64,000 nucleotides of DNA from an uncultured virus (IMG/VR IMGVR_UViG_3300046665_000306) (lineage: Duplodnaviria > Heunggongvirae > Uroviricota > Caudoviricetes). The position numbers and the translations under genes were made by a program. Within the stretch, counting starts at the first letter, position 1; each line of letters opens with the position of its first letter. Positions 1 to 64,000 of the stretch are shown piece by piece. A model generated the notes under the pieces. The model had not been told where the DNA came from. It saw only the letters and a program-made list of their open reading frames with translations, and made no database searches. The stretch lies in IMG/VR virus record IMGVR_UViG_3300046665_000306, positions 1 to 64,000 of that record, one strand, 5' to 3'.

Positions 1-12
1 GTGATGAAATAA

Positions 13-444
13 TTAGTCGAGGACAATGGCGCGCTCATATGGGAAAATTCCGTCAGTAGGGAGAGGGCGGGGCTGATAAGGAGTAAAGCCGGGAGGTGTC
101 TGACCCGGAGGGTAGTACCATTCCTGCGTCGTTACTTCTGGTGGAGCAGGTTCGAAAATTTCGTTAAATTGCGCTTCACTCATAACATCATAATCGTTGT
201 CACCGAATACGACATAATCACCTTCCTTAATCGTGTCAATAGTGTATTCGTTTACTTCAAATGAAATGACTAAATGGGGGAAGTTGTCAGTTGGGACACT
301 GACCTCGAATGTATCCCGCCTCGCATAAGGCTCTAACTTAATCAAAAGTTCGCCTAAAGTCTCTTTAGTAAGTTTGAGCGCTTCGACTTCCGTTGATTTC
401 TTCGGTACAAATTTATTGCCTACCATAAATGAAAAACTCTCCAT
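13..444 (-). CDS. hypothetical protein, Pro-rich C-terminus
   Basis: 143-aa ORF with own promoter at 463-491. Confidence 0.75.
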   Translation of the reverse strand: MESFSFMVGNKFVPKKSTEVEALKLTKETLGELLIKLEPYARRDTFEVSVPTDNFPHLVISFEVNEYTIDTIKEGDYVVFGDNDYDVMSEAQFNEIFEPAPPEVTTQEWYYPPGQTPPGFTPYQPRPLPTDGIFPYERAIVLD

Positions 445-462
445 AAATTTAATTATGAAGAG

Positions 463-491
463 CTTTTAACATAACGATTTTAGAAAGTCAA
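463..491 (-). promoter_or_regulatory. sigma70-like promoter
   Basis: TTGACT-17-TAAAAG with TG extension. Confidence 0.6.
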
Positions 492-499
492 TAGGAAAT

Positions 500-826
500 T
501 TAAAGTTTTGATGCCCTTTTCCATAATTCGTCTAAATCGGCTCCCGTCATGCCTTGAATAGCGCCAAACACGCTGACGAACTTATTGCCTCGATTAAATG
601 TTGTCGCGCCGCAGAGTTGCATCTTAGCGTCGAATTGATCCGCCTCGGGCAGAGCACTAATGAAACTAAGGAATTGCGTCGGCAAGGTGCCAGTCATGAC
701 AGCGCCAAGTGCTTCTTCTTTAGAGATAAGTCCCATAATCGCCAACTCCTGAAAGAACTGGCGATCACTGATTTCTGATGGAACGTAATCTTCTGTTACG
801 GCATTGCCCCAAAGTCTAGGTGCCAT
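500..826 (-). CDS. putative tail fibre-associated/assembly protein
   Basis: 108 aa directly after tail fibre; ISDRQF..GAT.F.R..DELW pattern typical of such small proteins. Confidence 0.55.
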   Translation of the reverse strand: MAPRLWGNAVTEDYVPSEISDRQFFQELAIMGLISKEEALGAVMTGTLPTQFLSFISALPEADQFDAKMQLCGATTFNRGNKFVSVFGAIQGMTGADLDELWKRASKL

Positions 827-832
827 TATGGT

Positions 833-3007
833 TTAACTCCACTGCTGAACCGCACCTGAAATAAGGGCGTTCTTGTCGTTTAGGATTTGCACTCTGTATT
901 TCATAGAAGTGCCTGAAGGTTGAGACGTAATGCTAGCCGTGCCTTCGAACTGACGAATCCCATTATAGTTCTCGGTCAGAGCCAATGTGACGCTGGTCCA
1001 CGTCGTGCCGCCGTCGCGAGAAACTTGACCAATAATATCAGTGTTTGGCGTTAATGTGGCACTGCCTGTGACTTGAATCGAGAGACGCGAAGATGTAGGA
1101 ACGCTGAGCGCAGTGACTGGTACGGATTCTAAGGTGAGATCGGCGTAGTTGATATTGTTATTGCGGACTTCCAGTTCCGTTACAAAGTACCTTGTATTAG
1201 CCGTCGCTGCGGTATAACCGGTTACGACAGGCGTGCCAGCTTCCGTGACACTTGCTTTGAAGTAACTGGCGTAAGATGCTCCAATATCAGAAATAGATGG
1301 TAGATAATTAGAAACAGGCGTGTCAAAAGCTATGACGTGATCCGCGCCCATGCTAAATGTTATCCAATCACTCCACACCGAAGAGCTAGCTGGAATTGTA
1401 ACGTTATTCGCGCCGCCATTGAATGTCACACGTACCGGCGTAGAGCTAACTGTATCCATGTCCCAAACGTTGCCAGTAGCAGCTTTACGTCCGAAGAAAA
1501 CATTGTCTATGACGCCAGCACCGGCAGGGCCAGTGGTTAATTTTACTCTAAAAGCTGTTCCAATACTTAAAATACCGGTTCCATCTATAATAGTTCTAAG
1601 TGAGTATCTGGTAGATGCTGCGTTTGATATACCAGCAGCTACTGATAATACTTTAGTTCCAGCGCTTTTTGGAAAATAATAATCATTAGCGCTGTCGTAG
1701 ATTTGATTCGCAGTGGTAGTCCCGGTATATACTGCGTACGGAGCAGCGGGTGGGGTGAAATTGGAGGTCCAACGTGCAACCCTGCTGATTCTAAACTCAT
1801 CCAAGAACATCTGTGAACCAGTAGCATTATAATTTCTGCCAATCAGCGGTCTATTAGCTACTGCAATAACATTCATGTTATCCGTAAAGGTAGAACCCTC
1901 TTGCACACCATTGAGGTACATCTTAGTCACGTTGCCACTTCTAACAACGGCCATGTGATACCAAGTATTGGCTGTGATAAGGGTTGTGCCTGCAATGCTT
2001 GTCGAAGCATTGGTGCTGTAACTCAAGAAGTTAGCATTACTTACATACCAAGCAAAATTAGGATTCGGGGTGCCGGAACCGATTCGAGATTCATAAATAG
2101 TATCTTGAACACCAACAGCGGCGCGACGGAACCAACAATCGATAGTGAAATCACCAGTGCCAAACGCAAACCATGAATTTCCATCAGCTGCGTATGGTCC
2201 TCCATTGCCGCCAACACTTAGGCAAGAGCCTCCAAACTTGGATTGAGCAGTGGTAATCGTTGCAGTGCCCCAACATTCCCATGTAGGTATATTTATGCCA
2301 TGGTTGATGCCAAAACCGCTATCGATGATGGATTTTTTACCATTAACTCCATCGAAGTGAAGGCAAGTGATAGTATCAAAATCAATCCCGTTATTAACCG
2401 TTCCTAAATTAATACCATCTTCGGAATCATAAGGATCAGCAATGCCGCCAGCCATGCCGTTGCGGATACCTTTGATATCAGCCATGTCAAGAGCGAGAAT
2501 TGAAATATTACGATGCGCCATATCGACAGACGCTGCATTCACGGTGGCAAGATTTCCATTCGTGGTAATATTGCCTTCGATAGTCACTAGTGAAGATTCT
2601 AACGTGCCAGCGCCACGAGTGACAGTTGTTGTGGTATAATCACCAGAGACTGGAACAACGTTGCCCGATCTACCATTAAACGAAGCGACACCAGCAACAG
2701 CACCCGTTGCAACACCGGCCCAATATTTCGCACTGCGTTGTCCCGGAACAATTTCATTCGGGCTCTCGGCCCATAGCGAGGCTAAAGTGCTATAACCGCT
2801 GGCAGATGTTGCAGCGGCTTGTGCTTGCGTGACATAACCGCCAGCTGTGGTGCCAATCGTGGCATAGAATTTTGCAAGGCTAGGAACAACACCAGAATCA
2901 ATCGCAATGTCGAGAGTAGATGCGCCGTTAACAATATTGTTAAGGCGGTCCATATTGATTTCTAGTTTGTCAAGCTTGGCTTGAATCTCAGCGGAAGTTG
3001 CAGCCAT
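833..3007 (-). CDS. tail fibre / receptor-binding protein with LamG (ConA-like) domain
   Basis: 724 aa; VASFNGRSGNV fibre motif; GDFTIDCW..WYHMAVVR..MYLNG..DEFRIS LamG signature. Confidence 0.8.
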   Translation of the reverse strand: MAATSAEIQAKLDKLEINMDRLNNIVNGASTLDIAIDSGVVPSLAKFYATIGTTAGGYVTQAQAAATSASGYSTLASLWAESPNEIVPGQRSAKYWAGVATGAVAGVASFNGRSGNVVPVSGDYTTTTVTRGAGTLESSLVTIEGNITTNGNLATVNAASVDMAHRNISILALDMADIKGIRNGMAGGIADPYDSEDGINLGTVNNGIDFDTITCLHFDGVNGKKSIIDSGFGINHGINIPTWECWGTATITTAQSKFGGSCLSVGGNGGPYAADGNSWFAFGTGDFTIDCWFRRAAVGVQDTIYESRIGSGTPNPNFAWYVSNANFLSYSTNASTSIAGTTLITANTWYHMAVVRSGNVTKMYLNGVQEGSTFTDNMNVIAVANRPLIGRNYNATGSQMFLDEFRISRVARWTSNFTPPAAPYAVYTGTTTANQIYDSANDYYFPKSAGTKVLSVAAGISNAASTRYSLRTIIDGTGILSIGTAFRVKLTTGPAGAGVIDNVFFGRKAATGNVWDMDTVSSTPVRVTFNGGANNVTIPASSSVWSDWITFSMGADHVIAFDTPVSNYLPSISDIGASYASYFKASVTEAGTPVVTGYTAATANTRYFVTELEVRNNNINYADLTLESVPVTALSVPTSSRLSIQVTGSATLTPNTDIIGQVSRDGGTTWTSVTLALTENYNGIRQFEGTASITSQPSGTSMKYRVQILNDKNALISGAVQQWS

Positions 3008-3045
3008 TAAAAGTACCTTAAATAAAAATAGTGGTATAGCTTTGA

Positions 3046-3074
3046 ACTATACCACTATTTTTTAAAAAAGTCAA
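3046..3074 (-). promoter_or_regulatory. sigma70-like promoter
   Basis: TTGACT-17-TATAGT with extended -10 TG. Confidence 0.75.
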
Positions 3075-3097
3075 GTTTAAAGTTTATGATCCAAATT

Positions 3098-3364
3098 TTA
3101 GTAAGCACTCACTGCTGCTTTGCCACCGCCGCCAGTATTACCGGAACGGATATAGACATTGTTAGAGCCGAGTGATACTAATTTAATAGTGCAACGACTT
3201 GGAAGTTCGTGACCCACAACACTGGCTAGATCGGAAGGTGCAGCTGCCACGCCCCAAAACAGAGGGATGGTGGAAGGGTTATAGATAATGACTGTACCTT
3301 TTGCCGCCGAAACTGCGGTCCAAGCCGAGTCTGCCAAGGTGTAATCAGTTGTTAAAGCTGCCAT
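3098..3364 (-). CDS. small beta-rich virion protein (paralog of 8675-8935)
   Basis: 88 aa; YT....W..V N-terminus and (Y/F)IR near C-terminus shared with 8675-8935. Confidence 0.6.
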   Translation of the reverse strand: MAALTTDYTLADSAWTAVSAAKGTVIIYNPSTIPLFWGVAAAPSDLASVVGHELPSRCTIKLVSLGSNNVYIRSGNTGGGGKAAVSAY

Positions 3365-3387
3365 GATATTTTCTCACTTTTTAAAGA

Positions 3388-4596
3388 TTAAACAAATTTG
3401 TAATAAGGATCGAGGTATGGGACCATGTTAGCCGCTATCACAGCTGCCATGTTTGCATGATCTGTTGGGCCGGGGTGAATCTGATCAGAAGGATACGTGG
3501 TGAAATCGCCAGCCGCAGTATTAGTGTCGTGATACTGATCAACAAGACCATCAGCGCCAGCCGCGAGCCAAGCATTATAATCACTTCTGACCGTGTTCTT
3601 AGACGCGTCATAAGTGCCGCGAGGAATAATTGCTGTGGCATGAATTCTGAGACGGAAACCGTATGGTCCAACTATTCCGCGAGCATAACTAGCCAGATCG
3701 GTAAATCTGGTTTTCATCGTTGCGAGCGAAGCACTGTTGGCAATGTCGTTAGTACCTAATTGAATAAGTAGATCGGTACAATAAGGCCATAACTGTCTCT
3801 GTAACGGAGCGACGGCTAATTGCTGATTTCCTAATGTATTGGCATCAATAGTTTGTTTATGCCAAGGAAAAACAACGCCATTGACGTTTTGCATAGCGCG
3901 GGCCAAGAAGCCCTGAGTCGTTGAGGTGTTTGTATCGTTCAAGTAAGTCGCAATGCTATCACCAACGATACAAACTGCTGGCATAGGAACATCAGGAATA
4001 CCAAGAATAAGGGCGGGCCAAATCGCAGGACCGCCACCCGTACCACTAGTGTTCATAGAGCCGTTGCTCATCAACTGATTGCCAGAGGAAGATCTAAAGC
4101 CTTGGCTAGATGGCCCGTTTAGAGTAATGACGCTAAAGCTATCTGTATCTCCCGGAACTGTTCTATAGAAACGAGTATAATATCTGGTATTTTTGGCCCA
4201 CGTTACGTTGATTTCATCACTAATAATCATTCCGCCAGCGGGTGTGTCCGCCGTTGTTGAAGCAAGCCATGTGGCACGCGAAGTGATGGTTCCGGTTTCA
4301 ACCGATCTTTGCCACGTACATGTCGCCGCCGGTGAAGAAAGTTCTTGGCCAGAGCCGGGATTGATTCTAAACTGTACATCAACAATTTTAATGCGTGAGC
4401 AATTAGCATTGCCTATGTCGTGCCCGTTGCGGCCTTGATTGGCAATATAAGAGCTTGTTTTCTGAACCACCGCTCCATTGGGAACGGCGGTAAAGCTTGC
4501 AATAAGTTGGTGGTTTACCGGGGCGGGGCGAACCGCTCCCGAAGTTGATACATTGGCGGGAGCAATGTTTCTTTTTTTAAATTTTGAAATAGGCAT
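3388..4596 (-). CDS. SGNH/GDSL hydrolase, probably virion-associated
   Basis: blocks IVGDSI, GTND, DQIHP. Confidence 0.85.
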   Translation of the reverse strand: MPISKFKKRNIAPANVSTSGAVRPAPVNHQLIASFTAVPNGAVVQKTSSYIANQGRNGHDIGNANCSRIKIVDVQFRINPGSGQELSSPAATCTWQRSVETGTITSRATWLASTTADTPAGGMIISDEINVTWAKNTRYYTRFYRTVPGDTDSFSVITLNGPSSQGFRSSSGNQLMSNGSMNTSGTGGGPAIWPALILGIPDVPMPAVCIVGDSIATYLNDTNTSTTQGFLARAMQNVNGVVFPWHKQTIDANTLGNQQLAVAPLQRQLWPYCTDLLIQLGTNDIANSASLATMKTRFTDLASYARGIVGPYGFRLRIHATAIIPRGTYDASKNTVRSDYNAWLAAGADGLVDQYHDTNTAAGDFTTYPSDQIHPGPTDHANMAAVIAANMVPYLDPYYKFV

Positions 4597-7500
4597 TATG
4601 CTGTTACCGTAATTGCTAAGAAATAATCTTTAATGTCGATGCCGCGCGTTTGACGCAAGATGCATACAACGGTTGAACCATTAGTTAGTGTCGCAGTGCT
4701 ACGAGCAATATCTCCATCTGCGTTGATATAAATCGCTGCCCCGGTATAAGCCGTTGGAGCAGTTGCAGAATTCAACAGAGTGCGGGTTTCATTGTTTAAC
4801 AGAGGAGGTAGATTAACTACGACAGCGTCTAAAGCAGTACCAGCAATAGAAATAGTTCCTGTTGTTGTGAGAACTGGCATTGGAGTTGCTAGTTCGCCGG
4901 TACGCGCAATTGGAGTCGATGTGGCATACGTTGCGTCATAGGCCAAGTTAGTGACTGTACCATCCGTTACAACGATATGGATACGATCAACACGGCTGAC
5001 CAAGCAACCCATATCTTCGGTCTGAATCGTGTAACTCGGACCAGTTGCACCATCGATCCAGCGGCAGTCATAGCCCAAATGCTCGGTCCAATTAGCTAGC
5101 TGAACAACGGGACGGTGACGACGCCATTGATACGAGCGCGTAATCGTTGCACCCGGAAACTGAGCCAAGATTACTGAAGTGTCAAAGTCAGTATCGGTTC
5201 CGTCTAGGGTTTGACCCACGGCACGCGTTCCCGTAATTACGGCACGAGTAAGAATCGGAGGAGGAGCAACAACAACACCCTTATAGATGAAGTGATCGGA
5301 CCAAGTGAAACTCTTCATAGTTCCAACTTGCGGAACAGTAGTATCGGTACGACGCAGCGTAGTAGTTACGTTGTGGAACACGATGCCACGGAAAATACCA
5401 GAAGTAGGTCTGTCAATGCTGATGCCGTTGGCGCACTTCCAAATCAATTCATCATGAACCGCAATATCGGCACGATATGGCTTGATCGTATTACCAGAAA
5501 CAGAAATACCAGAATAAGAATGGGCTCTGTTAATGTTGTACCAAGTATTATCGTAAACTTCGTGCTGTAACGAACCGCCTTGGTTATCATAACCACCAAT
5601 GCCGTAGCCAAACGAATAGCTATTCATAAGGGCGTGGGTGCAAGCGTTGCGGCAGAATACTTGGAAGTCGCCTTCATCCGTACCCTTAACGAAGTTATTT
5701 CCATCCATTTTATTATCATGGCTATAGACGTAGCTCGCCATGTTCGTAACGAGGCAACCCTTGCCCGAACTGGTCTTAACGCTGGCCATGTCGAGGAAGC
5801 AACCACGTGCGATAAAGCCACGGTTCTTAGTCGTGAAACGGTCTTCGCGAAGCTGAACCGCGTCACCTTCAGCCGCAAATACTGGCTTAGTGTTTACGTT
5901 TTCAAGAATTACACGATCAGTGTTGTCGAGGTAGATACCATCGGACCAAACTCGGTCCAACGTGACACGACGCAGCGTAATGTCGTTACAGTTCTGGAAG
6001 AACAGGCCTTGCGAGTTTTCGTTTTTCGCGACATAACCGCAAGGATCAAATAGGCAATCTTCTACGAGCCAGTTGCTGCCTTGGCGTTGCTGAAGTCCGC
6101 GTTGGTTGCCAGCAATGTTTAGATTTTTAATCGTTACATTGCTTAGGCCCTGAGTACCGTCAGTGTATTGATCAATACCAAATGTCACGCCAGTTCCGAT
6201 GGTCGGATATCCGCCTGTGCCAAATGCATCATAGGTACGGCTCGCGCCAACGACTAGCTGCGTGGACCAAGAAGAACCACGCTTAAGCAGGGCTGATCCG
6301 CTTGAAGTGATTGAGCCTGTTCCGGTTAAGGTCTGCTTCGCCGTGTCAGGAGTTTGACCATCAAAACCATCGTTACCGCCAGCTAGATCGTAATACGTTG
6401 CTGGACCTAGAACAGTAAGTGGATCAGAATAAGCCGTGGTTGAACCAATGCCGTTTGTAGCCGTTACGGCGACACGAATTCTCTTACCCACGTCACCTGT
6501 GACAGGGATGTAAGTTGAAGTGGTTGCACCAGAAACGTTGGCCCAATCGCCCGCATTCAATGTAGCTTCAAGCTGAACCTGCATCGCAAAAGTGGTTGGC
6601 TGATGATTCCACGAACCAAGCGTGATGTTGTGTGCCACGTTGACGCGAGTTTCGGTCGCTGTAATCGCTGGAATGATTAGATTAGCGGGAGCAAGAGTTT
6701 GCGCCCCGCTTGCTTCTAACGTAATGCCAGCCGTTGTTACATTGTGAGTGAAACTTGAATTAGAATATGTAACCTTAGCAGCAATCGACTTACCGGCATG
6801 CTCGGAGCGTGACGTGAATTTATTCTTACCTAGTGCGAGTCCGGTATAAGCACCCCAAGGAACGTCGATATAACTTGCGCCACTGATGGGGTCAATGTTA
6901 TAGTTGTTTGAGCCAGAACCGGTATTTTTCTGCTGCAACTTAACTCTGAGAAAATCACCAGAGTTCCACGCACCGAAATCATTAGTGACTGTAACGGTGT
7001 ACGGGCTATTGCCGACAGATGGAATAAATCCAGTGCCCAATGTGCCATGGATCATCTGAACTTCAGAGCCAACTACTGTGCCGGTAGAATCGACACGAGC
7101 TAGAAAGACTTTCGCACTGGTTTGAGAATTAGTCGTACCTTGTTTGAACGTGACGGAATATAATTGAGCCCCGTCGTTCTGACCGCCCGCAGCCGTAGCA
7201 GCTAAGTAGTAATAATCGTTTTCTGTTGCAAAAGCGGCTAGTGATGCTGCGTTTGTATTGCTGCCGTTATAAGCACTTGTGCCATAAGCTCTGGTGTAGT
7301 TATCGCCCTGTGGGAAAGTCCCATTTGATGCAACGGTTTGAGCGTAATATCTCTTAGATGATCTCGTATCGTTAATTTTAACACCATCGGCTTGCCATTC
7401 GAAAGCCGTCTCTTTTGCAAAATTAGTATAGACACCCGGAACGATGGCAATTTCAGAGCCGATCAGACTAGTTCCAGATAGTGAAGGGGCTGTTGTTACA

Positions 7501-8171
7501 GCTGTATCGAGATAAGCAATAGGTCCAATGGCATTAGCACTTACCCAAGCCGATGTACCAGCAGTATTAACCGCTGCAACTTGTGCCGTGATATTGTCAA
7601 AGTCATCGTCTTCTTGAAGAACGTAAGTGCTTGCATTAGCGCCGGGGATGAGATACGAACCACGGAGCCAACGATATAGGAAAGTCGTTGGATTATTGGC
7701 CCACGTTCCGGGATTGACTGATAAAGTGCTGCCAACAAGTGCTGAGCCGGTTGTGACAGGGGCAACAGTATTAGCCGCGAGCAAGTCCCAATGCCAGCCA
7801 GTGATGTTTTTAATTAAGAAAGACGAAGCCGTTACTTTAAGGGTGTGATCTAATCCGCGAGTACCATAAGGCGTAAAGTCATAGGTGAAGTCGCCATTCG
7901 CATCAGTCACAGCAGTTTTAGCCGCAGCGCCGTCTAGGGAGAGCGTAACGTTCAATCCTTCAACAAGATTGCCGGGAGACAGGAGTCGGCCCGTTACAAC
8001 TGGAGTCGTATCTGTTCTAACAAGCAAACTAGCGCCGGTTCCGCCTCCACTATTAATGTCGGAGATTGCAACCTTATAAGGTACGCCGTTATCATCTACT
8101 AGAAGTAATGAACCAGTTGCGATAGCGTCAACCGGGGCTGATGGTAAAGTTTCTACTGAAACGCGTGCCAT
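4596..8171 (-). CDS. large virion spike/fibre with Ig-like repeats and right-handed beta-helix (depolymerase-like)
   Basis: 1191 aa; repeated P..TG...VG.TL....GTW...YRW.R Ig-type repeats; central parallel beta-helix repeats. Confidence 0.75.
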   Translation of the reverse strand: MARVSVETLPSAPVDAIATGSLLLVDDNGVPYKVAISDINSGGGTGASLLVRTDTTPVVTGRLLSPGNLVEGLNVTLSLDGAAAKTAVTDANGDFTYDFTPYGTRGLDHTLKVTASSFLIKNITGWHWDLLAANTVAPVTTGSALVGSTLSVNPGTWANNPTTFLYRWLRGSYLIPGANASTYVLQEDDDFDNITAQVAAVNTAGTSAWVSANAIGPIAYLDTAVTTAPSLSGTSLIGSEIAIVPGVYTNFAKETAFEWQADGVKINDTRSSKRYYAQTVASNGTFPQGDNYTRAYGTSAYNGSNTNAASLAAFATENDYYYLAATAAGGQNDGAQLYSVTFKQGTTNSQTSAKVFLARVDSTGTVVGSEVQMIHGTLGTGFIPSVGNSPYTVTVTNDFGAWNSGDFLRVKLQQKNTGSGSNNYNIDPISGASYIDVPWGAYTGLALGKNKFTSRSEHAGKSIAAKVTYSNSSFTHNVTTAGITLEASGAQTLAPANLIIPAITATETRVNVAHNITLGSWNHQPTTFAMQVQLEATLNAGDWANVSGATTSTYIPVTGDVGKRIRVAVTATNGIGSTTAYSDPLTVLGPATYYDLAGGNDGFDGQTPDTAKQTLTGTGSITSSGSALLKRGSSWSTQLVVGASRTYDAFGTGGYPTIGTGVTFGIDQYTDGTQGLSNVTIKNLNIAGNQRGLQQRQGSNWLVEDCLFDPCGYVAKNENSQGLFFQNCNDITLRRVTLDRVWSDGIYLDNTDRVILENVNTKPVFAAEGDAVQLREDRFTTKNRGFIARGCFLDMASVKTSSGKGCLVTNMASYVYSHDNKMDGNNFVKGTDEGDFQVFCRNACTHALMNSYSFGYGIGGYDNQGGSLQHEVYDNTWYNINRAHSYSGISVSGNTIKPYRADIAVHDELIWKCANGISIDRPTSGIFRGIVFHNVTTTLRRTDTTVPQVGTMKSFTWSDHFIYKGVVVAPPPILTRAVITGTRAVGQTLDGTDTDFDTSVILAQFPGATITRSYQWRRHRPVVQLANWTEHLGYDCRWIDGATGPSYTIQTEDMGCLVSRVDRIHIVVTDGTVTNLAYDATYATSTPIARTGELATPMPVLTTTGTISIAGTALDAVVVNLPPLLNNETRTLLNSATAPTAYTGAAIYINADGDIARSTATLTNGSTVVCILRQTRGIDIKDYFLAITVTA

Positions 8172-8176
8172 AAATA

Positions 8177-8668
8177 TTATTGCTCCAAAAGGTCTACTAG
8201 TGTGGCAAGGGTAACTTTTCTAGAACCGCTAGCCGTTGCGATGAAAGTGTAGCCAACAAGCGTGGCTGTGGTATTTAATTCATTTAAAAATTTATCTTGT
8301 AGGGTATGAATCCCTACGTCATCGGCTGATCTATCGCCGGAATATGCTACGTTGCTCAGCGCTTCATCGAGCAGGAGGAGGGAAAATTCTTCAGTCGGTG
8401 AAGGTGTAGTTCCGCCGCCGCCGGGACCGCCATTATTGCCACCATCCCCATTATCGCCATCATCGGTATGACCGCCGCCACCGTTGCCATCGCCTGTGCC
8501 GCCACCGGGATTTTGGGCAGGATTTTGCTTCTTCGCTTCATCTTCGATATCGGGATTGCCGATGTAGAAGTGAACCTTCCCGATTGACCAACGAATTTTA
8601 CGCCCGCTCTTCTTAATGAAAAACGAACGTCGCAATCTGTTATTTAGGGAAGAGCCGCGAATCGACAT
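8177..8668 (-). CDS. hypothetical protein, Gly/Asp-rich linker
   Basis: 163-aa ORF in operon. Confidence 0.7.
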   Translation of the reverse strand: MSIRGSSLNNRLRRSFFIKKSGRKIRWSIGKVHFYIGNPDIEDEAKKQNPAQNPGGGTGDGNGGGGHTDDGDNGDGGNNGGPGGGGTTPSPTEEFSLLLLDEALSNVAYSGDRSADDVGIHTLQDKFLNELNTTATLVGYTFIATASGSRKVTLATLVDLLEQ

Positions 8669-8674
8669 AATTTT

Positions 8675-8935
8675 TTAAACCGTCAATACTTTGACAATAA
8701 CTTCTTGCGCGGGGCAGCGAATAAAAATCTTATCGGTATTGGCAGTGAGACTTGACGCACTGAAATTGTCATCCGCATCGATCTGCACAAAGTCCAGTGT
8801 GTTATCGGCTGGGGTGTCAGGTCCGATAAAAAGTTCAAGGTCGAATTGCTTATTGGCAAAAAGAAAAACTTCAGTGGTATTGAAAGCCACTAGAACCCAT
8901 GACGAAGAAACGGTGTAAGCCTTGGAAGCGGCCAT
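8675..8935 (-). CDS. small beta-rich virion protein (paralog of 3098-3364)
   Basis: 86 aa, first gene after promoter 8972-9000. Confidence 0.65.
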   Translation of the reverse strand: MAASKAYTVSSSWVLVAFNTTEVFLFANKQFDLELFIGPDTPADNTLDFVQIDADDNFSASSLTANTDKIFIRCPAQEVIVKVLTV

Positions 8936-8971
8936 AATAATAATCCCTAAATAAATATTTATTTTGGGATT

Positions 8972-9000
8972 AATATAACATTAAATTTTTAAAAAGTCAA
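8972..9000 (-). promoter_or_regulatory. sigma70-like promoter
   Basis: TTGACT-17-TATATT with extended -10 TG. Confidence 0.75.
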
Positions 9001-9027
9001 GAATTTATTACTTGGTCCAAAAGTTAA

Positions 9028-10206
9028 CTAAACGGCCCATTTCTTGATCGTAGAGCCGAGGAAATTTCCTAGATCGGTATAGAGTAATTCTGTGGGGTGA
9101 TTGGCGTTAAACATCCAGCCCTTACTGTTTAACGTGACCCAATCTGTGTATTTCCCGAACTGATCCACCATCGGTAGATTGTTGGAAGCCGCCAGTTTGC
9201 GTAACGCTTCTCTGAACTGTTGTTGCACCGTGTCGGTAATTGTATCGATGCGCGACGGATTACCAGTCATCAGCATTACATCGGCTCCACCAGCTTTCGC
9301 GGCGTTGATAATGGATTGCATTTGAGTGGGATATGTCGTGTTATAAGTCGTAGGAGCGAGGAGGCCGTTATTAATTGTTAAATCAATAATAACTAGATCG
9401 GCATCGGAACAATAAGTAGTAACCGCGTTTAGCGAGGTCCAAGGGTTTGCCGTGCCGATCCAATCCGAGGTTTGCGAGACGCAGTTTCCAAGGTTCCAAA
9501 TATCAATGGCTTTGGACGTATCGTCCCACGCCCTAACCCCTGCTACGAAAGCATTACCTGAATCTCGTTTGACATTAAGGGTATGAGTGCCGAGCGAGCC
9601 GCAATCAATAATGGTGCTTCTGAGAGTATTGGTTCCGTTTTGAGAAACGATTGTGTCACTTCCGCCATCAACGTTATAAGCAATGGCTCCACCAGTGCTA
9701 ATAATAATATCAATCAATTCAAATTTCGAAACAGCAATTGTGGGAGTGTAGCTCAAAACACTAGTCGTGTCGGCAGTGTTGGTGAACAAACAACCACCAG
9801 CCGTGGTAGAAGAAGATAATACCCAACCAGCTGACGCAGGGTTAAAGCCCGACTTAACAGAATTTCTGTTTTCTGTAATAGTGACAACTGTTGTGGTTAG
9901 GCCAGAACTTCCAATTTTATTTTCATTGACAGCCGGGACGCCGAGCGTGGTGAGGGATGCAGCGAGTTTGGCGGGCCAAGCTTTTGACATGCATCCACCT
10001 CTACCAGTGCCGCCTGTTCCAGACCCTTCACCAAAAGTGGTGCTGTCTCCGATGCAAATGATTTTACCACGACCTGTACCGCTCGTGACGCGAGCCAATG
10101 CATCGCGCGTTTTACGAAACTGCGTCGAAGAAAAATTATAAAGCCCCGGCACAATTGTCGCGCCAGAGCCTACAATTGCTCTTTTTTGATTTTTTCCCAA
10201 TGCCAT
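9028..10206 (-). CDS. SGNH/GDSL hydrolase, probably virion-associated
   Basis: IGDSTT, LTINN, ANHP blocks; start placed at ATG 10206 downstream of promoter. Confidence 0.85.
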   Translation of the reverse strand: MALGKNQKRAIVGSGATIVPGLYNFSSTQFRKTRDALARVTSGTGRGKIICIGDSTTFGEGSGTGGTGRGGCMSKAWPAKLAASLTTLGVPAVNENKIGSSGLTTTVVTITENRNSVKSGFNPASAGWVLSSSTTAGGCLFTNTADTTSVLSYTPTIAVSKFELIDIIISTGGAIAYNVDGGSDTIVSQNGTNTLRSTIIDCGSLGTHTLNVKRDSGNAFVAGVRAWDDTSKAIDIWNLGNCVSQTSDWIGTANPWTSLNAVTTYCSDADLVIIDLTINNGLLAPTTYNTTYPTQMQSIINAAKAGGADVMLMTGNPSRIDTITDTVQQQFREALRKLAASNNLPMVDQFGKYTDWVTLNSKGWMFNANHPTELLYTDLGNFLGSTIKKWAV

Positions 10207-10244
10207 AGTAACAAAAATACCCCCAAAATCCCAATTTTGAGGGT

Positions 10245-10273
10245 ATATTAGCACTTAATTTTTAAAAAGTCAA
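10245..10273 (-). promoter_or_regulatory. sigma70-like promoter
   Basis: TTGACT-17-TAATAT with extended -10 TG. Confidence 0.75.
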
Positions 10274-11001
10274 GAAATATCGAGTTTTGCCATTTCTTCA
10301 CAAATATCATCGCCGGGGATGAGCATTGAGATTCCGGTATATGAAGACATTTTTCTTGGCTCTACGCCTTTGCTAGGGTCATCTGGATCATTGGGGGCTA
10401 GCGCAATACCGGCTGGTCCGGTAAGGATCGCGTCATTGAGGCCAATCACTTCGCCTTTGACATTAAAGGTAGGTCCGCCGCTCATGCCGGGGGCTACGAC
10501 TAGATCAGTAGGGATAATGTTAAATTCGGTAACACTATTTGAAACTTTGTGTCCCGCAACCTTGCCAAACGTTGTGATAAACTCTAGGAAGGTTGGGTTG
10601 CCCATCGAGATAATGTCATCACCCAATTTAGGACTGGTGCAGCTGAGTTTTGATTTCTTTAACGCTTTACCAGCTTTGATTGGCTCAAGGAACGCTATGT
10701 CCTTTTCGGGGATTAATTTAACGATTTTTAGGTCAAAAATCGTTCCGTCAGGCATTTTTGCGATGAATTTAGCTATTTTTGAGCCTTTTTCGCCCGCAAA
10801 AACGTGATTTACCGACAAAATCAGGCCATTTTCGATATAAACGCCACTCCCATGGCCCATTTCTTCGTTTTTATCGTCAATTGCTTCAATTTTAACCACT
10901 GAAGCCATCATTTTGTCGTAATCCGGAGCTTTATTATCAAAATACGCAAAACTCGAAAGTCCTGCAACTGCGACCGCAGCAATAAATGCAATTTTAATCA
11001 T
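10270..11001 (-). CDS. trypsin-like serine protease (S1C-like, no PDZ) with N-terminal signal/TM
   Basis: GHGSGV, SVNHV, KDIA, PGMSGGP catalytic triad motifs. Confidence 0.9.
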   Translation of the reverse strand: MIKIAFIAAVAVAGLSSFAYFDNKAPDYDKMMASVVKIEAIDDKNEEMGHGSGVYIENGLILSVNHVFAGEKGSKIAKFIAKMPDGTIFDLKIVKLIPEKDIAFLEPIKAGKALKKSKLSCTSPKLGDDIISMGNPTFLEFITTFGKVAGHKVSNSVTEFNIIPTDLVVAPGMSGGPTFNVKGEVIGLNDAILTGPAGIALAPNDPDDPSKGVEPRKMSSYTGISMLIPGDDICEEMAKLDIS

Positions 11002-11297
11002 TAGTCTGTTCCCATTTATTTCGTTTATCATCTCATATAATTAACGAAATGTCAAGATTTAAATTAATGGTCCAAAAATTAAAATGGTAAGTTACTGAAA
11101 TTTTTGAGCACTAACTTGCGGTGAAAAATTTTTTTGAGGGTAAGGGTCTGGAACATGGGGGGGGGTGTGTTGGCGTACAAGTTGGGTTGTGTATTTTTTA
11201 CAGTAGTAAGGCCGGAAATCGAGGGGGAGGGGTATACCGGCCTTGGGTCCCTCTCGATTTTAAATCAATAATAGATTAGAGTCAACAACAATCGACA

Positions 11298-11492
11298 CTA
11301 GTCATCGCATCTCGTCTCGACTAGCTCAAGTTTAAATTGTTTTAATGATTTATTTAATTCTGAATCTATTTTATTTATTTCATCTTCTTTCATTCTGCAT
11401 TCTTCATACGTGTATTGACCATACACGTGCAACGAATCAATATCCGTTGCAGTGTTATGCACTAGCACAAAGAGAGTCAGCAACTTAATCAT
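11298..11492 (-). CDS. hypothetical protein with hydrophobic N-terminus
   Basis: 64 aa, SD-like AAGGG. Confidence 0.55.
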   Translation of the reverse strand: MIKLLTLFVLVHNTATDIDSLHVYGQYTYEECRMKEDEINKIDSELNKSLKQFKLELVETRCDD

Positions 11493-11805
11493 ATCGTTTC
11501 CCCTTCTATCCCTAGCCTGCTAGGCGCATGGCCTATGCATGCACCATGTATTAGAACATATTAATGATTGCAGTATATGCGGCATGCGCTGCGAGCTTGA
11601 ACAATTCGCGTATGATGTAAGGCGCGACATGATCGGTAGTCATCATGTATGCCAGCCCACAAGCCATAGCAGTGGCAAAGCAGTTGCTGATATCGGAGAA
11701 GAAATAACCAATCTGTTTACGCATGCGCCTTACTCCTTATGTGTTGTGTATGAATAGACTATATCGAACAATGTAAGACAATGCAATCATTATCTTACAT
11801 CTATT

Positions 11806-11876
11806 CAATCTATTATATATTCATATATGATACATAGTGCATACACTATATGCACATATGAATATATAATAGATTG
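11806..11876. repeat. 21-bp perfect inverted repeat
   Basis: CAATCTATTATATATTCATAT ... ATATGAATATATAATAGATTG. Confidence 0.9.
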
Positions 11877-11966
11877 TGCATGTATGCACTGCCATGCATG
11901 GCCATGCTACTAGGTAGGCTGCTACGCCATGGCCCATATAGAGGCATGGCGTAGCAGGAAGGCGTT

Positions 11967-12212
11967 CTAGTAAGTCGTTATTCCATCCTTTGGAGATGCG
12001 TCTATGTGGGCTTGTAGGGCGGCAATAGCGCCTTGATAATCCCTTGCCTTGAATTTCTTGCCAGTGATTTCACTAGCCTTTGCCATCATGGCCTTTGGCG
12101 TCCACATACGATTCGGCTTCATTCCGGTCTTAGCGTAAAGGCTCAAACCGTGTTTCAGCGAAACCGCAACAAAAAGATTCACGCCCGTTCCAGTAGCAAC
12201 GATTCCAGTCAT
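11967..12212 (-). CDS. hypothetical early protein
   Basis: SD AAAGGAG before ATG 12212. Confidence 0.75.
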   Translation of the reverse strand: MTGIVATGTGVNLFVAVSLKHGLSLYAKTGMKPNRMWTPKAMMAKASEITGKKFKARDYQGAIAALQAHIDASPKDGITTY

Positions 12213-12238
12213 GTCATTTTCTCCTTTGGTTTGACATG

Positions 12239-12290
12239 TAAGCATTTCGAAATAAAGCGCCATTCGCGGCGCTCCTAATCGAAAGGCTTA
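12239..12290 (-). other. intergenic RNA hairpin, RNase III-like site
   Basis: TAAGCC-TTT..AAA-TGCTTA lower stem plus GC upper stem; 4 copies in region. Confidence 0.55.
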
Positions 12291-12569
12291 ATCTATATCG
12301 GCAAACAGATTTTCCAAAGGCGGCAAGCCATTCTGTTTGCGGAAAACGTTGCGCATTTGAAGGCCGGTATCCAAGCAATGGGCGCAACGGTCTTTTGCAT
12401 CAACCTTTGCGAATTCAAGACGCCCGACAATCTCAGAAGCCATGAAACGGTATGTGTCGCGACCATTGTTTTTGATCTTACCATTTGAACCGATTTGGCT
12501 TGCACAAACAGCGCGTGGGCGAGTCGTTTCGTCAACAAGCTTGTTTGCGCGGAGGTGAATTTTAGCCAT
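12288..12569 (-). CDS. hypothetical early protein (CxxC)
   Basis: leader GGAATACGGAAATG shared with other early genes. Confidence 0.75.
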   Translation of the reverse strand: MAKIHLRANKLVDETTRPRAVCASQIGSNGKIKNNGRDTYRFMASEIVGRLEFAKVDAKDRCAHCLDTGLQMRNVFRKQNGLPPLENLFADID

Positions 12570-12853
12570 TTCCGTATTCCTCTTGTTTCGATATCTACAC
12601 AATAACATTTCCTTACATCTTGGCAAGCGGAATTTTTAAAAATCTCAAAAATAATCGAGCGTCCTGCAAAGCCTTTTAGAGCTTCACAGAACGCGATTCA
12701 GTGATTTGGCTAGGGCAATACCATCTAAGCCCTAAAAGCCGTTCCTTGGGCTTGCCTATGGCCTAGTGATGCAGTCCGATTAGGACATAGAGCAGTAGGC
12801 AAGAGCCGCAAAATCCATAGAATTGAAACAATCGATAGTGCTCCTTTCTGCGA

Positions 12854-13450
12854 TCAAATCGCCTGAATAACTTTATAGCCAATGGCCTTAAGGTAGTTCA
12901 AACCAGATTCGCGGAAACATGAGCTATAGCCCGTTTCGCAATCGTCCGACATTTCCCATTCCCGTTGCAGCTTGAAAGCCGTTTCTTTGACTTCATTCCA
13001 CCTTGCGTTTTTCGTGTCAGCGTCGGAGTCGGCAATGCCTAGCGCGGCATAGGCCTTTTCATACCAATCATTAGCGTAAACCATTCTACCGGTCGCCTTG
13101 CTGATACTGGTATAGTTGGCAAGACTGTAACCCTTTTTGGGCGTGTAGTCACGCGGGAAGGTCTTACGACCTTTTGGCGGTTTTGGCGCTCCTACACTCT
13201 CAGCGTGATTCGTCATTTCATGACCGTCAATCGTCATTCCAGAAAGAGCCGCAGTGAATTTGTCGTAGCCATAGCCACCCGCCGTGGCATGCTGAAACTC
13301 GCCATGGAAATCATGCACGTTAACAAGGCATGTTCCGCCGTCGCTGAAATGCGCCTTAACCGTGGCGACATGCTCGCCTTTCTTGTTCAAGACGACATAG
13401 GCGGAAATGCTCTTTCCAGCCTTGGTATCGTGTACATATTTGGTCGCCAT
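12854..13450 (-). CDS. phage early protein (AGGYGYDK motif)
   Basis: SD AAAGGAG; 198 aa. Confidence 0.8.
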   Translation of the reverse strand: MATKYVHDTKAGKSISAYVVLNKKGEHVATVKAHFSDGGTCLVNVHDFHGEFQHATAGGYGYDKFTAALSGMTIDGHEMTNHAESVGAPKPPKGRKTFPRDYTPKKGYSLANYTSISKATGRMVYANDWYEKAYAALGIADSDADTKNARWNEVKETAFKLQREWEMSDDCETGYSSCFRESGLNYLKAIGYKVIQAI

Positions 13451-13467
13451 GCTCAAAACTCCTTTGT

Positions 13468-13516
13468 TAAGCATTTATTAAACGCCTTGCTGGCAAGGCG
13501 TTGATATAAAGGCTTA
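13468..13516 (-). other. intergenic RNA hairpin, RNase III-like site
   Basis: same lower stem as 12239-12290. Confidence 0.55.
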
Positions 13517-13735
13517 GCAAGCCGTCATATAATCAAAGCTGCAATCCATGTTGAAAACATGCTGAATCAGCCTATCAGGATTGCGCTTTGTGGCGCTAAG
13601 GAACGTGACAATGATTTTCATCTCGTCTTTGTAGATTACTGACGAATATTCGCGAGTGTCTACTTCCAAGCGATTTTCTTGTACAAAACGCTTGAGGGCG
13701 TGGCGAGCGGCGGCGCGTGTTTCGGTGCGAGTCAT
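13514..13735 (-). CDS. hypothetical early protein
   Basis: follows palindromic promoter and shared leader. Confidence 0.75.
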   Translation of the reverse strand: MTRTETRAAARHALKRFVQENRLEVDTREYSSVIYKDEMKIIVTFLSATKRNPDRLIQHVFNMDCSFDYMTAC

Positions 13736-13751
13736 TTCCGTATTCCCTTTG

Positions 13752-13794
13752 TTGACCATGTAAGGAATTTAGAACCTTTTCCTTACATGGTCAA
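13752..13794 (-). promoter_or_regulatory. 43-bp palindromic sigma70 promoter
   Basis: TTGACCATGTAAGGAA-11-TTCCTTACATGGTCAA; TTGACC-17-TAAATT. Confidence 0.85.
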
Positions 13795-13809
13795 GCGGTT
13801 TTTTAAAGA

Positions 13810-14565
13810 TTACAACGCCTTTGGGCGATTAACGACCGTAGTCTTGACGCCTTTATAATCGTTATGCTGCTTAACCGTCGCCTTGAAAGCGATTGTTTCG
13901 CCAACTTTGCCCATTTCGTTATTGAAGAAAGAAACGATATCGTTTCCGATTCTAACCTTAGTGATAGTGTAACCAGCTTGATAGTCCGTTTCTTCCTTCT
14001 TGATGAAAGCGAAAATTTCGCCTTTGAATTCGCGGCGCTCGCCAATCGTGCCGATGAAAGAAGAAAGGGAGTCAACCGCGAAGCGTTCGGCGCGGATTGC
14101 CTCACGCTTGGCAATCAAACCCTTTTCCAGTGCAACGCCTTGACAAGCCGCAATCAAAGCATTCGAAACCATGTTTGATTCGCTAAGGGCTTGATCGGCA
14201 AAATACAGGACATAGGAGTCGGGCGCGTCAACAATCTTAACGCCTTTGTGCTTACCAAAAGGAAACACACCATTTTCAATTTCTTCAATGTTGCGAGTGT
14301 CATAGATGGAAAGCTTGCCGCGTCTCTTGTCAGCTTCAAACTCAGGCATATCATTGAAAAGGATTTCAAGCGTTGCATCGTGGGAAACGCGGCTTTTAAG
14401 GCGTTCAACATAATCCGTTGCCTTCTCTACTGCCTTTTCTTCCGTAGCAGCAAGATTGCAGATGTAGTTATCAATGAAAAACTTGCCTACTACATTAACG
14501 CGAAGAGTGTACATTGCGTTTTTAGCGCCGGTCGAAATGTAGTAAATGCGAGTCTGCTTTTCCAT
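13810..14565 (-). CDS. protein with DUF3820-like (FPFGKHKG) domain and C-terminal OB-fold-like domain
   Basis: FPFGKHKG...PDSYVLYF; FIGTIGER...FKATVKQH.DYKG. Confidence 0.65.
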   Translation of the reverse strand: MEKQTRIYYISTGAKNAMYTLRVNVVGKFFIDNYICNLAATEEKAVEKATDYVERLKSRVSHDATLEILFNDMPEFEADKRRGKLSIYDTRNIEEIENGVFPFGKHKGVKIVDAPDSYVLYFADQALSESNMVSNALIAACQGVALEKGLIAKREAIRAERFAVDSLSSFIGTIGERREFKGEIFAFIKKEETDYQAGYTITKVRIGNDIVSFFNNEMGKVGETIAFKATVKQHNDYKGVKTTVVNRPKAL

Positions 14566-14587
14566 TTCCGTATTCCCTTTAATGCAG

Positions 14588-14630
14588 TTGACCATGTAAG
14601 GAAGATACGACTCTTTCCTTACATGGTCAA
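14588..14630 (-). promoter_or_regulatory. 43-bp palindromic sigma70 promoter
   Basis: perfect 16-bp arms; TTGACC-17-TATCTT. Confidence 0.85.
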
Positions 14631-14649
14631 TAGGCAAATCCGAGAATTT

Positions 14650-14775
14650 TTAATAAAAACGCTTTTCGACTCCATCCCTCTTATCAGCCGCGACAAAGGC
14701 GAAAACGTTGCGTCTTGCCTGCTTATCACGGCGCGCGTTCTGGATTGCCTTCTTGTTCATTTTGTTCTGCGACAT
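14650..14775 (-). CDS. small basic hypothetical protein (41 aa)
   Basis: SD AAGGAG; MSQNKMNKKAIQNARRDK. Confidence 0.6.
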   Translation of the reverse strand: MSQNKMNKKAIQNARRDKQARRNVFAFVAADKRDGVEKRFY

Positions 14776-14837
14776 GCTCTTAATCTCCTTTGTTGTAGAG
14801 CTATACCGTTCCACCATTGGAGCGGTATTGTTGCGGT

Positions 14838-15158
14838 TTAATCGTTTTGTTGTTCCAGATATTCCCGCCGCGTTGCCACGGAAACATGAATTGCGGAATG
14901 TTTGTTATCCCTTGTGCCATAGGGCAAAACATCGGGATAATAAGAAGGTTTGGCCTTCTTTGCTTCGCGCCACATATGAGCGGCAAGCGCAGCAACGCCT
15001 TTCTTGTTTGCGCCAATGAAGCCTGCATCGCGAATGTCGCGCGCTTCCCATTCAATCGCGTTTTTCAATTCGCGCCTTGTGTCACATTTGATCACATAGG
15101 CGCTATCTGGCATGTAACAGCCACGCAAGCCTTGCATGATATTGAAGTATTTCGCCAT
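14838..15158 (-). CDS. hypothetical early protein
   Basis: leader AGGAGCTAGGGCAATG. Confidence 0.75.
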   Translation of the reverse strand: MAKYFNIMQGLRGCYMPDSAYVIKCDTRRELKNAIEWEARDIRDAGFIGANKKGVAALAAHMWREAKKAKPSYYPDVLPYGTRDNKHSAIHVSVATRREYLEQQND

Positions 15159-15170
15159 TGCCCTAGCTCC

Positions 15171-15392
15171 TTAAGCCTTTTGGAACAATTTAATTTCCGC
15201 TGCATAGTAGAAAATGTCGTCGTTTTCGTAGTTCTCAGAAACGACTGCATATTGAGTGATTCCATCCTTAACGAATTCGTTGTCAAGAATGCCCACAAAA
15301 CCTTCATTCATAGGCCAACCGTTTTCAACGCCTTTTACGATCATGACGAAATCGCCAATTTCGATTTTGTCGTTTTTAATCTTGCGGGCCAT
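15171..15392 (-). CDS. hypothetical protein, SH3/KOW-like
   Basis: IEIGDFVMIVKG; shared leader. Confidence 0.7.
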   Translation of the reverse strand: MARKIKNDKIEIGDFVMIVKGVENGWPMNEGFVGILDNEFVKDGITQYAVVSENYENDDIFYYAAEIKLFQKA

Positions 15393-15407
15393 TTCCGTGT
15401 TTCCTTG

Positions 15408-15450
15408 TTGACTATGTAAGGATATTAAAATCATTTCCTTACATAGTCAA
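15408..15450 (-). promoter_or_regulatory. 43-bp palindromic sigma70 promoter (compensated variant)
   Basis: TTGACTATGTAAGGA...TCCTTACATAGTCAA; TTGACT-17-TAATAT. Confidence 0.85.
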
Positions 15451-15454
15451 TAGC

Positions 15455-15688
15455 TTATTTCCAATTTTTTGCAGTTTCGCCATATGCCTTTTCGCCATAG
15501 GCAACGGCTTCATAACGACGCTTGAAAAGCTTTGCGCTGCATTCACCTTCTGCATAGCAGTAGGAATCAGAGTTTGGAGTCATCCAAGCCAAACGCCAAA
15601 GGTCTGTCATAGTGTCGCGCTTTACGTAAAGCTCCGCCGACATATCAGGCTGCAAACCGCGATTCTCAGTCATTTTGTAAGGACGCAT
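15455..15688 (-). CDS. hypothetical early protein
   Basis: shared leader GGGAATACGGAAATG. Confidence 0.75.
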   Translation of the reverse strand: MRPYKMTENRGLQPDMSAELYVKRDTMTDLWRLAWMTPNSDSYCYAEGECSAKLFKRRYEAVAYGEKAYGETAKNWK

Positions 15689-15704
15689 TTCCGTATTCCC
15701 TTTG

Positions 15705-15747
15705 TTGACCATGTAATAAACCTAAATGATTTTCCTTACATGGTCAA
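15705..15747 (-). promoter_or_regulatory. 43-bp palindromic sigma70 promoter
   Basis: TTGACC-17-TAGGTT; 12-bp perfect outer arms. Confidence 0.8.
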
Positions 15748-15750
15748 GTG

Positions 15751-15990
15751 CTATTCCAAATAAAAGTTGAAGCTTTGCCAGCAAACCCCGCTCGCCTGTT
15801 TTGTGTGCCGCGTTTCGGCATAGAAATCAGCGCAACCATTAGGAATGTAACCATCACTTTTGGCAATGGTCAAATCGTTCCATTTTGCCCATTTGTGGCA
15901 ATGATATGCAGGATCAATCGACTCGTTTGGCGCAAGGCGGCGCAATAGCAATTCCTCGCCTGTACTGTTTTCAACGATAGAGATAAACAT
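15751..15990 (-). CDS. hypothetical early protein
   Basis: leader AGGAGCTAGGGCAATG. Confidence 0.7.
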   Translation of the reverse strand: MFISIVENSTGEELLLRRLAPNESIDPAYHCHKWAKWNDLTIAKSDGYIPNGCADFYAETRHTKQASGVCWQSFNFYLE

Positions 15991-16001
15991 TGCCCTAGCT
16001 C

Positions 16002-16391
16002 CTAACCAATGAAATAAGGCTTAGGTTCTTTTGTCGTTAGCCAATAATGGCCACGATTTGAGACCTTACCATTGTCTGCATATTCTGACGGTTCAATCCC
16101 GTTGTTACCATAATAATCAGCGCGATTACTATGAGTCGAGTAGAATTTGCCTTCATAGAAACCGCCAAACATGAGCGAGTCGCGATAAAGAGCGTCAATC
16201 AACGCCTTTTCGTAACCATCAAAATAAGCAATAACCCAATGCGGGCATTTCGCCAATGTTGACCGGCGAATCTTCGCCTTGTCTTCATTCATCTGAGATG
16301 AAAGAGGGCCATAAAACTTTGCGGTTTCATACAATGAACGCAAGGATTGAATAGCAGTATTGCGACGATTCAACGCGGTTTCGATTCTCAT
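16002..16391 (-). CDS. hypothetical early protein
   Basis: leader AGGAGCTAAGGCAATG. Confidence 0.75.
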   Translation of the reverse strand: MRIETALNRRNTAIQSLRSLYETAKFYGPLSSQMNEDKAKIRRSTLAKCPHWVIAYFDGYEKALIDALYRDSLMFGGFYEGKFYSTHSNRADYYGNNGIEPSEYADNGKVSNRGHYWLTTKEPKPYFIG

Positions 16392-16395
16392 TGCC

Positions 16396-16617
16396 TTAGC
16401 TCCTTTGCGCCACGGCGCGGGATTGATTCATCATAGTGAAGAGGATGGAACGCGACAAGGTGAAACGTTCCTGATTCTTAGCCTTGTTAAGAAGGCCTAG
16501 CGCCTTGCGTAGCGCGGTTTCGCGAGTCATGTGGCATGCACTACCGTCGCGCGCCGCAAGCCATTTGAGACGGCTTATAATGTCGCGAATCTCGGCATGA
16601 ATTTGATTGTCTGTCAT
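16396..16617 (-). CDS. hypothetical early protein
   Basis: SD AGGAG. Confidence 0.7.
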   Translation of the reverse strand: MTDNQIHAEIRDIISRLKWLAARDGSACHMTRETALRKALGLLNKAKNQERFTLSRSILFTMMNQSRAVAQRS

Positions 16618-16629
16618 GGCACTATCTCC

Positions 16630-16678
16630 TAAGCGTTTAAGAATGGCGCTCCATTAGAGCGCCAAATTTAAAGGCTTA
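16630..16678 (-). other. intergenic RNA hairpin, RNase III-like site
   Basis: TAAGCCTTTAAA..TTAAACGCTTA with TGGCGCTC/GAGCGCCA upper stem. Confidence 0.55.
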
Positions 16679-16885
16679 CCAACTATCGGCATATAGCGGC
16701 ATAGGACCGCGCGCCGTTTGCCTGTAACCAATTACGCCCGCAAACTTTTCAGCCGCTTCATAGCTTTGCGATTCAAAGCATGGTTCAACTTCTTTGCCGC
16801 GATATAGAAGGGTCGTATTCCCTTCAAAGTAAACCGCATATTCGCAAACCCTGCCAATGCGCCCTGCAAACTTTCCTCTTTCCAT
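16676..16885 (-). CDS. hypothetical early protein
   Basis: shared leader after palindromic promoter. Confidence 0.7.
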   Translation of the reverse strand: MERGKFAGRIGRVCEYAVYFEGNTTLLYRGKEVEPCFESQSYEAAEKFAGVIGYRQTARGPMPLYADSW

Positions 16886-16900
16886 TTCCGTATTCCCTTG

Positions 16901-16943
16901 TTGACCATGTAAGGAACTTAAACGCTTTTCCTTACAACGTCAA
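16901..16943 (-). promoter_or_regulatory. 43-bp palindromic sigma70 promoter
   Basis: TTGACG-17-TAAGTT; 2 mismatches in arms. Confidence 0.8.
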
Positions 16944-16951
16944 TAGGCTTT

Positions 16952-17236
16952 TTAAAATTTATGTATCGCCAAGCGATGATCATATGTCGCCTTGATATCG
17001 GCTTGTATCGCTGCGATTGTTTCAGCGCTCAAACCGTCTTGCACCATGAACGGGCCAACTATCGTTTCGCCGCTAAGGTTCTGAATCGTAACAATGACTC
17101 CGCTTGCCATGTATTTATCTTTGTTAACTTTTTTCATGGCATGATAAGCCATGAAAAGAGTCATAACGTCCATTGCTTTATATTGCAGCAAGTCTTTGGC
17201 GAGTTGCGCAACGCGGGAAAGTTTCTTAGTCGTCAT
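16952..17236 (-). CDS. hypothetical early protein
   Basis: SD AAAGGAG. Confidence 0.75.
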   Translation of the reverse strand: MTTKKLSRVAQLAKDLLQYKAMDVMTLFMAYHAMKKVNKDKYMASGVIVTIQNLSGETIVGPFMVQDGLSAETIAAIQADIKATYDHRLAIHKF

Positions 17237-17240
17237 AGCT

Positions 17241-17429
17241 TTAAGCTCCTTTGCGCCGCTTGGCGACTTTCACCAAATCTTGAGTAGTTCGATAGACTTC
17301 TAGCTCGCTACCAGAAACGCGTTGCAATACCTTCATTGCAGCGATTGCATCACTCCTATCACGATAGCGATACGAAACGCGTTCCTTTGTCTCAGCGGCG
17401 CGCACTGCATAGACTGTTGTTTTGGCCAT
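17241..17429 (-). CDS. hypothetical early protein
   Basis: coupled to upstream gene. Confidence 0.65.
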   Translation of the reverse strand: MAKTTVYAVRAAETKERVSYRYRDRSDAIAAMKVLQRVSGSELEVYRTTQDLVKVAKRRKGA

Positions 17430-17671
17430 TAGCTCAAATCCTCTTTTGCGTAACGGACTCTGCCATCATAATCGACAAATAAGCCGGTTTCATGCTGATA
17501 ACCGTCTCTAACCCATTTGTGCGCCGTGGTACGATGAATGGCCTTGTAGAGCCAATAACCGTTACCATATTCATCCTCGCTAGCGGGAATTTCCCTGTTA
17601 GCCGCGTTGAAAGCCTTTTCAGACTTGAATTCAACTAGCATTTCGCGACGGCGATCAAAGGCGTAAATCAT
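17429..17671 (-). CDS. hypothetical early protein
   Basis: leader AGGAGCTAAGCCAATG. Confidence 0.75.
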   Translation of the reverse strand: MIYAFDRRREMLVEFKSEKAFNAANREIPASEDEYGNGYWLYKAIHRTTAHKWVRDGYQHETGLFVDYDGRVRYAKEDLS

Positions 17672-17685
17672 TGGCTTAGCTCCTA

Positions 17686-17733
17686 AAGCGTTAAAGAATC
17701 CTGCCCTTGATCGGGCAGGAAATTTTAAGGCTT
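17686..17733 (-). other. intergenic RNA hairpin, RNase III-like site
   Basis: AAGCCTTAAA..TTTAACGCTT with TCCTGCCC/GGGCAGGA upper stem. Confidence 0.55.
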
Positions 17734-17893
17734 ATTGATTGGCGGCGCAAAGCTTGCGAGCGATATTGATTTCAAACCTTTCGCTAACGCTTGTCATGCA
17801 TTCCGCCATAGGATGTTTATGAAGATATGCAACAAGCTTGCGCGCATTGGCAAGGCTGGAATCTGTCATAAACTTATCAAGTAGCTTTTGCAT
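17732..17893 (-). CDS. hypothetical early protein
   Basis: ARKLVAYLHKHPMAECM; follows palindromic promoter. Confidence 0.7.
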   Translation of the reverse strand: MQKLLDKFMTDSSLANARKLVAYLHKHPMAECMTSVSERFEINIARKLCAANQ

Positions 17894-17909
17894 TTGCTTA
17901 ATCCCTTTG

Positions 17910-17952
17910 TTGACCATGTAAGGAAGTTAAACGATTTTCCTTACATGGTCAA
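17910..17952 (-). promoter_or_regulatory. 43-bp palindromic sigma70 promoter
   Basis: perfect 16-bp arms; TTGACC-17-TAACTT. Confidence 0.85.
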
Positions 17953-17959
17953 GAGGTTT

Positions 17960-18502
17960 TTAAAACTTTATTTCGACATGCACGAAAGGCGCGTCACCAT
18001 ATGTTACATGGTCGCCAAACCAAACTTGCGCTTCTTTGTAGCGGCAAAGATTTGCGAGCTTGTCGCCAAGCGAAACAAGTTTGTTGCGTTCTGCTAGAGC
18101 TTCATCCCATGCCGGAGTCGCATGTCCCGCCGCAACCATGATATTTGTAAGGCGTTCATATTCTTCCTTCTCAGCGCCTTGCAAATCTAGTTCCGTTCTA
18201 TCCCAAAAGCCCACGCCGTGACCTTGTGAAGTGTACCACAAGTCATTTCCGAGTCGTTCGGAGTCGTATCCTTCACGGTCGCAAGCCTCATCAATAAGCG
18301 TTCCCGCCGCTTTTTCGAACGCTTCGCAGAATTCAATGATTTGCAGGAGTGAATCAGGATGCAGGTCAGCAAAGCCGCAATCGCTAGGGATTTCCTCGCT
18401 ATCGCCATCCGTGAAAAACATAGCTTCGATAAAGCCTTGCACAATGTAAGGCAAATCTTTGAAAGCCTTTTCATGCTTGCCGGTCATTTCGAATTTTGGC
18501 AT
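17960..18502 (-). CDS. phage early protein (GNDLWYTSQGHGVGFWDR motif)
   Basis: 180 aa; leader AGGAGCTAAGACAATG. Confidence 0.8.
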   Translation of the reverse strand: MPKFEMTGKHEKAFKDLPYIVQGFIEAMFFTDGDSEEIPSDCGFADLHPDSLLQIIEFCEAFEKAAGTLIDEACDREGYDSERLGNDLWYTSQGHGVGFWDRTELDLQGAEKEEYERLTNIMVAAGHATPAWDEALAERNKLVSLGDKLANLCRYKEAQVWFGDHVTYGDAPFVHVEIKF

Positions 18503-18514
18503 TGTCTTAGCTCC

Positions 18515-18688
18515 TCAAATCCCTAATGTTGCTTTGATTGCCTCTAACCTATAGCAAACGCAAAACAGGCTGGCAAGCGAAAAAATCAAAGTTATAAAAA
18601 TTAAACAATAAGCCGTCATTATCTCAGAGTTGCGCTTCGCAATGAATTCATAGGCGTCAAGATTGATTTCTTTGATTTCTCTTTTCAT
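18515..18688 (-). CDS. small membrane protein
   Basis: one hydrophobic segment; leader AGGAGCTAAGACCATG. Confidence 0.65.
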   Translation of the reverse strand: MKREIKEINLDAYEFIAKRNSEIMTAYCLIFITLIFSLASLFCVCYRLEAIKATLGI

Positions 18689-18753
18689 GGTCTTAGCTCC
18701 TAGCGGCTTGATTGCCGATAGGAGCAAGATAGCAGGAAGGTATGAAGGAAAGG

Positions 18754-19095
18754 TTAAGCCAACGTGAAAATGACATAGCCTTTATTTTTGAGCAATTCTA
18801 GCTCATCCTCAAACATATAGTTATCAAAAAACCAAAAATCACCTTGAACTGTCTGCGTTCCATCATCTTCGGTATCTATGCACTCAGCGATGCAAGGCGC
18901 GCTTGTAAGCCCTACAAACGGATTCCCGTCGCTGGCATCAAACGCTGTATAACTGCCATTTGAAGAGAAGGATTCAAGCAAATCAGCCCAAATAATCCAA
19001 CGAGAACGTTGCGACCATTCTTTAATGGCTTGTCTGTCTTCATTATTGGCAGTCACTTTAAGATTGCCATTTGCGAGTTTGACGACATTAACCAT
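18754..19095 (-). CDS. hypothetical early protein
   Basis: SD AAGGAG. Confidence 0.75.
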   Translation of the reverse strand: MVNVVKLANGNLKVTANNEDRQAIKEWSQRSRWIIWADLLESFSSNGSYTAFDASDGNPFVGLTSAPCIAECIDTEDDGTQTVQGDFWFFDNYMFEDELELLKNKGYVIFTLA

Positions 19096-19100
19096 GGTCT

Positions 19101-19340
19101 CTACTCCTTTGTGCCGCAAGCTTTAAGGAATCGGGCGCGATCGAAACGCGGATTTGTTTTCGCCAATTCATCCGCGAAATGATACGCAATTTCTTTGCGC
19201 CATTCGTCACCATCGCCTAAGTTGTCAAAGACTGTCATATCTTTGATGATAGCCGCTATCGTGGCGAAATGCCTATGCTGCATCTCAGAACCTGCGTTGC
19301 GCGCGTCTTTCGCCGTTGCGGCTTTGGTGGAAAGTGTCAT
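19101..19340 (-). CDS. phage protein (RHF..IA...NPRFDRARFLKAC motif)
   Basis: SD TAAGGAG. Confidence 0.75.
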   Translation of the reverse strand: MTLSTKAATAKDARNAGSEMQHRHFATIAAIIKDMTVFDNLGDGDEWRKEIAYHFADELAKTNPRFDRARFLKACGTKE

Positions 19341-19399
19341 GTCAGTTGCTCCTTAAAGCGTTTCATCTTTCCTTACATTGAACCTAAAAAAGATTCAAG

Positions 19400-19639
19400 T
19401 CAAGAGTTTTTATAAATTTTTTCTATCTCTTTGCAAGGGTCGTAAGTGTAACCATCGATAGGATTCCATGCATATGTCACAAACCGGCATGAATGTTCGC
19501 CCTCATATGCGCCCATTTCGCACAGGCCGAAACACTGCGAGTCGCGGCGGACTGCTCTTAGAGTCCATTCAATTGTTTCATTGGCAAACGTATATGCCAA
19601 GCCGTTTGTATCAATGCCGAAGAGTCGGAAATAGATCAT
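19400..19639 (-). CDS. hypothetical early protein
   Basis: ATGA overlap with upstream gene. Confidence 0.65.
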   Translation of the reverse strand: MIYFRLFGIDTNGLAYTFANETIEWTLRAVRRDSQCFGLCEMGAYEGEHSCRFVTYAWNPIDGYTYDPCKEIEKIYKNS

Positions 19640-19842
19640 TTGACAAAACCCCGATTGCGGATTTTCTTTGCGGTCATATCTTTGAGATAGTACCACAATG
19701 GATTCTTGCTCTGCGTCAATTCGACGCCTTCAAAGAGCGAATCCGCCGTTTCTTTGTCACAATACCAGCCATAACCATCTTGCCCGTAAACCTCGTGTAG
19801 AGTTGGGATATGGATATAGGTCTTTTCATTGTAACCGGGCAT
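19636..19842 (-). CDS. hypothetical early protein
   Basis: SD TAAGGAG. Confidence 0.7.
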   Translation of the reverse strand: MPGYNEKTYIHIPTLHEVYGQDGYGWYCDKETADSLFEGVELTQSKNPLWYYLKDMTAKKIRNRGFVK

Positions 19843-19846
19843 AGCC

Positions 19847-20065
19847 TTAACTCCTTAAAGCGTTGTCAATGAAGGCTTTGGCTTGATCGATTGCATCAAG
19901 CAAATCGGTTTGCTCACAAATGAAAAGAGGCGAATTGCTTGCGCCAAGATAAACCGCAAGCCATGGCAAACCGTTGCCAGTTGAAAGGCTGATTTCATAG
20001 CCTTTATATTCAAACTTAACGCAAGCTTCAATCGGCTTGGCAGTTGGGATTTGAAACACTCGCAT
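19847..20065 (-). CDS. hypothetical early protein
   Basis: SD TAAGGAG. Confidence 0.7.
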   Translation of the reverse strand: MRVFQIPTAKPIEACVKFEYKGYEISLSTGNGLPWLAVYLGASNSPLFICEQTDLLDAIDQAKAFIDNALRS

Positions 20066-20085
20066 TAACGTTGCTCCTTAAAGCG

Positions 20086-20128
20086 TTGAACGTGAGACAA
20101 ACTTAATCTTACATTTGTCTCACGTCAA
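20086..20128 (-). promoter_or_regulatory. 43-bp palindromic sigma70 promoter with different arm sequence
   Basis: TTGA(A)CGTGAGACAAA...TTTGTCTCACGTCAA; TTGACG-17-TAAGTT. Confidence 0.8.
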
Positions 20129-20145
20129 GCGGCTTTTTGAATTTT

Positions 20146-20298
20146 TTATTTGTTTTCTTCCTGCTCTTTCTTTTCCGCCTTGAAAGCCGCAACCGCTTCT
20201 TTCTTGGTATAGTCGAGATAGGAGCGGCGCATTAGATAGCCGTCAACTATCTCTGAAATGTTCCATGCTCCTGAAACTGGATTGCGTTCAACAATCAT
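20146..20298 (-). CDS. small hypothetical protein (50 aa)
   Basis: MIVERNPVSGAWNISEIVDGYL; ATGA coupling. Confidence 0.65.
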   Translation of the reverse strand: MIVERNPVSGAWNISEIVDGYLMRRSYLDYTKKEAVAAFKAEKKEQEENK

Positions 20299-20414
20299 CG
20301 CGTTGCGCCTTTGTAATAGAACCATCTGCCATTGCGTTGCTGGATTCGGAACAAGTCGGAATTCTTCAAACCGCCTAGCCTAACCCATTCTTCCTTGTCG
20401 ATTTTGATTCTCAT
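20295..20414 (-). CDS. small hypothetical protein (39 aa)
   Basis: TAATG coupling to upstream gene. Confidence 0.55.
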   Translation of the reverse strand: MRIKIDKEEWVRLGGLKNSDLFRIQQRNGRWFYYKGATR

Positions 20415-21007
20415 TATCCAAACCTTTCACCGTTTGCGGTAAACGTATATTCGTTGATACGAATATTTTCATCAACGTTTTCGTTGCTCATGTAATCGTT
20501 GTAAGCCTTTTCAAGCTCGCGATATATCCAACGCATGAAATCGCGCATGTATTCCTTGATACTCGTTTCAAGCGTCTCATTGATAAAATGCCCGTTCTTG
20601 TGTTCAACGTCAATATCGGCGGAATGTTCGTGATAGTATCGCCCGCTATGCCGAACCGTAGCAGTTAGGCAATATAGCGCCTTCTTTTGGATATCCTGCA
20701 ATTCCTTTGCCAGCGTCACAAGCGTATCGCAACCGCCAGTATGTGCCGCAATAGCAGCGCCAGCGCCTTTGCGATACTGGTATGAACCTTCAAAGCAAGC
20801 CCCGTCGCCTTGGGACCAAAAACCGCTGAAATAGATTTTATCAACGGTTATTCCTAGCAGCGCGCCGCATTCCGTAACGTCTTCAAAAGTGTATTCAAAC
20901 CAATCATCATTGCGCGCCAACTCTTTCCACCAATTGCGCGCCGTGTCTTTCGCGGATTCGTTCAATTCGTCAAACTTGAAAACCGTGGTTTCGATGATTG
21001 AAGGCAT
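20414..21007 (-). CDS. mobile-element/phage early protein (YFSGFWSQGDGACF family)
   Basis: FKFDEL.E.AK..AR.W and YFSGFWSQGDGACFEG motifs. Confidence 0.7.
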   Translation of the reverse strand: MPSIIETTVFKFDELNESAKDTARNWWKELARNDDWFEYTFEDVTECGALLGITVDKIYFSGFWSQGDGACFEGSYQYRKGAGAAIAAHTGGCDTLVTLAKELQDIQKKALYCLTATVRHSGRYYHEHSADIDVEHKNGHFINETLETSIKEYMRDFMRWIYRELEKAYNDYMSNENVDENIRINEYTFTANGERFG

Positions 21008-21099
21008 TGCCTTAGCTCCTATGTGAAAGGCGTTTCGATATGCACAACTTAGATGTAAGGAAAAATCGTGTCAACACAAAAATTAAATTATTTTTCCTA

Positions 21100-21128
21100 T
21101 TGACTTCGATAGCGGAATCGCTTAAATT
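21100..21128 (+). promoter_or_regulatory. sigma70-like promoter facing non-coding DNA
   Basis: TTGACT-17-TAAATT, GAATC in spacer. Confidence 0.65.
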
Positions 21129-21205
21129 AAAAGTACATCAAGGATGCAGCGCTGCGAAGCGGGGCGGAGGTGGGGAGAATGAGGGATGGGATTTTTTTTA
21201 AAACG

Positions 21206-21220
21206 GAACAAAACAAGAAC
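21206..21220. promoter_or_regulatory. alphaproteobacterial LexA box
   Basis: GAAC-AAAACAA-GAAC. Confidence 0.7.
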
Positions 21221-21368
21221 AAGCCGCGCCTAATATAGACGCGGCTAATTGATTATCGTGGCATATGCAAGCAATCGCCAGCCTTGCCGATTTGATTCAG
21301 CCGGTAGAACCTGCCATTTAGATAAAGGCAAATCCACCAATAGCCGTCAATTAGATGATACTTAAACA

Positions 21369-21584
21369 TCATTCCACCTTCTTAATCAGCCCGTTTTCCA
21401 TCGTGATCTTTGCGAAGAATTCGCGACCGGCAAGGCCTGTAACGGCGGGGCGATGAGCCGCAACAAACGTTCCATTGGCTTTGAACTCAGCGCCGAATAT
21501 GGACGTTTCGCGATACTTCAAAGGCTTGCCAATCGCGGTTTCCTTCATTTCCTTCTTGCTCTTATAACCGGTAAGTAGCATCAT
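21369..21584 (-). CDS. small phage protein (YKSKKEMKE..RETSIFG.EF motif)
   Basis: SD TAAGGAG; own promoter. Confidence 0.75.
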   Translation of the reverse strand: MMLLTGYKSKKEMKETAIGKPLKYRETSIFGAEFKANGTFVAAHRPAVTGLAGREFFAKITMENGLIKKVE

Positions 21585-21694
21585 TTCCGTTACTCCTTAG
21601 TTGCGTTGTTTCGTTATGTCCAATGTAAGGAAAAGGTGGAACGTGTCAACAAAAATCTTTTATAAAAATAATTTTATTTCGTGCCGATTTTCTA

Positions 21695-21723
21695 TTGACT
21701 TCAAATCGGGAATCGAATAATCT
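21695..21723 (+). promoter_or_regulatory. sigma70-like promoter facing LexA-box array
   Basis: TTGACT-17-TAATCT, GAATC in spacer. Confidence 0.65.
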
Positions 21724-21804
21724 AAATTCAATTCAAAGACAGGCGAGAGGCGCGGAGCGCTGGCCCGAGGATGGGAACGGCGAACCTGCCCGCTTTTTAA
21801 ATCG

Positions 21805-21947
21805 GAACAAACAGGGAACAAACCATGAACAGGAACAAAACGTGAACAAAGATATAACATAAGGAGAACAAAACTGTAACATACAGAGAACGGCGGAACA
21901 AACCGTGAACAAACCAAGAACACCGCAATGTTCACGGTTTGTTCCGC
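21805..21947. repeat. array of 11-bp-phased GAAC half-sites (tandem alphaproteobacterial LexA boxes)
   Basis: 14 half-sites; six perfect GAAC-N7-GAAC/GTTC-N7-GTTC pairs and four with TAAC. Confidence 0.8.
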
Positions 21948-22025
21948 TTGATTTTTAAAAAATTTTGAAATATTTTTAAATAAAATTGAAACGCTCGCGC
22001 GCCAGATTTCGCCACAGCGCGCCAG

Positions 22026-22100
22026 AAAAAACGGACTCTTGTGATGAATGAAAAATGAGAGTTCGTGATAAATAAAAATTGGACTCTTGTGATGAAAGAA
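22026..22100. repeat. three 24-bp direct repeats (iteron-like)
   Basis: GTGAT(G/A) at 22041, 22065, 22089; units 1 and 3 share GGACTCTTGTGATGAA. Confidence 0.7.
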
Positions 22101-22492
22101 AAACCGGCTGTCTCGATCCTTCAAAATTGTGATAAGGAGGGTCACAATCCTGCGGGAGAGACGAGCCGGTTCGAGCAACGTTTGGAAAGAGGTTGAACCA
22201 AACGTTGTTTCTGCGATGTGTTAGAACTGGTGCCACGTTCTAGGTGTATGAGAGGATATTTGTCAACAACTCCATCATAGCAGGGCTTTAACCCACGCAC
22301 CAGTCATGATCGATTACTCACTTAGGTTCTCCACCAACGAGCCGCTTGTTGCAGTTCGCGACTTTTCGGAAATTGAACCATATCATCCTAATACGCGGAT
22401 GCCTCTCGGCTGGCGGGCCACTAATGCTGCAAACATTAGCTAGAGGTTTTCATCAACCATGTGCTACTGTCTAAACGACTAAAACGATTCTG

Positions 22493-22708
22493 TCAAGCCG
22501 TTTGTTTCGAAACACGTCTCACACCGAAATCAGGATCGTTTACCGTTTCGCCATTGAATTTAACAGCGACTCGCCTGATGGTGCAAACATCAGCGCTGGG
22601 ATACTCCCTGAAGAATTCGTTGCTGGCGCGGCGCATATCGGCAAAGGGTCGTGTTACTCTGATTGCGCCGCTTGCAATACCAAATGCGACATATTTGTTG
22701 TAGTTCAT
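22493..22708 (-). CDS. hypothetical protein
   Basis: SD AAAGGAG. Confidence 0.65.
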   Translation of the reverse strand: MNYNKYVAFGIASGAIRVTRPFADMRRASNEFFREYPSADVCTIRRVAVKFNGETVNDPDFGVRRVSKQTA

Positions 22709-22736
22709 GACATGTTCTCCTTTATATTAGTGATTT

Positions 22737-22949
22737 CTAAATCGTGATTTTGCTGGCATGGAAGTGAGGCACCTCCAAATTTCTTGAGGGTCCCTGACCT
22801 ATGTCAAATTCTAAAAGGGTCCCGGCCTCATCTAAAACCTTGTGGAACCTTCCGCGTGCCAGCGAGCAGGCCAATACGACAAGCTCGGCTAGGTCAAGAT
22901 CGTTGGTCTTGATTATGGTTTGGTTATCACTGTCACGTACCGTATACAT
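22737..22949 (-). CDS. hypothetical protein
   Basis: 70-aa ORF, SD GGGGAG. Confidence 0.6.
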   Translation of the reverse strand: MYTVRDSDNQTIIKTNDLDLAELVVLACSLARGRFHKVLDEAGTLLEFDIGQGPSRNLEVPHFHASKITI

Positions 22950-23022
22950 CTCATGTCAACTCCCCGAATCTAACTATATACAGAACTTAACATATGTTAA
23001 ATGTAAGGTAAAGTGGAATCAT

Positions 23023-23057
23023 AAAAATAGTCCGGTGGATTACTCTACCGGACTATT
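23023..23057 (-). terminator. intrinsic terminator
   Basis: AATAGTCCGGTAGA/TCCACCGGACTATT then T-run. Confidence 0.7.
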
Positions 23058-23091
23058 GACTTTAAGTAATGGTTAATAAAGCGAGACGTAA

Positions 23092-23367
23092 TCAAGCCGC
23101 CGTCTTAGCCTTCCAAGACTTGCTCAGGTTCAGCAGAGCCTTGCCGCGAGCCGTGGGACCGTAGACGATCTTCTTGCGGCCCCGGCCCTGATCCTTGACA
23201 GCCTGAGTCGTGACGCGGCCCGCTTCAGCGACATAACCCATGTCGATAAGCTCGCGAACCACAGCATATTTCAGCGTGCCGCCTTCCTTTTCCCACGTGT
23301 CGCCATTAACGATAGCCTTCAGCTGAGCCACGACGCCGACCTTGCTCTTAAGTTCCTTACGTGCCAT
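23092..23367 (-). CDS. small basic DNA-binding protein, winged-helix-like
   Basis: ELIDMGYV...GRGRKKIVYGPTARG; SD AAGGAG. Confidence 0.6.
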   Translation of the reverse strand: MARKELKSKVGVVAQLKAIVNGDTWEKEGGTLKYAVVRELIDMGYVAEAGRVTTQAVKDQGRGRKKIVYGPTARGKALLNLSKSWKAKTAA

Positions 23368-23476
23368 TTTGAAATCTCCTTCTGTTGGATTTGGTTGGTT
23401 TACATTTCGTCTTTCAATGACCTTAATCTAGTATTCTTTTCTTACTTCGTCAAGGCCTTATTTTAAGTTTTGTAGA

Positions 23477-23665
23477 TTATTTTTCATCCCTATCCAAAAC
23501 ATTATCTTCGTGGTGCCACCATTGGCTCTTGGCTTCATTGTACTGAAGCACTTGATAGAGCGTGGAACCATGGCCACCAGTGGCAGTGATGTGGCCGTTG
23601 TTGAAACGCTCTTCAAAGCCGTTCCAGACTCGAACCTTGTCACCGATTTCTCTAAACTGTTTCAT
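23477..23665 (-). CDS. small SH3/KOW-like protein (paralog of next)
   Basis: MKQFREIGDKVRV...VLDRDE. Confidence 0.7.
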   Translation of the reverse strand: MKQFREIGDKVRVWNGFEERFNNGHITATGGHGSTLYQVLQYNEAKSQWWHHEDNVLDRDEK

Positions 23666-23856
23666 TCCTCATCCTCCCGATCCAAAACTTCGCCAGCGCT
23701 GTACCAAGCCTTGCTGTGAGGATAGGCGTCTTGCTGCACATAGTAAGACGTTTCGCCAAAGCTCTTCTTGATATGCAAGACAGTGCCATTCTTGTACCGC
23801 TCTTCGCTGAGGTTCAAGACTCTAACTCCATCACCTATCTTTCTGAACTGTCTCAT
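23662..23856 (-). CDS. small SH3/KOW-like protein (paralog of previous)
   Basis: MRQFRKIGDGVRV...VLDRED; SD AAGGAG. Confidence 0.7.
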   Translation of the reverse strand: MRQFRKIGDGVRVLNLSEERYKNGTVLHIKKSFGETSYYVQQDAYPHSKAWYSAGEVLDREDEE

Positions 23857-24147
23857 CGCTGTCTCCTTCGTGGTTTGAAACTTTAATAAATTCACAATAG
23901 GCCGAACGTTCTCCCCTGTCAAGGGGAAATGTCATAGAAGAAGCATTATCTTACATGTTTTTTCCTTACTAGTAAGAAAAGATAAGTGACTGATTTTTAT
24001 ATCGAATCATTGGTCAGTGAGAGATTTCTAAAATACGTATTCTTACGATAGGAATATTTTCAGGGCTCACTTGTCAGAAAAAGTCATGGTTTGTGATGAT
24101 GGATTTTTCCTTACATCGGTGTCCTAGGTCCTAGGACAGCGGACATG

Positions 24148-24175
24148 AAAAAGGGCCGGTACGATCCGGCCCTGT
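24148..24175 (-). terminator. intrinsic terminator
   Basis: AGGGCCGG/CCGGCCCT then TTTT. Confidence 0.7.
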
Positions 24176-24183
24176 TCAAATTT

Positions 24184-24399
24184 TTAGAGGGTCCCTTTGG
24201 AGGTGGGTGAAAGCTTGATTACGATTTCCTTCCATCCATCGAAGCGCGAGTGAATAAAATGCATATCTATGACTCGGCCTACCTTACCGGGGATGGCTAC
24301 TGATGATCCAACGGGTGGGATCACAGATGATTGCATGGTGAATTCTTGTTCAGCGTTAACTTCCAAGTCCCACCATTTGAATTTGATGTGCTGATCCAT
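24184..24399 (-). CDS. hypothetical protein
   Basis: SD AAGGAG. Confidence 0.65.
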   Translation of the reverse strand: MDQHIKFKWWDLEVNAEQEFTMQSSVIPPVGSSVAIPGKVGRVIDMHFIHSRFDGWKEIVIKLSPTSKGTL

Positions 24400-24453
24400 T
24401 TTGTCTCCTTCGTGATGCATATTAGAGAGATGTGAAGTGCGAAGCTTACAGTT

Positions 24454-24666
24454 TTAAAGACTGTTGTACTGCTGGATCGCTTCATCGAGCGTAGCGAATC
24501 CACCAGTGTAGGAGCCGTGCGCATCGGTCTTCTCGACACGATACATAAAGTCATTATCGTATGGAGAAAAGATGAGTGTGAGAGTCTTATTATCCGCTGT
24601 AGAGGCGGCAAGTTGATGCTTCACCAAGTGCATGACGTAATTGTTGATGTGAACCGTGTGAGACAT
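24454..24666 (-). CDS. hypothetical protein
   Basis: SD AAAGGAG; promoter TTGACA-17-TACATT upstream. Confidence 0.7.
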   Translation of the reverse strand: MSHTVHINNYVMHLVKHQLAASTADNKTLTLIFSPYDNDFMYRVEKTDAHGSYTGGFATLDEAIQQYNSL

Positions 24667-25003
24667 TTAAATTCTCCTTTTCGAGTAAGAAATCAGTTGT
24701 TTAAACTTTATAACCTGAATGTAAGAAAATGTAAAAGCCTTGTCAAGCCCTTGTTGCGCCATTTTTTCAATTTAATTTTTTAAAAATTCACATTTCTACG
24801 ACATATAGCTGGTCAGCTATGAATTGTGATCCGCTAAGTTGTTAAAAAATAAGGATTTTAAATTTTGAGCCTAAGAATCAGAGATAAAATTTCAATTTAT
24901 TTTATAAAAATTAATATTTAACTTTTAAAAAATTTAAAATCCGGCAGTTAAATGAACCATATTGATATTTATACCAGTTTCAATTTGCAATCAGTTTTAG
25001 TGT

Positions 25004-25032
25004 TTGACACGTATATTATAATGAGTTAGATT
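25004..25032 (+). promoter_or_regulatory. sigma70-like promoter
   Basis: TTGACA-17-TAGATT. Confidence 0.65.
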
Positions 25033-25060
25033 GCAGGAAATGAGCAATAAGGAGGTTTTG

Positions 25061-25228
25061 ATGCGTGTTCCCAAGGTCAGAAAGCGCCGGTATTATGATT
25101 TGACTACCTATGGTAAAAATTATATGGAAAGCGATAATGACTTCATTGAAAATAATCTGGACGCTTGTGTCTGGTTTCTGGAACATCGAGACGAAATCAA
25201 TAAGCTGTTGAAGGAGAAGCAATCGTGA
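25061..25228 (+). CDS. hypothetical protein
   Basis: SD TAAGGAGG. Confidence 0.7.
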   Translation: MRVPKVRKRRYYDLTTYGKNYMESDNDFIENNLDACVWFLEHRDEINKLLKEKQS

Positions 25229-25527
25229 AACTGTTTCATTGGAACATGAGCGAAGCATTGAGCCGAGTCGGTTGGGGTCATATCATTGTCATGGCGCATG
25301 ATTTAGAATTCGCGCGGCTTATTGCGGAAAGAAATTTCGTTCTTTATCTGATGGAGGATGAAAGTGCTCCGCGACATTGGGTAGTTGATCTATACGGCCC
25401 TGATGTTGACAAATGGGACGAAGATGATCGGCAGGAATATTTTGATTTGATCAAAAGATTTAAAGCCGATATCGCTAAGGAACCTATTGACAACAAAATC
25501 GCTTTGTTTATACAGGGAAGTGAATGA
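25225..25527 (+). CDS. hypothetical protein
   Basis: GTGA coupling, SD AAGGAG. Confidence 0.7.
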   Translation: MKLFHWNMSEALSRVGWGHIIVMAHDLEFARLIAERNFVLYLMEDESAPRHWVVDLYGPDVDKWDEDDRQEYFDLIKRFKADIAKEPIDNKIALFIQGSE

Positions 25528-25733
25528 TGCGAATCTTAAAAGAAGTTGGAGGCTCAGCCGGGACGCGTTTCGCGGCTGACGTTGGCTATTTCAGGATTGA
25601 ATTTGCATCTAATTCGATTTGGTATTTTTTCGAAGGTGCGATAATTCAAAACGGCGCATTGACTTTGGATGAGGTTTGCAAGATGAATGGTGTGACGCTG
25701 GTCTATCAAGAGGAGACACAAAATGCTTATTGA
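25524..25733 (+). CDS. hypothetical protein
   Basis: ATGA coupling. Confidence 0.6.
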   Translation: MMRILKEVGGSAGTRFAADVGYFRIEFASNSIWYFFEGAIIQNGALTLDEVCKMNGVTLVYQEETQNAY

Positions 25734-25911
25734 GTATCCGGAAGAAAGAGAATTGCCAGATGATTACCCGATTTACGGTGGGTATTTTTATGTCGCGGAT
25801 GGTAAGGTTATCGTCAGTGATTGGCACGGTATCACGGCGAGGGAGTTTAAGAACCGAGAGGGTGTCGAGGTTCTGAAGAACTGTGACATGGGTGGAAGGA
25901 ATTTGTTTTAA
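25723..25911 (+). CDS. hypothetical protein
   Basis: SD GAGGAG. Confidence 0.7.
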   Translation: MLIEYPEERELPDDYPIYGGYFYVADGKVIVSDWHGITAREFKNREGVEVLKNCDMGGRNLF

Positions 25912-25922
25912 AGGAGAAATTA

Positions 25923-26219
25923 ATGTCTGGTGAATATATGGATGAATCCTATCAAGAAGCTGATAATGTTATTGAGATGATGAAAACGCACCTTGATAAA
26001 GATTATACAGCGGGGCGCGAGGAAATCGCTCGTGTCTTCGATGAAGACATTTGGAACGGTAATTGGGAGTCCGTCACGGATTTTGGCATTGAAGGTCTTG
26101 AAGACCTACGTTTCATTCAGGAAGATGAATACGATCAGCATATGGATGATGATCCTGACAAGCCGACGTGGGAAGATATGATTCTTTCTGGCAGTGGTTA
26201 TTACGTTTGGTACGCGTGA
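25923..26219 (+). CDS. very acidic hypothetical protein
   Basis: SD AAAGGAG; D/E-rich. Confidence 0.7.
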   Translation: MSGEYMDESYQEADNVIEMMKTHLDKDYTAGREEIARVFDEDIWNGNWESVTDFGIEGLEDLRFIQEDEYDQHMDDDPDKPTWEDMILSGSGYYVWYA

Positions 26220-26440
26220 TTTAATAAAATAGCTGTTGACACAACGATCTAAATCTTCTAAAACTTAATCATCGAAGAGGTAAAGAGGAGAAGAGAATTA
26301 TGACATTCGCTGCATGGGAAAAGAAGATTAGATTGCTTGATGAATTTATTCTCATCTTCACTACTATGGCAAGCGATGGCACAGTGACAAGTGCGTTTAC
26401 TGTAAACGGTAATACTTGGAAACTTTAAGGAGGATATGAC

Positions 26441-26641
26441 ATGGCTACGGATCGCACCACCTACACCAACGGCAACGGTCGTCACGCTTACGAAGTCTAT
26501 GCCTACGAAGATAAGCAGTGCCGCGTGACTAAAAATTTCAAAGAGAAAATCTTTGAGGTTCATGCTTCAAATCGTAACCAAGCAGCGCGGCGTGTCGAGC
26601 GGGATGGTTACGAGGTTAGCTCAGTAAATATGATTGGTTGA
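26441..26641 (+). CDS. hypothetical protein
   Basis: SD AAGGAGG. Confidence 0.7.
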   Translation: MATDRTTYTNGNGRHAYEVYAYEDKQCRVTKNFKEKIFEVHASNRNQAARRVERDGYEVSSVNMIG

Positions 26642-26653
26642 GAGGAGGGTAAA

Positions 26654-26836
26654 ATGTCTTTCAAAATCGTTGCAGGTGCCCATCAAACAGTCATGGAATT
26701 TGGTGGTGATAATTCAACACTGGAAGAAATGATCGAAAAGGCGAAGAGTATCGCGAAGAAATACGAAATCGATGAAGTGCTTGTTCTGGAAACGAAAGAG
26801 GTTTTTTCTACAAAAAGAAATAAAAAATCTTCTTGA
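26654..26836 (+). CDS. hypothetical protein
   Basis: SD AGGAGG. Confidence 0.7.
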   Translation: MSFKIVAGAHQTVMEFGGDNSTLEEMIEKAKSIAKKYEIDEVLVLETKEVFSTKRNKKSS

Positions 26837-26861
26837 CATTTCAGATAGTTGGTGTTAAGTT
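26833..26861 (+). promoter_or_regulatory. promoter of tRNA/ncRNA operon
   Basis: TTGACA-17-TAAGTT with TG extension. Confidence 0.75.
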
Positions 26862-26893
26862 AGAATCATCAAAGAGTTGTTAAGGAGAATTAA

Positions 26894-26976
26894 GCGCCCT
26901 TGGTGGAACTGGTAGACACAAGGGACTTAAAATCCCTCGCGAAAGCATACCGGTTCGAGTCCGGTAGGGCGTACCA
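26894..26976 (+). tRNA. tRNA-Leu(TAA)
   Basis: cloverleaf, loop CTTAAAA, long variable arm, encoded CCA. Confidence 0.95.
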
Positions 26977-26986
26977 CTTTATTATG

Positions 26987-27138
26987 AAACTGTTTAGGTG
27001 GGGAATGCTGGTTATGCTGATGACCTTGTTCCTTCAAGGTCTAATGAGGAAAGAAGTAGTTTCGAAGGCGGTTGCGACTGGCAGAGAAACATAAGGATAC
27101 TTGGTTCGATTCCCCTCAGTTCCCTTCCTAAACAGTTT
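26987..27138 (+). ncRNA. unknown structured RNA with pseudoknot and T-loop-like motif
   Basis: 12-bp closing stem AAACTGTTTAGG/CCTAAACAGTTT; GACCTTG/CAAGGTC; GGTTCGATTCC. Confidence 0.65.
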
Positions 27139-27251
27139 GCAGGGACCGGTTTATGGAGAATGGCGTATCCAGCCTTATGATAAAGGTTCCGGCTTCTTTG
27201 AGGTTGTTATCTCAGGGAACGAAGATGGTTTGATTCCATCCTGCAAGTCCA
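27136..27251 (+). ncRNA. tRNA-like RNA with expanded D-domain and long anticodon-position arm
   Basis: TTTGCAG/CTGCAAG-T-CCA; T arm GATGG-TTTGATT-CCATC. Confidence 0.7.
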
Positions 27252-27270
27252 GTTTTGAATGTTAAAGTTT

Positions 27271-27419
27271 GGCTCAACCTGAATTAACAGGTACTGAACC
27301 GCTGGAACAGAGGCACGAAGCCTTGATCGAGCGGAATGGATAAAGTAAATGAAACTCACGTAGAACGCCTATATGGCAAAGTGACGCAGAGATAACATTG
27401 CTTCGGTCCAGCCTTTTTT
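27271..27419 (+). ncRNA. candidate structured RNA
   Basis: several hairpins, GGCT/AGCC closing, ends in T6; non-coding gap between RNA genes. Confidence 0.45.
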
Positions 27420-27422
27420 CTT

Positions 27423-27496
27423 GGGCCTATAGCTTAATGGTAAAGCAATCGGCTTTTAACCGATTGACCTGAGTTCAATTCTCAGTGGGCCTACCA
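27423..27496 (+). tRNA. tRNA-Lys(TTT)
   Basis: cloverleaf, loop CTTTTAA, encoded CCA. Confidence 0.95.
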
Positions 27497-27524
27497 CATT
27501 TAATTTAGAAACTTTGATTATATA

Positions 27525-28082
27525 ATGACTAAAGAAAAATTAAGAAAATTAAATGGTTATGTTCTGAGATACGAACCAGATTATCCTAAATCTTTTACTA
27601 GTGGAGAAGCCGGTAGAAACGGGCATGAAGGATATGTTTATGAACATATTTATGTTATGGAAAAAGAGTTGGGGCGCGTTTTAGTAAGTGATGAAGAGGT
27701 ACATCATCTCGATTTTAACAGGTCCAATAACACTCCTTCAAATTTAATTGTATTAAGTTCTTCACATCATAGTAGATTACATAGATATTTAGAATCTATT
27801 GGTTTACAGGAAGAAAGTGCAGAACATAAGGATAGAATTTATACTTATATACCACGATGTGTTGTTTGTCTATACCCATTGCAAGATAAACAAAAACAAA
27901 CGTGCAGTTTGATTTGCCGGTCAGAAAGCTCCAACTTAAACAAGCCAGATAAGATAACTTTGGAAGAGGAATTAAAATACAATTCCATGGTTGCTTTATC
28001 CAAGAAATATGGTATGAGTGATAATGGGTTGAAGAAATACGCGAAGAGGATGGGCATTCAATTTCCTCTCAAGCGGAACTAA
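27525..28082 (+). CDS. HNH homing-type endonuclease with Zn-finger and C-terminal HTH
   Basis: YVYEH...EEVHHLDFNRSNNTPSNL; CxxC..CSxxC; AT-rich. Confidence 0.85.
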   Translation: MTKEKLRKLNGYVLRYEPDYPKSFTSGEAGRNGHEGYVYEHIYVMEKELGRVLVSDEEVHHLDFNRSNNTPSNLIVLSSSHHSRLHRYLESIGLQEESAEHKDRIYTYIPRCVVCLYPLQDKQKQTCSLICRSESSNLNKPDKITLEEELKYNSMVALSKKYGMSDNGLKKYAKRMGIQFPLKRN

Positions 28083-28090
28083 TTAAAAGT

Positions 28091-28210
28091 TTGCGTAGAT
28101 CGAAAGCGTTACCGATTCTTGGTTGTTGTTTTATAGAACCGGTAATTAATTCAGGAAGACTGCCTTAGCGGGTAGGAGGACTCAAGAGTAACAACCTGAG
28201 AGTCGCGCAA
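28091..28210 (+). ncRNA. unknown multibranched RNA with loop-loop pseudoknot
   Basis: TTGCGT/GCGCAA closing; GGTTGTTGTT complementary to AGTAACAACC. Confidence 0.6.
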
Positions 28211-28217
28211 TTCATAC

Positions 28218-28387
28218 GTGCTGTCTAATCAACAGCTAGTCGGAGGGTGGCACTTCGATGAATAGAAGTCGCTGTGATGGTGACAACCAAATCGCTCCTG
28301 TATCCGGGTAGGATCGTGGTGTGCCCGCGTAGGCTAAACATCGTGGAGGAGCTTGTAAAGTTCTGTTGAAGCGGGATTAGCCAGCAC
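28218..28387 (+). ncRNA. unknown multibranched RNA
   Basis: GTGCTG.CTAATC/GATTAG.CAGCAC closing stem; several internal hairpins. Confidence 0.6.
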
Positions 28388-28409
28388 TTAAATTTAAGAG
28401 GGTCTTGGT

Positions 28410-28670
28410 ATGATTATTAAACTGCTTGAAGAAAATTGGGATAAAATACTGCAAATCGGTGTAGAAGCAGAGCAGAGGATGAAGGCTTATATGGCTGGTA
28501 ATGTCATCTTTGAAGGGGTAACTCTTAAAGGCAAGAACCGAATCAACGAACACGGCGCGTGCTGGAAAGTTGTTGACACGCGAGACGGAAAAGTGCTATT
28601 CGAGGCTCTTAATACTGGATACCTGAAGTGGGGTCCAGAGCCAGATTTTAGGATCGTAGAGAGGGATTAG
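28410..28670 (+). CDS. hypothetical protein
   Basis: 86-aa ORF; LKGKNRINEHG. Confidence 0.7.
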   Translation: MIIKLLEENWDKILQIGVEAEQRMKAYMAGNVIFEGVTLKGKNRINEHGACWKVVDTRDGKVLFEALNTGYLKWGPEPDFRIVERD

Positions 28671-28674
28671 CATC

Positions 28675-28875
28675 ATGGGTGAGACCATTCTTATATATGA
28701 TGAGCGTTACGAAAGCGGGCCAAGATTTATTGGTTCGTTCAGGAACGTGCCAGAGGATTGGACCGCGAAAGAAACGCTGGTCCGTTACGGGATAGGTGAG
28801 CATCTGTGCGTGTATCGCGACAACTTCGTACCTAAGAATTGTATTCATCACGGAAAAAGATTTAGATCGGATTAA
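28675..28875 (+). CDS. hypothetical protein
   Basis: 66-aa ORF in operon. Confidence 0.6.
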   Translation: MGETILIYDERYESGPRFIGSFRNVPEDWTAKETLVRYGIGEHLCVYRDNFVPKNCIHHGKRFRSD

Positions 28876-28876
28876 T

Positions 28877-29086
28877 ATGAAAGATCAGTTTGGTTATACT
28901 CCCAATACGGGAGAAAGTTATCCACCATATTTTAATATTACTAAAGTTGATGGTGGGTATCGTGTGATAGTCAGGCGTAAAGCCGTTTGGGATGGTGATC
29001 TTTGTCTTCCCATGGGTGGTAATATTGTGGAAGAAACCTTCCCTGAAGATTTCATTGAGAAACTGAAAGAGTTTGTCAATGGCTAA
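28877..29086 (+). CDS. hypothetical protein
   Basis: ATG right after upstream stop. Confidence 0.65.
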   Translation: MKDQFGYTPNTGESYPPYFNITKVDGGYRVIVRRKAVWDGDLCLPMGGNIVEETFPEDFIEKLKEFVNG

Positions 29087-29405
29087 AAAGGTTGGAAATT
29101 ATAAAATTCCGTTTGATGAAATTGGGAATCAGTTACACTATCCCGGTTGGCATTGGTTTGACGGCAAGCGTTTCGAATGTGAGATGCGTGATAATCACGC
29201 CTTTGAAGATACAATAATCTTTGATTCTATGGAGCGTGGTCGGAGCGCTGCATATTTCTATTTTAAGCGATCCACAGGTGAAAGACTTGTTGTCTTCATG
29301 AAAGATTTATGCGATATGATGCCTCACGTTGTCAATGGCACAGTGACTGGCACGTTCACTTTCGTTAAGCGTGGTGCTAATTTTGGCACGGCATTAATCA
29401 GTTAA
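29079..29405 (+). CDS. hypothetical phage protein
   Basis: RGRSAAYFYF..FTFVKRGANFG motif. Confidence 0.75.
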   Translation: MAKKVGNYKIPFDEIGNQLHYPGWHWFDGKRFECEMRDNHAFEDTIIFDSMERGRSAAYFYFKRSTGERLVVFMKDLCDMMPHVVNGTVTGTFTFVKRGANFGTALIS

Positions 29406-29412
29406 AAGTTAA

Positions 29413-29487
29413 GGCTCCTTAGCTCAGTGGAAGAGCAGCGGTCTTCTAAACCGCAGGTCGCTGGTTTGAATCCAGCAGGAGTCGCCA
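29413..29487 (+). tRNA. tRNA-Arg(TCT)
   Basis: cloverleaf, loop CTTCTAA, T-loop variant TTTGAAT, CCA. Confidence 0.9.
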
Positions 29488-29492
29488 AATTC

Positions 29493-29569
29493 AGCCGTGT
29501 AGCTTAGCGGTCCAAAGCCGTCGGCTCATAACCGATTGATCCTGTGTTCGAATCACAGCATGGCTACCA
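29493..29569 (+). tRNA. tRNA with CAT anticodon (Met or Ile2)
   Basis: cloverleaf, loop CTCATAA, CCA; paired 1:72 argues against initiator. Confidence 0.9.
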
Positions 29570-29586
29570 AATTCAAAGGAGATGTA

Positions 29587-29787
29587 ATGATTAAGATGTT
29601 GAAAGATATTTACCATTGCGCTATCATTGGTAAGTGGAATGGAAATCTTATTGATTGTGAGAGTGGGAAAATCCATGAAACGGTTAGGAATTCCATTAGC
29701 ACTCTAGCAACTATTGTCTGTGCTCCTAACGCTTCTAAAGAACATAAGCAGTGGGCCAAAGATAAGATCGAGGAGCTTCTGTCATGA
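29587..29787 (+). CDS. hypothetical protein
   Basis: SD AAAGGAG. Confidence 0.65.
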   Translation: MIKMLKDIYHCAIIGKWNGNLIDCESGKIHETVRNSISTLATIVCAPNASKEHKQWAKDKIEELLS

Positions 29788-29999
29788 ATTTATTCACGAA
29801 TACACAGGTTGCTGAAATTATCGGTTGGGACGATGCAGATATGGAACTGGATGATTCTTTTACACGTATTGCTGTGGGAGATTCAGCTGGGAATTTCCTC
29901 TTGTCTAATGCTGATGAGATTCAAGTCTGCGCCGGTACGTGGGTCAGATTGAATGCTGATTTGTGGTACTTTCAAAATGATCCTGAGTGGGATGCATGA
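29784..29999 (+). CDS. hypothetical protein
   Basis: SD GAGGAG, ATGA coupling. Confidence 0.65.
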   Translation: MNLFTNTQVAEIIGWDDADMELDDSFTRIAVGDSAGNFLLSNADEIQVCAGTWVRLNADLWYFQNDPEWDA

Positions 30000-30193
30000 G
30001 TAAATCTTGCTATAGTTGTCGGCATTGGTATCCGGTTGTCGGGTACGCCCTTGGTCATTGTGAGAAGTCAGGCCTGAAGCTCTGGATCGATAATGATTAT
30101 AAAATGCTTCGCCGCGAGGCTTGTTCAAGATCGAATGAGACATGCGAAGAATTTGTTAAATCGACGCGAAAAAGGTTTGACACGGATTATTAA
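29996..30193 (+). CDS. small Cys-rich protein
   Basis: CxxC..C..C; ATGA coupling. Confidence 0.6.
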   Translation: MSKSCYSCRHWYPVVGYALGHCEKSGLKLWIDNDYKMLRREACSRSNETCEEFVKSTRKRFDTDY

Positions 30194-30237
30194 TTCGTTT
30201 ATCTAGGTCAGCATTGTAATAAAAGGAGATAGATTAC

Positions 30238-32238
30238 ATGACAACAGATTTCAGACCATTCGCAAAGGCTATTCGTGCCAATTTCGATGAGCTTTCGAAG
30301 CGTGAGCTTTACACCGTCAATATTTCAGGTGACGAACTGTGGGATTTTTATCTCGATTCATTTCCGGCTGGTACGAACGAAATGTTTCGCCAGCGCCGCG
30401 AGTATGACTGCTCGTGCTGCAAAAATTTCATGCGCAACGTGGCTAACGTTGTTGCTATCGTTGACAATCAGCTTGTCTCGGTTTGGGACATTGCTGATGC
30501 GGGTCATCCGTTCAACGTGGTATGCGAAGCTCTTTCTGAGAAGGTTAAGAGCCTCGGTGTTTCTAACGTTTTCCGCACCAAGGAGAATTCTTTTGGTGCC
30601 GAAATGACGCGGGAATTTGGTGACGGAACAAACATCAACTGGAACCATTTCAACACTAAGATTGCTTCCAAGCATATCTGCGCCGAAGTGGCAACGATCA
30701 AGGGCAAGAAGGCTACGGCGGCTCAGGTCTTCCGTCGCGCTCTGGAAGAGCTTGATAATCGTGCCGTGACAACGGTGCAGGAATTGATCAAGGATGATCT
30801 GCTGTATCGAGGAATGGAGCACAAGGCGGCTGTGGATGCATTCGCTAAGGTTCAGCGTGAGTACAACAAGCTCAATTCTGATGAGGCGCGCAGCATCTTC
30901 ATTTGGGCTAATATCGATAGCTTTGTTGCTGGTTTCCGCAACACGGTAATCGGAACATTGGTGCAGGACTTGACCGAAGGCAAGGATTTGGAAAAGGCTG
31001 TTAGCTCTTTCGAGACAAAGATGGCGGGTGACAATTACAAGCGATCCAAGACTCTCATCACGCCAAGCATGATTAAGGACGCGATGAAGACAATCGAGGC
31101 TCTTAACCTTGAAACGGCCTTGGAACGTCGATTTGCTCGAATTGGTGACGTTACTGTAAATAATGTTCTTTGGGTCGATAACTCTGTCAAGGGAAAGATG
31201 AAGGGTGGTATCGAATCGCTTCTCATGGAAGCTGCTGTGACAAAGGCTCCGAACGTTGATAGGGCTGAGAACATCGGTATCGAAGCATTTATGGCTGACG
31301 TGGTGCCGAAGGCAAAGTCGATTGAAGCTCTGGTCAAGAATGCTTTTGCCGGTAATTTCATGAGCCTTACCGCTCCGGTTCACGATGATGTGGAGCAGCT
31401 TTTCAAGTGGAATAACAACTTCGGTTGGAGCTATGACGGCGATATTGCTGACTCTGATATCAAGATGCGGGTATCTAAGGCTGGTGGTAACGTCACTAAC
31501 GCTGTGCTTCGTATCAGCTTGGCTTGGTTCAACTTTGACGATCTGGATATCCATGTCTTTGAGCCTAGTGGAAGACAGATTTCTTTCCGTAACAAGGATG
31601 GAAAACTTGACGTTGATATGAATGCTGGAGGCTCTAATACGCGCCAGCCGGTTGAGAACGTTAGCTACACAAAAGCTAATATTCAAAATGGTGTTTACAC
31701 TGTCAAGATCAATCAGTTTCGTGTTCGCGAAGACAAAGATTTTGGTTTTGATCTTGAAGTTGAAAACAATGGTTCGATCCATAATTTCAACTATACCAAG
31801 CGTGTCACTGGTACGGTTAATGCGTTGAGGATCACGGTCAAGGATGGCGTTGTCGTAAATATTGAGGCTGGTGCTGGTATTACTGGTGGTATGACGCCGC
31901 AGGAAAAGTGGGGTGTTAAGACTGAAACTTTGGTGCCTGTCGATACTATCATTCTCAGCCCTAACTATTGGGATGATAATGCAACAGGTAACAAGCATTG
32001 GTTCTTTATTCTGAAGAACTGCTTGAATCCTGAACCGACTCGTGGTATTTATAATGAATTCCTACGGTCAGGTCTGGAACAACATCGGAAGGTGTTCGAA
32101 GTGCTCGGATCAAAGACCAAGTGCGAATCATCTGATGATCAGCTGAGTGGTATTGGTTTCAGTTCCACGAAGCGCGCCGAACTGCCTGTACTGGTCAAGG
32201 CTTCTACGGGTCAGAAACTTTACAACATTAACTTTTAA
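30238..32238 (+). CDS. large phage protein with CSCC motif and YfaP/DUF2135-like domain
   Basis: YDCSCCKNF; LRISLAW..DDLDIHV.EP..LDVDMNAGG..PVENV. Confidence 0.75.
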   Translation: MTTDFRPFAKAIRANFDELSKRELYTVNISGDELWDFYLDSFPAGTNEMFRQRREYDCSCCKNFMRNVANVVAIVDNQLVSVWDIADAGHPFNVVCEALSEKVKSLGVSNVFRTKENSFGAEMTREFGDGTNINWNHFNTKIASKHICAEVATIKGKKATAAQVFRRALEELDNRAVTTVQELIKDDLLYRGMEHKAAVDAFAKVQREYNKLNSDEARSIFIWANIDSFVAGFRNTVIGTLVQDLTEGKDLEKAVSSFETKMAGDNYKRSKTLITPSMIKDAMKTIEALNLETALERRFARIGDVTVNNVLWVDNSVKGKMKGGIESLLMEAAVTKAPNVDRAENIGIEAFMADVVPKAKSIEALVKNAFAGNFMSLTAPVHDDVEQLFKWNNNFGWSYDGDIADSDIKMRVSKAGGNVTNAVLRISLAWFNFDDLDIHVFEPSGRQISFRNKDGKLDVDMNAGGSNTRQPVENVSYTKANIQNGVYTVKINQFRVREDKDFGFDLEVENNGSIHNFNYTKRVTGTVNALRITVKDGVVVNIEAGAGITGGMTPQEKWGVKTETLVPVDTIILSPNYWDDNATGNKHWFFILKNCLNPEPTRGIYNEFLRSGLEQHRKVFEVLGSKTKCESSDDQLSGIGFSSTKRAELPVLVKASTGQKLYNINF

Positions 32239-32281
32239 CACTCGTTCTCAACTAAGATTGAAATCACAAAGGAGAAAATAT

Positions 32282-32689
32282 ATGACTGACATTAACATTT
32301 TTGAATTCGCTACACGTGAAAAGCTTCGTTTCGACTCTTCCGTTGGTTCGCTCACGGTGGAGCAGCTTTGGGACTTGCCGCTGACTTCGATCGGTTCTAA
32401 GGCTAATCTGAATGCCGTTGGTATTCAGTTCGTCAAGGCTCTGAAGTCTGTCAATGAAGACTCTCTGGTCAATCCGGCTCCGACTGGTGCACAGAAGGTG
32501 TTCCAGATTCAGCTTGATATCGTGAAGCACATCATTGCTGTGAAGCAGGAAGAAGAGGCGGCAAAGAAGGAAGCTGCTGAGAAGAAGGTCCGGAAGGCTA
32601 AGTTGCAGGAAGCCTTGGCTCGTAAGGAAGATTCTGCGCTGGAAGAAATGACTCCGGCTGAACTTAAGAAGATGATCGCAGAGCTTTGA
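32282..32689 (+). CDS. coiled-coil protein, probable partner of upstream gene
   Basis: IFEFATREKLRF...VEQLWDLPL; SD AAAGGAG. Confidence 0.75.
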   Translation: MTDINIFEFATREKLRFDSSVGSLTVEQLWDLPLTSIGSKANLNAVGIQFVKALKSVNEDSLVNPAPTGAQKVFQIQLDIVKHIIAVKQEEEAAKKEAAEKKVRKAKLQEALARKEDSALEEMTPAELKKMIAEL

Positions 32690-33021
32690 TTACCAGTTCA
32701 GAGATAGCGGTTTACATGGTTTCCGGGGGCGCTGTAGCCCTCGGATTTCTTGCATGTGTGTGGCAAAGGTTTTGGCCAGAAAGGATTAACATGGCAGAAG
32801 AAAGTCGATACTACTGCTACGAAGTTCGGATAAGCGTGCAGTCACCGGATGATAAATTAGAACGCTTAATTCTGACGTTCTTGGTAGACGATTTCCAAGA
32901 GATTGAGGCTTTGGAAGAGCAGTCACAGAAATCCCAAGCGAAATTCTTAGTGGAGGGATATACGCTGAAGGCTATTCGCACCTCAGATGATATTCTTGCT
33001 TTGGTAGGCGAACTACATTGA
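32686..33021 (+). CDS. hypothetical protein with N-terminal TM (start uncertain)
   Basis: TTGA coupling. Confidence 0.55.
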   Translation: MITSSEIAVYMVSGGAVALGFLACVWQRFWPERINMAEESRYYCYEVRISVQSPDDKLERLILTFLVDDFQEIEALEEQSQKSQAKFLVEGYTLKAIRTSDDILALVGELH

Positions 33022-33176
33022 ATAACAAAAAGGCCTTCAGGATTTGGTTTCTGAAGGCCTTTTCTATTATAGTTCTTTTTAGATTTTAGGATTTTAATCC
33101 TAAATTGTGGTTGCTCTAACTCGCGCGCCATAGGGCTTCGCTTAGCTGGTAGCTCTTTCTGCTTGGGCTTGCTCAT
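32817..33176 (-). CDS. ArfA-like small basic protein, ORF cut by internal terminator
   Basis: SPMARELEQPQFRIKILKSKKNYNRKG resembles ArfA P.FR....K.KK..Y.RKG; SD AGAGG. Confidence 0.55.
   Translation of the reverse strand: MSKPKQKELPAKRSPMARELEQPQFRIKILKSKKNYNRKGLQKPNPEGLFVIQCSSPTKARISSEVRIAFSVYPSTKNFAWDFCDCSSKASISWKSSTKNVRIKRSNLSSGDCTLIRTS
33027..33063. terminator. bidirectional intrinsic terminator
   Basis: AAAAAGGCCTTCAG...CTGAAGGCCTTTT between convergent blocks. Confidence 0.85.
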
Positions 33177-34884
33177 CTTTCATCCTCTTCTCTCTTATCT
33201 TTCTCTTCTCTTCCATTTCCTTTTCGATGGCACGTTCTACCATACCTTGTTTGACTTCGCTAGAGGGTGAAGAGCCAGAACCATGAAGTTTTTTAGTTCC
33301 AACTTTTCTGGTTCGGCCTCTGGCCCACTCTAAATATTGACTGGTACTATCGACCATGTCGTCATTCTTGCCATATGGAAACGCCATTAGTTCGCGTTCA
33401 TACTCGGCCAGCCACGTAGCTGATTCGGGGAGATAAACCAAGCCAGCTTCGAAGGATGGAGCGACGGCATCGAACCTGAATTCTTTAGAGTTATTGTTTG
33501 TGCTAATTGGGATGATCGGGATGTTAGTTTTACCGGCTCTGGTTTGCACGTACTGAGTGCCCGAACCTTTATCTTCGATCAGAATGCACGAAACGTTCCA
33601 ACGTTCCGCAGTCTCATCAATGAGTTTGCACATCTCGGGGAATTCAACTTTTGCTCTAACACAATCTAAGAGATAATGCAAGCCAAATTCTGTTTCCATC
33701 CAAACAGTGAGTGCGGTAAAGTCGTGACGTTCTTGAGCCTTCTGCGCCGTATCGACTGAGAGAGTGATGCGTCGAATTTTGATTTCAGGGTTTTTCCTTA
33801 CATCGCCTTTATAACGTTGGAACCAATCTGATTTAAGTAGAACGCCTTCAGCGTCAACCGGGACGCCTTGCATCATAGAGCCCCACATTGCTCCTGTGAG
33901 TGTGGCGCGCTTATTTAGGTAATCCTGATGGTAAAAGTCCCACAACGGCATGTCAGGCTCTGTGCGGCCCATAGGATCGTCTTCATCACCAAGCTCGGAT
34001 AAAGCTTTTAGATTGATAATCTCGTAAGGGATAATGCTTCCCTTTTTACCTTCAACTTCTAGCCTGCCAATCATGTCGTCAGAGTTATAACGAGTGTTGA
34101 CGAGAACAATAGGAGCGCGGGGCAAGAGTCGGGTCTGGAAGTCAGATAGGAACCACGAATAAGCGTCGTCTCTGACTTTAGGATTTTGAGCTTCTAAGTA
34201 ACTTGCATAAAGGTCATCGATGCAACCCATGTTGGCGCGGATACCCATGATACCAGCGCCGACGCCTTTAGCGACATATTCGGATTTATTGGTCAGAGCC
34301 CAACGATCACCGGCTCTCATGTCGGCTTGGAGCGCTACGTCGCCAAACACGTCTTTGAAAGCATCACTGTTGACATAGGCTTTAGTTTTCTTGCCTAGTT
34401 CATTCGTGGCGAACGCAGCGGCATAGCTAGCCTGAAGCCATTTAGTCTTTCTACGACCCATGCACCAAACGGCAAAGCGGCGGGAAGAGTATTCACTCTT
34501 TCCACCACCGGCAGGAACGCTAAGTGCTAATCGAGGGATGTTCCCGTTCTCAACATTTTCCAGCTTTTCGCAGATGAAATGATGGTGAGGAGCGGGTGGC
34601 TCATCCATGTTCAAGTATTCAGCAAAACATGAATAACTACTAAACGCTGCGCCGCGAAGCTTTTCTTTGTATTCGTCTTCGTAATGCTCAAGAACTTGTT
34701 GTACACCTTGAAGCTGATTTTCAGGAACTGCTGTCTTCGTCAGGTTCACTATTGCTGATGACAAGTGTGTCGGAATCGGGGATTTCAATCGCAAATGGTC
34801 TTGGAGAGCTTCTTCCATCGTGCGAAGATTCTTTATTGATGACCTGTATATTAATCTGTCGTTCCAACTGAGGTAGTTTGTCAT
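33142..34884 (-). CDS. terL: terminase large subunit (start uncertain)
   Basis: Walker A PAGGGKSE, Walker B GCIDD, nuclease LSVDTA..DFTA..NDDMVD. Confidence 0.92.
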   Translation of the reverse strand: MTNYLSWNDRLIYRSSIKNLRTMEEALQDHLRLKSPIPTHLSSAIVNLTKTAVPENQLQGVQQVLEHYEDEYKEKLRGAAFSSYSCFAEYLNMDEPPAPHHHFICEKLENVENGNIPRLALSVPAGGGKSEYSSRRFAVWCMGRRKTKWLQASYAAAFATNELGKKTKAYVNSDAFKDVFGDVALQADMRAGDRWALTNKSEYVAKGVGAGIMGIRANMGCIDDLYASYLEAQNPKVRDDAYSWFLSDFQTRLLPRAPIVLVNTRYNSDDMIGRLEVEGKKGSIIPYEIINLKALSELGDEDDPMGRTEPDMPLWDFYHQDYLNKRATLTGAMWGSMMQGVPVDAEGVLLKSDWFQRYKGDVRKNPEIKIRRITLSVDTAQKAQERHDFTALTVWMETEFGLHYLLDCVRAKVEFPEMCKLIDETAERWNVSCILIEDKGSGTQYVQTRAGKTNIPIIPISTNNNSKEFRFDAVAPSFEAGLVYLPESATWLAEYERELMAFPYGKNDDMVDSTSQYLEWARGRTRKVGTKKLHGSGSSPSSEVKQGMVERAIEKEMEEKRKIREKRMKDEQAQAERATS

Positions 34885-35299
34885 TTGATGGTAGCATCTT
34901 ATTGTTGTTATTATTATGTGCTGGTTCACGACCTACGCGGTTAAGCTCTGCCATGTCTCTGAGAATGATTGCTCCATTCTTCAGATCGTCAATCTCGATA
35001 GCCTTGTTCAAAAGTCTGACGTATTCTTTATTGATCCAGTCCAGATCAATTTCTTCGTGGTCTGTTTTACGCAGCGGGAGAGGAGGTGCGACGGATAGCA
35101 TTTCTTTTTCCGCAGTTTTCATTTTTAATTCTTGAATTCTTGCCGCGACTTCGGGAGTGCTGGCAAGCTTCGAAGCATTAGCAGCAGCTGTGGTGTTCTT
35201 GCAAGTAAAACCTGCTTCTTTGTAAGCCGCGATTTGAGTATAACCATTCACCAAGTAGTTAGCGAACTTTTCTCTTTTGTCGGATGAAAGTCTAGCCAT
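34721..35299 (-). CDS. terS: terminase small subunit
   Basis: KREKFA....G.TQIAAYKEAGF...ANASKL...V.ARIQEL HTH pattern; upstream of terL. Confidence 0.8.
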   Translation of the reverse strand: MARLSSDKREKFANYLVNGYTQIAAYKEAGFTCKNTTAAANASKLASTPEVAARIQELKMKTAEKEMLSVAPPLPLRKTDHEEIDLDWINKEYVRLLNKAIEIDDLKNGAIILRDMAELNRVGREPAHNNNNNKMLPSNDKLPQLERQINIQVINKESSHDGRSSPRPFAIEIPDSDTLVISNSEPDEDSSS

Positions 35300-35561
35300 G
35301 TTTGAGATACTTAATCAAATCGTTTGCTACTAGGTAATTGCTGTAAGCGTTCACGCAATCAAGTATAGCGCGATATAGTTCAACTACTTTGAAGGTTTGG
35401 TCATCCATATTTTTACTTAGTTCTGGATGCATTACGTGAAAACTGAGTAGTTCTTGATATGCCTCGTCATGCATACGACAAGCTTCTGCCGCGTCATGTA
35501 CCATATCTTTTAGTTTGGTATGGTGTTCCCTAGGAAATACGGTTAGATCATAGATGTACAT
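35292..35561 (-). CDS. hypothetical protein
   Basis: coupled between ruvC-like and terS. Confidence 0.7.
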   Translation of the reverse strand: MYIYDLTVFPREHHTKLKDMVHDAAEACRMHDEAYQELLSFHVMHPELSKNMDDQTFKVVELYRAILDCVNAYSNYLVANDLIKYLKHG

Positions 35562-36085
35562 TATTCAGATAGCTCGCCAATCAGAGTAAAGGGCTTTTCG
35601 ATCTTGTATCCCATGGCGCACATGCCGTAAAATGCGATGAGCGCAGATTCGGCTCTGCCATCGTCCATTTTCCTTTTCCAAGCCGTCGAGCATTTAGGAA
35701 AATACTGATTAGCTCGATAGCGAGCAGCATCTTTTTCAGCAGGTACTTTGAGTTGTGCTTTCCAGACCGCAGGCCTTACCTGAGAAACAGGAACCTTAAG
35801 TCCGCCGCAGACACCTAGGATCGTGCCAAAGTTTCTACCAAAGGTGAAGCTACTTACGACGCCTTCACCGGGGCGAGCATTTACTTCCTCAATATAAAGA
35901 TGAATGATTCTATCATCATCTAGGATATCACCAATACCGACATGGTCGATAACGGTTTTGGCCTTAGCTCCCGGCTTGATCGTGAACGTAGGCATATCAA
36001 ATAGCTCGATAGTGTGTGCCACTGGATCAAGCTTGGTGAATGCGCCTTTGCTACCGGGGTCAGCGCCAATGATTATTCCTGCCAT
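35561..36085 (-). CDS. RuvC-like Holliday junction resolvase
   Basis: IGADPG, YIEEV, FTFGRNFG, DGRAESALIA. Confidence 0.88.
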   Translation of the reverse strand: MAGIIIGADPGSKGAFTKLDPVAHTIELFDMPTFTIKPGAKAKTVIDHVGIGDILDDDRIIHLYIEEVNARPGEGVVSSFTFGRNFGTILGVCGGLKVPVSQVRPAVWKAQLKVPAEKDAARYRANQYFPKCSTAWKRKMDDGRAESALIAFYGMCAMGYKIEKPFTLIGELSE

Positions 36086-36774
36086 ATTTCATCTACTTCT
36101 TTTTGGCCTCTGAGTTGAGCCTCAATGGCGTCTTCAATATTTTTTTCATATGAATAATGGTTGAAAGTACCATTTAGTCTAACTTTGACCATGTACAGAT
36201 TACGTGGCTTGTGATAATATACGCCAAGTACAGGTGTCTCTTTAATTTCATCCAAACCTGTGTCGGCAGAAGCTTCTGTCACGTTGGCATATAGATTATA
36301 AAGCCTTAACTGTTCCTTGGCCCACTTCTCAGCCGTGAGATGATGCTTGAACGTAGAGCCGCGATAGAAATATGGGTGATGCCAAACCTTGACTTGGAAC
36401 GTGCCAGCGGTATAAGGCTTGATCAGGTAGTTACCCAATTCCTTTTTGACAGAGGAAAGTAGGACTAGGTTGTCGCGATGCGTGTTGTACAAATCGCCGT
36501 CTACCGCAACAATAGGTTCCTTGGGCCAATCTCCGTGGAGCAAGAGCCAAGCAATGTGAGGTATCTCTACCAGAACTTTCTTGACGTGACAGACATATCG
36601 CCCTGCATAATGCATGTTGACACGTTTCGTTACTTTCCACGTGTCTCGGTAGAGGCGATAAATTCTGCCAGTATCTTCATCGTACTTGAATATTTGCTTC
36701 ACGTACTTTTTGTCTAATCCGGGATACAGATCGAAATACTTATCCATGTCTCGGATGATTTTCTTAGCCGCCAT
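36073..36774 (-). CDS. HNH/AP2-type protein with degenerate HNH site
   Basis: FKYDEDTG, HIAWLL.HGDWP, DGD..N...NL, GVYYHK AP2-like end. Confidence 0.7.
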   Translation of the reverse strand: MAAKKIIRDMDKYFDLYPGLDKKYVKQIFKYDEDTGRIYRLYRDTWKVTKRVNMHYAGRYVCHVKKVLVEIPHIAWLLLHGDWPKEPIVAVDGDLYNTHRDNLVLLSSVKKELGNYLIKPYTAGTFQVKVWHHPYFYRGSTFKHHLTAEKWAKEQLRLYNLYANVTEASADTGLDEIKETPVLGVYYHKPRNLYMVKVRLNGTFNHYSYEKNIEDAIEAQLRGQKEVDEIWQE

Positions 36775-36936
36775 TATTCTTAACTCTTTTATTCTTCTTA
36801 GCCGCTAGATCAGAAATTGATTTTTCTAAAAATTCAACTTTTAGGTAAAGCTCTTCGACGCACTGTTTCAGCGTGAGGAGATTTTTTTGATCCACCCGAA
36901 TTTTATTTTCTAAATTTTCAATTTCTTCTTGGTAGT

Positions 36937-37332
36937 TCAATTGTAGTTCCTGTATCCATTGGTGTAAGGCTCGAAAAGGTCATCGATCTTGTTAAGCAAT
37001 TCGTCGGACCAAAGATCGCTGGATGGCTGTTGTAATGACATGCCTGTCTCAGTTACGATCCATTCAAACTTACTAGATGCGATGGCTTGGTAAACCAAAT
37101 CCATCATACCGTTAATAATTTTATCTCTATCTTCATAATGTAAAAGTTTAGAATATAATTTTTCTTTATCTCTATAATGCTCGTTTAGTAATTTTGCACG
37201 TTCAGTCTTTTGCTGGTCTTCTAGTTCACTAATTCGATTTAATAGTTTCAAGTGTGCATCTTCATATTCTTTAAGATCACTTACTAATTCAATGATTTGC
37301 TTGTTTAAATAGTTTGCTAGTTCCTTGCTCAT
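36937..37332 (-). CDS. coiled-coil hypothetical protein
   Basis: 131 aa heptad pattern. Confidence 0.7.
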   Translation of the reverse strand: MSKELANYLNKQIIELVSDLKEYEDAHLKLLNRISELEDQQKTERAKLLNEHYRDKEKLYSKLLHYEDRDKIINGMMDLVYQAIASSKFEWIVTETGMSLQQPSSDLWSDELLNKIDDLFEPYTNGYRNYN

Positions 37333-37335
37333 TAC

Positions 37336-37566
37336 TTATACTTTCATTATTTCGAACATATCGCGATGATATCGATCTAAAATATTGTCTTGTTTACTAA
37401 TTTCTTCTTTTAGTTCTCTAATTCTAAGTTGATCTATTTCAATACTTGCATGCATACTATTTACTTGGTGACGTAGTTCAACGTTCTCAATTACTAAGTC
37501 TCTAACTTTCTCGCGTAAAGTTTCTAATTCTAATTCTAAATTACTATTTCCAACTTTATCGTTCAT
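37336..37566 (-). CDS. coiled-coil hypothetical protein
   Basis: heptad pattern; start uncertain. Confidence 0.65.
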   Translation of the reverse strand: MNDKVGNSNLELELETLREKVRDLVIENVELRHQVNSMHASIEIDQLRIRELKEEISKQDNILDRYHRDMFEIMKV

Positions 37567-37712
37567 ACTTTGTTCCATCACACCGACTGTTCGGGACCGC
37601 CGCATCACTTAGATGGACGAGATTTTTAAGTGCATACTTCATAATTTAAAGACCATAATAACACAGCTTTTTTCATTTGTCAAGCTTTTTGTTTTGCTGA
37701 TCCAAAAGATAA

Positions 37713-37898
37713 TTATTTCGGTTTGTATTCTTCGCAAATATAATCTAGATCGACGCCGATGGTTTTGTTATTATCTCGGGCATAGCCTTCAGCGAAATCC
37801 AAGCACTCTGACATGGTTGCGAACTGAGACAGAGAGGCGTCGTGATGTGGATCGATCTGACCATTGACGAGCCAAATGAGGGTGAGGTAAACTATCAA
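37713..37898 (-). CDS. small protein with hydrophobic N-terminus
   Basis: F.TMSEC...Y.C motif; SD GGGAG. Confidence 0.55.
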   Translation of the reverse strand: MIVYLTLIWLVNGQIDPHHDASLSQFATMSECLDFAEGYARDNNKTIGVDLDYICEEYKPK

Positions 37899-38209
37899 TA
37901 TGTTTCTCCCTTGACATAGCAGTCCATTTGAATAATGACTGCGGCTGGATTGTCGTAATTTCTTTTTATATTATTTTCTTGGCGTTGGCACTGATCCAAC
38001 GTGTCAGTGGTGTAGGTGTGGAGCTTGGGAGGTTCGCCAGTCATGCTAGCGATAATAACTAATAGAACGTACATTTCATGTCTCCTTTAAATTGTTGAGG
38101 TGTTAACGATCATTCCAAACGTAGTTACCAATTTCTTCCGCATAATAAGTGCTGCCGATGTAAACCGTAGCACCTACTAGAACCACAATGATAATAAAAA
38201 TTTTAAACA

Positions 38210-38755
38210 TCACTTCTTTTTCCTTTTCTTTTTAGCAGCTGCCACCAGCGTTTCATATTCATCGATCCACACATACCTTGATTCGTCCCATCTCGGCAAC
38301 TTGTTCTTTCTATATACGACACGAAGATACTCTAATTTAATCCCTGCTTCAAACATAATCTGAGCCGGGGATTTACCTTCAGCCACTAATTTGAGAATGA
38401 GTTTCAATTTTGTATCAGCATAAGGTTTTAGATTTCCTTGCTGTGTCAAGATGAGGCGAACATAAGATTCTCTATAACCTGTCTCAGCAATAATCTCTGC
38501 CGGGGATTTACCTTCAGCGGCAAGTTTGAGAATGACAGCCTTTTTAATTGGCTCCGTCGTACCAGTCACTTTTCTGGTACGTTCCTTACGTTCCGCCTTG
38601 TAGGAATCAGGATCATCCATATTCTTATATTTTGAGATAAGCTGAGAAATGTTCTGCTTTGAAACGTTGAAAGACCTAGCAATGTCAGTCACCTTTTCGC
38701 CAGCCTTGAAGCGGCGGATAACTTCATTGCGGGATATCTTTCGTGGCGCGTTCAT
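38210..38755 (-). CDS. multi-HTH DNA-binding protein
   Basis: three HTH repeats (GEKVTDIARSFNVSKQNISQ; two LKL.AEGKSPA.I repeats). Confidence 0.8.
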   Translation of the reverse strand: MNAPRKISRNEVIRRFKAGEKVTDIARSFNVSKQNISQLISKYKNMDDPDSYKAERKERTRKVTGTTEPIKKAVILKLAAEGKSPAEIIAETGYRESYVRLILTQQGNLKPYADTKLKLILKLVAEGKSPAQIMFEAGIKLEYLRVVYRKNKLPRWDESRYVWIDEYETLVAAAKKKRKKK

Positions 38756-39102
38756 ACCATTTTGCTCCATTCAGTTTCCATGACCCTAATCTGATTCAGC
38801 AATTCGTCTACCTTCAGCTGAGCATCGAGATAAGCTTCGCGCTTGACCAGAATTTTCTTCTGAAAATAATGGCGGGCCTCGACCTCGGTAGCTATGGTGC
38901 ACTCATTCATGATAGTAGGCATAGCTACGGTGTTTTCCTTCATATCATCGAAACCTAGCACAGTCACCTTATGATGGCCGTTGTACTCGTCATCCACAAA
39001 CACCTTCACAATCCTACCATGGATATCCCATCCACCCATGTAGCGATCCGCGACCCAACGAACATAAGCCCCTGCCACAACTTCTTCCTGCTTCATAGTC
39101 AT
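38752..39102 (-). CDS. hypothetical protein
   Basis: SD GGGGAG. Confidence 0.7.
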   Translation of the reverse strand: MTMKQEEVVAGAYVRWVADRYMGGWDIHGRIVKVFVDDEYNGHHKVTVLGFDDMKENTVAMPTIMNECTIATEVEARHYFQKKILVKREAYLDAQLKVDELLNQIRVMETEWSKMV

Positions 39103-39222
39103 TAAACCGGCTCCCCTTAAATCTAAGTGACTCACTTTATCTCCCGCTGTTATAACCTAAATCATTTCCCGATGCAACCCCCCCCCCCTTGACAGGGGAG
39201 AACCGCGACATTGGACATTTGA

Positions 39223-39393
39223 CTTTCTTCAGGGAAGTACCGCGATCCATGACTGTTGAACGTTACGTGGATCGAACCGGTAAGCATTACAGGTCGTACC
39301 GAACACACTCCGTACAACAGACTCGCGACATTTTCTCGCTGTGTTGGACGTGATGAAGACCCCTTGGTCCAGTACCTTAAACCTTGAGGAAAG
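39223..39393 (+). ncRNA. candidate multibranched RNA
   Basis: CTTTCTTCA/TGAGGAAAG closing stem, four inner hairpins, TTGACA 34 nt upstream. Confidence 0.45.
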
Positions 39394-39801
39394 GCCTGCT
39401 TCGTTTTTCTAAAATTAACTACCAAAAGTTATAGAAAAATCGTTTGTGTTTACTCGATCTTAAAAGTATATTATATAATAAAATCAATAGAATAATAAAA
39501 ATAAGAGAGTCTCAAGTTAGCTAGATTGGTGAAAAGACAAGGAAAATAAGGTAAAAACAATGTAAGGAATTTTCACAGCCCTGTTTCGCTGCTTCACGAT
39601 ATACTCCACATTGACACGACCATTAAAAAACTAACACATTGAAATCACTACACAATAGTATCTTAACATCGAGTAAATTCAAACAAAACATATAGAATTC
39701 TATTTGCCCATTTTTGGCTATTATCTCGTAAATAAGACTTGACACGGCGGAATTTTTGTGCTACAACAGCCTCTTAGATTCACGTAGAGTAAACCATAAC
39801 G

Positions 39802-40722
39802 ATGACCAGATTAAAGTACGAATTGACATGTCAAGCCCCGGATTGCGGTAAGAAATTTCTCGCCACGAAAGCTAGTAAAGAGACGTGTAGCACGACGTGC
39901 CACATGCGCCTGATGAGGAAGAGATTTAAACCACGCCTCATAGCTCAACCTACATGCCTACTCCCAAGCTGTCAAGAGATTGTCACTTCGGCCAAGGTTA
40001 AACTTGGCCGCCCCAAATTATATTGCTGCGACGAACATATGAAGCGACACCACTATCTCAATAATTTCGGCCTGACCGAGAAAGAGCGTGACGCGACCTG
40101 TCCCAACCCATTGTGCCACAACCCTTCCTTCGTCAAACATCACGGTAGGCAAATTTATTGTAGCAAGGCATGTGGTACAGAGCATAGAAGGGTCAAAAAC
40201 TATCCCGTTGTGGAAGATGTTAAACCAGTCAATTTTCACCACCTCTGCAATTATTGCGGCACAGAGTACGGCGCGGCTCGCTCCTCGGCCCAATTTTGTT
40301 CCACGTCTTGCCGCGTCATGTTCAATAAACAAGACAGGATGGCGGAATGGGTCAATAAGCGTATGACATTCAATGCCGATGATCATCTCTATGACGAGTT
40401 GGATGGAGAAATTTTTATCGAGTGCGAATTCAATAATTTCGATTTCAGCGGCAAGTCCCTGACCAAGGCAAAATTCATTAACTGCGTCATTAATAATTGC
40501 TGCTTCGACAAAACTTTCTTCGACGGGGTAGAATTAATTGATACAGATTTTGAAGGCTATAACACCTTTAGAGGAGCACTTGTAAGATTTACCAAATTTC
40601 CACTCGTGTCTGAAACGGTGCTTGACCTGAGCGGTATTATTGAGTCAAAGGTGAAGCGAAGCGTGTTGCTCAAAGTTCAACGCGAAAAGTTAGAAAATAA
40701 GAGAATCAGTTTCTATGAATAA
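39802..40722 (+). CDS. four tandem Cys4-type zinc fingers fused to pentapeptide repeats
   Basis: four C..C...C(S/C)..(C/H) units; C-terminal FSGKS LTKAK FINCV INNCC FDKTF repeats. Confidence 0.75.
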   Translation: MTRLKYELTCQAPDCGKKFLATKASKETCSTTCHMRLMRKRFKPRLIAQPTCLLPSCQEIVTSAKVKLGRPKLYCCDEHMKRHHYLNNFGLTEKERDATCPNPLCHNPSFVKHHGRQIYCSKACGTEHRRVKNYPVVEDVKPVNFHHLCNYCGTEYGAARSSAQFCSTSCRVMFNKQDRMAEWVNKRMTFNADDHLYDELDGEIFIECEFNNFDFSGKSLTKAKFINCVINNCCFDKTFFDGVELIDTDFEGYNTFRGALVRFTKFPLVSETVLDLSGIIESKVKRSVLLKVQREKLENKRISFYE

Positions 40723-41299
40723 TCAAAAATATCAAGTCCTCTGCGGTAATGAGTATCTTAAAACATCTCAAGTCGTTATCCCGTTCAACGTGACACAGCG
40801 TGGCGCGTATATCGAAGATTGCGATGAGGTTGTTACGATGCGTCATCTCAGGCCGTTAGCTCCGGGACAGGGCTTATATTCTGTCTACGAGTGTTTGTCA
40901 AAATTCTATGCCAAGTGGAACATTGACAAACTTCTCAGCCCTACGATTAAATATGTCACGACAGATGGAGAAGACTTAACGTCGAAGAAGTATCACGACG
41001 TTCGATTCAACCACATCATTTTCAATAATTGTAAATTGAATAACGTCGCGTTTCACAGCTGCGTCTTGACCAATGTTGTCTTCCTCAACTGTGACATTGA
41101 CATTCTCGATCTCAGGCATGCCGAATTAAACAACGTCATGTTCCTGCACTGCGACAAGACCTATGCCATCAAGCTAGATAACGCCAAGCTACGAGAAGTG
41201 CGATTCAAAAAGACTTCGATCCCTAAAGATTTAAAAGAATTGGGGATCGAAGCTGTGAGGACGGAGCAAGACATTATCATGTTGAGGAATCGGCCTTAA
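40715..41299 (+). CDS. pentapeptide-repeat protein
   Basis: FNHII FNNCK LNNVA FHSCV LTNVV FLNCD. Confidence 0.8.
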   Translation: MNNQKYQVLCGNEYLKTSQVVIPFNVTQRGAYIEDCDEVVTMRHLRPLAPGQGLYSVYECLSKFYAKWNIDKLLSPTIKYVTTDGEDLTSKKYHDVRFNHIIFNNCKLNNVAFHSCVLTNVVFLNCDIDILDLRHAELNNVMFLHCDKTYAIKLDNAKLREVRFKKTSIPKDLKELGIEAVRTEQDIIMLRNRP

Positions 41300-41501
41300 A
41301 GACTATCCCGTTATCCTCCATCTCAGATCGTGGAACGTGGGCCAGCATCTTATCCGTTTCGATCCACGCCTCGGCGTATTCGCGAGTCGCGAAATAAATC
41401 GGCGTGTCGTTATAATTCTTTACCATACGCCAGATCAAGACCTTCCGCCGCATCACGACAAAATCACCTGTTAGGGTGGTGCAAATTTTGTAACTCGCCA
41501 T
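41277..41501 (-). CDS. hypothetical protein
   Basis: SD GAGGAGG. Confidence 0.65.
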   Translation of the reverse strand: MASYKICTTLTGDFVVMRRKVLIWRMVKNYNDTPIYFATREYAEAWIETDKMLAHVPRSEMEDNGIVFKADSST

Positions 41502-41504
41502 GAT

Positions 41505-41885
41505 TTAATCCCTCCTCATCTTGTTATCTGGATCGATCACTGCGCCGTCCCATGCATCATAAGCCGCGTCTCGATCCTCCATGGCCCAATCTTCCCAAGT
41601 ATTCCATTCCGCCGAGACGCGGTACACGTTGAGGATTTCTTGAACAGACATGCCTTCCCATAGATCAGAGGCTTGGCAGTCGCACCAAGCGCTCAAGTTA
41701 CCCATTTCTTCCATCGTCATATCCATGACGTGAACCGCTTTGACGGCGCAGTGTTCCAGAACTTTGTCACTCACTTCGATTGTCTTCGACTGACGCAAAA
41801 TCTCGCCCGTTGCGCCAGCGACAAGCACGTCATTCTTACTACCGAGATGGGCCAAAGCGTCAGCATATGAAATTTTCTTGCGCAT
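41505..41885 (-). CDS. hypothetical protein
   Basis: SD GGAGG; own promoter. Confidence 0.7.
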   Translation of the reverse strand: MRKKISYADALAHLGSKNDVLVAGATGEILRQSKTIEVSDKVLEHCAVKAVHVMDMTMEEMGNLSAWCDCQASDLWEGMSVQEILNVYRVSAEWNTWEDWAMEDRDAAYDAWDGAVIDPDNKMRRD

Positions 41886-41946
41886 CTAAAACCTCCAAGT
41901 AATTTCTGATAAACCAAATCTCCTCCAATTCATTGGAAGAGACTTA

Positions 41947-41975
41947 TTCTTACATCCGACTCGAAACGAAGTCAA
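41947..41975 (-). promoter_or_regulatory. TGTAA-class promoter
   Basis: TTGACT-17-TAAGAA. Confidence 0.65.
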
Positions 41976-41984
41976 GCTTTAACC

Positions 41985-42221
41985 TCACAAAAACTTTTCA
42001 TGTTCCGAAAGTTTCTTTAACCACGCAGAAAAAATCCGTTCCATATCCTTATGAGGAGCGTAAGTTGTGGCTATATCCACGATTTCTAAACCATGAGCCA
42101 CGATGTATAACGACCAAGTCACACCGTCACTATTTACCCGCATCATGGCATGAAAATTTCGATACCCACCAAGATTTTCAAAATATTCCGTCACATTGAA
42201 AGTTCTAACTGATTGATCCAA
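41985..42221 (-). CDS. hypothetical protein
   Basis: SD AGGAGG, TTG start. Confidence 0.6.
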   Translation of the reverse strand: MDQSVRTFNVTEYFENLGGYRNFHAMMRVNSDGVTWSLYIVAHGLEIVDIATTYAPHKDMERIFSAWLKKLSEHEKFL

Positions 42222-42233
42222 TACAACACCCTC

Positions 42234-42455
42234 CTACCATTCAAAATAAACATCAGTTTTAAGCACTAAGCTAGGCGCATCGATGTTTTTAAAACCTCGC
42301 TTCATAAGCTCTGACACGATATTGAATCTGAAACTGTCATCGTGATAGATTCTCATATAAGCACCATTGCCTTGGCGAAAGTTCTTGACCGCGTAAGCGA
42401 TTCGCTCATCAAGATCGTCGTCATTACCCTTGCGGGCCATATCAGCTGTGAACAT
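42234..42455 (-). CDS. hypothetical protein
   Basis: TGATG coupling. Confidence 0.65.
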   Translation of the reverse strand: MFTADMARKGNDDDLDERIAYAVKNFRQGNGAYMRIYHDDSFRFNIVSELMKRGFKNIDAPSLVLKTDVYFEW

Positions 42456-42874
42456 CAAACCTTCTCCTTCGTCTGTGTCACATACACGGTCCACCACAGC
42501 GGCTTGTCAAACGATCCTGTGCCTGTCAAGCGAAGATCAATGTTCCTACCAACGTCATCCGCCGTGCTGCCTGTGACGCGACCAAAATCACGTGTCGTGT
42601 AGCGGTTCACGCCTGCCTCGTCTTCCATTGTCTCATAGCTCGTACCCTCGCCATGAATCTTGACGAAACGAGCCGTTTCACCATTCAGAAGGAGATAGGT
42701 TTGATTTAAGTGAAACGGTGACGCCCTGAGATAGACGTTGAGAAAGCTGGTCAGCTTATCCCGAGCCTCAATCACGGCCCAATGATTAAGATCAAATGTG
42801 GAAAGCAACTGGCCATAATCATGGCAAAGAATTGAGTAACGCACCTTCTGTTCCGTCACGGTAAGATCAGTCAT
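42455..42874 (-). CDS. hypothetical protein
   Basis: SD GGGGAG. Confidence 0.7.
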   Translation of the reverse strand: MTDLTVTEQKVRYSILCHDYGQLLSTFDLNHWAVIEARDKLTSFLNVYLRASPFHLNQTYLLLNGETARFVKIHGEGTSYETMEDEAGVNRYTTRDFGRVTGSTADDVGRNIDLRLTGTGSFDKPLWWTVYVTQTKEKV

Positions 42875-42891
42875 ATCTCAAACTCCCCCTT

Positions 42892-43125
42892 TTAAATAAC
42901 TTTAACCACTGGTTCAGCCGTCTCGACCCGATAAGATTCGACCCTGACATGAACCTCTTGAGAAACGTTGAACAGATCGAACATAAAATAACCCGCCCCA
43001 CTGAGTTGCTTAACGACGCGAACCGATTCTTCCTTCGCCATGTCTTCAGTTTTTTCGAAGATGGCGTGACGAATGCTAGGCGTGACGGCTGAGCCATGAG
43101 CGCTAAGAATGTATTCAATGTTCAT
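42892..43125 (-). CDS. hypothetical protein
   Basis: SD TAAGGAG after leader hairpin. Confidence 0.7.
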   Translation of the reverse strand: MNIEYILSAHGSAVTPSIRHAIFEKTEDMAKEESVRVVKQLSGAGYFMFDLFNVSQEVHVRVESYRVETAEPVVKVI

Positions 43126-43140
43126 TACGATCTCCTTATT

Positions 43141-43164
43141 TTTCTCCCGCTGGCGGGAGGGAAA
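43141..43164 (-). promoter_or_regulatory. conserved 5'-UTR hairpin
   Basis: CTCCCGC/GCGGGAG just before SD; 5 copies. Confidence 0.65.
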
Positions 43165-43213
43165 TGTGTCACTCGCTTCAGCGAAGGGCGATTGAATTTC
43201 TCTGATAAACATA

Positions 43214-43242
43214 TCCTTACATCACACCTGAAACGGTGTCAA
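43214..43242 (-). promoter_or_regulatory. TGTAA-class promoter
   Basis: TTGACA-17-TAAGGA. Confidence 0.65.
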
Positions 43243-43274
43243 GAACTTAAATGTTCCTGACACCGTTTTTAATT

Positions 43275-43943
43275 TTAATTTACCTCCTTCACCAGATAAT
43301 CCCCATAGAAACACTTAATCGTTTCGATATCGTTCTCTTGATACGTATTTTCCAGCAGGTTTTCCCAACTCCTGCCTCGCATCCCGCCGCGTTCAAACAC
43401 CAGTCCGGTTTTATTGAGAATCACTTCCGGCCCATCAATGACGAGCTTAAGGATTCTTGCAGCTGCGCCTTCCGGGGTGTTGTCAATTTCGTACCAATTT
43501 CCACTAAAAACGAAGTCCCAAAGCTCGCCTTCAAAATTGAGGCCATAATTCTTCTCAGAATATTGTTCCCAAGTCATGGATCGAGTCATCTTCCCTATGC
43601 CGTGCCACGCCGCTGTACCTAGGGCACAGCAAGACGTGCCACAGATATTCTCTTCCCCTTTCAGTCGTGTCACAACTGCTGGTTTTTGTACATTCCCGAC
43701 CCATTCCACATTTTCATGCACATAGGCAGGAATTCCTGTAATATGCCTGTAATCCGGGATGAAGGCGTAGGACGACATATCAAATGCCGGGGGCGGAGCG
43801 CTCCTTAACGCGTCAACCATGTCAAGCAGGTTACGAATCCTCAACAATGTTGGATGATAAATCTTTTCACCATACTCAACATCCTTCTGAATCTTAGGAA
43901 CGGTAAAACTAATGCCTCGGTAGGTGTGAACTTCCTTCGTCAT
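43275..43943 (-). CDS. CGTSCCALG-motif protein (paralog of next)
   Basis: shared HTYRGI.FTVP, NICGTSCCALGTAAWHGIG, TPEGAAARILK. Confidence 0.8.
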   Translation of the reverse strand: MTKEVHTYRGISFTVPKIQKDVEYGEKIYHPTLLRIRNLLDMVDALRSAPPPAFDMSSYAFIPDYRHITGIPAYVHENVEWVGNVQKPAVVTRLKGEENICGTSCCALGTAAWHGIGKMTRSMTWEQYSEKNYGLNFEGELWDFVFSGNWYEIDNTPEGAAARILKLVIDGPEVILNKTGLVFERGGMRGRSWENLLENTYQENDIETIKCFYGDYLVKEVN

Positions 43944-44597
43944 TTACTTAACCTCCACGTCTAGATAATCTTTATAGAAATCACTTAGCCTAGCCAAGTC
44001 ATCAGCTTCGTAGCGGTACGTCCTGCCGAGTAGGTCTGACCAATCCCAATCACTTTTACGACCAATGACAATGCCATTCTTTACGATACGTGTCGTGCCC
44101 TCTGTAACGAACTTGAGAATTCTGGCCGCAGCACCTTCAGGCGTGTCATCCGCGTAACGCCAATCCCCGCCGAAGAGGAAGGTCCACAACTCGGAGCCAA
44201 ATTTCATACCATAATTCTTTGCCGAGTATTCTTCCCAATTCATGTCACGTGTCATACTACCAATGCCGTGCCACGCCGCAGTGCCTAGGGCACAACATGA
44301 AGTGCCGCAGATATTCTTTTCTTCGCGAATCTTGGACAAGTGGATAGGATTTGAAACCGATCCGTGATAACCCAAAAATTCTTTAACCGTGTCGGGAAGT
44401 TGGTTATCATACCCATAATTTTCAAGAGGAACGATGGCATAGTTTGCCATACCAAATGCTGGTGGTGGTGAATTCCTGAGCGCAACAACCATGTCGAGCA
44501 AGTTTTCGATCCGCTTCAGCGAAGGACTAAAGCCGTCGTACTTGGAAGGTACGGTAAAAGTTATGCCACGATAGGTGTGAAGCTTTTTCTTCGTCAT
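43944..44597 (-). CDS. CGTSCCALG-motif protein (paralog of previous)
   Basis: same motifs. Confidence 0.8.
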   Translation of the reverse strand: MTKKKLHTYRGITFTVPSKYDGFSPSLKRIENLLDMVVALRNSPPPAFGMANYAIVPLENYGYDNQLPDTVKEFLGYHGSVSNPIHLSKIREEKNICGTSCCALGTAAWHGIGSMTRDMNWEEYSAKNYGMKFGSELWTFLFGGDWRYADDTPEGAAARILKFVTEGTTRIVKNGIVIGRKSDWDWSDLLGRTYRYEADDLARLSDFYKDYLDVEVK

Positions 44598-44662
44598 TCA
44601 AATCTCCTCTTAACAAATCATTACAGACGTTATAGCTTTATCTCTGGCCAGCGTCAATCACT

Positions 44663-44869
44663 TTAACAGAGCGCGTCATGAATTTCTTTGTGACCCGCCA
44701 GATAACCACCAATGTAACACGCCCTGTATTTATTAAAAATAACTTTAGCGTCTTCCGGCCCGCAACTCATGACAAGCTGTGAAAACAAATCTCCCCTGCT
44801 TAGCAGAGCGTTCATCTTTGGAACAAACACTTCGTCAAATTCTTTACCGATCTCGTCAACTGTTTTCAT
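44663..44869 (-). CDS. hypothetical protein
   Basis: 68-aa ORF in operon. Confidence 0.6.
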   Translation of the reverse strand: MKTVDEIGKEFDEVFVPKMNALLSRGDLFSQLVMSCGPEDAKVIFNKYRACYIGGYLAGHKEIHDALC

Positions 44870-45251
44870 GACGGTTCCCCTTCTCCACGTTACAGATGAA
44901 GCACATGGTTTGATAATTGTCGAGCCGGTTCGGCCCTCCCTTTGATTTCGGAACGATATGATCCTTGGTGATCATAACTTCTTCACCATCAGCGTTTTTG
45001 CCGTAAAGATTAAAGTGAAACCCTTGCGACATGGGCGTGACAGTGCCATCGGGACGGCGCTTAACGGTGCGCTCCATGGCGTAATACAAACCCTCTGTCC
45101 CACATGTGACGCAATACCGATTCTTGGCAAAGAGCTTGTACCGATCACTTCCGGTCTTAACCATCTCTCCGTCGAGCAGAACCTTTTCGTCATCACTTCT
45201 GATTAACGAAGTGATATGCTCGACGCTATACGTCCCGCGCCGTTCATACAT
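44856..45251 (-). CDS. HNH endonuclease
   Basis: CVTC..TKDHIVPKSKGG..NYQTMCFICNVEKG. Confidence 0.88.
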   Translation of the reverse strand: MYERRGTYSVEHITSLIRSDDEKVLLDGEMVKTGSDRYKLFAKNRYCVTCGTEGLYYAMERTVKRRPDGTVTPMSQGFHFNLYGKNADGEEVMITKDHIVPKSKGGPNRLDNYQTMCFICNVEKGNRHENS

Positions 45252-45540
45252 TCTCAGTAACTTCCTTATTATTCAAGAGCTTAGAAAACATCTCGGTACG
45301 AATTTCATCAAGCGGTTTGAAACATTTATGACTATAACCTGTTTTCACACCCTCATAATAAGTCCCAATTTCTTCAAACGTCAGAAATATTGCCTTTAAA
45401 TTTTGAGGCATTACACCGTATCTTATTGAATTTATGGTGTAAATTTTATTTAAAATAGGCACACTAACATCAAAAGATTCTTCAGGCGGAATCCCTTTGA
45501 CACATACAACTTTCTGCCCAATTGTGAATCGACATTCCAT
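45244..45540 (-). CDS. hypothetical protein
   Basis: FTIGQKVVCV; SD AAGGAG. Confidence 0.7.
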   Translation of the reverse strand: MECRFTIGQKVVCVKGIPPEESFDVSVPILNKIYTINSIRYGVMPQNLKAIFLTFEEIGTYYEGVKTGYSHKCFKPLDEIRTEMFSKLLNNKEVTENV

Positions 45541-45541
45541 G

Positions 45542-45754
45542 TTACCAATTAACTCCTTCCACCTCATCCCTGACCCACGCCTTGACATAAGCATTACTGT
45601 TCTGCAACGAGCATTCATCGAAAGCTGTGGCAGGATCATCGGTACGTAACGCGGGATACGGTCCAGATACGCCAGTTGCGCTCATTCGATCCACAATTTC
45701 AATGTACACGGTGTAGCGCTTGATGTGTTTCTCACCCGGTTTAAGCATCTGCAC
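45542..45754 (-). CDS. hypothetical protein
   Basis: ORF in operon. Confidence 0.55.
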   Translation of the reverse strand: MQMLKPGEKHIKRYTVYIEIVDRMSATGVSGPYPALRTDDPATAFDECSLQNSNAYVKAWVRDEVEGVNW

Positions 45755-45986
45755 CTCCTACAATATTTATAATTTTATCCGCCGCCATTTTTAATTCCGC
45801 CGTGGCCCGTCGCAGTCTTTCAAACCTCCAAGCCTCGCCTCTTGCGCTCCATATCATTGTCTTGATAATGTTAGGATCATTTTGCTTGATGCGCTTCGCA
45901 TAAGAAGTGGCTATGCTCTTATCGGCCCATGACCCGACATACACGATACCATTATCTAGTGTTACTTTCTCAACGATATAGGACAT
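45741..45986 (-). CDS. hypothetical protein
   Basis: SD GAGGAG. Confidence 0.65.
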   Translation of the reverse strand: MSYIVEKVTLDNGIVYVGSWADKSIATSYAKRIKQNDPNIIKTMIWSARGEAWRFERLRRATAELKMAADKIINIVGGADA

Positions 45987-46038
45987 GCCAAATCTCCTCT
46001 AAGTGATTTATTATGATCACTTTATATCAAGAAATGAC

Positions 46039-46497
46039 TTAGGTGTCAATCACGACATGCATAGTTTCTCGTTTTGAGGCTAACACGACACGCGTCTCAA
46101 TCTTCCCTCTATACCCATTTTCCCACGGCATCCCATGCTCATATCCGGCCATCAATTCGCACTGTTCCGCAATAAAGCGGGCGACTCGGAACGCATCATC
46201 AGGATTTTTAAACATCATTGTTTCAGTGGTATATCCGGTATACTGACCAGTCTGAGTCACGGTGTAATCCCTGAAAATCTCACGATGAGTCCAAATCACC
46301 ATGTCACGCTGATACGCTCTACGCTTTTCGCGGATACAACTAGCGGCAGTGTCTTTATGAATGAAAGCATAAGCTGCGATGGAACTAAACTTAATTCCAT
46401 CTTCAGGCTTGTTAAGCTCACTCGGATAGGTGGTTTGAACCAGAAAGGTGGTGAAAGAATCATCTTTAAGTTTCTCTGTGACACGCGGCTTAGCCAT
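46039..46497 (-). CDS. hypothetical protein
   Basis: SD GAGGAGG. Confidence 0.7.
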   Translation of the reverse strand: MAKPRVTEKLKDDSFTTFLVQTTYPSELNKPEDGIKFSSIAAYAFIHKDTAASCIREKRRAYQRDMVIWTHREIFRDYTVTQTGQYTGYTTETMMFKNPDDAFRVARFIAEQCELMAGYEHGMPWENGYRGKIETRVVLASKRETMHVVIDT

Positions 46498-46617
46498 AAT
46501 CCACCTCCTCTTCCTAGTAATACATGGCAACGGATATCACGCCAAGCCAAAACACAATATTAGCCACAATCACAATTGCTGCCGCAACTGGCGGCGGATT
46601 ATCTGTCATATTCATTA

Positions 46618-46896
46618 TTACTTTTCTCCCGTATCGGGTTTGAGTAGGATGGACAATATGTTGCCCATATTGGCTTGATGGTTGGCCAATTCCTCGTCTT
46701 GCGCCTCGCCAAATGTAGCTCTGACCCGCTCAGCCGCTGCAACGATTTCGTCGCAAATGCTATCCAACTCATGTGCAACTTTGACATTGCCTGTCATGTG
46801 AAAAGCGCTGGACAAACGATCTAGCCTTTCCGCGATGTGTTGCATATGATTGACATTGTCAAACACAGCGTCGAGATGTTGCTTAGATGCGGTCAT
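46618..46896 (-). CDS. hypothetical protein
   Basis: SD TAGGAG after leader hairpin 46915-46938. Confidence 0.7.
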   Translation of the reverse strand: MTASKQHLDAVFDNVNHMQHIAERLDRLSSAFHMTGNVKVAHELDSICDEIVAAAERVRATFGEAQDEELANHQANMGNILSILLKPDTGEK

Positions 46897-46991
46897 TTAA
46901 ATGTCTCCTATATTTTTTCTCGCACGTGCGAGAGGAAATGTTCCATTCCGTTAAATAACTTTTATTACATCTAAATCACTGTGTCAAATCT

Positions 46992-47333
46992 TTATTCACC
47001 CATCACGGTATTTTTTCTCACCTCGGAACAGCTGATAGTCACTTCGACATAGCGTTCCGTGTCTTTATCAAAATCACTACCATCCGGCAGATCGTCGGCG
47101 TAAAGTATTCTACCAATAAAGAGATTTGGTGTTTCAAAATCACCTTCTAACGGTCCTAGGATATTGACAGGAATGTGCTCATGAGTTTCAACCGCATGGG
47201 TCAAGGCCCTTTTCGCTCCTTCAATATTTTCAGGCATAGGCACTCTATCACCGAAATGGTATTCATATCCATTGACAGAGATAAAATATTGGTATTGCCA
47301 CTTCATAGGTGGAGTGTAATATATTGGTTCCAT
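46992..47333 (-). CDS. hypothetical protein
   Basis: SD GGGAGG. Confidence 0.7.
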   Translation of the reverse strand: MEPIYYTPPMKWQYQYFISVNGYEYHFGDRVPMPENIEGAKRALTHAVETHEHIPVNILGPLEGDFETPNLFIGRILYADDLPDGSDFDKDTERYVEVTISCSEVRKNTVMGE

Positions 47334-47338
47334 TTGTT

Positions 47339-47869
47339 TTACTTCCCTCCCTTGACCTGAAAGAATCCGCCATTGTCATCTTCCTGCACCACGATAATGC
47401 TCATATCGTTATTCACAACCGTTTCAGGGGCGTAGATCGCGTCTTCATTTGTTTCAGTGATTGTTACTGACACGGTTTGATCGTGAAGTCGGTAAAGCTT
47501 GGCGGGCTCGAACCAATCACTACTGCGGCCATCATCAGGCATAACACCTACTTGAAATTGTGACTTGCTCCAACCGATAGGATCACAGAAGAAACGCCCA
47601 ACGCCAAGAACAATAACTTCCCCAACTTCTGGACGCGAGGGATAAATACCTCGGGACAAGTCACCGACATGAGCACTACAGCGTGCCTCAATGATTTCGA
47701 CCACGATCTTGACACGGCGGAACGCCATCGCGTTCATACTACCTTCCCATGCCGCTTCGGGATAGGTGCCGTTACCGCTGTAGCCTGTCTTATCGAGCGT
47801 GAAACTACCATAGCGGTCGCTTCTCCGTTCCATTCCGTCCCAAGCGAAAATCCCTTTACCTGTAATCAT
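47339..47869 (-). CDS. hypothetical phage protein
   Basis: W..MERRSDRYG, S.HVGDL.RGI.P, LYRLHDQTV; SD AAAGGAG. Confidence 0.75.
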   Translation of the reverse strand: MITGKGIFAWDGMERRSDRYGSFTLDKTGYSGNGTYPEAAWEGSMNAMAFRRVKIVVEIIEARCSAHVGDLSRGIYPSRPEVGEVIVLGVGRFFCDPIGWSKSQFQVGVMPDDGRSSDWFEPAKLYRLHDQTVSVTITETNEDAIYAPETVVNNDMSIIVVQEDDNGGFFQVKGGK

Positions 47870-47932
47870 TTTAAATCTCCTTTATTGTCACTCTCTTCAG
47901 AGAGGGGCGATGTTAAATGCTTCTATGACCTT

Positions 47933-47961
47933 TTATTACAAATGTTTCAGACCGAAGTCAA
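47933..47961 (-). promoter_or_regulatory. TGTAA-class promoter
   Basis: TTGACT-17-TAATAA. Confidence 0.65.
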
Positions 47962-48021
47962 CCACATTTAAGCACATGTCAAAATCAATTAATTGATTTT
48001 AACATACCGTAGGATGATCAT

Positions 48022-48342
48022 TTAAATGATCATCATACACCAAGGGAAATAATTATTCACAATGACATAACCGCGCCGCTCATAATATTCTTTAAGTCTT
48101 GTTTCAAATACATTTTCGAGATAGAAAATGTGTTCCGGTTCGTATCGGTCCAGAAATTTTGTCAATGCCCCGCTACCGGGAACGTCAGCCGTTACGTTGG
48201 CCAGATCAACGGTATGGGTAACGCCGTCCCTTAGCCTAAACGTCTTCCTGACATAGATATTCAGTCCCGGCTCCCTGATCCACGCATTGGTGGGCCAAGT
48301 CATGGCGAGGAAATCTTCGAAACTTGGATATGCCTTAGTCAT
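48022..48342 (-). CDS. GNAT-like protein
   Basis: DLANV....PGSG.LT.FL...YLENV...L..YYERRGY. Confidence 0.55.
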   Translation of the reverse strand: MTKAYPSFEDFLAMTWPTNAWIREPGLNIYVRKTFRLRDGVTHTVDLANVTADVPGSGALTKFLDRYEPEHIFYLENVFETRLKEYYERRGYVIVNNYFPWCMMII

Positions 48343-48345
48343 GTC

Positions 48346-48588
48346 CTACCTACGAACCGTTTCAACAGTTTCGGAACTGTCGCACCACGACCCTCCACTA
48401 GTCCTCAATATGTCGATCAGATTCTCTTTCGTCACCTCGACCGTGACGCACTTATCAATGCTGACCATATCGAGCCAGTCCACTTCTTTCAAAGTATTCC
48501 GAGCCATGACACGTGCTTCACTTAGCGTGGTGGCGTAATCAGTTCCGTCCGCCGTTTCGATGGTGTAAATCGTAAAACCTTTAGCCAT
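48346..48588 (-). CDS. hypothetical protein
   Basis: SD AGGAGG after leader hairpin 48606-48630. Confidence 0.7.
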   Translation of the reverse strand: MAKGFTIYTIETADGTDYATTLSEARVMARNTLKEVDWLDMVSIDKCVTVEVTKENLIDILRTSGGSWCDSSETVETVRR

Positions 48589-48649
48589 TACGTGAGCCCT
48601 CCTATTTTCATCCCGCTCGCGGGAGGGAAATTATTGTTTCGATGACTTT

Positions 48650-48678
48650 TTATTACATCACGCCTGAAGCAGTGTCAA
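48650..48678 (-). promoter_or_regulatory. TGTAA-class promoter
   Basis: TTGACA-17-TAATAA. Confidence 0.65.
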
Positions 48679-48971
48679 TACCTTCGAATATGGCGATACA
48701 GACCCTTGATAAAAGGATCGACCTGAAGATTATCATCACGCCAATCGGTATATTTTCGACCATATTGCCTCGTCAGCACGCCATCGGCAAATATGTAGGA
48801 ACAGTCGCTCACGATTACTGCTCGCTCCCTACGGGGCCGCTTGTTGTGATACGGCTCGTTGTGAGGATTGGCGCGCTGATCCACACCCATTTCGTAACTG
48901 ATAGTGCCATCATCGATATTTGCTTTCGTGGCCCATTCATTTCTGAGCCGTTCAAAATCGTTTTCAATCAT
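48675..48971 (-). CDS. hypothetical protein
   Basis: SD AAGGAGG. Confidence 0.7.
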   Translation of the reverse strand: MIENDFERLRNEWATKANIDDGTISYEMGVDQRANPHNEPYHNKRPRRERAVIVSDCSYIFADGVLTRQYGRKYTDWRDDNLQVDPFIKGLYRHIRRY

Positions 48972-48972
48972 G

Positions 48973-49230
48973 TCAAACCTCCTTCACGAATGCTGGAACT
49001 ATCGTAATCTCGACAAAGTCTGCCAGTTCTGAATTGTATAACGAGACTACCGTGCCATTTTTTAGCACCGCGACAGGCTCAGAGCCGACCGTTCCCGGCT
49101 CAACGTAATTCGTTTTGACACCCGCAACCCTTAATGTCATGCTATAATCGAACGGGCTGCGCCAATAAAAGGAAGGAAGGTCTTTCCGCTTCACCCTTGC
49201 CCTGAAAAGTTCAATTTCTGGATCAGTCAT
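48973..49230 (-). CDS. hypothetical protein
   Basis: SD GGGAG. Confidence 0.65.
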   Translation of the reverse strand: MTDPEIELFRARVKRKDLPSFYWRSPFDYSMTLRVAGVKTNYVEPGTVGSEPVAVLKNGTVVSLYNSELADFVEITIVPAFVKEV

Positions 49231-49468
49231 TGTTAATCTCCCTCTTCCTCTTCGCGGATTGCAACTTTATAATAGCTCCTATCATTCTGATATTCTCGTT
49301 CAAAGTTTCAGGAACAGCGCCATATGTGAAATTGGCATACTCATTCAAATGGAACGCTGTTCCATCTTCATAGACCACACCATCACATATCCCATTTTCG
49401 AGACAATGAAGTCTGAAGGCTTGGATCTTTAATTCTTCGCCAAACTTGACGTGAAGTTCGTTACTCAT
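49223..49468 (-). CDS. hypothetical protein
   Basis: SD GGAGGAG. Confidence 0.65.
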   Translation of the reverse strand: MSNELHVKFGEELKIQAFRLHCLENGICDGVVYEDGTAFHLNEYANFTYGAVPETLNENIRMIGAIIKLQSAKRKREINND

Positions 49469-49779
49469 TGAATCTCCTCCAACTCTCTCACTCTGGCGAA
49501 CATTATTGTCCCTCGAAAAGTATCGAAAGCCTCACCGGTACGAATCAATATCCCGGTATCGGTGTCAAGATATGCCACCAATTCACCGTTTCTCTCACCA
49601 AACGAATCGATGATGAAGGATGAAGCCTTAGCGCCCCACGTCACCCGATCCCCTATCTTGAACACCTGAGACGCGGCATAGGCGGCATAGAGAGTGAGCG
49701 CTTCTTCCGGCGTGAGACGAATGTCTTCCTTATCCATCACGCCGAGATAGAGCTTATCGAGAATTTTATCAAGAGTCAT
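49465..49779 (-). CDS. hypothetical protein
   Basis: SD GGAGG; FKIGDRVTW. Confidence 0.7.
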   Translation of the reverse strand: MTLDKILDKLYLGVMDKEDIRLTPEEALTLYAAYAASQVFKIGDRVTWGAKASSFIIDSFGERNGELVAYLDTDTGILIRTGEAFDTFRGTIMFARVRELEEIQ

Positions 49780-49954
49780 GTCGTACCTCCACCCTGAACC
49801 AAGACCAACGCGAAACAGCTAGAACATGTTTCCCTGTACCACTGGTGATATAATAGGATACTTGCCTGCCATCTACAATATCCCTGAAACCATCTCTGAC
49901 ATAGGTCATGGGAAAGTATAAGTCTCTGACGTGGTCGATCATTTCTTTTCCTTT

Positions 49955-50260
49955 TTAAAAAATCTTGATCCAGCAAACCTTCTTGCCGTTGAACCGATTG
50001 TCGAGACTTGTATCACCCCATTCATAAAGCTCGTTCCAGACCAAATCGAAATCGTCAAAATCGGAGGTAGAGTCTTCCGACATGGACTCGAATTGATCCA
50101 CCAGTTCAAGCTTTTCGTTCTCAACGATGTGATCAGCGAAAGGCTTAAGGCGCTTAAGCCTTGTCGCAACCATACCGGCAAATGCAGGAACGGAAATTTC
50201 CCCATCGCTGACTTGGTCCCACACATCCGATACATCCAAAGTTCTCTGCCAATCAGTCAT
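49955..50260 (-). CDS. acidic hypothetical protein
   Basis: DFDLVWNELYEWGD; SD AAGGAG. Confidence 0.75.
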   Translation of the reverse strand: MTDWQRTLDVSDVWDQVSDGEISVPAFAGMVATRLKRLKPFADHIVENEKLELVDQFESMSEDSTSDFDDFDLVWNELYEWGDTSLDNRFNGKKVCWIKIF

Positions 50261-50302
50261 GACATAATCTCCTTGTGTTATTGTTTAATCTCTTATGACT
50301 TA

Positions 50303-50331
50303 TTCTTACAACTAAGCCATGACGGTGTCAA
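50303..50331 (-). promoter_or_regulatory. TGTAA-class promoter
   Basis: TTGACA-17-TAAGAA. Confidence 0.65.
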
Positions 50332-50344
50332 CAACTAAATTTAT

Positions 50345-50533
50345 TTAATCTTCAACAGGATCAGTTGCGCCCATTCTAGGAGGTATGATCCAGCAGCAAA
50401 ATGAAGGGCTATGGCCCATCGGATCATAACCTTCTTCATTATCAATGCTGATTCGATCCACTTTGGGATGGTATCTGACATAGAGAGTTTGATCAAGCTT
50501 GACCCAATACATGATGGAAACTTCAGTTGTCAT
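50345..50533 (-). CDS. hypothetical protein
   Basis: ATGA coupling. Confidence 0.6.
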   Translation of the reverse strand: MTTEVSIMYWVKLDQTLYVRYHPKVDRISIDNEEGYDPMGHSPSFCCWIIPPRMGATDPVED

Positions 50534-50736
50534 TTAACCTGTCTCCTAATCATGTTAAAATACTGTTCCGCCAGTTCTGGATCGAGAAACACTTTGGTTT
50601 CTGTTCCGGGTTTGACAACGACCCAAACCCGATCACCATTCAGTGTCGCATTATATAGATTGGTCATAACCCCAGCTGTATCTATCCCACAACTCCCGCC
50701 ATAATAATGCTGTTCCAATCTATGTTTCATCTGCAC
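50530..50736 (-). CDS. hypothetical protein
   Basis: ORF in operon; start may be 50730. Confidence 0.6.
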   Translation of the reverse strand: MQMKHRLEQHYYGGSCGIDTAGVMTNLYNATLNGDRVWVVVKPGTETKVFLDPELAEQYFNMIRRQVK

Positions 50737-50939
50737 GTCGCCGCTAGTGCCATTCTCAGGACTCGGTCGGTCCAGTCCTTACCTTCTTTGAATTCGAAGG
50801 CGTTAAGACTTTTATCAGCATCGTTGTAGAACGCTATCAGACTCCTGCGTCGGAGATGTATCACCGCGCGACGGCCATGACCTTTGGTAACGCCTGTGAC
50901 TGAGACTATGGCGTGATGTTCAACTGGTTCCGAATTCAT
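50727..50939 (-). CDS. hypothetical protein
   Basis: SD AAAGGAGG. Confidence 0.65.
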   Translation of the reverse strand: MNSEPVEHHAIVSVTGVTKGHGRRAVIHLRRRSLIAFYNDADKSLNAFEFKEGKDWTDRVLRMALAATCR

Positions 50940-50975
50940 GACTGGCCTCCTTTATAAAATCATTTGATGTATATT

Positions 50976-51004
50976 TTATTACATCTTATCTAAGGTAGAG
51001 TCAA
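50976..51004 (-). promoter_or_regulatory. TGTAA-class promoter
   Basis: TTGACT-17-TAATAA. Confidence 0.65.
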
Positions 51005-51179
51005 GAGATTTCACCAATCCCCGTCATTAAAATTCACCGTCACTTCGTCGCTAGTAATAGTCTCATCGTCCAGTAAAATCTCTACCCCGATGAGGCAATA
51101 ATCTTTACCGCTACCTTCCCTATTTATCTTAATCTTTAGGTTTTTGCGAAGATAATCTTCTATGATTCGCTGAACTAGT

Positions 51180-51398
51180 TTATTGTCCATGTCTAGCCCT
51201 TCCCTCCCTCGGTCTATCCAAACGCCTCGCCTTAACTACCACACCCTCAGCATTGCTTTTCTCCCAGCCCCACCAAAGGTTCTTGCTCAAGTCGATCCTC
51301 GAATCGCCTACAGTATTTTTAACTTGAACTATGGCGTGGTCAGGAAATGGTTGCCACTTCTGATACGGCATAACACTGTCAAATCTATTTAAAAACAT
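51180..51398 (-). CDS. hypothetical protein
   Basis: SD AAGGA. Confidence 0.6.
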   Translation of the reverse strand: MFLNRFDSVMPYQKWQPFPDHAIVQVKNTVGDSRIDLSKNLWWGWEKSNAEGVVVKARRLDRPREGRARHGQ

Positions 51399-51399
51399 G

Positions 51400-52098
51400 T
51401 TATTCCTTGTCCTCCTTAATTTGCAACGGTGTTGCACTATTTTCAGGCCCTTGCAGCGTATTGATTCCGGCCCTCGTAATGACATTCATCATATAGCCGT
51501 GAATCTCTTGCTTCCCCTTTTCGATGGTGTCTTCGACGTATTCACCGAACTGCTTCGCCGCGAATGGAATGTGATCATCGAGTCTCTTCCGAGCCGACCT
51601 GATCTTTGATGAAACTTCATCTGCCTTTTTCTTGGACAGACCAAGCCCATCCACAGCAGCCAGAGCTTCATCAAGGAAGCGAACCGTTTCGGCCAAGTCT
51701 TCGTCAACTTCCATCTTGACAAGCTTGGAGCGCTCCAACGAAGGAATGCCGGGAATTCTTTTCCCGCCATGTTGAGTCAAGGTGCAAGGCGTACCGTCGC
51801 CAATGTTAGGAGCGGAGACGAATGTGGCCCATTGAGACTCAGTCATTGCGACTTCGATATAGCTCTCACGGCCCATGTGCCAGTCTCGGTTCAAGCTGCG
51901 ATGAAATTCCGCTCCCTTGATCCGCACCACCATATAGTTATTGTGATGAAAGTCACTGCCGAATAGATTTGTATGACCAGAGACGCGACTAGCGCCGATC
52001 ATGGCGAATGCGGGATGAGACGTGATAGTTTCATCCGGGTTCCACGAGCTTTCACGAGTCTCAGGCATTGCTTCGTTCGCTCTAGGCTTGGCGTACAT
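51400..52098 (-). CDS. hypothetical phage protein
   Basis: HPAFAMIGASRVSG, LFGSD, SQWATFVS, GTPCTL; SD AAAGGAGG after hairpin 52116-52138. Confidence 0.8.
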   Translation of the reverse strand: MYAKPRANEAMPETRESSWNPDETITSHPAFAMIGASRVSGHTNLFGSDFHHNNYMVVRIKGAEFHRSLNRDWHMGRESYIEVAMTESQWATFVSAPNIGDGTPCTLTQHGGKRIPGIPSLERSKLVKMEVDEDLAETVRFLDEALAAVDGLGLSKKKADEVSSKIRSARKRLDDHIPFAAKQFGEYVEDTIEKGKQEIHGYMMNVITRAGINTLQGPENSATPLQIKEDKE

Positions 52099-52158
52099 CG
52101 TAACCTCCTTTATTGTCACTCGCACGTGCGAGGGGCGATTGTTTGTTTCTATGACTTT

Positions 52159-52187
52159 TTATTACAATCATTTTATATCCAAGTCAA
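52159..52187 (-). promoter_or_regulatory. TGTAA-class promoter
   Basis: TTGACT-17-TAATAA. Confidence 0.65.
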
Positions 52188-52543
52188 TCGCTTTCTTTAA
52201 CAGGCTTCAGAATAATTCTGTACTGCTGCAAATAACCTCTACCGTCGCGCATTTCTTCATACGACTCGATCCTATCACCGTACATCTCTGTGATTTTATC
52301 AGCGTCGATATAGCTCGTTTCGGTATAATTGTGATACACCACAGTTCCGCCTTCAGGCGTTTCGAGAAGATCGCTCAGACTGCGAGCCACGTCCCGGCTA
52401 ATCGCTGCGATATGAGCGTCATCGAAGCTGCCCCTATCTTTCCACTGCTTCAGGATTCGATAAACATCAGCTGGACTAATCTTCGCAACTTCGAATTCTT
52501 TCCATCGGGAAAGATCGCGATTCGGTTCTACCACTTCCATCAT
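52184..52543 (-). CDS. hypothetical protein
   Basis: SD AAAGGAG. Confidence 0.7.
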   Translation of the reverse strand: MMEVVEPNRDLSRWKEFEVAKISPADVYRILKQWKDRGSFDDAHIAAISRDVARSLSDLLETPEGGTVVYHNYTETSYIDADKITEMYGDRIESYEEMRDGRGYLQQYRIILKPVKESD

Positions 52544-52589
52544 GTCAAATCTCCTTTATGTAGGGCAATTACTACGTTTCGTTGACTTA

Positions 52590-52618
52590 TCCTTACATCG
52601 CCAAAGTTTTAGAGTCAA
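52590..52618 (-). promoter_or_regulatory. TGTAA-class promoter
   Basis: TTGACT-17-TAAGGA. Confidence 0.65.
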
Positions 52619-52632
52619 CAAATTAAATTAAC

Positions 52633-52821
52633 TTAGACCAATCTATTGTCATACGCCCCGCGCCATCCGTTCCACATCGATTCAAGGTATGGATTAAGAT
52701 ATACCATCCTCTTCCCGGTATAATCCGTGGTTGTTTCTAGATCGTATCCGATACGCCTGACCCATGCCTCAAACCTTTCCCTAACCAAAGCTTCTTGTTC
52801 GTGGTCAACCTTTTTTCGCAT
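52633..52821 (-). CDS. hypothetical protein
   Basis: RERFEAW...W.GW motif. Confidence 0.65.
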   Translation of the reverse strand: MRKKVDHEQEALVRERFEAWVRRIGYDLETTTDYTGKRMVYLNPYLESMWNGWRGAYDNRLV

Positions 52822-52959
52822 CTCGAACCCTCTCCTTCTTCACCCTGACATACCTGTTGAATTCCACGTTATGGCAAAAGAACCATAACGTGTTAGAGCC
52901 GTAGATTTCAAAAGGCTTGACGACCCAATTCGAACCGTCCCAAAGTTCTAACTGGACAA

Positions 52960-53433
52960 TCAATACGCAAACACCGTAACGCCGAACGTGATATCGTAAT
53001 CAACGTTATGACTGTCAAGCAGTGGCAGAAGATTTACTGCTTTCTCCCGCAACTCAGTGATAGCATTCTCTTTCACTTGATCAACATCAACGAATAGAAG
53101 TGTTTTACCCACATCTTCCCTATCGATATGCCTATTGTATGACGAATCATAATTAGGAATAACTAATTCATCTCCATAAGGAAATGTTGTAAACTTCTCG
53201 TCATCTTCGTAGCAGTCGTAACCGACATGATCCAAGATTGTGTCAACATCAGTCACTTTAAACGCCTTCGTCTTGAAATTTGACACAATCTCTGCTCCAC
53301 ACGTGGCGCAGAACTTAGTGTTACGCTCCGCGTTACAACCGGGGCAAATCTTCCGTTCCGTCGTCTTCATCATCTCTACCGGCTTATTGAATTTAATAAA
53401 AGCTCCGACATAGAATACAACATCAATGCTCAT
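52960..53433 (-). CDS. hypothetical protein with zinc ribbon
   Basis: CPGC......KFCATCG. Confidence 0.75.
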   Translation of the reverse strand: MSIDVVFYVGAFIKFNKPVEMMKTTERKICPGCNAERNTKFCATCGAEIVSNFKTKAFKVTDVDTILDHVGYDCYEDDEKFTTFPYGDELVIPNYDSSYNRHIDREDVGKTLLFVDVDQVKENAITELREKAVNLLPLLDSHNVDYDITFGVTVFAY

Positions 53434-53599
53434 TACTCGTCTCCTGTTCCAATCTTACCATCTCCCGCTGCCATCTCAAGATATAATAGCACAACGCGTC
53501 CCGGTTTTGACGAAACGTGAAGTCATCACCGCTAAACATGGCGGCATCAATTTGTTCCGCCGCGTCATTGAGATACGACATGTCAAACAGTTCACTCAT
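53423..53599 (-). CDS. hypothetical protein
   Basis: IDAAMFSGD motif. Confidence 0.6.
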   Translation of the reverse strand: MSELFDMSYLNDAAEQIDAAMFSGDDFTFRQNRDALCYYILRWQREMVRLEQETSNEH

Positions 53600-53601
53600 C
53601 T

Positions 53602-54234
53602 TCAGTCCCACCTTTCCCACATAGCAAAATTTAAGACACCCTGTTCCAACTCTTCCAACTCAGTGCTCATATTAACTCTAGCCGGTCCTTCCCATTCCGG
53701 GTGATTCCAATATATCCGTGGACTATCAAGCATCTTTTTCAAAAACTTGATCCTCCCTGTCGTGAATTCAGTAACGGAATAAAAAGACCAATATTCGTGC
53801 CAAATCTTAACCCCGTTACAACGATACGTCTCCGTGTCGCGGGCCAGCCCTCTTAGATCATAATCGAGAAAGTCTTTGGCCCAAGACGGCAAGTCCTCAT
53901 TAGCAGGACTGGTATGATCTTTTGACGCTCTGATAGACTCTTCAATTTGAACCTGCTCCGCATTCTCGAAACCTGTCTTATGGCTCCAATAAATATCAGC
54001 GCTCAATGCTTCGTTATAGGCACAGCAAGGGTAATAGACAATGTCGTGATACAATATCGTCGCCATTATAGGATCGCCATAGTCATAGCCAGCGTCATAT
54101 GCCATCCCAATCAAATCAATGATATGATCAAGGTTATGATACTTGCGATGCGGCTCGGAATAGAGCGCGACAAGCATGTCAACGGCGTGTGACGTGCCAT
54201 GCTCAACAGCTATTTTCTTAATCAGTTTTGACAT
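53602..54234 (-). CDS. HD-superfamily metal-dependent phosphohydrolase
   Basis: YSEPHRKYHNLDHI, LYHDIVY, NEALSA, FLDYDL. Confidence 0.88.
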   Translation of the reverse strand: MSKLIKKIAVEHGTSHAVDMLVALYSEPHRKYHNLDHIIDLIGMAYDAGYDYGDPIMATILYHDIVYYPCCAYNEALSADIYWSHKTGFENAEQVQIEESIRASKDHTSPANEDLPSWAKDFLDYDLRGLARDTETYRCNGVKIWHEYWSFYSVTEFTTGRIKFLKKMLDSPRIYWNHPEWEGPARVNMSTELEELEQGVLNFAMWERWD

Positions 54235-54650
54235 CAAAACCCCTCTCTTTCCAAAACTCGTTAACCGTTTCTACCCACGTCTTGCGCGATGTTTCAGGCT
54301 CTTTTTCCCATTCCCTGAACCGCTTCACCGTAGCTTCTCGAAATGCTTGTCGCTCTTCCTCAGACATTTATCCCTCCTTAAGCGGCGCACCTCGTTTCGC
54401 TCTTATAATTAATCATCAAGAATCGCATCTCGGTCCTGACCTTCATCACCGTGCCATAAAATCTCATACCACCAGCGGGCCAAGTGATGTACCAATACCC
54501 TTTACCCAAAGGTTCTGCTTGAAAAATATTACCATCTTCATCAATCATTTCAATCACGTAAAGGTCTCTTTCTATTCACAATTTAACTTAAGACCTTTTA
54601 TGACAAAAGAGCCAGCTAGTCAATGACTAACTGGCCCAATTTAAGTGATT

Positions 54651-54905
54651 TTATCTACGTCGAACCGGTTTCAACTCATATCCCAACATTCGATACGCCA
54701 TCTGGATCGTGACGCCCATCGGCCTTCGAGTCGTGCCGTCTTGGATGTTCTTGATCGTGGCGGGTGCGAGACCTGACGTATTGGCCTTGGCGTAGAAAGA
54801 CCGACGATCTAACACGAGTTCGGCACGTAGCTTGGTCAGGAGTGGATCGATATCTGGTTTAACCGGCCTATTGGCGGACCACTTCACCTTGCGTGGTTTC
54901 GCCAT
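54651..54905 (-). CDS. XRE/Cro-like HTH protein
   Basis: A..SGLAPATIKNI.DG.TRRP. Confidence 0.7.
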   Translation of the reverse strand: MAKPRKVKWSANRPVKPDIDPLLTKLRAELVLDRRSFYAKANTSGLAPATIKNIQDGTTRRPMGVTIQMAYRMLGYELKPVRRR

Positions 54906-55274
54906 CTATTCGTCTCCCACTTGGTGGCCAAGGATCACGACCACGTTCTGCAACGACTTGATCTTGGTATAAGCGTCTTCCAGCTTGCCCATCAAGTCTT
55001 CCCTGACCGTAACAAGTGACATGATCTCTTGCCTAGCCATGCCTAACTCGTCATGAGTGACGGCGGTTGAACCAGCCCTATCACCCTGAGCCGCTGTGAC
55101 CCTTTTTCTCTTCGTTCCACCGCCATGCTTGTCGTGGTACTGCTTCACCCAATACGCTATAGTGCTAGGCGGTAGGTTAACACTGGCGGCATATTTCTCT
55201 TGACTAACTCCTGATTCGAGTTGCGCCTTGGCATGGCGCATCCTTTCCTCTGTAGGTAGGACTGATCTTCCCAT
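54906..55274 (-). CDS. HTH plus coiled-coil protein
   Basis: SGVSQEKYAASVNLPPSTIAYWVK. Confidence 0.7.
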   Translation of the reverse strand: MGRSVLPTEERMRHAKAQLESGVSQEKYAASVNLPPSTIAYWVKQYHDKHGGGTKRKRVTAAQGDRAGSTAVTHDELGMARQEIMSLVTVREDLMGKLEDAYTKIKSLQNVVVILGHQVGDE

Positions 55275-55348
55275 TGCGTCTAACTCCTAAGACTGTTACG
55301 CGACTCTAGGAGTACAGCAAGAGTTAAGGCAATGCAACTGGCGCGAGC

Positions 55349-56347
55349 CTATTTTCTATCCGTGACTTCATAGCTTTTAGAGACGTAGCCTAGGCCTGCA
55401 TCACCTCTGTAATGCGACTCCTTAAACACTCTTCTCCCGCCACAGTGTTTGCATCCCCAACGCGCTATGTCGTGTCCCGCCCTATCCATGTCTCTCTTAG
55501 ACTGCGTCTCGTTTTTGTACGTCAGCCATTCATGGTCGCAAGACGTGGACACGTCGTAATGGACAAAGTGCCCCCTCACTTCATGGCGGCGCATATGAAT
55601 CTCTGTGCCGCGAGCCAAACGGCGCAACGTGATGGGATCGTTGCTGATATCTATCGATACGACAGAGTGAGCGCCATAAGTCCTCATGCGACCACCTACG
55701 ATTTTTCGCCTCGGCCCAACATCTGTAAGCCTAACTTCTTTTCGTTGGTTCAAGAGAAGGACAGAAGCAAGGGCGCGCTTCAGCGTCCCGGCACACTCAT
55801 AGACCATTTTTTCAAACATTTCGCGTGGTATATCTTTGATCAGTGAGAAATCCCAAATGTCAGTGATCCGGGTCGAAAATCGATCCACGTCCACTTTCAA
55901 ATCGTCAGAGACTTGACCCACGAGCAAATGCTTTTTGAGTACGTCGTAATCGGCGGGAAGACCTTCGATATTATCTTTTACATGATGATATACGAAAGGC
56001 GTGAACATTGCGTTCTTTTCGTCGCCCGAGATACAATAAATATCCCCTGTCTCAACGAACCAAAATCCCAAACGCTTAGCCGCATCGGTATAAGGTGTTT
56101 GGAATTGATTGATGGAAGAGATATTGTCAATCTCGATATAGGTATTAGGGTATGGAGTGATGGCGAATTGAGACTGCTGACACACAATGTCGGCACATGT
56201 GACAGAGAAATTGCCATGACATGCAGAAGCTGCCGCGTCGAATACGAATCGTTTCGTAACATGGCGAAGCTGAGACAGGATTTGATTAGTTGTTTTGGTC
56301 AACATCAAATCACTGGATTTGCCGAACATGGCTGTCTCAAGAATCAT
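55349..56347 (-). CDS. hypothetical protein (RRHEVRGHF motif, C-terminal Zn ribbon)
   Basis: 332 aa; SD AGGAGG. Confidence 0.75.
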   Translation of the reverse strand: MILETAMFGKSSDLMLTKTTNQILSQLRHVTKRFVFDAAASACHGNFSVTCADIVCQQSQFAITPYPNTYIEIDNISSINQFQTPYTDAAKRLGFWFVETGDIYCISGDEKNAMFTPFVYHHVKDNIEGLPADYDVLKKHLLVGQVSDDLKVDVDRFSTRITDIWDFSLIKDIPREMFEKMVYECAGTLKRALASVLLLNQRKEVRLTDVGPRRKIVGGRMRTYGAHSVVSIDISNDPITLRRLARGTEIHMRRHEVRGHFVHYDVSTSCDHEWLTYKNETQSKRDMDRAGHDIARWGCKHCGGRRVFKESHYRGDAGLGYVSKSYEVTDRK

Positions 56348-56357
56348 AGCGGCCTCC

Positions 56358-56744
56358 TTATTTCCTAACCCTACCTAACATTCTCAACCCACGCTCACCA
56401 AAATTTTGCCTCACGATTTTTTTCACCAACTTCTTGTCGCCCTTAACATTCTTGACGATCTTCGCTATGGCATGAACCACGTATCTATTGGTTGTCTTCA
56501 ACCAAGCCGTCTCTACCGGACCGAATCGTCTGCTATATCTTTTAAAAGTTTCAGCTTCGATAATGCTACCTTTTTCTTGGTTACATGTGACACAACATGG
56601 GACAAGGTTGGCTATACCATCCCCTCCACCTTGCCTCCTAGGCTTCTTGTGATCCGAAGATTCATTAGGACGTGTGTCACAGTAAAAGCAAAGCTTATAC
56701 CGTTTCCTTATAAGGCTTTTATTCCTATCAAATTGTCCGCTCAA
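56358..56744 (-). CDS. HNH endonuclease
   Basis: CFYC..SDHKKPRRQGG..NLVPCCVTCNQEKG. Confidence 0.85.
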   Translation of the reverse strand: MSGQFDRNKSLIRKRYKLCFYCDTRPNESSDHKKPRRQGGGDGIANLVPCCVTCNQEKGSIIEAETFKRYSRRFGPVETAWLKTTNRYVVHAIAKIVKNVKGDKKLVKKIVRQNFGERGLRMLGRVRK

Positions 56745-56752
56745 GATTTATC

Positions 56753-56944
56753 TCACCACTCATAGTCAGAAAGGTAGGGTGCGGTACGGCCCGCCACGCC
56801 TTGGACCGGCTCATCACCCTCTAGATAAACATCACAGCCCGCCGCTTTCTTCTGATCCATGAAACGTGATGCGAGACTCTTGTAATGAAAATCTGCCGTC
56901 CTAACCGGATCGCCCTTGTGTTTGTAATGAACTTTGTACCCCAT
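56753..56944 (-). CDS. hypothetical protein
   Basis: SD AGGAGG. Confidence 0.65.
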   Translation of the reverse strand: MGYKVHYKHKGDPVRTADFHYKSLASRFMDQKKAAGCDVYLEGDEPVQGVAGRTAPYLSDYEW

Positions 56945-56955
56945 GACACACCCTC

Positions 56956-57159
56956 CTATCTCTTCGCCATCAGACCTTCATCAAGAAAATCGTCATCGAT
57001 TTCTGCCCCGATATCGGTTAGCACATCAACCATTTCGAGAATCAGCAAGCGGCGCGCGTTATGCTCCTCAGCGCCGAGACTGTCGTCATGAATTGATTCG
57101 CAAGCCTCGCGAAAATCCTTCAACGTGTTACGAAACTTGCAATAAGACATGTTGGACAT
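56956..57159 (-). CDS. small phage protein (MSNMSYCKFRNTLKDF motif)
   Basis: SD GAGGAG; own promoter. Confidence 0.75.
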   Translation of the reverse strand: MSNMSYCKFRNTLKDFREACESIHDDSLGAEEHNARRLLILEMVDVLTDIGAEIDDDFLDEGLMAKR

Positions 57160-57192
57160 TCAATTTCTCCTCTTAAAATGTTTGACAACTTT

Positions 57193-57221
57193 TTATTACA
57201 TCATCATCGAAGCCATGTCAA
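57193..57221 (-). promoter_or_regulatory. TGTAA-class promoter
   Basis: TTGACA-17-TAATAA. Confidence 0.65.
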
Positions 57222-57550
57222 TACGTTCCTCTGAAGTAATTTCAGAGACCTAATGTGCGTTGCCCTTTGGCAAGTTTGACATAATAATGATCCATCCAAT
57301 ATGCTGTGAACATCAAGCCATCATCGCAAATATACATTTGCATGTTACGCCATGTGAATTGATTCAACACGTTCATTATTCAGAAATCTCAGCCGTGACG
57401 TTGTAAATACCCGTCAGGTTATCCCTGTAGTCATACATCGGACTAGACTTCAGCGAAACAGTTTTCATCTCAGGATATTTCACCTTCATCGCGGCGAGCA
57501 GTGCTTCCTTGATCTCTGTTTCGTTCAATTCAATTTTTAGTTTAGCCATT

Positions 57551-57742
57551 TTATTCCTTCACCTTATTCATCTCATCCATCACATCAGCGAGACGATACA
57601 ACTCCTCCCTCGCCATGGCTTTACCTTCATTCGTACCGTTTTCCAATGCGGCGATGATGTAGTACATAGATTTGCGCCACGAAGGAGTGAAATCGATAGT
57701 ACCTACCTGAACCACCTTTTTATTTTCCACTTCTTTTTTCAT
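57551..57742 (-). CDS. hypothetical protein
   Basis: TIDFTPSW..AREELYRLA..MD; SD AAGGAGG. Confidence 0.7.
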   Translation of the reverse strand: MKKEVENKKVVQVGTIDFTPSWRKSMYYIIAALENGTNEGKAMAREELYRLADVMDEMNKVKE

Positions 57743-57960
57743 AACTCACACCCTCCTTTTAATAATCTGTCTTCATTTTCTTAAATGTATCACATAAGAC
57801 TTCAGCGATCAAGACAAAACAATGGTCATGAAGACCATCTTCCTTATCATCACCCTCGATGATTTCCTGCCTCACCCGTTCCGCTTCTTCCAGCGTGTCG
57901 CAGAGATGGATCGAAGGATAATAAGGGCGCTGGAACGCTACGACAAATTTCTTCATTATC

Positions 57961-58194
57961 TTACTTCCCCGCCGAGGCCAAACGTTCGTCCCACGACTCG
58001 AACTTAGCCTGAACAAAATCTTGGGACACGTTGTGGCCATTCTCTTCGAAAACGAAATCGCCGGTATCGAAATCAACGGTGCAGGAAATGACATTCTTCT
58101 TGTCAAACGGAGAATGAACTTCCGAATAACCATCTTCTTCAGCATTTGCGCTGCAAATCAGATCGACGGCTTTAAAGCTTTTGACGTACCGCAT
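57961..58194 (-). CDS. hypothetical protein
   Basis: SD GAGGAG. Confidence 0.65.
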   Translation of the reverse strand: MRYVKSFKAVDLICSANAEEDGYSEVHSPFDKKNVISCTVDFDTGDFVFEENGHNVSQDFVQAKFESWDERLASAGK

Positions 58195-58450
58195 CTTCGA
58201 TTCTCCTCTTCATACTCGGATGAGCATATATTGCACCGCCAGCTTGTAAAATGCAAGCCTCCATAACGAATTCAGAGCCATATCTCTTTATTAATTTTTT
58301 AAAAATCCGTTTACTGCGATGTTTCGAATATGGAAAATTCCTTGCCTCAGTCGGCTGCACCGCTGCTGCGGTATAATAAATTTTTAAACCGTTAAATTTG
58401 TCCGCCACGCTACCGGGATAATAGCCATAATCGTTATAAGGTAGATACAC
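58172..58450 (-). CDS. hypothetical protein
   Basis: RSKRIFKKLIKRYG motif. Confidence 0.65.
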   Translation of the reverse strand: MYLPYNDYGYYPGSVADKFNGLKIYYTAAAVQPTEARNFPYSKHRSKRIFKKLIKRYGSEFVMEACILQAGGAIYAHPSMKRRIEDAVRQKL

Positions 58451-58608
58451 GACGTGCTTCCTTTATCAACCAGACCAGATAAGCCATGGCGGGCCAGTTG
58501 CAACTAAGGAATACTAAGACCCACTCCTTGTTAACCGAGAACACCAATAAAGGCATAAAGATGGTGAAATAAAACAACAGAAGAGTAATTAGAATTCCCA
58601 ATACTATC

Positions 58609-58902
58609 TTATTCATTCGCGGCGCACTCCGCAACAACTTCATCAAACAGTGGCCCGCCGATGAGATGGACTATATCACCACCATGAGCGAAACTAGGGC
58701 TCGTGGCTTCTGATTCGACATAGGAATAGCCTATACCGGGAACAACGTCGAAAGTTTCTGCTTCTTTTTTAACTTTCAGAGCGATTTCGAGTTGGAGACA
58801 GTAGCTCCATGTCGCGCTGCGTCCATCTATGTCAGAGGTATAAAGTCCCGGAAAGATAAAACGATTACCCTTCTGATCCACGAATACTGGAAATTTATAC
58901 AC
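58609..58902 (-). CDS. hypothetical protein
   Basis: SD GGAGG, GTG start. Confidence 0.65.
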   Translation of the reverse strand: MYKFPVFVDQKGNRFIFPGLYTSDIDGRSATWSYCLQLEIALKVKKEAETFDVVPGIGYSYVESEATSPSFAHGGDIVHLIGGPLFDEVVAECAANE

Positions 58903-59314
58903 CGCGATCCTCCAATTCTTTATAATCTACCATAGCTCTGTAGGCATAGCCCCACGATCCACCGCCTGCTTCATATTCTTCTGTAGGCGAGACAGACATT
59001 ATATCGCTTTGCTTCTGCCAATACGCAAGACTCATAGCGTTAAGCATTCTCTGAGAAGGTTCGAGCGGAACAATGGCATAGCCCATCTCGTTAAGAATAT
59101 GGCGCAAATTATTAATATCTTTGATTTGATTCTCGTCAAACAGCCTGATGGGTTTGCGATGTTCCGGCAATGTGCTCCAATGTGTGGCAAAACTATCAGC
59201 CGTGATATCTCCGACTATATATTCGGCGTAATAAGCTTTGACCACCATCCCCATGTAACGCTCCCCGTTCATGGCGCGACCGTCTTCTGTTAAGTTTGTG
59301 GCAAACATTTCCAT
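58895..59314 (-). CDS. hypothetical protein
   Basis: GYAIVPLEPSQRML..YRAMV; SD GGGAG. Confidence 0.7.
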   Translation of the reverse strand: MEMFATNLTEDGRAMNGERYMGMVVKAYYAEYIVGDITADSFATHWSTLPEHRKPIRLFDENQIKDINNLRHILNEMGYAIVPLEPSQRMLNAMSLAYWQKQSDIMSVSPTEEYEAGGGSWGYAYRAMVDYKELEDRGV

Positions 59315-59316
59315 AG

Positions 59317-59634
59317 TTACGGATACTCCCTAGGCACAGCGTTGATGCGAATCTGCTCCTTAAGCCACCACTGATATGACCTAACCAAATTATAACGAAT
59401 ATATTCTTCACACACTTCTTCTGTCATATCCGCTTCAAGTCTGCTATAGCAGATGGAATAATCATCGGGCCTGTCCCACGCCCTGCACCAAACCCTGAAG
59501 CCACCGGGACGCCCTGTAACTCTGATTTGATACCTGTCGCGAACCTGTTCAAATTCTACTGGAAATTCAGGTAGAACGGTGAGCATAGGCTCAGTCTGTT
59601 GTTGAACTATTTTCTTTTTAAAAGGCCAAAACAT
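59317..59634 (-). CDS. hypothetical protein
   Basis: MFWPFKKK start; TAATG coupling. Confidence 0.65.
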   Translation of the reverse strand: MFWPFKKKIVQQQTEPMLTVLPEFPVEFEQVRDRYQIRVTGRPGGFRVWCRAWDRPDDYSICYSRLEADMTEEVCEEYIRYNLVRSYQWWLKEQIRINAVPREYP

Positions 59635-59843
59635 TACGCCGCAATCCCCGTCATGAAAAGCATAGCACTGATCCACGTAGCGGTAAGACCGAGAAAAATA
59701 GCAATGAAGACAAACTTAGCTCCGAGGGTCATATCGGTGCCGCGAGCTAATAGATCATCGCGGAGCACCGTGACGCGATGAAACATGTAGAACTTAGTTA
59801 TGACACAGGTTAGGCCGATGAGTTGGAGAAATAAAATCTTCAT
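59634..59843 (-). CDS. small membrane protein
   Basis: two hydrophobic segments. Confidence 0.6.
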   Translation of the reverse strand: MKILFLQLIGLTCVITKFYMFHRVTVLRDDLLARGTDMTLGAKFVFIAIFLGLTATWISAMLFMTGIAA

Positions 59844-60058
59844 GCATTTTCCTCCACATATGATTCAAGCTCTGCCTCGGCCCAAAGACATGCCGCGCCA
59901 TCGTCACAGGAGAATGTCTTATATGGAAATAGATATTGATCCGCCACATATTCTTCGACCGTCATCACGCCATAACCCTTTAGGTCTGGATCATAGCTGT
60001 GTGTATCGATGTAGCGTTGACTGACAATGACCTTGTCGCCTGTTTTGAACTTGCTCAT
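59840..60058 (-). CDS. hypothetical SH3/KOW-like protein
   Basis: MSKFKTGDKVIV. Confidence 0.65.
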   Translation of the reverse strand: MSKFKTGDKVIVSQRYIDTHSYDPDLKGYGVMTVEEYVADQYLFPYKTFSCDDGAACLWAEAELESYVEENA

Positions 60059-60304
60059 TTTATTAAAACCTTTCAAACGAATTTCTGATACTGAAAATTA
60101 GAGCAGTCACTGCCACAAAATCAAACACGTCCCGGCTTGGATTTATCTCATTGATAAAGCTGAACCATACCATAAGAACAACAGTGGCGATGACAGCTAT
60201 AACAGACAGCCCAATTTCCTTAAGCATTTATTAAAACCCCTCTAAAACTAAATGAACTCTAAATCACCTTATTATGATTTAGAGTCCAAGTCAATCACTT
60301 TCTG

Positions 60305-60553
60305 TTATGATTTGCTGATCGCGTCTCGCACAGCTTCGACCAATGTGTCACCTATGCCAAGCGTGTTCAAGTGCTTCGCCGTAACAACGTATTGATCCAT
60401 TTCTTCCCATATCACGAATGAACCGTGATCCTCGGCCAACTCAATGATGCAACCATTGACTACATCTATCTTGACATAAGAGCCGAATTCTGTATCCCGG
60501 CCCTCTTCGTAGACCGATTCGACCATCTCTGGTACGGTAACATATTCATCCAT
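60305..60553 (-). CDS. hypothetical protein
   Basis: SD AAGGAG. Confidence 0.65.
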   Translation of the reverse strand: MDEYVTVPEMVESVYEEGRDTEFGSYVKIDVVNGCIIELAEDHGSFVIWEEMDQYVVTAKHLNTLGIGDTLVEAVRDAISKS

Positions 60554-60569
60554 GGCATGACTCCTTCTG

Positions 60570-60800
60570 CTACTCCAAGCTCATGTGACCGTTACACCCA
60601 ACCAACGTTCCTATCCGACCAAGGTTCCATTCATAGTTGCCTATCCCTGTCACGACTGGTTTGCCTAGGTCGGCCATCTCTAGCCCTGCCGCTCTCAGAT
60701 CAATGCTGAATTGGAGATTTGAATGTAGCCTCGCCTTGTTGCGAATCGCGATGAATTTCCTGATATTCTTGGTGTTAAGCATCACTAATCCTTGTCCCAT
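60570..60800 (-). CDS. hypothetical protein (start uncertain)
   Basis: ORF in operon. Confidence 0.55.
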   Translation of the reverse strand: MGQGLVMLNTKNIRKFIAIRNKARLHSNLQFSIDLRAAGLEMADLGKPVVTGIGNYEWNLGRIGTLVGCNGHMSLE

Positions 60801-61248
60801 CCGGCTTCAGCCTAACACCCTCGCCCGTTCCATCGCATGGATGATGACCGTGCACCGCGAAATATTTATCTCGCTTAATGATTTTCCCCTTGACAAGGAA
60901 TCCCCAACGAAACATTGGTGCGCCAGTGATGAGAAAGGTCCACGTATTACGTTTGACGTTTTGAACTGAATGCATATGATCCGCAGCACGATAGCGAATC
61001 ATTCCGGCCCTCATCCGCTCCACGTCTTTGACGAGAACTGCGCCCTCAATGGTTTCATAGGTCACATCGTCATAGCCGCCACGCAGCACGACAGTAACGA
61101 ACCAATAAGGATGATTGTGAGGGTGACGGTGATCGTCATCCCCGAGCCATTGGTGAAGCCTCACGCTCCACTTCTTGAACAGAACAGCCCATAGCCGGAA
61201 ATATGGACATTCGGGAAGACCACCGGCACGGTTCCAGATGATTTTCAT
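60775..61248 (-). CDS. cupin-like protein
   Basis: RLH....DDD..PHNHPYWF...VLRGGY...HSV. Confidence 0.8.
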   Translation of the reverse strand: MKIIWNRAGGLPECPYFRLWAVLFKKWSVRLHQWLGDDDHRHPHNHPYWFVTVVLRGGYDDVTYETIEGAVLVKDVERMRAGMIRYRAADHMHSVQNVKRNTWTFLITGAPMFRWGFLVKGKIIKRDKYFAVHGHHPCDGTGEGVRLKPDGTRISDA

Positions 61249-61386
61249 CTCAGCGTTCCAGATAGTCGCGAGCCTCGCCAAAGCTCATCTCGAAATCGAA
61301 GACAAGGGCTTGCATCGCCTCTGTCATGAAAATATCGCCATTCTTGTAGCTGGCTTTGACTTGACGCTTTGTCACATTGATCTCCT

Positions 61387-61974
61387 TTAAATTTTGTCCC
61401 AAACAGCGATAACCGCTTCGATGTAGCTATTATCTATCACAAACGTTTCACGAGGTAAATGATAAAACCTTACATCATGGAGAATCTTACAAATTTCGTC
61501 ACGGTATGCGGCATGGAGCAGAGCGACAAGTCTTCCACCCTCTGCAAGCTGAGACGCGGCATGACTGACATGCGTGACGCAATTACGATGGGGTGGATTC
61601 ATAACGACTCGGTCGAACAGATTGTCAAACTTTTGACATAGGAAATTGGTGTTCAAACATTCCACCGATGGATGTGAATCTATCAAATCAGCAAACATCT
61701 TCTTATTAAGTTCTATCGCCGTGATGTAGCGAGCGTGAACCTCAAGAGCTTCCACGATAGCACCAATTCCGGCACTAGGTTCAAGCACTCTGTCATGAAT
61801 TGTGATATCCGCAAGCGCGGCCATATCGGCGGCGAGCCACGACGGCGTCATGGTCGCAAGCAATTTGGTCCGGGGTGATGGGCTCGAACCACCGACACCT
61901 GTAGTTTCGTCCCTTATCCCCTTCAAATCATCTCCAACACTACTAGGGCCGGTTCTTGAGTTAATTACGCTCAT
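61387..61974 (-). CDS. class I SAM-dependent (amino-type) methyltransferase; ORF begins inside tRNA-like RNA
   Basis: VLEPSAGIGAI, AIELN, FDRVVMNPPH; alternative start ATG 61851 has no SD. Confidence 0.8.
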   Translation of the reverse strand: MSVINSRTGPSSVGDDLKGIRDETTGVGGSSPSPRTKLLATMTPSWLAADMAALADITIHDRVLEPSAGIGAIVEALEVHARYITAIELNKKMFADLIDSHPSVECLNTNFLCQKFDNLFDRVVMNPPHRNCVTHVSHAASQLAEGGRLVALLHAAYRDEICKILHDVRFYHLPRETFVIDNSYIEAVIAVWDKI

Positions 61975-62089
61975 TACTACATTCCTTTCATATCATTGAT
62001 TCATTTAAGGTTCAATTCATTCCTGTCGGTGATCAAGCCGGTCGAAATGAATCAGGCTAACAGTGCTCTACCAACTGAGCTAACCCCAG
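61866..62089 (-). ncRNA. tRNA-scaffolded RNA 1 with 152-nt insert replacing anticodon loop
   Basis: CTGGGGT/ACCCCGG-A-CCA; D arm GCTC-AGTTGGTA-GAGC; T arm GGTGG-TTCGAGC-CCATC. Confidence 0.85.
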
Positions 62090-62129
62090 AAATCTTCTTC
62101 AACCGTGGTTGAGGAAGCTTTATGTAATT

Positions 62130-62377
62130 TGGTCCAAGAGAATGGATTCGAACCACCAACCCCACGTTTTCTACCAATCCTTTTCAATTCCATTGTCGCG
62201 GTACTAAGTCTCTTTCATGAGTTGATCTGACTCACTACTTAATCCTTTTCAACGGCAATGTCCTATCCAATTCCATCTAATGCTGTAACACGATTTGTCA
62301 CATCGTTGCACTAAATAAGGCCGTGGTGCTCTACCTGCTACCTTTTGACACAAGGCATACTTTGGAGCTACCCTTGG
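62130..62377 (-). ncRNA. tRNA-scaffolded RNA 2 with D-loop hairpin and 155-nt insert replacing anticodon loop
   Basis: CCAAGGG/CTCTTGG-A-CCA; GCTC/GAGC; CCACG/CGTGG; T arm GGTGG-TTCGAAT-CCATT. Confidence 0.85.
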
Positions 62378-62412
62378 TTGAAACAAAAAGACTTTCGTCC
62401 TCTTGTTATTCC

Positions 62413-62441
62413 TATGTAAGACATTCGTTTCGTTTTGTCAA
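62413..62441 (-). promoter_or_regulatory. promoter of the tRNA-like RNA pair
   Basis: TTGACA-17-TACATA followed by a GAAA-tetraloop leader hairpin. Confidence 0.65.
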
Positions 62442-62525
62442 ACAGTTTTTTCAGTCTCTTCGAAATTAATTTTTATAACTTCTTCAAACCTGTGAAGACT
62501 TGGTCAAAAATTTCTTGTTCGGTCA

Positions 62526-62912
62526 TTAGATATATTTCTCCACCTTAACGTAGTGTTCTTTCGCCGTCTCAATGAGACGTTGCTTCATATCTGCTGGACT
62601 TTTGGCAAAATCGTGAGCCCGCTGTAACTCGCGTAGGAACCAAATCAGGTTCTCAGAAAAATTATCCATAAAGTATCTCACGCCAGTAACAGCCATACTT
62701 TCAAATTCTTCCTTGTAATCCGCATCTGGCAAGATATGCCCTGCGGCGCAGCGGCAATCATTAGCACCGCGATACTTGCACTGAATATAACTTGGATCAA
62801 TATCCCACATCACACCTACCTGCTCAGGCACGACAGACTTGATAAAACCCTGCTTTTCAAGGGCGCTAAACACGACGTGAAAAAGTTCTTGCTCATTCGA
62901 AAATTGTGTCAT
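62526..62912 (-). CDS. phage protein, C.YR..RC.AG.(I/L)PD family (paralog of next)
   Basis: CKYRG..CRCAAGHILPD..LQRAHD. Confidence 0.75.
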   Translation of the reverse strand: MTQFSNEQELFHVVFSALEKQGFIKSVVPEQVGVMWDIDPSYIQCKYRGANDCRCAAGHILPDADYKEEFESMAVTGVRYFMDNFSENLIWFLRELQRAHDFAKSPADMKQRLIETAKEHYVKVEKYI

Positions 62913-63234
62913 CTGGTATCTCCAATTCGTGGCGCAGTCCTAGCTGTTGAAGCCTGTACCGCATCTCTTCAATCATCATTGATTCATCGTGAATTTCTTG
63001 AATTTCCTCGATAAAGTCAATATGTTCCATGTCTTTAAAGAAGTCAAGCTCTTTAATGAGGAAGCCTTCCATTTTACGAGCATTATAATCACTATCAGGA
63101 ATGAGCCAGCCAGCGGTACATCGGAGCTTTTTCCGTTTATTTCTATACCTGCACTCATATCCATCGGTGCATTGGCGGAAACCTTGAGACTTCATCCCGA
63201 GATAAATTTTATCGAAGATTTCTTGACGTGTCAT
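62893..63234 (-). CDS. phage protein, same family as previous
   Basis: CRYR..LRCTAGWLIPD..IQEIHD. Confidence 0.75.
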   Translation of the reverse strand: MTRQEIFDKIYLGMKSQGFRQCTDGYECRYRNKRKKLRCTAGWLIPDSDYNARKMEGFLIKELDFFKDMEHIDFIEEIQEIHDESMMIEEMRYRLQQLGLRHELEIPDDTIFE

Positions 63235-63568
63235 TTTATTTTCTTAAGAAATAGTTAAGATCATAAGTGTCGTGGTGACACAGACTAACTCGGTTCCAAT
63301 GATTGAAATCAATCTTCTCATAATTTTTATCGTCTAGAACATCTTCTAAATGATTTAAAAATTCAAGGACAGTTTCAAAATATTCTGTGAATTGTTCGTT
63401 AGTAATCTCAGCCATTAATCACAATATCCCATGTAATAGGCCCAAACAACGTTCTTGCCAAAGAGAATAGAATTGGATAAACCGCAATGGTAACTCGCCA
63501 CGGCCTTGGCATAGAGCCCGAGACCGGAGAGGATGATTAATATAGTGATTACAATAACGGGTAGGATG

Positions 63569-64000
63569 TTACGCATATGGTTTAATAATACCTTCAGCTA
63601 GAGCTTTTTTGAAACGCTCAACATAATTTTCGTTATACATTTCTAACACGGTGAAGTAATTCTCATAAGCGAAGGTCCGCCACCAGCCTGAGCTAATCGA
63701 GGTGCAAACTTTCTCTAACGCCATTTTAAATGACCTAAATGGGTCAGGCTCGAAATTATGCGGAATTTGTGATCGTTCCAAGGCTAACGTGTATGTCTCT
63801 TCTAATACAGTCGCTAGTTGTAATTCTTCCGTAAGACTAAAGAATCGTTCTTTGGAACAGAACACGTCAGCTTTATCCGCTTTGATTTTTTCAAACGCGG
63901 GCACATCAAAAAGCTTTACTGCTTCGTGAATTGTGTCATGATCATAAATGTAAGGGAAATTATCAGTAAAGAAATCTTGTTTTGATCTGTTCAACGCTGG
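63569..64000 (-). CDS. large-phage hypothetical protein, 5'-truncated by window edge
   Basis: YDHDTIHEAV, EETYTLALER, ALEKVCTSISSGWWR motifs. Confidence 0.7.
   Translation of the reverse strand, partial: PALNRSKQDFFTDNFPYIYDHDTIHEAVKLFDVPAFEKIKADKADVFCSKERFFSLTEELQLATVLEETYTLALERSQIPHNFEPDPFRSFKMALEKVCTSISSGWWRTFAYENYFTVLEMYNENYVERFKKALAEGIIKPYA

Follow-up and report, generated by a model that had tools for sequence, protein, structure and literature searches.

A candidate tRNA-derived, non-decoding RNA gene in the tRNA array of an uncultured tailed phage

A 116-nt element located between two tRNA genes of an uncultured tailed phage is best explained as a real tRNA-derived gene that would specify a processed, non-decoding tRNA-like RNA, a reading to which we assign a probability of roughly 0.55. 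The element features the outer frame of a tRNA, a non-canonical body and a position within a tRNA array, and its presence and absence among sister phages are cassette-like. We infer its transcription, processing and stability, as well as any function that it may have. The preference for this reading comes from the statistics of the frame, the layout of the interior, stems free of mismatches and the alignment of the element to ordinary tRNAs, together with its place in the array on the strand of the tRNAs, an encoded CCA followed by an A/U-rich trailer, and the lack of a protein-family signal. The folding z-score of only -1.60, the loss of core contacts and the failure to find any homologue with variation weigh against it.

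Setting and anatomy of the element

The window, a 64-kb stretch of DNA, is the first part of a 120,498-bp IMG/VR record rated 66% complete. The phage is tailed and encodes a large terminase, tail and baseplate proteins and several HNH endonucleases. Eleven runs hold the stretch, and the source labels of the DNA runs indicate rhizosphere or soil metagenomes; none of the 11 is recorded as RNA, a count that carries no weight either way.

The codons read by the four tRNAs of the phage (Table 1) are A/U-rich. The element lies on the same strand as tRNA-Leu and tRNA-Lys, inside the 446-nt gap separating them, exactly between two structured RNAs, called modules A and C. An encoded CCA followed by an A/U-rich trailer was found in all tRNA or tRNA-shaped genes of the window (7/7). 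In the element the trailer reads GTTTTGA, and it resembles those of tRNA-Leu (CTTTATT) and tRNA-Lys (CATTTAA). An HNH endonuclease gene, which has no counterpart at that place in the sister phage L007, directly follows tRNA-Lys. A promoter-like TTGACA/TAAGTT site, located about 25 nt upstream of tRNA-Leu, is below the threshold of the promoter scan; the promoter and terminator scan of the region gave nothing decisive.

Table 1. Features of the tRNA array, of the element and of other genes discussed in the text. Positions are those of the window.
Feature	Position	Strand	Basis or remark
Candidate promoter of the array, TTGACA-17 nt-TAAGTT, TG before TAAGTT	26835-26869	+	Read by eye
tRNA-Leu(UAA)	26894-26976	+	ARAGORN and Rfam; CCA encoded
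Module A, structured RNA	26986-27138	+	12-bp closing stem
Cassette limits, direct repeat AGTTTG	27134-27139 and 27265-27270	+	Alignment with L007 and L006
Element, 116 nt	27136-27251	+	
Acceptor 5' strand, TTTGCAG	27136-27142	+	Sequence, genome scan, pair probabilities 0.51-0.98
Enlarged "D domain", CCGG (27146-27149) / CCGG (27189-27192) around 39-nt insert	27146-27192	+	Register uncertain
Elongated "anticodon" arm	27194-27219	+	Sequence, folding, pair probabilities
T arm, GATGG-TTTGATT-CCATC, 5 bp	27224-27240	+	Sequence, pair probabilities
Acceptor 3' strand CTGCAAG, discriminator T and encoded CCA	27241-27251	+	Sequence
Module C, structured RNA	27265-27422	+	Conserved in all three phages aligned; 1/36 pairs compensatory
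tRNA-Lys(UUU)	27423-27496	+	ARAGORN and Rfam; CCA encoded
HNH endonuclease	27525-28082		Directly after tRNA-Lys
tRNA-Arg(UCU)	29413-29487	+	ARAGORN and Rfam; CCA encoded
tRNA-Met(CAU)	29493-29569	+	ARAGORN and Rfam; CCA encoded
Large terminase	33142-34929	-	
Two tRNA-shaped RNAs	61866-62377	-	89-90% identical in sister phage
One of the tRNA-shaped RNAs	62130-62377	-	Hairpin in enlarged D loop

The two acceptor strands form a perfect 7-bp stem, the first pair of which is U1.G72; the first three T of the element also belong to the 3' strand of the closing stem of module A. The element shares with canonical tRNA (RF00005) the 7-bp acceptor, a 5-bp T arm retaining G53-C61, T54, T55 and A58, the encoded CCA, a 4-nt variable region, the single nucleotide between the "D" and "anticodon" stems, and a loop resembling U33-NNN-A37. 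The U at position 56 is also found in the tRNA-Arg of the phage. In contrast, the D loop measures 39 nt rather than 7-11, the anticodon-like arm 9-11 bp rather than 5, and its loop 8 nt rather than 7, and G replaces U8. Junction spacings are 3, 1, 4 and 0 nt in the element; those of tRNAs are 2, 1, 4-5 and 0 nt. With G for U8 and three linker nucleotides for two, canonical core contacts are lost in the outer frame.

The body can be described in two ways. CCGG is palindromic, and the two copies that flank the 39-nt insert therefore double as a direct repeat. The insert itself can form a TGGA/TCCA hairpin, the loop of which is GAATGGCGTA and which resembles a D arm because TA precedes the stem, as well as a second hairpin (GCCTT/AAGGT, loop ATGATA). 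The long arm, TTCTTTGAG/CTCAGGGAA, comprises 9 bp and an 8-nt loop, GTTGTTAT; alternatively, the addition of a G.U and a U-A pair gives 11 bp capped by a UGUU tetraloop. The 8-nt loop consists of a G followed by UUGUUAU, which has the form of the tRNA-Asn GUU loop (Y32, U33, GUU, A37) with one base extra, and the AUGAUA loop of the inner hairpin is an Ile-type loop minus one base (6 nt). The stem pairs of the element, 25-27 in number, are all intact, with zero mismatch. The same pairs can also be labelled differently: TA-TGGA-GAATGGCGTA-TCCA may be taken as U8-A9 plus the D arm, comparable to TA-GCTT-AATGGTA-AAGC in the tRNA-Lys of the phage, the next hairpin as the anticodon arm and the long arm as a giant variable arm. 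A 7-nt anticodon-like loop is present under neither labelling.

The tRNA frame and the predicted fold

Both strands of the 120,498-bp genome were scanned for a 7-bp acceptor combined with a 5-bp T arm whose loop fits TTxxA and with a terminal NCCA, over a span of 73-168 nt. Five matches were obtained, corresponding to the four ARAGORN tRNAs and the element, and 40 dinucleotide shuffles gave a mean of 0.075 matches per genome and a maximum of 1. The interior was evaluated by permuting the 81 inner bases with the acceptor and the T arm held fixed. The observed layout, i.e., a 4-bp stem, 1 nt, an arm of at least 9 bp and 4-5 nt before the T arm, recurred in 46 of 20,000 such shuffles, and in 1270 of 20,000 when the arm was relaxed to at least 5 bp. 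Because the genome holds five matches against 0.075 in shuffled sequence, and because the interior layout is this rare, the tRNA frame of the element is not due to chance.

A covariance model made from the 116-nt element (R1) matched ordinary tRNAs over its full length, with scores of 14-29 bits, the alignments skipping the insert and some of the long arm. Standard detectors did not recognise the element. ARAGORN made no call on it by default, nor when introns were permitted and the threshold was lowered; very lax settings produced nothing beyond partial calls whose "anticodons" had 2 or 4 bases. Rfam returned no match to the element at the gathering score, none at E up to 10 over positions 26700-29700, and none for the element alone, on which the tRNA model RF00005 found nothing at E up to 10. 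An acceptor stacked on a T arm with the T-loop motif, a discriminator and CCA are all present, and the 5-bp anticodon stem with a 7-nt loop expected of a canonical tRNA is replaced by 9-11 bp and a loop of 8 or 4 nt. An arm of 9-11 bp with an 8-nt loop is at odds with decoding geometry, and normal decoding by the element is very unlikely. The preliminary description had called the element a remodelled, non-decoding tRNA mimic; the label suits a significant frame that R1 aligns with tRNAs and that ARAGORN and Rfam refuse, and it is, overall, partly supported. Known families were sought in Rfam, in ARAGORN and by blastn against GenBank phage records, and none matched.

Other classes were considered and set aside. 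A tmRNA was found neither by ARAGORN nor by Rfam, and lax ARAGORN settings yielded only implausible permuted calls spanning 409-460 nt. The YrlA/Y RNA-like family (RF02553) had no match on the element; a weak RF02553 match (18.8 bits, E 1.6) occurs elsewhere in the window, at 62038-62188 (-). A PhotoRC-I match on the opposite strand (12.1 bits, E 0.49) was dismissed as chance. The three open reading frames (50-60 aa) that overlap the element have no Pfam match, and their sole PHROG match scores 9.8 bits (E 0.38), so that a protein-coding reading was rejected.

Folding of the whole element gave a z-score of -1.60, and 10 of 200 shuffles folded equally well. The fold proposed in the preliminary description has an energy of -33.0 kcal/mol, or -35.2 kcal/mol with two extra arm pairs, and the minimum free energy is -35.8 kcal/mol. 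The acceptor pairs have probabilities of 0.88-0.98, with 0.51 and 0.64 at two end pairs; those of the T arm range from 0.95 to 0.98, with 0.85 at the first pair; ten pairs of the long arm reach 0.94-1.0, and the first 0.75. By comparison, the CCGG/CCGG stem has a probability of 0.24 and the two inner hairpins 0.07-0.16, while a competing GGGACC/GGUUCC pairing reaches 0.36-0.74.

The claims of the preliminary description about the architecture fared unevenly. The acceptor, the discriminator T, the CCA end and the T arm are read directly in the sequence as it had described them. The anticodon arm of 9-10 bp that it had reported exists as a long arm with pairs mostly above 0.9, which we read as 9 or 11 bp. 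Its D stem, CCGG/CCGG enclosing two hairpins, consists of letters that can indeed pair, but the ensemble probability is low (0.07-0.24) and GGGACC/GGUUCC is a rival; as a predicted fold, the branched D domain is plausible but not established beyond chance. A kissing contact between the arm loop and the insert had also been put forward. The complementarity exists, TTGTTAT facing ATGATAA over 7 bp including 2 G.U pairs, but a contiguous complement to the arm loop of at least 7 nt, with G.U allowed, recurred in 5409 of 20,000 shuffles of the insert (27%), and its loop-against-loop version in 730 of 20,000 (3.7%). Complementarity of this sort comes easily, as each loop follows the U-NNN-A pattern of anticodon loops. 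Moreover, kissing would fit poorly with an L-shape, in which the D-loop insert, placed behind the GG, would lie at the elbow, far from the tip of the lengthened arm. The kissing interaction is thus unsupported.

Relatives of the element and exchange within the array

Searches for relatives recovered only identical copies. An exact 24-mer covering the T arm and the acceptor retrieved a single IMG/VR contig, which carries an identical copy. The 17-mer of the T arm hit 31 IMG/VR loci, of which one was the identical copy and 30 were ordinary tRNAs or chance matches, as scored with R1. A loop-anchored pattern hit 44, comprising the identical copy and 43 loci without a match, one of them a 26-nt hairpin (14.1 bits). 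A 120-nt match in locus L037 overlaps the 3' end of a tRNA-Ala and was rejected as a relative. R1 had no matches over the full records of four sister phages; run unfiltered over L006, L007, L009 and the window, it retrieved only tRNAs and tRNA-shaped RNAs, at no more than 16 bits. Metagenome scans with a 20-mer of module C and a 21-mer of the element both gave zero matches, and a scan of genome contigs with a 19-mer of the long arm gave only two, both by chance. The best blastn match of the element among 50,697 GenBank phage records had an E value of 1; the 671-nt region matched only through tRNA-Leu. IMG/VR anchors placed on modules C and A recovered only contigs that were already known.

Among the runs, X3, X4 and X5 have contigs that span the element wholly or for the most part and show 0 differences from it, the listed pieces of X5 leaving out positions 27214-27237; those of X6 do not cover it. 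One X3 contig matches the element up to position 27255 and then diverges into other sequence. That all copies (one IMG/VR contig, three runs) are identical means no more than that either the element is young or sampling was limited to a single strain. Since no homologue with variation was found, covariation is lacking for the element; nor is there a sign of purifying selection, which counts against the preferred reading.

A terminase query identified seven IMG/VR loci, L003 to L009. Terminase identity is 100% in L003 and L004, 88-89% in L005, L006 and L007, and 79% in L008 and L009. The L004 contig holds an identical copy of the element, and L003 stops before the tRNA region. The element is absent from three sister phages, a further point against the preferred reading. 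In L007, module A abuts module C, and the element is missing at exactly that site along with all other sequence between the two AGTTTG copies. In L006, the same site houses an unrelated element that a 16-bp hairpin closes; a relative of that element occurs elsewhere in L007. Judged from these alignments, the element is a lineage-specific cassette at a swap site, since it is bounded by AGTTTG, absent in L007 and replaced in L006. Module A shares 99.4% identity with its counterpart in L007 and about 70% with that in L006, and 11 of its 49 predicted pairs still pair after changes on both sides. Its identity to L007 (99.4%) contrasts with that of the flanks (70-76%), which shows recent recombination here.

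The same evidence bears on a different origin, in which the element would be a recent chimeric tRNA pseudogene. A fragment resembling U8-A9, a D arm and an anticodon arm would have lodged inside the D loop of a second tRNA-like frame, a scar left by recombination where homing endonucleases abound among the tRNA genes; the element might be transcribed, and even processed, with no function of its own. We regard this origin as possible, if rather doubtful. The element is an orphan confined to one lineage, the AGTTTG repeat flanks the cassette, a different element is found at the site in L006, HNH endonucleases are close by, and the recombination seen in module A relative to its flanks is recent. 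The CCGG direct repeat, being a repeated palindrome, pairs automatically. TA-TGGA-GAATGGCGTA-TCCA is D-arm-like, the hairpin that follows it has a 5-bp stem, and both anticodon-like loops, at 6 and 8 nt, are one nucleotide off the canonical 7, as a recent pseudogene could show. However, no stem contains a mismatch, and an arm extension of 4-6 bp that is perfectly paired is not a product of random decay. No tRNA that could have supplied the inner fragment was identified. A loose descriptor of a D arm plus an anticodon arm had 16 matches genome-wide against 11.5 in shuffles and is thus not enriched, so that the nested origin is only a post-hoc suggestion.

Likeness to known phage RNAs and possible use

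The tRNA-like stable RNAs of phages T4 and T5 were first described in the 1970s. In the T5 record NC_005859, RNA1 (30501-30644, 144 nt) and RNA2 (32959-33083, 125 nt) are annotated as "tRNA-like stable RNA with unknown functions" and RNA3 (33877-33949, 73 nt) as "putative tRNA-like RNA"; their setting includes tRNAs, four other stable RNAs and the HNH endonucleases hegC and hegD. In T4 (NC_000866, 70908-71171), the small stable RNAs rnaC (species 1, 139 nt) and rnaD (species 2, 119 nt) are located at the end of the tRNA cluster, beside tRNA-Arg and the homing endonuclease segB, and rnaC has a canonical T arm, CCGGG-TTCGAAT-CCCGG.

The element resembles T5 RNA1, RNA2 and RNA3 in being a gene of a phage tRNA region, with an HNH endonuclease nearby, that combines an acceptor-like stem and a T arm with a non-canonical body. 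The differences are that, as we read them, RNA1 and RNA2 carry their extra sequence mainly in the anticodon region, whereas the element carries it in the D loop, and that RNA2 has no encoded CCA end. The element is unrelated to them in sequence, R1 scoring RNA2 at 10.8 bits, no better than ordinary tRNAs. With rnaC and rnaD the element shares the condition of a small RNA gene in a tRNA cluster near a homing endonuclease. They are not homologous to it (R1 gives 12.2 bits on the 3' part of rnaC) and they lack the full four-arm frame and the tRNA junction spacings, both of which the element keeps. Compared with these five RNAs, then, the element has the same kind of place, in a tRNA cluster and on its strand, and a partial tRNA architecture without decoding capacity; homology in sequence or structure was not detected (R1 10.8-12.2 bits, blastn E 1). 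By analogy, it is assigned to the loose T4/T5 kind of tRNA-like stable RNAs, not to any sequence family. The proximity of the T4 and T5 RNAs to homing endonucleases, matched here by the HNH gene after tRNA-Lys, argues for a real tRNA-derived gene.

If the element is such a gene, the encoded CCA, the trailer, the promoter-like site and the known tRNA-like substrates of RNase P suggest co-transcription and excision. It would be co-transcribed with tRNA-Leu, module A, module C and tRNA-Lys, and the acceptor/T-arm minihelix with its CCA would make it a substrate of host tRNA-maturation enzymes. RNase P would cut at the 5' end; to form the 3' end, an endonuclease would cleave within the U-rich trailer and exonucleases would trim back the remainder. 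The product would be a stable 116-nt CCA-ended RNA. RNase P substrates include tmRNA, plant-virus tRNA-like structures and phage RNAs, according to a review (PMC11143913). The rebuilt body, with its 39-nt D-loop insert, an arm longer by 4-6 bp and an 8-nt loop, would preclude a normal adaptor role on the ribosome. The most plausible use, yet a guess, would be that of a tRNA-shaped ligand occupying a host tRNA-binding factor. Rebuilt examples separate what is retained of a tRNA, namely its acceptor/T-arm minihelix, CCA and junction spacing, from what can vary, namely its D loop and anticodon arm. This suggests that selection acts on processing, on stability and on recognition by tRNA-binding proteins, and not on decoding.

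A more specific use, that of a selected decoy, is unlikely; the preliminary description had proposed anticodon nucleases, synthetases or RelA/SpoT as possible targets of a decoy. A stable, CCA-ended body with an Asn-type loop on the long arm and an Ile-type loop on the inner hairpin would, outside translation, titrate or jam a host anticodon-loop nuclease or other tRNA-binding defence factor. Such a role is conceivable because phage tRNAs, which are working tRNAs, evade tRNA-targeting defences; those countered include PARIS/AriB, retron Eco7 PtuAB and VapC-type systems, as described in three reports (PMC10264068, PMC11464382, PMC11555353). The defence-evading tRNAs are likewise phage-encoded and tRNA-shaped, and their value lies in how host nucleases treat anticodon loops, but they are working decoders with point changes in the anticodon loop, whereas the element is non-decoding. 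Were the decoy reading correct, the swappable cassettes (the element here, another in L006, none in L007) would constitute an RNA-level counter-defence locus; if the element acts on a tRNA-targeting defence, counter-defence by phage tRNAs would extend to non-decoding RNAs.

The tRNA shape might instead serve as processing "punctuation", only recruiting RNase P and 3' processing to free modules A and C, as in mitochondrial tRNA punctuation and plant t-elements. The location of the element, exactly between two conserved structured modules, with its 5' end coinciding with the end of the closing stem of A, agrees with such a purpose. However, A and C abut in L007 and the element of L006 is a hairpin that is not tRNA-like, which indicates that a tRNA shape is not needed at the site, and a 39-nt insert and a lengthened arm would be superfluous for a mere cutting signal. 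We consider this explanation quite improbable.

The odds are poorer still for an unusual decoder, either an Asn-type (GUU) four-base reader with an 8-nt loop or a class-II-like tRNA with the inner hairpin (loop AUGAUA) as its anticodon arm and the long arm as a giant variable arm. UUGUUAU has the textbook form of an anticodon loop, Y32-U33-GUU-A37-N38, an Asn or Ile tRNA would suit the A/U-rich-codon tRNA set of the phage, and the 9 bp may equal the D stem and anticodon stem stack of a normal tRNA. Nevertheless, there is no 7-nt loop, ARAGORN (default or with introns) and the Rfam tRNA model (E up to 10) find nothing, and, to our knowledge, no Asn or Ile identity set has a discriminator U together with U1.G72. 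Chance resemblance without an RNA product, compatible with the weak folding z-score and the lack of conservation, is hardly credible given that a frame expected 0.075 times per genome occurs on the correct strand in the 446-nt gap between tRNAs.

Taken alone, the orphan element adds little; a better lead is the array in which it lies, with its swappable RNA modules of conserved structure. The reading of the element as a tRNA-derived RNA gene is also favoured by the conserved tRNA-shaped RNAs of the clade located at the far end of the window (Table 1). The preliminary description had drawn a parallel between the element and the one at 62130-62377, which holds insofar as the latter has a hairpin in an enlarged D loop, but the main change there is an insert of about 150 nt in the anticodon region. 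The two RNAs are 89-90% identical in a sister phage, and the changes in their acceptor and T stems preserve pairing.

Structured modules between tRNA-Leu and tRNA-Lys

The 116-nt tRNA-shaped, putatively non-decoding RNA gene is flanked by two structured stretches, modules A and C, neither of which has a match in Rfam. Module A is closed by a 12-bp stem (GAAACTGTTTAGG/CCTAAACAGTTT) and is 99.4% identical to its counterpart in the sister-phage locus L007, whereas the flanking sequences are 70–76% identical. This disparity in sequence identity suggests recent recombination. Identity to the module of L006, another sister-phage locus, is approximately 70%, and 11 of the 49 predicted pairs of module A have changed on both sides yet remain paired. 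Module C, which is kept in all three phages (the window phage and those of L006 and L007), features an invariant 28-nt core (ACAGGTACTGAACCGCTGGAACAGAGGC) and ends at its 3′ side in a T run immediately upstream of tRNA-Lys. One of its 36 predicted pairs is compensatory.

Module D, closed in L006 by TTTATAAAAGCACGGC...GCCGTGCTTTTATAAA, occupies the site of the 116-nt gene in L006, whereas its L007 copy is placed after tRNA-Leu and before module A, indicating that modules change places. In X3, one of the metagenome DNA runs with contigs covering the 116-nt gene, one contig matches the 3′ end of the 116-nt gene to position 27255 and then continues into unrelated sequence, and depth is doubled over 27232–27258. 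A second, more abundant genome context in the X3 sample probably also carries the 3′ part of this gene.

Coordinates of the modules, genes and tRNA-shaped RNAs
Feature	Sequence	Position	Strand	Description
Module A	window	26986–27138	+	structured RNA, ~150 nt
Module C	window	27265–27422	+	non-coding element, ~155 nt
HNH endonuclease gene	window	27525–28082	+	inserted directly 3′ of tRNA-Lys
Non-coding stretch	window	28216–28348	+	3′ of HNH gene
tRNA-shaped RNA	window	61866–62089	-	CCA-ended, 224 nt
tRNA-shaped RNA	window	62130–62377	-	CCA-ended, 248 nt
tRNA-shaped gene	L006	15418–15507	-	90–92 nt, adjoins tRNA-Met
tRNA-shaped gene	L007	15874–15965	-	90–92 nt, adjoins tRNA-Met
Module D	L006	~16219–16340	-	hairpin-closed element
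Module D	L007	~17575–17700	-	hairpin-closed element
tRNA-Lys-like gene	L009	15445–15568	-	

HNH genes and the adjacent non-coding stretch

L007 has no HNH endonuclease gene after tRNA-Lys. At least four further HNH genes are found in the window (36073–36774, 44856–45251, 56358–56744 and others), and HNH genes are likewise present in the T5 tRNA region. The downstream non-coding stretch, 81% identical to an intergenic sequence of the more distant phage locus L009 (15216–15349), may be another conserved RNA.

Other unusual tRNA-shaped genes

The tRNA-Arg of the window is replaced in L006 and L007 by a tRNA-shaped gene for which ARAGORN made no call in either locus. This gene combines the acceptor CTACACG/CGTGTAG, the T arm GGGGG-TTCGAGT-CCCTC and a GCCA end with a GGG/CCC hairpin inside a CCGG-type D stem and an irregular, short anticodon region. 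The tRNA-Lys-like gene of L009 carries an anticodon-loop insert of roughly 46 nt (CTTT...TAA), and ARAGORN called part of it as a 96-nt tRNA-Thr(ggt).

In both large RNAs near 62 kb, the anticodon region is expanded by an insert of ~150 nt; the D arm is canonical in the 224-nt RNA, and the D loop of the 248-nt RNA is enlarged and contains a hairpin. YrlA gives a weak match (18.8 bits, E 1.6) that extends across both RNAs, and ORF 61387–61974 overlaps the 3′ part of the 224-nt RNA. Both are 89–90% identical in the sister phage G002, and changes in their acceptor and T stems relative to G002 preserve the pairs.

What the first reader, a model, noticed from the sequence alone, without database searches (positions are those of the whole stretch)
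33020..33176. Phage ArfA-like gene whose mRNA is cut short by an in-frame terminator (nonstop design)
Seen: the ORF starts in the terL tail with SD AGAGG and encodes SPMARELEQPQFRIKILKSKKNYNRKG. The terminator at 33027-33063 falls right after this motif with no stop codon before it; the stop is at 32817, deep in the convergent gene. Established knowledge: ArfA has a P.FR....K.KKGKGSY.RKG core and is made from nonstop mRNA, so it accumulates only when tmRNA is limiting. The GKGS segment is missing here. Inference: a phage-encoded, tmRNA-gated ribosome-rescue or ribosome-binding factor, fitting the tRNA-like RNA theme.
Basis: partly seen in the sequence, partly recalled or inferred. Interest (0 to 1): 0.7.

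Follow-up and report, generated by a model that had tools for sequence, protein, structure and literature searches.

The report
Phage ArfA-like gene lacking a stop
A tiny, very basic phage gene tucked behind the DNA-packaging genes is a distant relative of the bacterial ribosome-rescue factor ArfA, and its transcription terminator sits inside the reading frame, so its message should have no stop codon, the same trick bacteria use to switch ArfA on only when their main rescue system is overloaded.

Summary
The ORF at 33176-32817 (-) starts inside the terL tail behind AGAGG. A strong hairpin plus T-run (33063-33021; -22.3 kcal/mol, z -6.6) lies in frame right after ...YNRK, and the first stop is 240 nt further on.

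The gene is real. A profile of 25 relatives from outside its clade picks it as the single hit among 2,683 ORFs of the phage (E 1.8e-14). It matches phrog_20887, and most relatives match Pfam DUF7230.

The family is homologous to ArfA: hhalign gives 93% (E 3e-7) over ArfA 8-48, and every PDB hit of the family profile is ArfA. It lacks GKG, and this peptide also lacks ArfA's KH motif.

The stop-less layout recurs in other lineages:
- phiN3/phiM12 have a terminator inside the ORF.
- One clade has a long hairpin there.
- In another clade a tRNA gene starts exactly after YKRK.

However, 40 of 54 unique relatives have ordinary stops.

Rescue activity, RF2 recruitment and tmRNA gating are inferred, not shown. 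No paper found mentions DUF7230, and one paper annotates a pelagiphage ArfA-domain gene. This scan has noted the family on other DNA several times.

The parts
33184..33188 (-). Shine-Dalgarno-like AGAGG, 7 nt before the ATG
   Evidence: Read directly
32817..33176 (-). Formal ORF of 119 codons (stop included). Only about the first 50 codons are expected on terminated transcripts.
   Evidence: In relatives the stop lies at 53 and 69 codons and the tails are unrelated.
33060..33143 (-). Conserved DUF7230/ArfA-like core, K12-K39 (KRSPMARELEQPQFRIKILKSKKNYNRK)
   Evidence: HMM built from 25 relatives outside the clade: 50.6 bits, E 1.8e-14, top of 2,683 ORFs. phrog_20887 E 8.7e-10. Aligns to ArfA 8-48.
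33021..33063 (-). Intrinsic terminator inside the ORF: 13-14 bp stem, 10-nt loop, T5-G-TT tract. It also faces the convergent + strand gene, so it looks bidirectional.
   Evidence: dG -22.3, z -6.56. The stem is invariant in L006/L007 while the loop and the reading frame of the 5' arm differ.
33022..33176 (-). Predicted translated part of the stop-less mRNA (about 50-51 codons)
   Evidence: Inference from the position of the T-tract; the 3' end has not been mapped
33142..34929 (-). terL (large terminase). Its last 35 nt overlap the start of the small gene.
   Evidence: Pfam Terminase_6C; phrog_38 2e-90
34721..35299 (-). terS (small terminase), upstream in the same transcription direction
   Evidence: phrog_51/641
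32686..33021 (+). Convergent 111-codon ORF of unknown function, ending 6 nt from the hairpin
   Evidence: no Pfam or PHROG match; a homolog in L007 at 34% identity

Best explanation
This is the last gene of the terS-terL transcription unit of an uncultured rhizosphere phage. The record is 120 kb, about 66% complete, 44% G+C. The gene encodes a peptide of about 50 residues with a net charge near +10. The peptide belongs to the phage family phrog_20887 / Pfam DUF7230, a shortened branch of the ArfA (alternative ribosome-rescue factor A) superfamily.

Translation starts inside the terL tail. The only terminator of the unit lies in frame directly after the conserved ...KSKKNYNRK block. Terminated transcripts therefore carry no stop codon, and the ribosome that makes the peptide stalls at the 3' end.

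By analogy with arfA and brfA (inferred): while trans-translation has spare capacity, the nascent peptide is tagged by tmRNA and degraded. When tmRNA-SmpB is saturated, for instance late in infection when many messages are cut, the peptide is released untagged. It then threads its basic tail into the empty mRNA channel of other stalled ribosomes, and its L..P.FR.[KR][IV] segment helps dock a class I release factor (RF2 in ArfA) to free the ribosomes for phage protein synthesis.

Shown: the gene, its family, its homology to ArfA, and the terminator in frame and its conservation. Inferred: the mRNA 3' end, tmRNA gating, ribosome binding and release-factor recruitment.
For: - Coding: window versus L007, over 27 core codons, shows 7 identical, 13 synonymous and 7 non-synonymous; versus L006, 17/7/3.
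- Family: E 1.8e-14 for a profile that excludes the window's own clade, with the next ORF at E 1.5. phrog_20887 hits 28 of 28 members. DUF7230 hits 20 of 28 and 87 of 146 relatives. There are 1,534 cluster representatives at E<=1e-3 among 1.84 billion.
- ArfA homology: hhalign of the family (146 sequences) against ArfA gives Prob 93.1%, E 3.2e-7, 38 columns, ArfA 8-48, with one 3-residue gap. The 28-sequence profile gives Prob 82%, E 1.1e-5. The PDB profile search returns ArfA as the only 6 hits at E<=10 (best 5.7e-4), and as the top 6 of 17 with the smaller profile. The Pfam ArfA model hits 5 of 28 and 10 of 146 relatives below its cut-off. 23 of the 150 best representatives carry Y.RK.KH, as in ArfA's YMRKGKH.
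- Design here: z -6.56 for the hairpin. L006 and L007 keep the same stem, with stops at different places behind it. The 5' arm is read in a different frame (GLQK versus RPSE) because of a +1 nt / -1 nt pair of indels, so the RNA rather than the peptide tail is conserved.
- Design elsewhere: phiN3/phiM12 have a GC hairpin plus T6 inside the ORF, 12 nt before the stop. L013/L017 have an 11-bp hairpin inside the ORF. In 4 of 4 unique sequences of the MTGNS clade with DNA in hand, a tRNA-Arg(UCU) starts 0 nt after the YKRK codon, and 17 of the 120 best proteins carry that tRNA-coded tail.
- Background: 7 of 237 long-ORF 3' ends in this phage fold at <= -18 kcal/mol, against 6 of 28 family members right after the motif.
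- Established knowledge: arfA and brfA are made from stop-less mRNA and are repressed by trans-translation (review PMC8012679, passages read).
Against: - The window peptide has no direct Pfam ArfA, Pfam DUF7230 or NCBIfam hit at E<=10.
- It lacks the GKG insert and the KH motif that binds a pocket of the mRNA channel in ArfA and BrfA. Its tail after YNRK (GLQKPNPEGLFV) has only one basic residue.
- ArfA cut to 40 residues is inactive (PMC8012679), so a short tail may matter.
- 40 of 54 unique relatives have an ordinary stop before any hairpin. The stop-less layout is therefore not a family-wide requirement and could be incidental at the end of an operon. Thirteen random codons escape a stop about half the time.
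- The hairpin also serves the convergent gene, which alone could explain its conservation.
- L007's T-tract is weak (TTTCTGATT).
- No RNA data exist for this phage, and its host is unknown.
- The six structured family members represent only three lineages.
Confidence: 0.55

Rival explanations
1. The gene is a real DUF7230 peptide, but the terminator in frame is incidental. The small gene simply abuts the operon's shared bidirectional terminator, the tail is unimportant, and the peptide is made without any tmRNA gating. Its function is as in the ordinary-stop relatives, whatever that is.
For: 40 of 54 unique relatives end with an ordinary stop. The hairpin also terminates the convergent gene. 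Absence of a stop in 13 codons is not improbable by itself. The tail is not conserved as protein.
Against: The conserved block ends within -5 to +2 nt of a structure in four separate lineages, which use three different devices: terminator, long hairpin and tRNA 5' end. The homologous bacterial factor uses exactly this layout. A stop-less message cannot yield free peptide without a rescue pathway, so some coupling to rescue capacity is unavoidable if the message ends there.
Confidence: 0.2
2. The peptide binds the empty mRNA channel like ArfA but works as a blocker or competitor rather than as a release-factor recruiter. For example, it could keep tmRNA-SmpB off ribosomes or modulate host translation.
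For: The basic channel-binding part (KSKK.Y.RK) is the best conserved. The window peptide lacks the KH motif, and ArfA's position A18 is not conserved. ArfA and SmpB binding sites overlap (PMC8012679 passage).
Against: The block shared with ArfA also covers residues 14-30. According to the review these form the helix at the decoding centre and the beta-strand added to RF2. Conservation of that part is not needed for a mere plug.
Confidence: 0.12
3. It is not a separate gene: either a chance ORF in the terL 3' region, or a frameshift extension of TerL.
For: It overlaps terL by 35 nt. It is not detected by Pfam or NCBIfam directly.
Against: Profile E 1.8e-14 as the single hit in the genome. Synonymous changes exceed non-synonymous ones. 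Homologs stand alone, far from any terminase, in T4-like and other phages. The frame is closed one codon upstream of the ATG, and I saw no slippery heptamer in the overlap.
Confidence: 0.02

Closest known systems
ArfA (YhdL) of E. coli and other beta/gamma-proteobacteria; Pfam PF03889
   Same: - Small and basic.
- Alignable core (ArfA 8-48): N.I...L..P.FR.R[VI].K.KK...Y.RK.
- The gene carries a hairpin inside the ORF, so the mRNA lacks a stop (for E. coli arfA; PMC8012679).
   Different: - 3-residue deletion (GKG).
- No KH motif in this peptide.
- No hydrophobic C-terminal extension conserved.
- The hairpin starts 5 nt before the end of the Y.RK motif, against about 27 nt after it in E. coli.
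- The hairpin here is an intrinsic terminator shared with a convergent gene.
- Carried by a phage, at the end of the terminase operon.
- Below the Pfam ArfA threshold.
Pfam DUF7230 (PF23876) / phrog_20887: uncharacterised 35-70 aa phage proteins (e.g. phiM12 SmphiM12_363, Acinetobacter phage Ac42p003)
   Same: Same conserved block KRNP[IM]A..LR.P.[FY][RK].[RK]V[VI]K.K..Y.RK. phrog_20887 E 8.7e-10. 50% identity to the phiN3 protein.
   Different: - This is a divergent clade: S for N in RNP, I-L for V-V.
- It misses the Pfam model.
- It sits behind terL rather than in early or 'hypothetical' gene blocks.
- It belongs to the stop-less minority of the family.
BrfA (YqkK) of Bacillus subtilis
   Same: A rho-independent terminator lies before the stop codon, and the active peptide is made from stop-less mRNA (PMC8012679).
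   Different: The review says BrfA has no sequence likeness to ArfA beyond the KH motif. I did not compare sequences here.
Pelagiphage HTVC027P gp30, annotated ArfA (PF03889)
   Same: A phage-borne ArfA-domain gene, reported as highly expressed early and late in infection (PMC12753301, passage read).
   Different: The passage I read does not mention its mRNA layout. I did not fetch its sequence, so whether it is of the DUF7230 type is unknown.

Membership tests
ArfA (Pfam PF03889) | Match to the Pfam ArfA model at its gathering score (25.5 bits) | tested here: not met
   The window peptide has no hit at E<=10. Relatives hit below the cut-off: 5 of 28 (best E 8.2e-4) and 10 of 146 (best 5.5e-4).
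ArfA (Pfam PF03889) | Conserved core L..P.FR.RV.K.KK..Y.RK alignable over the RF2-contact and channel-binding parts | tested here: met
   hhalign Prob 93.1%, E 3.2e-7, ArfA 8-48. PDB: only ArfA hits. Window peptide alone: E 5.6e-4, Prob 30%.
ArfA (Pfam PF03889) | KGKGS segment before Y39 | tested here: not met
   3-residue gap at G35-K36-G37 in all alignments
ArfA (Pfam PF03889) | KH motif in the C-terminal tail (Y.RK.KH) | tested here: not met
   The window tail is YNRKGLQKPNPEG. The motif is present in 23 of the 150 best family representatives.
ArfA (Pfam PF03889) | Hairpin or terminator inside the ORF, so that the mRNA lacks an in-frame stop | tested here: met
   Sequence level only. The real 3' end has not been mapped.
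ArfA (Pfam PF03889) | Repression by tmRNA tagging; RF2-dependent release on stop-less ribosomes | not testable with these tools
   Needs experiments
DUF7230 (PF23876) / phrog_20887 | Match to the family profiles | tested here: met
   phrog_20887 E 8.7e-10. My own profile of 25 relatives outside the clade gives E 1.8e-14. The Pfam PF23876 model itself misses this peptide but hits 20 of 28 and 87 of 146 relatives. The nearest Atlas clusters are DUF7230 (0.91).
BrfA | Sequence relation to B. subtilis BrfA | not tested
   No BrfA sequence was fetched. Only the gene layout is compared, from the review.

The most novel reading that the evidence does not exclude
DUF7230 is a very large phage-borne branch of the ArfA superfamily. 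It has arrived at stop-less expression several times by different RNA devices: an intrinsic terminator (this phage, phiM12/phiN3), a long processing hairpin, and a tRNA whose 5' processing would cut the message exactly after YKRK. Phages would thereby use saturation of the host's tmRNA system as a read-out of mRNA damage, whether from late infection or from attack by defence RNases, to switch on their own ribosome-rescue factor. This would include hosts such as the rhizobia, whose genomes I did not check for an arfA of their own.
Probability: 0.35. Interest if true: 0.85.

Novelty: new variant of a known kind. Interest (0 to 1): 0.66.

Why it matters
ArfA-type rescue is regarded as a narrow beta/gamma-proteobacterial back-up system. 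A family with more than 1,500 sequence clusters in phages and metagenomes that is homologous to ArfA would make release-factor-dependent rescue a common phage function. It would also give a function to a 'hypothetical' or unannotated gene in cultured Sinorhizobium, Rhizobium, Agrobacterium and Acinetobacter phages.

The stop-less layout, reached by terminator, hairpin or tRNA processing, would be a natural sensor of rescue capacity. It is directly testable in cultured pairs such as phiM12 with S. meliloti. Searches for 'DUF7230' found no paper. Of the 12 papers holding 'rescue factor ArfA' and 'phage' (search listing only), the titles and abstract starts point to one on a phage gene, the pelagiphage paper, which was the only one I opened for this. 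This scan has noted the family on other DNA before.

Tried and rejected
- Direct family scans of the peptide (Pfam, NCBIfam) and PF03889 or RF-1 searches of the phage record: nothing.
- blastn of the region against 50,697 phage records: no match.
- Genome-contig scan with the family alignment: 45 pattern stretches, none confirmed. The confirmation step uses the divergent window peptide, so this does not show absence from bacteria.
- metagenome scan with the single peptide: none. The second scan, with the alignment, gave 66 loci.
- Sequencing runs: no RNA holder listed, only rhizosphere and one freshwater DNA run. I did not lay reads.
- Complex prediction: four references for RF2 of cognate or near-cognate hosts were not held. 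The one job, with E. coli RF2 as a stand-in and the window peptide, gave 'no answer' (score 0.01) and counts neither way.
The ArfA alignment therefore holds only enteric sequences of at least 80% identity, which limits the profile comparison.
- Rfam on the whole window: four tRNAs only. There is no tmRNA in the 120-kb record.
- TerL frameshift fusion: rejected (see rivals).
- In the design census, 11 of 104 loci were dropped because my motif pattern did not find the core: L036, L092, L103, L104, L106-L108, L110-L112, L114.
- Pootjesviridae homologs (OLIVR5, IC12, ORM_20, P10VF, RHph_N34) run into the convergent gene, but I saw no clear terminator. They are left unclassified.

Full report
**What is there**

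On the minus strand, an ORF starts at ATG 33176, 7 nt after AGAGG and inside the last 35 nt of terL (34929-33142). It reads MSKPKQKELPAKRSPMARELEQPQFRIKILKSKKNYNRKGLQKPNPEGLFV... for 119 codons and ends at 32817, deep inside the convergent ORF 32686-33021.

Directly after the YNRK codons lies a hairpin: arms 33063-51 and 33040-28, a 10-nt loop, then TTTTTGTT. It folds at -22.3 kcal/mol, z -6.56, and 0 of 200 shuffles fold as well. The pattern scanner missed it only because of the 10-nt loop. The gene order is terS, terL, small ORF, terminator, then the convergent gene.

**Is it a gene?**

Yes.

- tblastn of the first 51 residues against cultured phages found weak but repeated matches to small annotated ORFs in Sinorhizobium, Rhizobium/Agrobacterium and Acinetobacter phages. 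The best was phiN3, 50% identity, E 5e-4.
- IMG/VR gave 38 loci, of which 28 are unique peptides.
- A profile built from the 25 members outside the window's own clade scores the window ORF at 50.6 bits, E 1.8e-14. It is the single hit among all 2,683 stop-to-stop ORFs of at least 25 codons in the 120-kb record; the next best has E 1.5.
- phrog_20887 (unknown function) matches all 28 members, the window peptide at 8.7e-10.
- Pfam DUF7230 matches 20 of 28 and 87 of 146 relatives, though not the window peptide itself.
- Two relatives with the same layout behind an 88%-identical terL (L006, L007) show mostly synonymous change in the core. Window versus L007: 7 identical, 13 synonymous and 7 non-synonymous codons of 27.
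- The family is large: 1,637 proteins at E<=10 among 3,325 word-sharing candidates, and 1,534 cluster representatives at E<=1e-3 in 1.84 billion.

**Is it related to ArfA?**

The Pfam ArfA model does not hit the window peptide, but several lines link the family to ArfA.

- The 28-sequence profile searched against 177,635 PDB sequences returns six ArfA chains as its six best hits (E 0.03-0.065; the next is nitrile hydratase at 0.4).
- A 146-sequence profile returns only those six chains at E<=10, the best at 5.7e-4.
- hhalign against an alignment of 15 enteric ArfA sequences gives Prob 82% (E 1.1e-5) for the small profile and Prob 93.1% (E 3.2e-7) for the large one. It covers ArfA residues 8-48 with a single 3-residue gap at GKG.
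- The Pfam ArfA model hits 5 of 28 and 10 of 146 relatives below its cut-off.
- 23 of the 150 best representatives carry Y.RK.KH at the spacing of ArfA's YMRKGKH. The window peptide does not.

According to the review PMC8012679 (passages read), ArfA 15-24 is a helix at the decoding centre, a following beta-strand adds to RF2, and the basic tail with its KH motif lies in the mRNA channel. The shared block covers all three. I therefore take DUF7230 to be a shortened branch of the ArfA superfamily, and the window gene to be a divergent member of it.

**The stop-less layout**

In the window clade the stem is invariant, but the loop differs. The 5' arm is read in different frames (GLQK versus RPSE) through a +1/-1 pair of indels. 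The stops lie 45, 93 and 240 nt after the motif, with unrelated tails. What is conserved is therefore the RNA, not a peptide tail.

The same idea appears elsewhere.

- phiN3 and phiM12 have a GC hairpin plus T6 inside the ORF, 12 nt before the stop.
- Atu_ph07 keeps that stem without a T-run.
- L013/L017 have an 11-bp hairpin in frame and a second, canonical terminator after the stop.
- In the 'MTGNS' clade a tRNA-Arg(UCU) gene begins exactly at the nucleotide after the YKRK codon, in 4 of 4 unique sequences with DNA. 17 of the 120 best proteins end in the tRNA-coded tail. RNase P processing should leave a stop-less message there.

As background, 7 of 237 long-ORF 3' ends in this phage fold at <= -18 kcal/mol, against 6 of 28 family members just after the motif. 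Those six represent three lineages.

Against a family-wide rule stands the census of 104 loci. Eleven were dropped because my motif pattern failed, leaving 54 unique peptides. Of these, 40 have ordinary stops, 4 have the tRNA, 3 have a hairpin plus T-run, and 7 have a hairpin without a T-run, three or four of them weak. The layout is thus a recurrent minority trait.

**How it most likely works**

See Best explanation. The gene, its family, its homology and the RNA structure are shown. The 3' end, tmRNA gating, ribosome binding and release-factor recruitment are inferred from arfA and brfA.

Points that lower my confidence:
- no KH motif and a weakly basic tail in this peptide;
- ArfA 1-40 is inactive;
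- the hairpin also serves the convergent gene;
- the host is unknown. The best terL relatives, at about 40% identity, infect alphaproteobacteria and Microcystis. The DNA occurs in rhizosphere metagenomes.

**What is known**

- No paper in the library holds 'DUF7230'.
- Searches for ArfA with phage terms gave one relevant paper. PMC12753301 annotates pelagiphage HTVC027P gp30 as ArfA (PF03889) and reports high expression (passage read).
- Burroughs and Aravind 2019 (PMC6514570, passages read) widen ArfT, a different family.
- In GenBank phage records, every homolog listed in the three tblastn tables is 'hypothetical protein' or lies under no matching annotation.
- Earlier notes of this scan describe the same family on other DNA, including a tRNA-abutting case and an internal-terminator case. 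I reached the tRNA and terminator observations before reading them, and they agree.

**Verdict**

This is a real, unannotated phage gene: a new variant of the ArfA kind with an ArfA/BrfA-style stop-less layout. Its function is plausible but untested.

Noticed in passing
L009 1471-1667; L011 1465-1661; also L010, L053, L066: In the 'MTGNS...' clade of the family, a tRNA-Arg(UCU) gene starts at the very next base after the YKRK codon. The formal ORF ends at the TAA of the anticodon loop. Three more tRNAs follow downstream in L009-L011.
   Followed up: partly
L001 / L002 (phiN3, phiM12), 1492-3087: The phiM12/phiN3 homolog sits just upstream of a methyltransferase and a RelA/SpoT-family gene, which are other translation- or stress-linked functions.
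   Followed up: no
L048 401-556 (Agrobacterium phage Atu_ph07): An unannotated 51-codon family member. It has the same ATCGCCGG/CCGGCGAT stem as phiM12 inside the ORF, but no T-run follows.
   Followed up: partly
L043-L047 (OLIVR5, IC12, ORM_20, P10VF, RHph_N34): In these Pootjesviridae-type phages the family ORF is unannotated or overlapped by opposite-strand calls, and it reads on into the convergent gene, as in the window. I saw no clear terminator.
   Followed up: partly
L012, L022, L027, L050, L057 and others; L031-L041, L075, L096 and others: Two marine clades carry conserved extra tails (WTPTKGLLQML; LLEECKEI.GKW) and ordinary stops. These extensions to the ArfA-like core are under selection.
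   Followed up: no
P0306 (180 aa), P0377 (135 aa), P0283, P0337: A few cluster representatives carry the module at the end or start of a longer protein. These may be fusions or wrong gene calls.
   Followed up: no
window 30238-32238 (+): A 666-residue protein matching phrog_1735 (unknown function, 783 bits) end to end, followed by a phrog_2018 protein.
   Followed up: no
window 26894-29569 (+): A cluster of four tRNA genes: Leu-UAA, Lys-UUU, Arg-UCU, Met-CAU. There is no tmRNA anywhere in the 120-kb record.
   Followed up: yes

What the first reader, a model, noticed from the sequence alone, without database searches (positions are those of the whole stretch)
61866..62377. Tandem paralogous giant tRNA-scaffolded RNAs with ~150-nt structured inserts in place of the anticodon loop
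Seen in the sequence: two minus-strand units (61866-62089, 62130-62377) behind one promoter. Each has a 7-bp acceptor stem, discriminator A, encoded CCA, GCTC/GAGC D stem, anticodon stem and canonical T arm. The anticodon loop is replaced by 152 nt (61905-62056) and 155 nt (62167-62321). Both inserts fold by eye into two long hairpins joined by purine-rich linkers and share TGAAA(A)GGA..AGTA(A/G)TGAG..AACTCA. Established knowledge: bacterial tRNA introns are group I, about 200 nt or longer. I find no P7 core here and no excision that restores a normal YUNNNRN loop. tmRNA has no D stem and needs G3-U70; YrlA Y RNAs are circularly permuted. Inference: a distinct phage ncRNA class using the tRNA body for processing, stability or ribosome/EF-Tu delivery of a cargo domain.
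Basis: partly seen in the sequence, partly recalled or inferred. Interest (0 to 1): 0.92.

Follow-up and report, generated by a model that had tools for sequence, protein, structure and literature searches.

The report
Paired tRNA-bodied structured phage RNAs
A soil phage carries two neighbouring genes for RNAs that keep a complete tRNA body but replace the anticodon loop with a conserved, elaborately folded 155-base domain, so they look like natural "tRNA-scaffolded" RNAs of unknown job rather than decoding tRNAs.

Summary
Units A (62130-62377) and B (61866-62089), minus strand, each have a 7-bp acceptor stem, A73, encoded CCA, D stem, T arm and anticodon stem. About 155 nt sit where the anticodon loop should be. 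ARAGORN (default) and Rfam miss both units.

I found the same A+B pair in only two other viral contigs, at about 90% and 73% identity. Five pattern scans of viral contigs, and one each of metagenome and genome contigs, gave no further members.

All six units fit one fold:
- a three-way junction;
- a variable hairpin, H1;
- a rod running P3, GAA/AGUA, P4, AGUA/GAA, H2, with the sequence signature of two sarcin-ricin-type motifs;
- 9-10-nt H2 loops that carry palindromes.

Substitutions keep the pairing. Of 25 pair positions that differ between the window and its 90% relative, 21 stay standard pairs, 4 through double changes.

No excision restores a normal anticodon loop, and nothing matches group I intron, tmRNA, YrlA or 5S models.

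Best reading (0.6): stable, non-decoding, tRNA-bodied RNAs in which the tRNA part gives processing and stability and the insert is the working module. It may dimerise or act as a decoy.

The closest precedent is T4 RNA C and RNA D, a tandem pair whose function is still unknown. No expression data exist for this locus.

The parts
62436..62441 (-). -35-like box TTGACA upstream of unit A
   Evidence: Invariant in the window, G001 and G005. Read.
62413..62418 (-). -10-like box TACATA, 17 nt after the -35 box
   Evidence: Read. It is TAGATA in G001 and TATATT in G005. The consensus scan does not list it.
62130..62377 (-). Unit A, 248 nt: tRNA body plus a D-loop hairpin plus a 155-nt insert, ending ACCA
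   Evidence: Orthologues at L022:1501-1750 (90%) and L149:1494-1740 (73%).
62339..62357 (-). Unit A extra hairpin inside the D loop (6 bp)
   Evidence: 2 of 6 pairs change on both sides between the window and G005.
62167..62321 (-). Unit A insert, between the two strands of the anticodon stem
62275..62316 (-). Unit A hairpin H1 (9-bp base, variable apex)
   Evidence: Across the five units compared, 4 of 9 base pairs change on both sides. The apex is replaced in a natural variant yet still folds as a hairpin.
62191..62260 (-). Unit A rod: P3, GAA/AGUA, P4, AGUA/GAA, H2
   Evidence: P3 has 2 double changes between the window and G001.
62222..62230 (-). Unit A H2 loop (9 nt) holding GAUC
62141..62157 (-). 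Unit A T arm
   Evidence: The variant U237C turns G-U into G-C.
62094..62117 (.). 10-bp hairpin in the spacer between units A and B
   Evidence: In G001 a like hairpin lies upstream of unit A instead.
61866..62089 (-). Unit B, 224 nt: tRNA body plus a 155-nt insert, ending ACCA
   Evidence: Orthologues at L022:1906-2129 (89%) and L027:132-356.
61904..62058 (-). Unit B insert
62015..62052 (-). Unit B hairpin H1, with UGAUCA in its 8-nt loop
61925..62002 (-). Unit B rod: P3a, P3, GAA/AGUA, P4, AGUA/GAA, H2
   Evidence: The variants U154C and G150A keep the P3 pairs.
61961..61969 (-). Unit B H2 loop (9 nt) holding the palindrome UAAUUA
61877..61893 (-). Unit B T arm
61387..61851 (-). Small SAM methyltransferase gene, 14 nt after unit B and in the same place in all three phages. 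It is a neighbour; I do not claim it is part of the RNA.

Best explanation
Units A and B are genes for two paralogous, stable, non-decoding RNAs. Each keeps the whole upper part of a tRNA: acceptor stem, A73, CCA, T arm and D elbow. From the anticodon stem each carries a 155-nt folded domain instead of an anticodon loop.

Proposed working:
1. Host RNA polymerase starts at the conserved TTGACA promoter and makes one precursor. (Inferred.)
2. The tRNA body is recognised by RNase P and by the enzymes that trim and maintain the 3' end, giving exact ends and protection from decay. (Inferred from the intact tRNA features and from the engineered 'tRNA scaffold', which works this way.)
3. The insert stays in the mature RNA and is the working part. 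(Inferred: no cut-out gives a usable anticodon loop, and unit A also has a conserved hairpin in its D loop.)

The insert folds into a three-way junction. This fold is supported by substitution patterns, not by experiment. It has:
- a short helix, CCU/AGG;
- a variable hairpin, H1;
- a rod of fixed length in which two GAA/AGUA modules flank an 8-position helix and a 5-bp hairpin, H2. By sequence these modules look like sarcin-ricin (bulged-G) motifs.

The H2 loop carries a self-complementary word, so the RNAs probably pair loop to loop as dimers, A with A, B with B, or A with B. (Inferred, and noticed only after looking.)

The likeliest job is to display this module on a tRNA-shaped handle in the struggle over tRNA and translation between phage and host. 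It could be a decoy or sponge for a host factor that grips tRNAs, or a platform for a phage enzyme.

Rough odds:
- insert retained in a stable mature RNA: 0.6-0.65;
- loop-loop pairing real: about 0.35;
- decoy role in particular: about 0.2.
For: Shown by tools:

(1) The tRNA body is intact in 6 of 6 units.
- 122 of 126 helix cells are standard pairs.
- 5 of 7 acceptor pairs and 3 of 5 anticodon-stem pairs change on both sides.
- C1-G72, A73 and CCA are present in all six.
- The four ordinary tRNAs of this phage also encode CCA.

(2) The insert is under selection for structure.
- 219 of 241 cells are paired, against 36-44% when the partner is slid.
- Double changes occur in H1 (4 of 9 pairs), P4 (2 of 8), P3 (2 of 5, between two phages only 10% apart), H2 (1 of 5) and the D-loop hairpin (2 of 6).
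- Between the window and G001, 25 pair positions differ. 21 are standard pairs in both, 4 of them by double change. 3 are standard in only one. 1 is standard in neither.
- On the gap-poor core alignment the covariation score is 0.318 against 0.160 +/- 0.042 in shuffles, with 0 of 500 shuffles as high. Paired cells are 71.8% against 30-44% when slid.
- In a metagenome variant, three further stem substitutions keep or improve pairing. The H1 apex is rewritten (10 substitutions, 6 indels) but still folds as a hairpin.

(3) GAA/AGUA words: 23 of 24 are kept. The distance from AGUA to RGGAU is exactly 49 nt in 5 of 5 units tested. The sixth unit is one nt longer.

(4) Both paralogues are kept in all three phages, with an invariant TTGACA upstream.

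(5) H2 loops hold 6-nt palindromes in 3 of 4 independent lineages: UAAUUA, UAGCUA, UAGCUA. The fourth has GAUC. The chance of a 6-mer palindrome in a 9-nt loop is 0.066. UAAUUA and UAGCUA differ at the two central letters and remain palindromes.

(6) There is no second copy of the insert elsewhere in the genome, so it is not a repeated mobile element.

(7) Precedents:
- The engineered tRNA scaffold keeps the acceptor, T and D arms and puts the cargo at the anticodon stem-loop (PMC3753655, passages).
- T4 RNA C and RNA D.
- Phage RNAs ROOL and GOLLD lie near tRNA islands and assemble through kissing loops (PMC12286853, passages).
Against: - There are no expression data at all, so the mature size is unknown. 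Only DNA runs hold the locus.
- Single-sequence folding energies are not better than shuffles: z = -0.55 and -1.15.
- The fold was drawn by eye from the same six sequences that were then counted, so paired percentages lean towards it.
- The six units come from only three related phages, so the changes are few events.
- RNAalifold on the raw MAFFT alignment did not recover even the cloverleaf.
- P4 has only 62.5% standard pairs. Its centre is always non-standard except in one unit.
- The CCU/AGG helix shows only one-sided change.
- One GAA is CAA in unit B of G005.
- The sarcin-ricin reading rests on sequence words recalled from memory, not on a 3D test.
- Palindromes were noticed after the fact. 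Unit A of the window has only a 4-mer. The two UAGCUA loops of G005 may share descent rather than being independent.
- The decoy role has no direct evidence. The phage's RNA ligases and polynucleotide kinase are common in large phages.
Confidence: 0.6

Rival explanations
1. Intron-bearing tRNA genes. The 155-nt insert is a structured intron of an unknown kind. It would be removed either by its own chemistry or by a cut followed by the phage's own healing and sealing enzymes, leaving decoding tRNAs.
For: - The insert sits exactly at the anticodon-loop position, where bacterial tRNA introns lie.
- ARAGORN in intron mode calls unit B tRNA-Phe(GAA) with a 131-nt intron.
- The D arm and the GUGUC variable loop of unit B look Phe-like to me (recalled comparison).
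- The phage encodes an Rnl1-type ligase, two Rnl2-type RNA ligases, a PNKP phosphatase domain and a P-loop kinase.
- A structured intron would also covary.
Against: - The ARAGORN solution needs a weak stem with G-A and G-U pairs and a 21-nt variable region. It is found for unit B only. Unit A is called only at a lowered threshold, and with a different acceptor stem.
- In no unit does joining any x nt of the 5' flank to 7-x nt of the 3' flank give U at position 33 (read).
- There is no match to the group I intron model at E <= 10.
- Unit A has a second conserved insertion, in the D loop.
- The stem continues past the anticodon stem in B units (A-U/G-C, and U-A/G-C/C-G in G005; read by eye).
Confidence: 0.12
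2. A processing or control element for the downstream methyltransferase mRNA. Unit B is a tRNA-like punctuation mark whose 3' cleavage creates the 5' end of the methyltransferase message, or a partner RNA of that enzyme. Its own 'function' is in cis.
For: - Unit B lies directly upstream of the same 154-aa methyltransferase gene in all three phages.
- The spacer is 14 nt in both the window and G005, with no Shine-Dalgarno word before the ATG.
- The enzyme's best matches, all far below threshold, include Erm/KsgA rRNA adenine methyltransferases.
Against: - Unit A has no such gene directly after it. In G005 a different ORF separates A and B.
- A terminator-like hairpin sits between unit B and the gene in G001.
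- A simple cleavage signal would not need a conserved 155-nt domain.
- PHROGs names the enzyme a DNA methyltransferase.
Confidence: 0.1
3. A ribosome-directed mimic. The tRNA body brings to the ribosome, or to translation GTPases, a domain that imitates rRNA: the sarcin-ricin loop or a 5S-like three-way junction. This would tune or protect translation.
For: - There are two AGUA/GAA modules.
- The order of helices matches that of 5S rRNA: closing helix, hairpin, then a longer hairpin with a loop-E-type module (my reading; the 5S layout is recalled).
- SD-like AAGGA lies 7-8 nt before an AUG, GUG or UUG in all six units.
Against: - There is no match to 5S or any rRNA model at E <= 10.
- The rod is about twice as long as the 5S arm.
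- AGUA/GAA modules occur in many unrelated RNAs (established knowledge).
- No anticodon means no known route to aminoacylation by most synthetases.
- There are no binding data.
Confidence: 0.08
4. Decaying tRNA pseudogenes that once took up a piece of foreign DNA.
For: - tRNA finders do not call them.
- Folding energies are ordinary.
- This region in the related phages holds other T-arm-like scraps.
Against: - Both copies are kept in three phages down to 73% identity, with all tRNA stems intact and compensatory changes in both body and insert.
- The promoter box is conserved.
- Lengths are fixed to the nucleotide.
Confidence: 0.04

Closest known systems
Phage T4 RNA C (species 1) and RNA D (species 2)
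   Same: - Two stable non-tRNA RNAs encoded side by side on one strand of a large lytic phage (AF158101 70908-71171).
- RNA C carries a canonical T arm, CCGGGUUCGAAUCCCGG, with paired ends.
- Their roles are still unknown (PMC3014915 and PMC9697503, passages).
   Different: - There is no sequence likeness: blastn of the locus against the phage collection that holds T4 gave no match.
- The T4 RNAs are 139 and 119 nt and lie at the end of the tRNA cluster. In the MFE fold and by eye, RNA C's enlargement lies 5' of an anticodon-arm-like hairpin, not at the anticodon. RNA D shows no cloverleaf in its fold.
- Here the full cloverleaf is kept, the insert replaces the anticodon loop, and the locus lies about 32 kb from the phage's tRNA genes.
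Engineered 'tRNA scaffold' for recombinant RNA (Ponchon and Dardel; PMC3753655)
   Same: The same design: acceptor stem, T and D arms are kept, and the cargo is inserted at the anticodon stem-loop. Cellular enzymes then process the chimera and spare it from decay. Cargo of up to about 250 nt is tolerated (passages).
   Different: That is a laboratory construct. This would be a natural counterpart, with a conserved cargo and a second insertion in the D loop of unit A. Processing of the natural RNAs has not been shown.
Bacterial tRNA genes with group I introns
   Same: A long structured insertion at the anticodon loop of an otherwise normal tRNA gene.
   Different: There is no match to the group I model. 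The insert is 155 nt, against roughly 200 nt or more (recalled). No splice restores a normal loop.
tmRNA and YrlA (Y RNA-like) tRNA-like domains
   Same: Non-decoding RNAs that borrow tRNA acceptor and T-arm shape joined to another domain.
   Different: - ARAGORN finds no tmRNA.
- The YrlA model scores 18.8 bits against a gathering score of 69. That match bridges the T arm of unit A and the D arm of unit B.
- The order of parts here is that of a normal tRNA, not permuted.
ROOL, GOLLD and other self-assembling phage RNAs (PMC12286853; bioRxiv 10.64898/2026.07.01.735769)
   Same: Phage-borne structured RNAs of unknown role, tied to tRNA loci, that assemble by loop-loop pairing. Short RNAs under 200 nt can also assemble (abstract and passages).
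   Different: Those RNAs are not built inside a tRNA, and there is no Rfam match here. Assembly of the present RNAs is only inferred from palindromic loops.

Membership tests
Decoding tRNA (Rfam RF00005) | 7-bp acceptor stem, discriminator base and 3' CCA | tested here: met
   6 of 6 units. 5 of 7 pairs change on both sides.
Decoding tRNA (Rfam RF00005) | D stem and a T arm with a UUCGA-type loop | tested here: met
   There is one G-G mismatch in the D stem of unit A of G005.
Decoding tRNA (Rfam RF00005) | 7-nt anticodon loop with U33 on a 5-bp stem | tested here: not met
   155 nt lie between the stem strands. No cut-out gives U33. ARAGORN in default mode makes no call.
Decoding tRNA (Rfam RF00005) | Score at or above the family's gathering score | tested here: not met
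   No tRNA match at the locus, either at gathering score or at E <= 10.
Group I intron in a tRNA gene | Conserved catalytic core recognised by the Rfam model | tested here: not met
   No match at E <= 10 in 61600-62700.
Group I intron in a tRNA gene | Excision restores a normal anticodon stem-loop | tested here: not met
   Read. The ARAGORN intron-mode solution needs a weak stem and a 21-nt variable region.
Group I intron in a tRNA gene | Self-splicing | not testable with these tools
   Needs in vitro transcription and a GTP-dependent splicing assay.
tmRNA | tRNA-like ends plus a tag reading frame, found by ARAGORN or Rfam | tested here: not met
   No tmRNA call and no Rfam match.
YrlA (Y RNA-like, RF02553) | Score at or above the gathering score of 69 bits | tested here: not met
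   18.8 bits, E = 0.57. The match spans two different units.
T4 RNA C / RNA D | Sequence homology to the T4 RNAs | tested here: not met
   No blastn match in the phage collection, which holds T4.
T4 RNA C / RNA D | Tandem stable RNAs with tRNA-like parts, made with the phage's tRNAs | tested here: inconclusive
   The tandem pair and the T arm are shared. The locus here is not in the tRNA cluster, and stability has not been tested.
Sarcin-ricin (bulged-G) motif | AGUA on one strand facing GAA on the other, between two helices (signature recalled from memory) | tested here: met
   23 of 24 words are kept, each flanked by covarying helices.
Sarcin-ricin (bulged-G) motif | S-turn geometry with the bulged G | not testable with these tools
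   Needs probing or a solved structure.
5S rRNA | Match to the Rfam 5S model | tested here: not met
   No match at E <= 10. Only the order of helices is alike.

The most novel reading that the evidence does not exclude
These are natural tRNA-scaffolded assembly RNAs. The tRNA body gives maturation and long life. The palindromic H2 loops, and in some units the H1 loops, join the rods into A/B dimers or larger arrays. These arrays display paired sarcin-ricin-loop look-alikes and tRNA elbows as bait for host enzymes that attack the translation machinery during infection. This would be a new way for a phage to build an RNA decoy, and a natural forerunner of the laboratory tRNA scaffold.
Probability: 0.18. 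Interest if true: 0.85.

Novelty: new variant of a known kind. Interest (0 to 1): 0.62.

Why it matters
Phages have been known for fifty years to make odd, stable, tRNA-related RNAs, such as T4 RNA C and RNA D. Their purpose is still unknown.

This locus offers a cleaner case:
- a complete tRNA body;
- a single well-defined insertion point;
- a conserved cargo with recognisable modules;
- two paralogues kept side by side.

If the RNAs are made as predicted, they would show that nature uses the same trick as the engineered tRNA scaffold.

They would also give a tractable system of 224 and 248 nt, with a clear set of mutants, for two questions. What do tRNA-shaped non-coding RNAs do in infection? 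Do small phage RNAs assemble through kissing loops?

The family is rare: three genomes in the collections I searched. Its general importance is therefore uncertain.

Tried and rejected
**Expression**
- No RNA holder is listed for the locus.
- The four runs laid are DNA contigs from rhizosphere metagenomes.
- One contig of run X6 joins 61896 to 62064, with only 20 letters on its shorter side at 80% likeness. I read it as an ordinary tRNA of another organism, not as a spliced form.

**Search for more members**
- Viral contigs: five pattern scans. They gave 20, 89, 10, 2 and 5 stretches. nhmmer or blastn kept only G001 and G005. Three new hits are a coding repeat.
- Metagenome contigs: 20 stretches, none related.
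- Genome contigs: 5 stretches, none related.
- Neighbour-protein searches found only the same two contigs.

**Alignment-based fold**
- RNAalifold on the raw alignment gave a wrong fold that mixed the D and T arms.

**Ideas dropped**
- Hammerhead. CUGAU..GAAAC is seen in unit B only, and GAAAC is GAAGC in G005.
- Box C/D guide. There is no RUGAUGA.
- A CCUU/AAGG tertiary pair in unit B. It is broken in G001 and in the X6 variant, U83A.
- A shared A-with-B kissing pair. Complementary loops exist in each phage, but between different loops.

**Coding reading of unit B**
- An open frame runs from the RUG in H2 into the methyltransferase gene in all three phages.
- Between the window and G005, the insert part shows no third-position excess (9, 12, 8), and the peptide is poorly kept.
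- The 30-nt in-frame insertion in G001 supplies a new ATG.
- I reject the coding reading, but I cannot explain why the frame stays open.

Full report
**What is there.**

The minus strand of 61866-62377 holds two units. I number each from its 5' end.

Unit B (224 nt) reads as follows:
- acceptor stem 1-7/214-220;
- D stem GCUC/GAGC with a normal AGUUGGUA loop;
- anticodon stem 27-31/187-191;
- variable loop GUGUC;
- T arm GGUGG-UUCGAGC-CCAUC;
- A73 and CCA.

Unit A (248 nt) has the same parts, plus a 19-nt hairpin inside the D loop.

In both units about 155 nt lie between the two strands of the anticodon stem.

ARAGORN in default mode finds only the four ordinary tRNAs of the window, at 26.9-29.6 kb. 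Rfam at gathering scores finds the same four.

With permissive settings the locus gives four weak chance-level matches. The best is YrlA at 18.8 bits against a gathering score of 69. That match bridges the T arm of unit A and the D arm of unit B.

**Where the window comes from.**

The window is the first 64 kb of a 120,498-bp viral contig, about 66% complete, with 44% G+C.

Its large terminase is about 41% identical to those of large phages of Alphaproteobacteria and of a Microcystis phage.

The genome encodes:
- rIIA and rIIB;
- NAD salvage enzymes;
- many HNH endonucleases;
- an Rnl1-type and two Rnl2-type RNA ligases;
- a PNKP phosphatase domain;
- a P-loop kinase.

The units lie in a run of small minus-strand genes. 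They sit between a gene of unknown function and a 154-aa SAM methyltransferase.

**Relatives.**

blastn against 50,697 phage records gave nothing. The own genome holds no second copy.

Pattern scans and neighbour-protein searches found the element in two other viral contigs only.
- G001 is 119,575 bp. Its units A and B are 90% and 89% identical to those of the window.
- G005 is 184,940 bp, has terminal repeats and is rated complete. Unit B lies at its start and unit A at its end, which are adjacent across the repeat. Unit A is 73% identical.

Further scans added no member:
- viral contigs;
- metagenome contigs;
- genome contigs;
- each checked by nhmmer, blastn or reading.

So I found the family in only three related phages, and all three keep both paralogues. 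A and B are far more different from each other than orthologues are. The duplication therefore predates the split of these phages.

**The fold.**

I derived a fold by eye from the six units, wrote it down as coordinates, and then counted pairs.

Beyond the cloverleaf, the insert forms these parts:
- **Px**, a 3-bp helix between CCU, just after the anticodon stem, and AGG near the 3' end of the insert.
- **H1**, a hairpin with a 9-bp base and a variable apex.
- **A rod.** It consists of helix P3 (plus P3a in B units), a GAA/AGUA module, helix P4 of eight positions whose centre is non-standard, a second AGUA/GAA module in mirror orientation, and hairpin H2 (5 bp, loop of 9-10 nt).

Counts:
- In the tRNA-body helices, 122 of 126 cells are standard pairs.
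- In the insert helices, 219 of 241 are standard pairs.
- Sliding the 3' partner by 1-3 columns gives 38-50% and 36-44%.

Pairs that change on both sides:

| Helix | Double changes |
|---|---|
| Acceptor stem | 5 of 7 |
| Anticodon stem | 3 of 5 |
| H1 base | 4 of 9 |
| P4 | 2 of 8 |
| H2 | 1 of 5 |
| D-loop hairpin | 2 of 6 |
| P3 (window vs G001 only) | 2 of 5 |

The closest pair gives the cleanest test, because alignment is not in question. Between the window and G001, 25 pair positions differ.
- 21 are standard pairs in both, 4 of them through double changes.
- 3 are standard in one only. Two of these are the outermost position of P4.
- 1 is standard in neither.

On a nearly gap-free alignment of the core, the pair-counting tool gives a covariation score of 0.318. 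Shuffles give 0.160 +/- 0.042, and 0 of 500 reach the observed score. Paired cells are 71.8%, against 30-44% when slid.

The words GAA and AGUA are kept in 23 of 24 places. The distance from the first AGUA to RGGAU is exactly 49 nt in the five units tested. It is one nt more in the sixth.

A metagenome variant, run X6, adds three stem changes that keep or improve pairing. Its H1 apex in unit A is rewritten by 10 substitutions and 6 indels, yet still folds as a long hairpin.

**Caveats on the fold.**
- The fold was drawn from the same sequences that I counted.
- Three phages give few independent events.
- Single-sequence energies are ordinary, with z = -0.55 and -1.15.
- RNAalifold on the raw alignment failed to recover the fold.
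- P4 is only 62.5% standard pairs.
- Px varies on one side only.

**What the modules look like.**

AGUA on one strand facing GAA on the other, between two helices, is the sequence signature of the sarcin-ricin (bulged-G, loop E) motif. I recall this from memory. It is a lead, and no 3D test was possible.

The second module, with H2 on top, has the layout of the sarcin-ricin loop itself, except that a 5-bp hairpin replaces the tetraloop.

The H2 loops read as follows:

| Unit | H2 loop |
|---|---|
| A, window and G001 | UC-AGAUCA-A |
| A, G005 | AUA-UAGCUA-G |
| B, window | CG-UAAUUA-A |
| B, G001 | AG-UAAUUA-A |
| B, G005 | UG-UAGCUA-G |

Three of the four independent lineages hold a 6-nt palindrome, where the chance per 9-nt loop is 0.066. 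UAAUUA and UAGCUA differ at the two central letters and both remain palindromes.

H1 loops hold UGAUCA in unit B of the window and G001. In unit A of G005 the same word includes one closing base.

A 9-nt loop with a central self-complementary hexamer is the format of retroviral dimer-initiation loops (recalled). This suggests loop-loop dimers. I noticed it after looking, so I treat it as an inference.

**Intron or retained domain.**

If the insert were removed to give a decoding tRNA, the flanks would have to supply a 7-nt loop with U at its second place. No split of the flanks does so in any unit.

In B units the stem runs on past the anticodon stem. The extra pairs are A-U and G-C in the window, and U-A, G-C and C-G in G005 (read by eye).

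ARAGORN in intron mode calls unit B tRNA-Phe(GAA) with a 131-nt intron. It does this by using a stem with G-A and G-U pairs and a 21-nt variable region. Unit A is called only at a lowered threshold, and with a different acceptor stem.

There is no group I match.

Unit A also carries a second conserved insertion, in its D loop.

I therefore favour a mature RNA that keeps the insert. Only RNA data can settle this, and none exist.

**Likely working.**

- *Seen in the sequence:* a conserved promoter-like box; a full tRNA upper half with encoded CCA, as in the phage's ordinary tRNAs; a conserved cargo.
- *Inferred:* RNase P and 3' trimming give exact ends and stability, as in the engineered tRNA scaffold, which keeps the same parts and puts cargo at the same place (PMC3753655, passages).
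- *Inferred:* the rod is displayed and may dimerise.
- *Speculative:* a role as a decoy or platform in the contest over tRNAs and translation.

**Rivals.**
- A new kind of intron (0.12).
- A cis element tied to the methyltransferase gene (0.10). The gene follows unit B in all three phages. The spacer is 14 nt in two of them, and there is no Shine-Dalgarno word.
- A ribosome-directed mimic (0.08).
- Pseudogenes (0.04).

**Comparison with what is known.**

The nearest precedent is T4 RNA C and RNA D. They are a tandem pair of stable RNAs next to the tRNA genes. RNA C has a canonical T arm. Their roles are unknown (PMC3014915 and PMC9697503, passages).

There is no sequence likeness to them, and the architecture differs.

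ROOL and GOLLD are phage RNAs near tRNA islands that assemble through kissing loops (PMC12286853, passages). Short RNAs can also assemble (bioRxiv 10.64898/2026.07.01.735769, abstract and passages).

Three of my four literature searches that ran looked for, and turned up no description of, a natural tRNA whose anticodon loop is replaced by such a domain; the fourth was for the T4 RNAs. The library lacks most subscription journals, so this is not proof of absence.

**Verdict.**

This is a real and conserved pair of tRNA-bodied structured RNAs. It is a new variant of the old and unexplained kind 'tRNA-related stable phage RNAs'. It is rare, has no expression data, and has a testable fold and a testable assembly hypothesis.

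Noticed in passing
window 26987-27138 (+): A structured element closed by a 12-bp stem, between tRNA-Leu and tRNA-Lys. Its folding z-score is -3.5, with 0 of 200 shuffles as good. There is no Rfam match. G001 holds a 99% identical copy.
   Followed up: partly
window 27137-27250 (+): A cloverleaf-like element that tRNA finders do not call. It has a 7-bp acceptor-like stem, a T arm GAUGG-UUUGAUU-CCAUC, an enlarged D region, a long anticodon-like hairpin and no CCA. It suggests that this phage holds further tRNA-derived RNAs.
   Followed up: partly
L022:1752-1900 (G001) and L149:1745-1800 (G005): Extra T-arm-like minihelices lie beside the units in the related phages. One gives a weak mascRNA-like match of 19 bits. 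The window has only a plain hairpin there, at 62094-62117.
   Followed up: no
L013:31-244 (identical in L011 and L019): An unrelated viral contig, met by chance, holds another tRNA-shaped element with about 150 nt in place of the anticodon loop, ending ACCA. A second T-arm/acceptor-like piece follows it. There is no Rfam match. Such elements may be more common in phages than this one family suggests.
   Followed up: partly
window 61851-61974 (-), L022, L027: In all three phages a frame stays open from the AUG or GUG in H2 of unit B into the methyltransferase gene. There is no coding-type substitution pattern in the insert part. G001 lacks the usual ATG and has a 30-nt in-frame insertion that carries a new one. 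This is unexplained.
   Followed up: partly
window 61387-61851 (-): The 154-aa methyltransferase after unit B has an NPPH motif. Its only matches, all far below threshold, are to Erm/KsgA rRNA adenine methyltransferases and to TaqI. PHROGs names it a DNA methyltransferase. Whether it acts on the neighbouring RNA is open.
   Followed up: partly
window 62285-62312 (unit A, apex of H1): In one metagenome run the apex of H1 differs by 10 substitutions and 6 indels, while the rest of the contig piece is unchanged over 62251-62343. This may be a local hot spot of change, or an exchange of a module.
   Followed up: partly
units A and B, all six copies: An SD-like AAGGA (AAGAA in one unit) lies 7-8 nt before an AUG, GUG or UUG at the start of H2. 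In A units the frame stops after 4-6 codons. This may be coincidence with the GAA/AGUA module.
   Followed up: no
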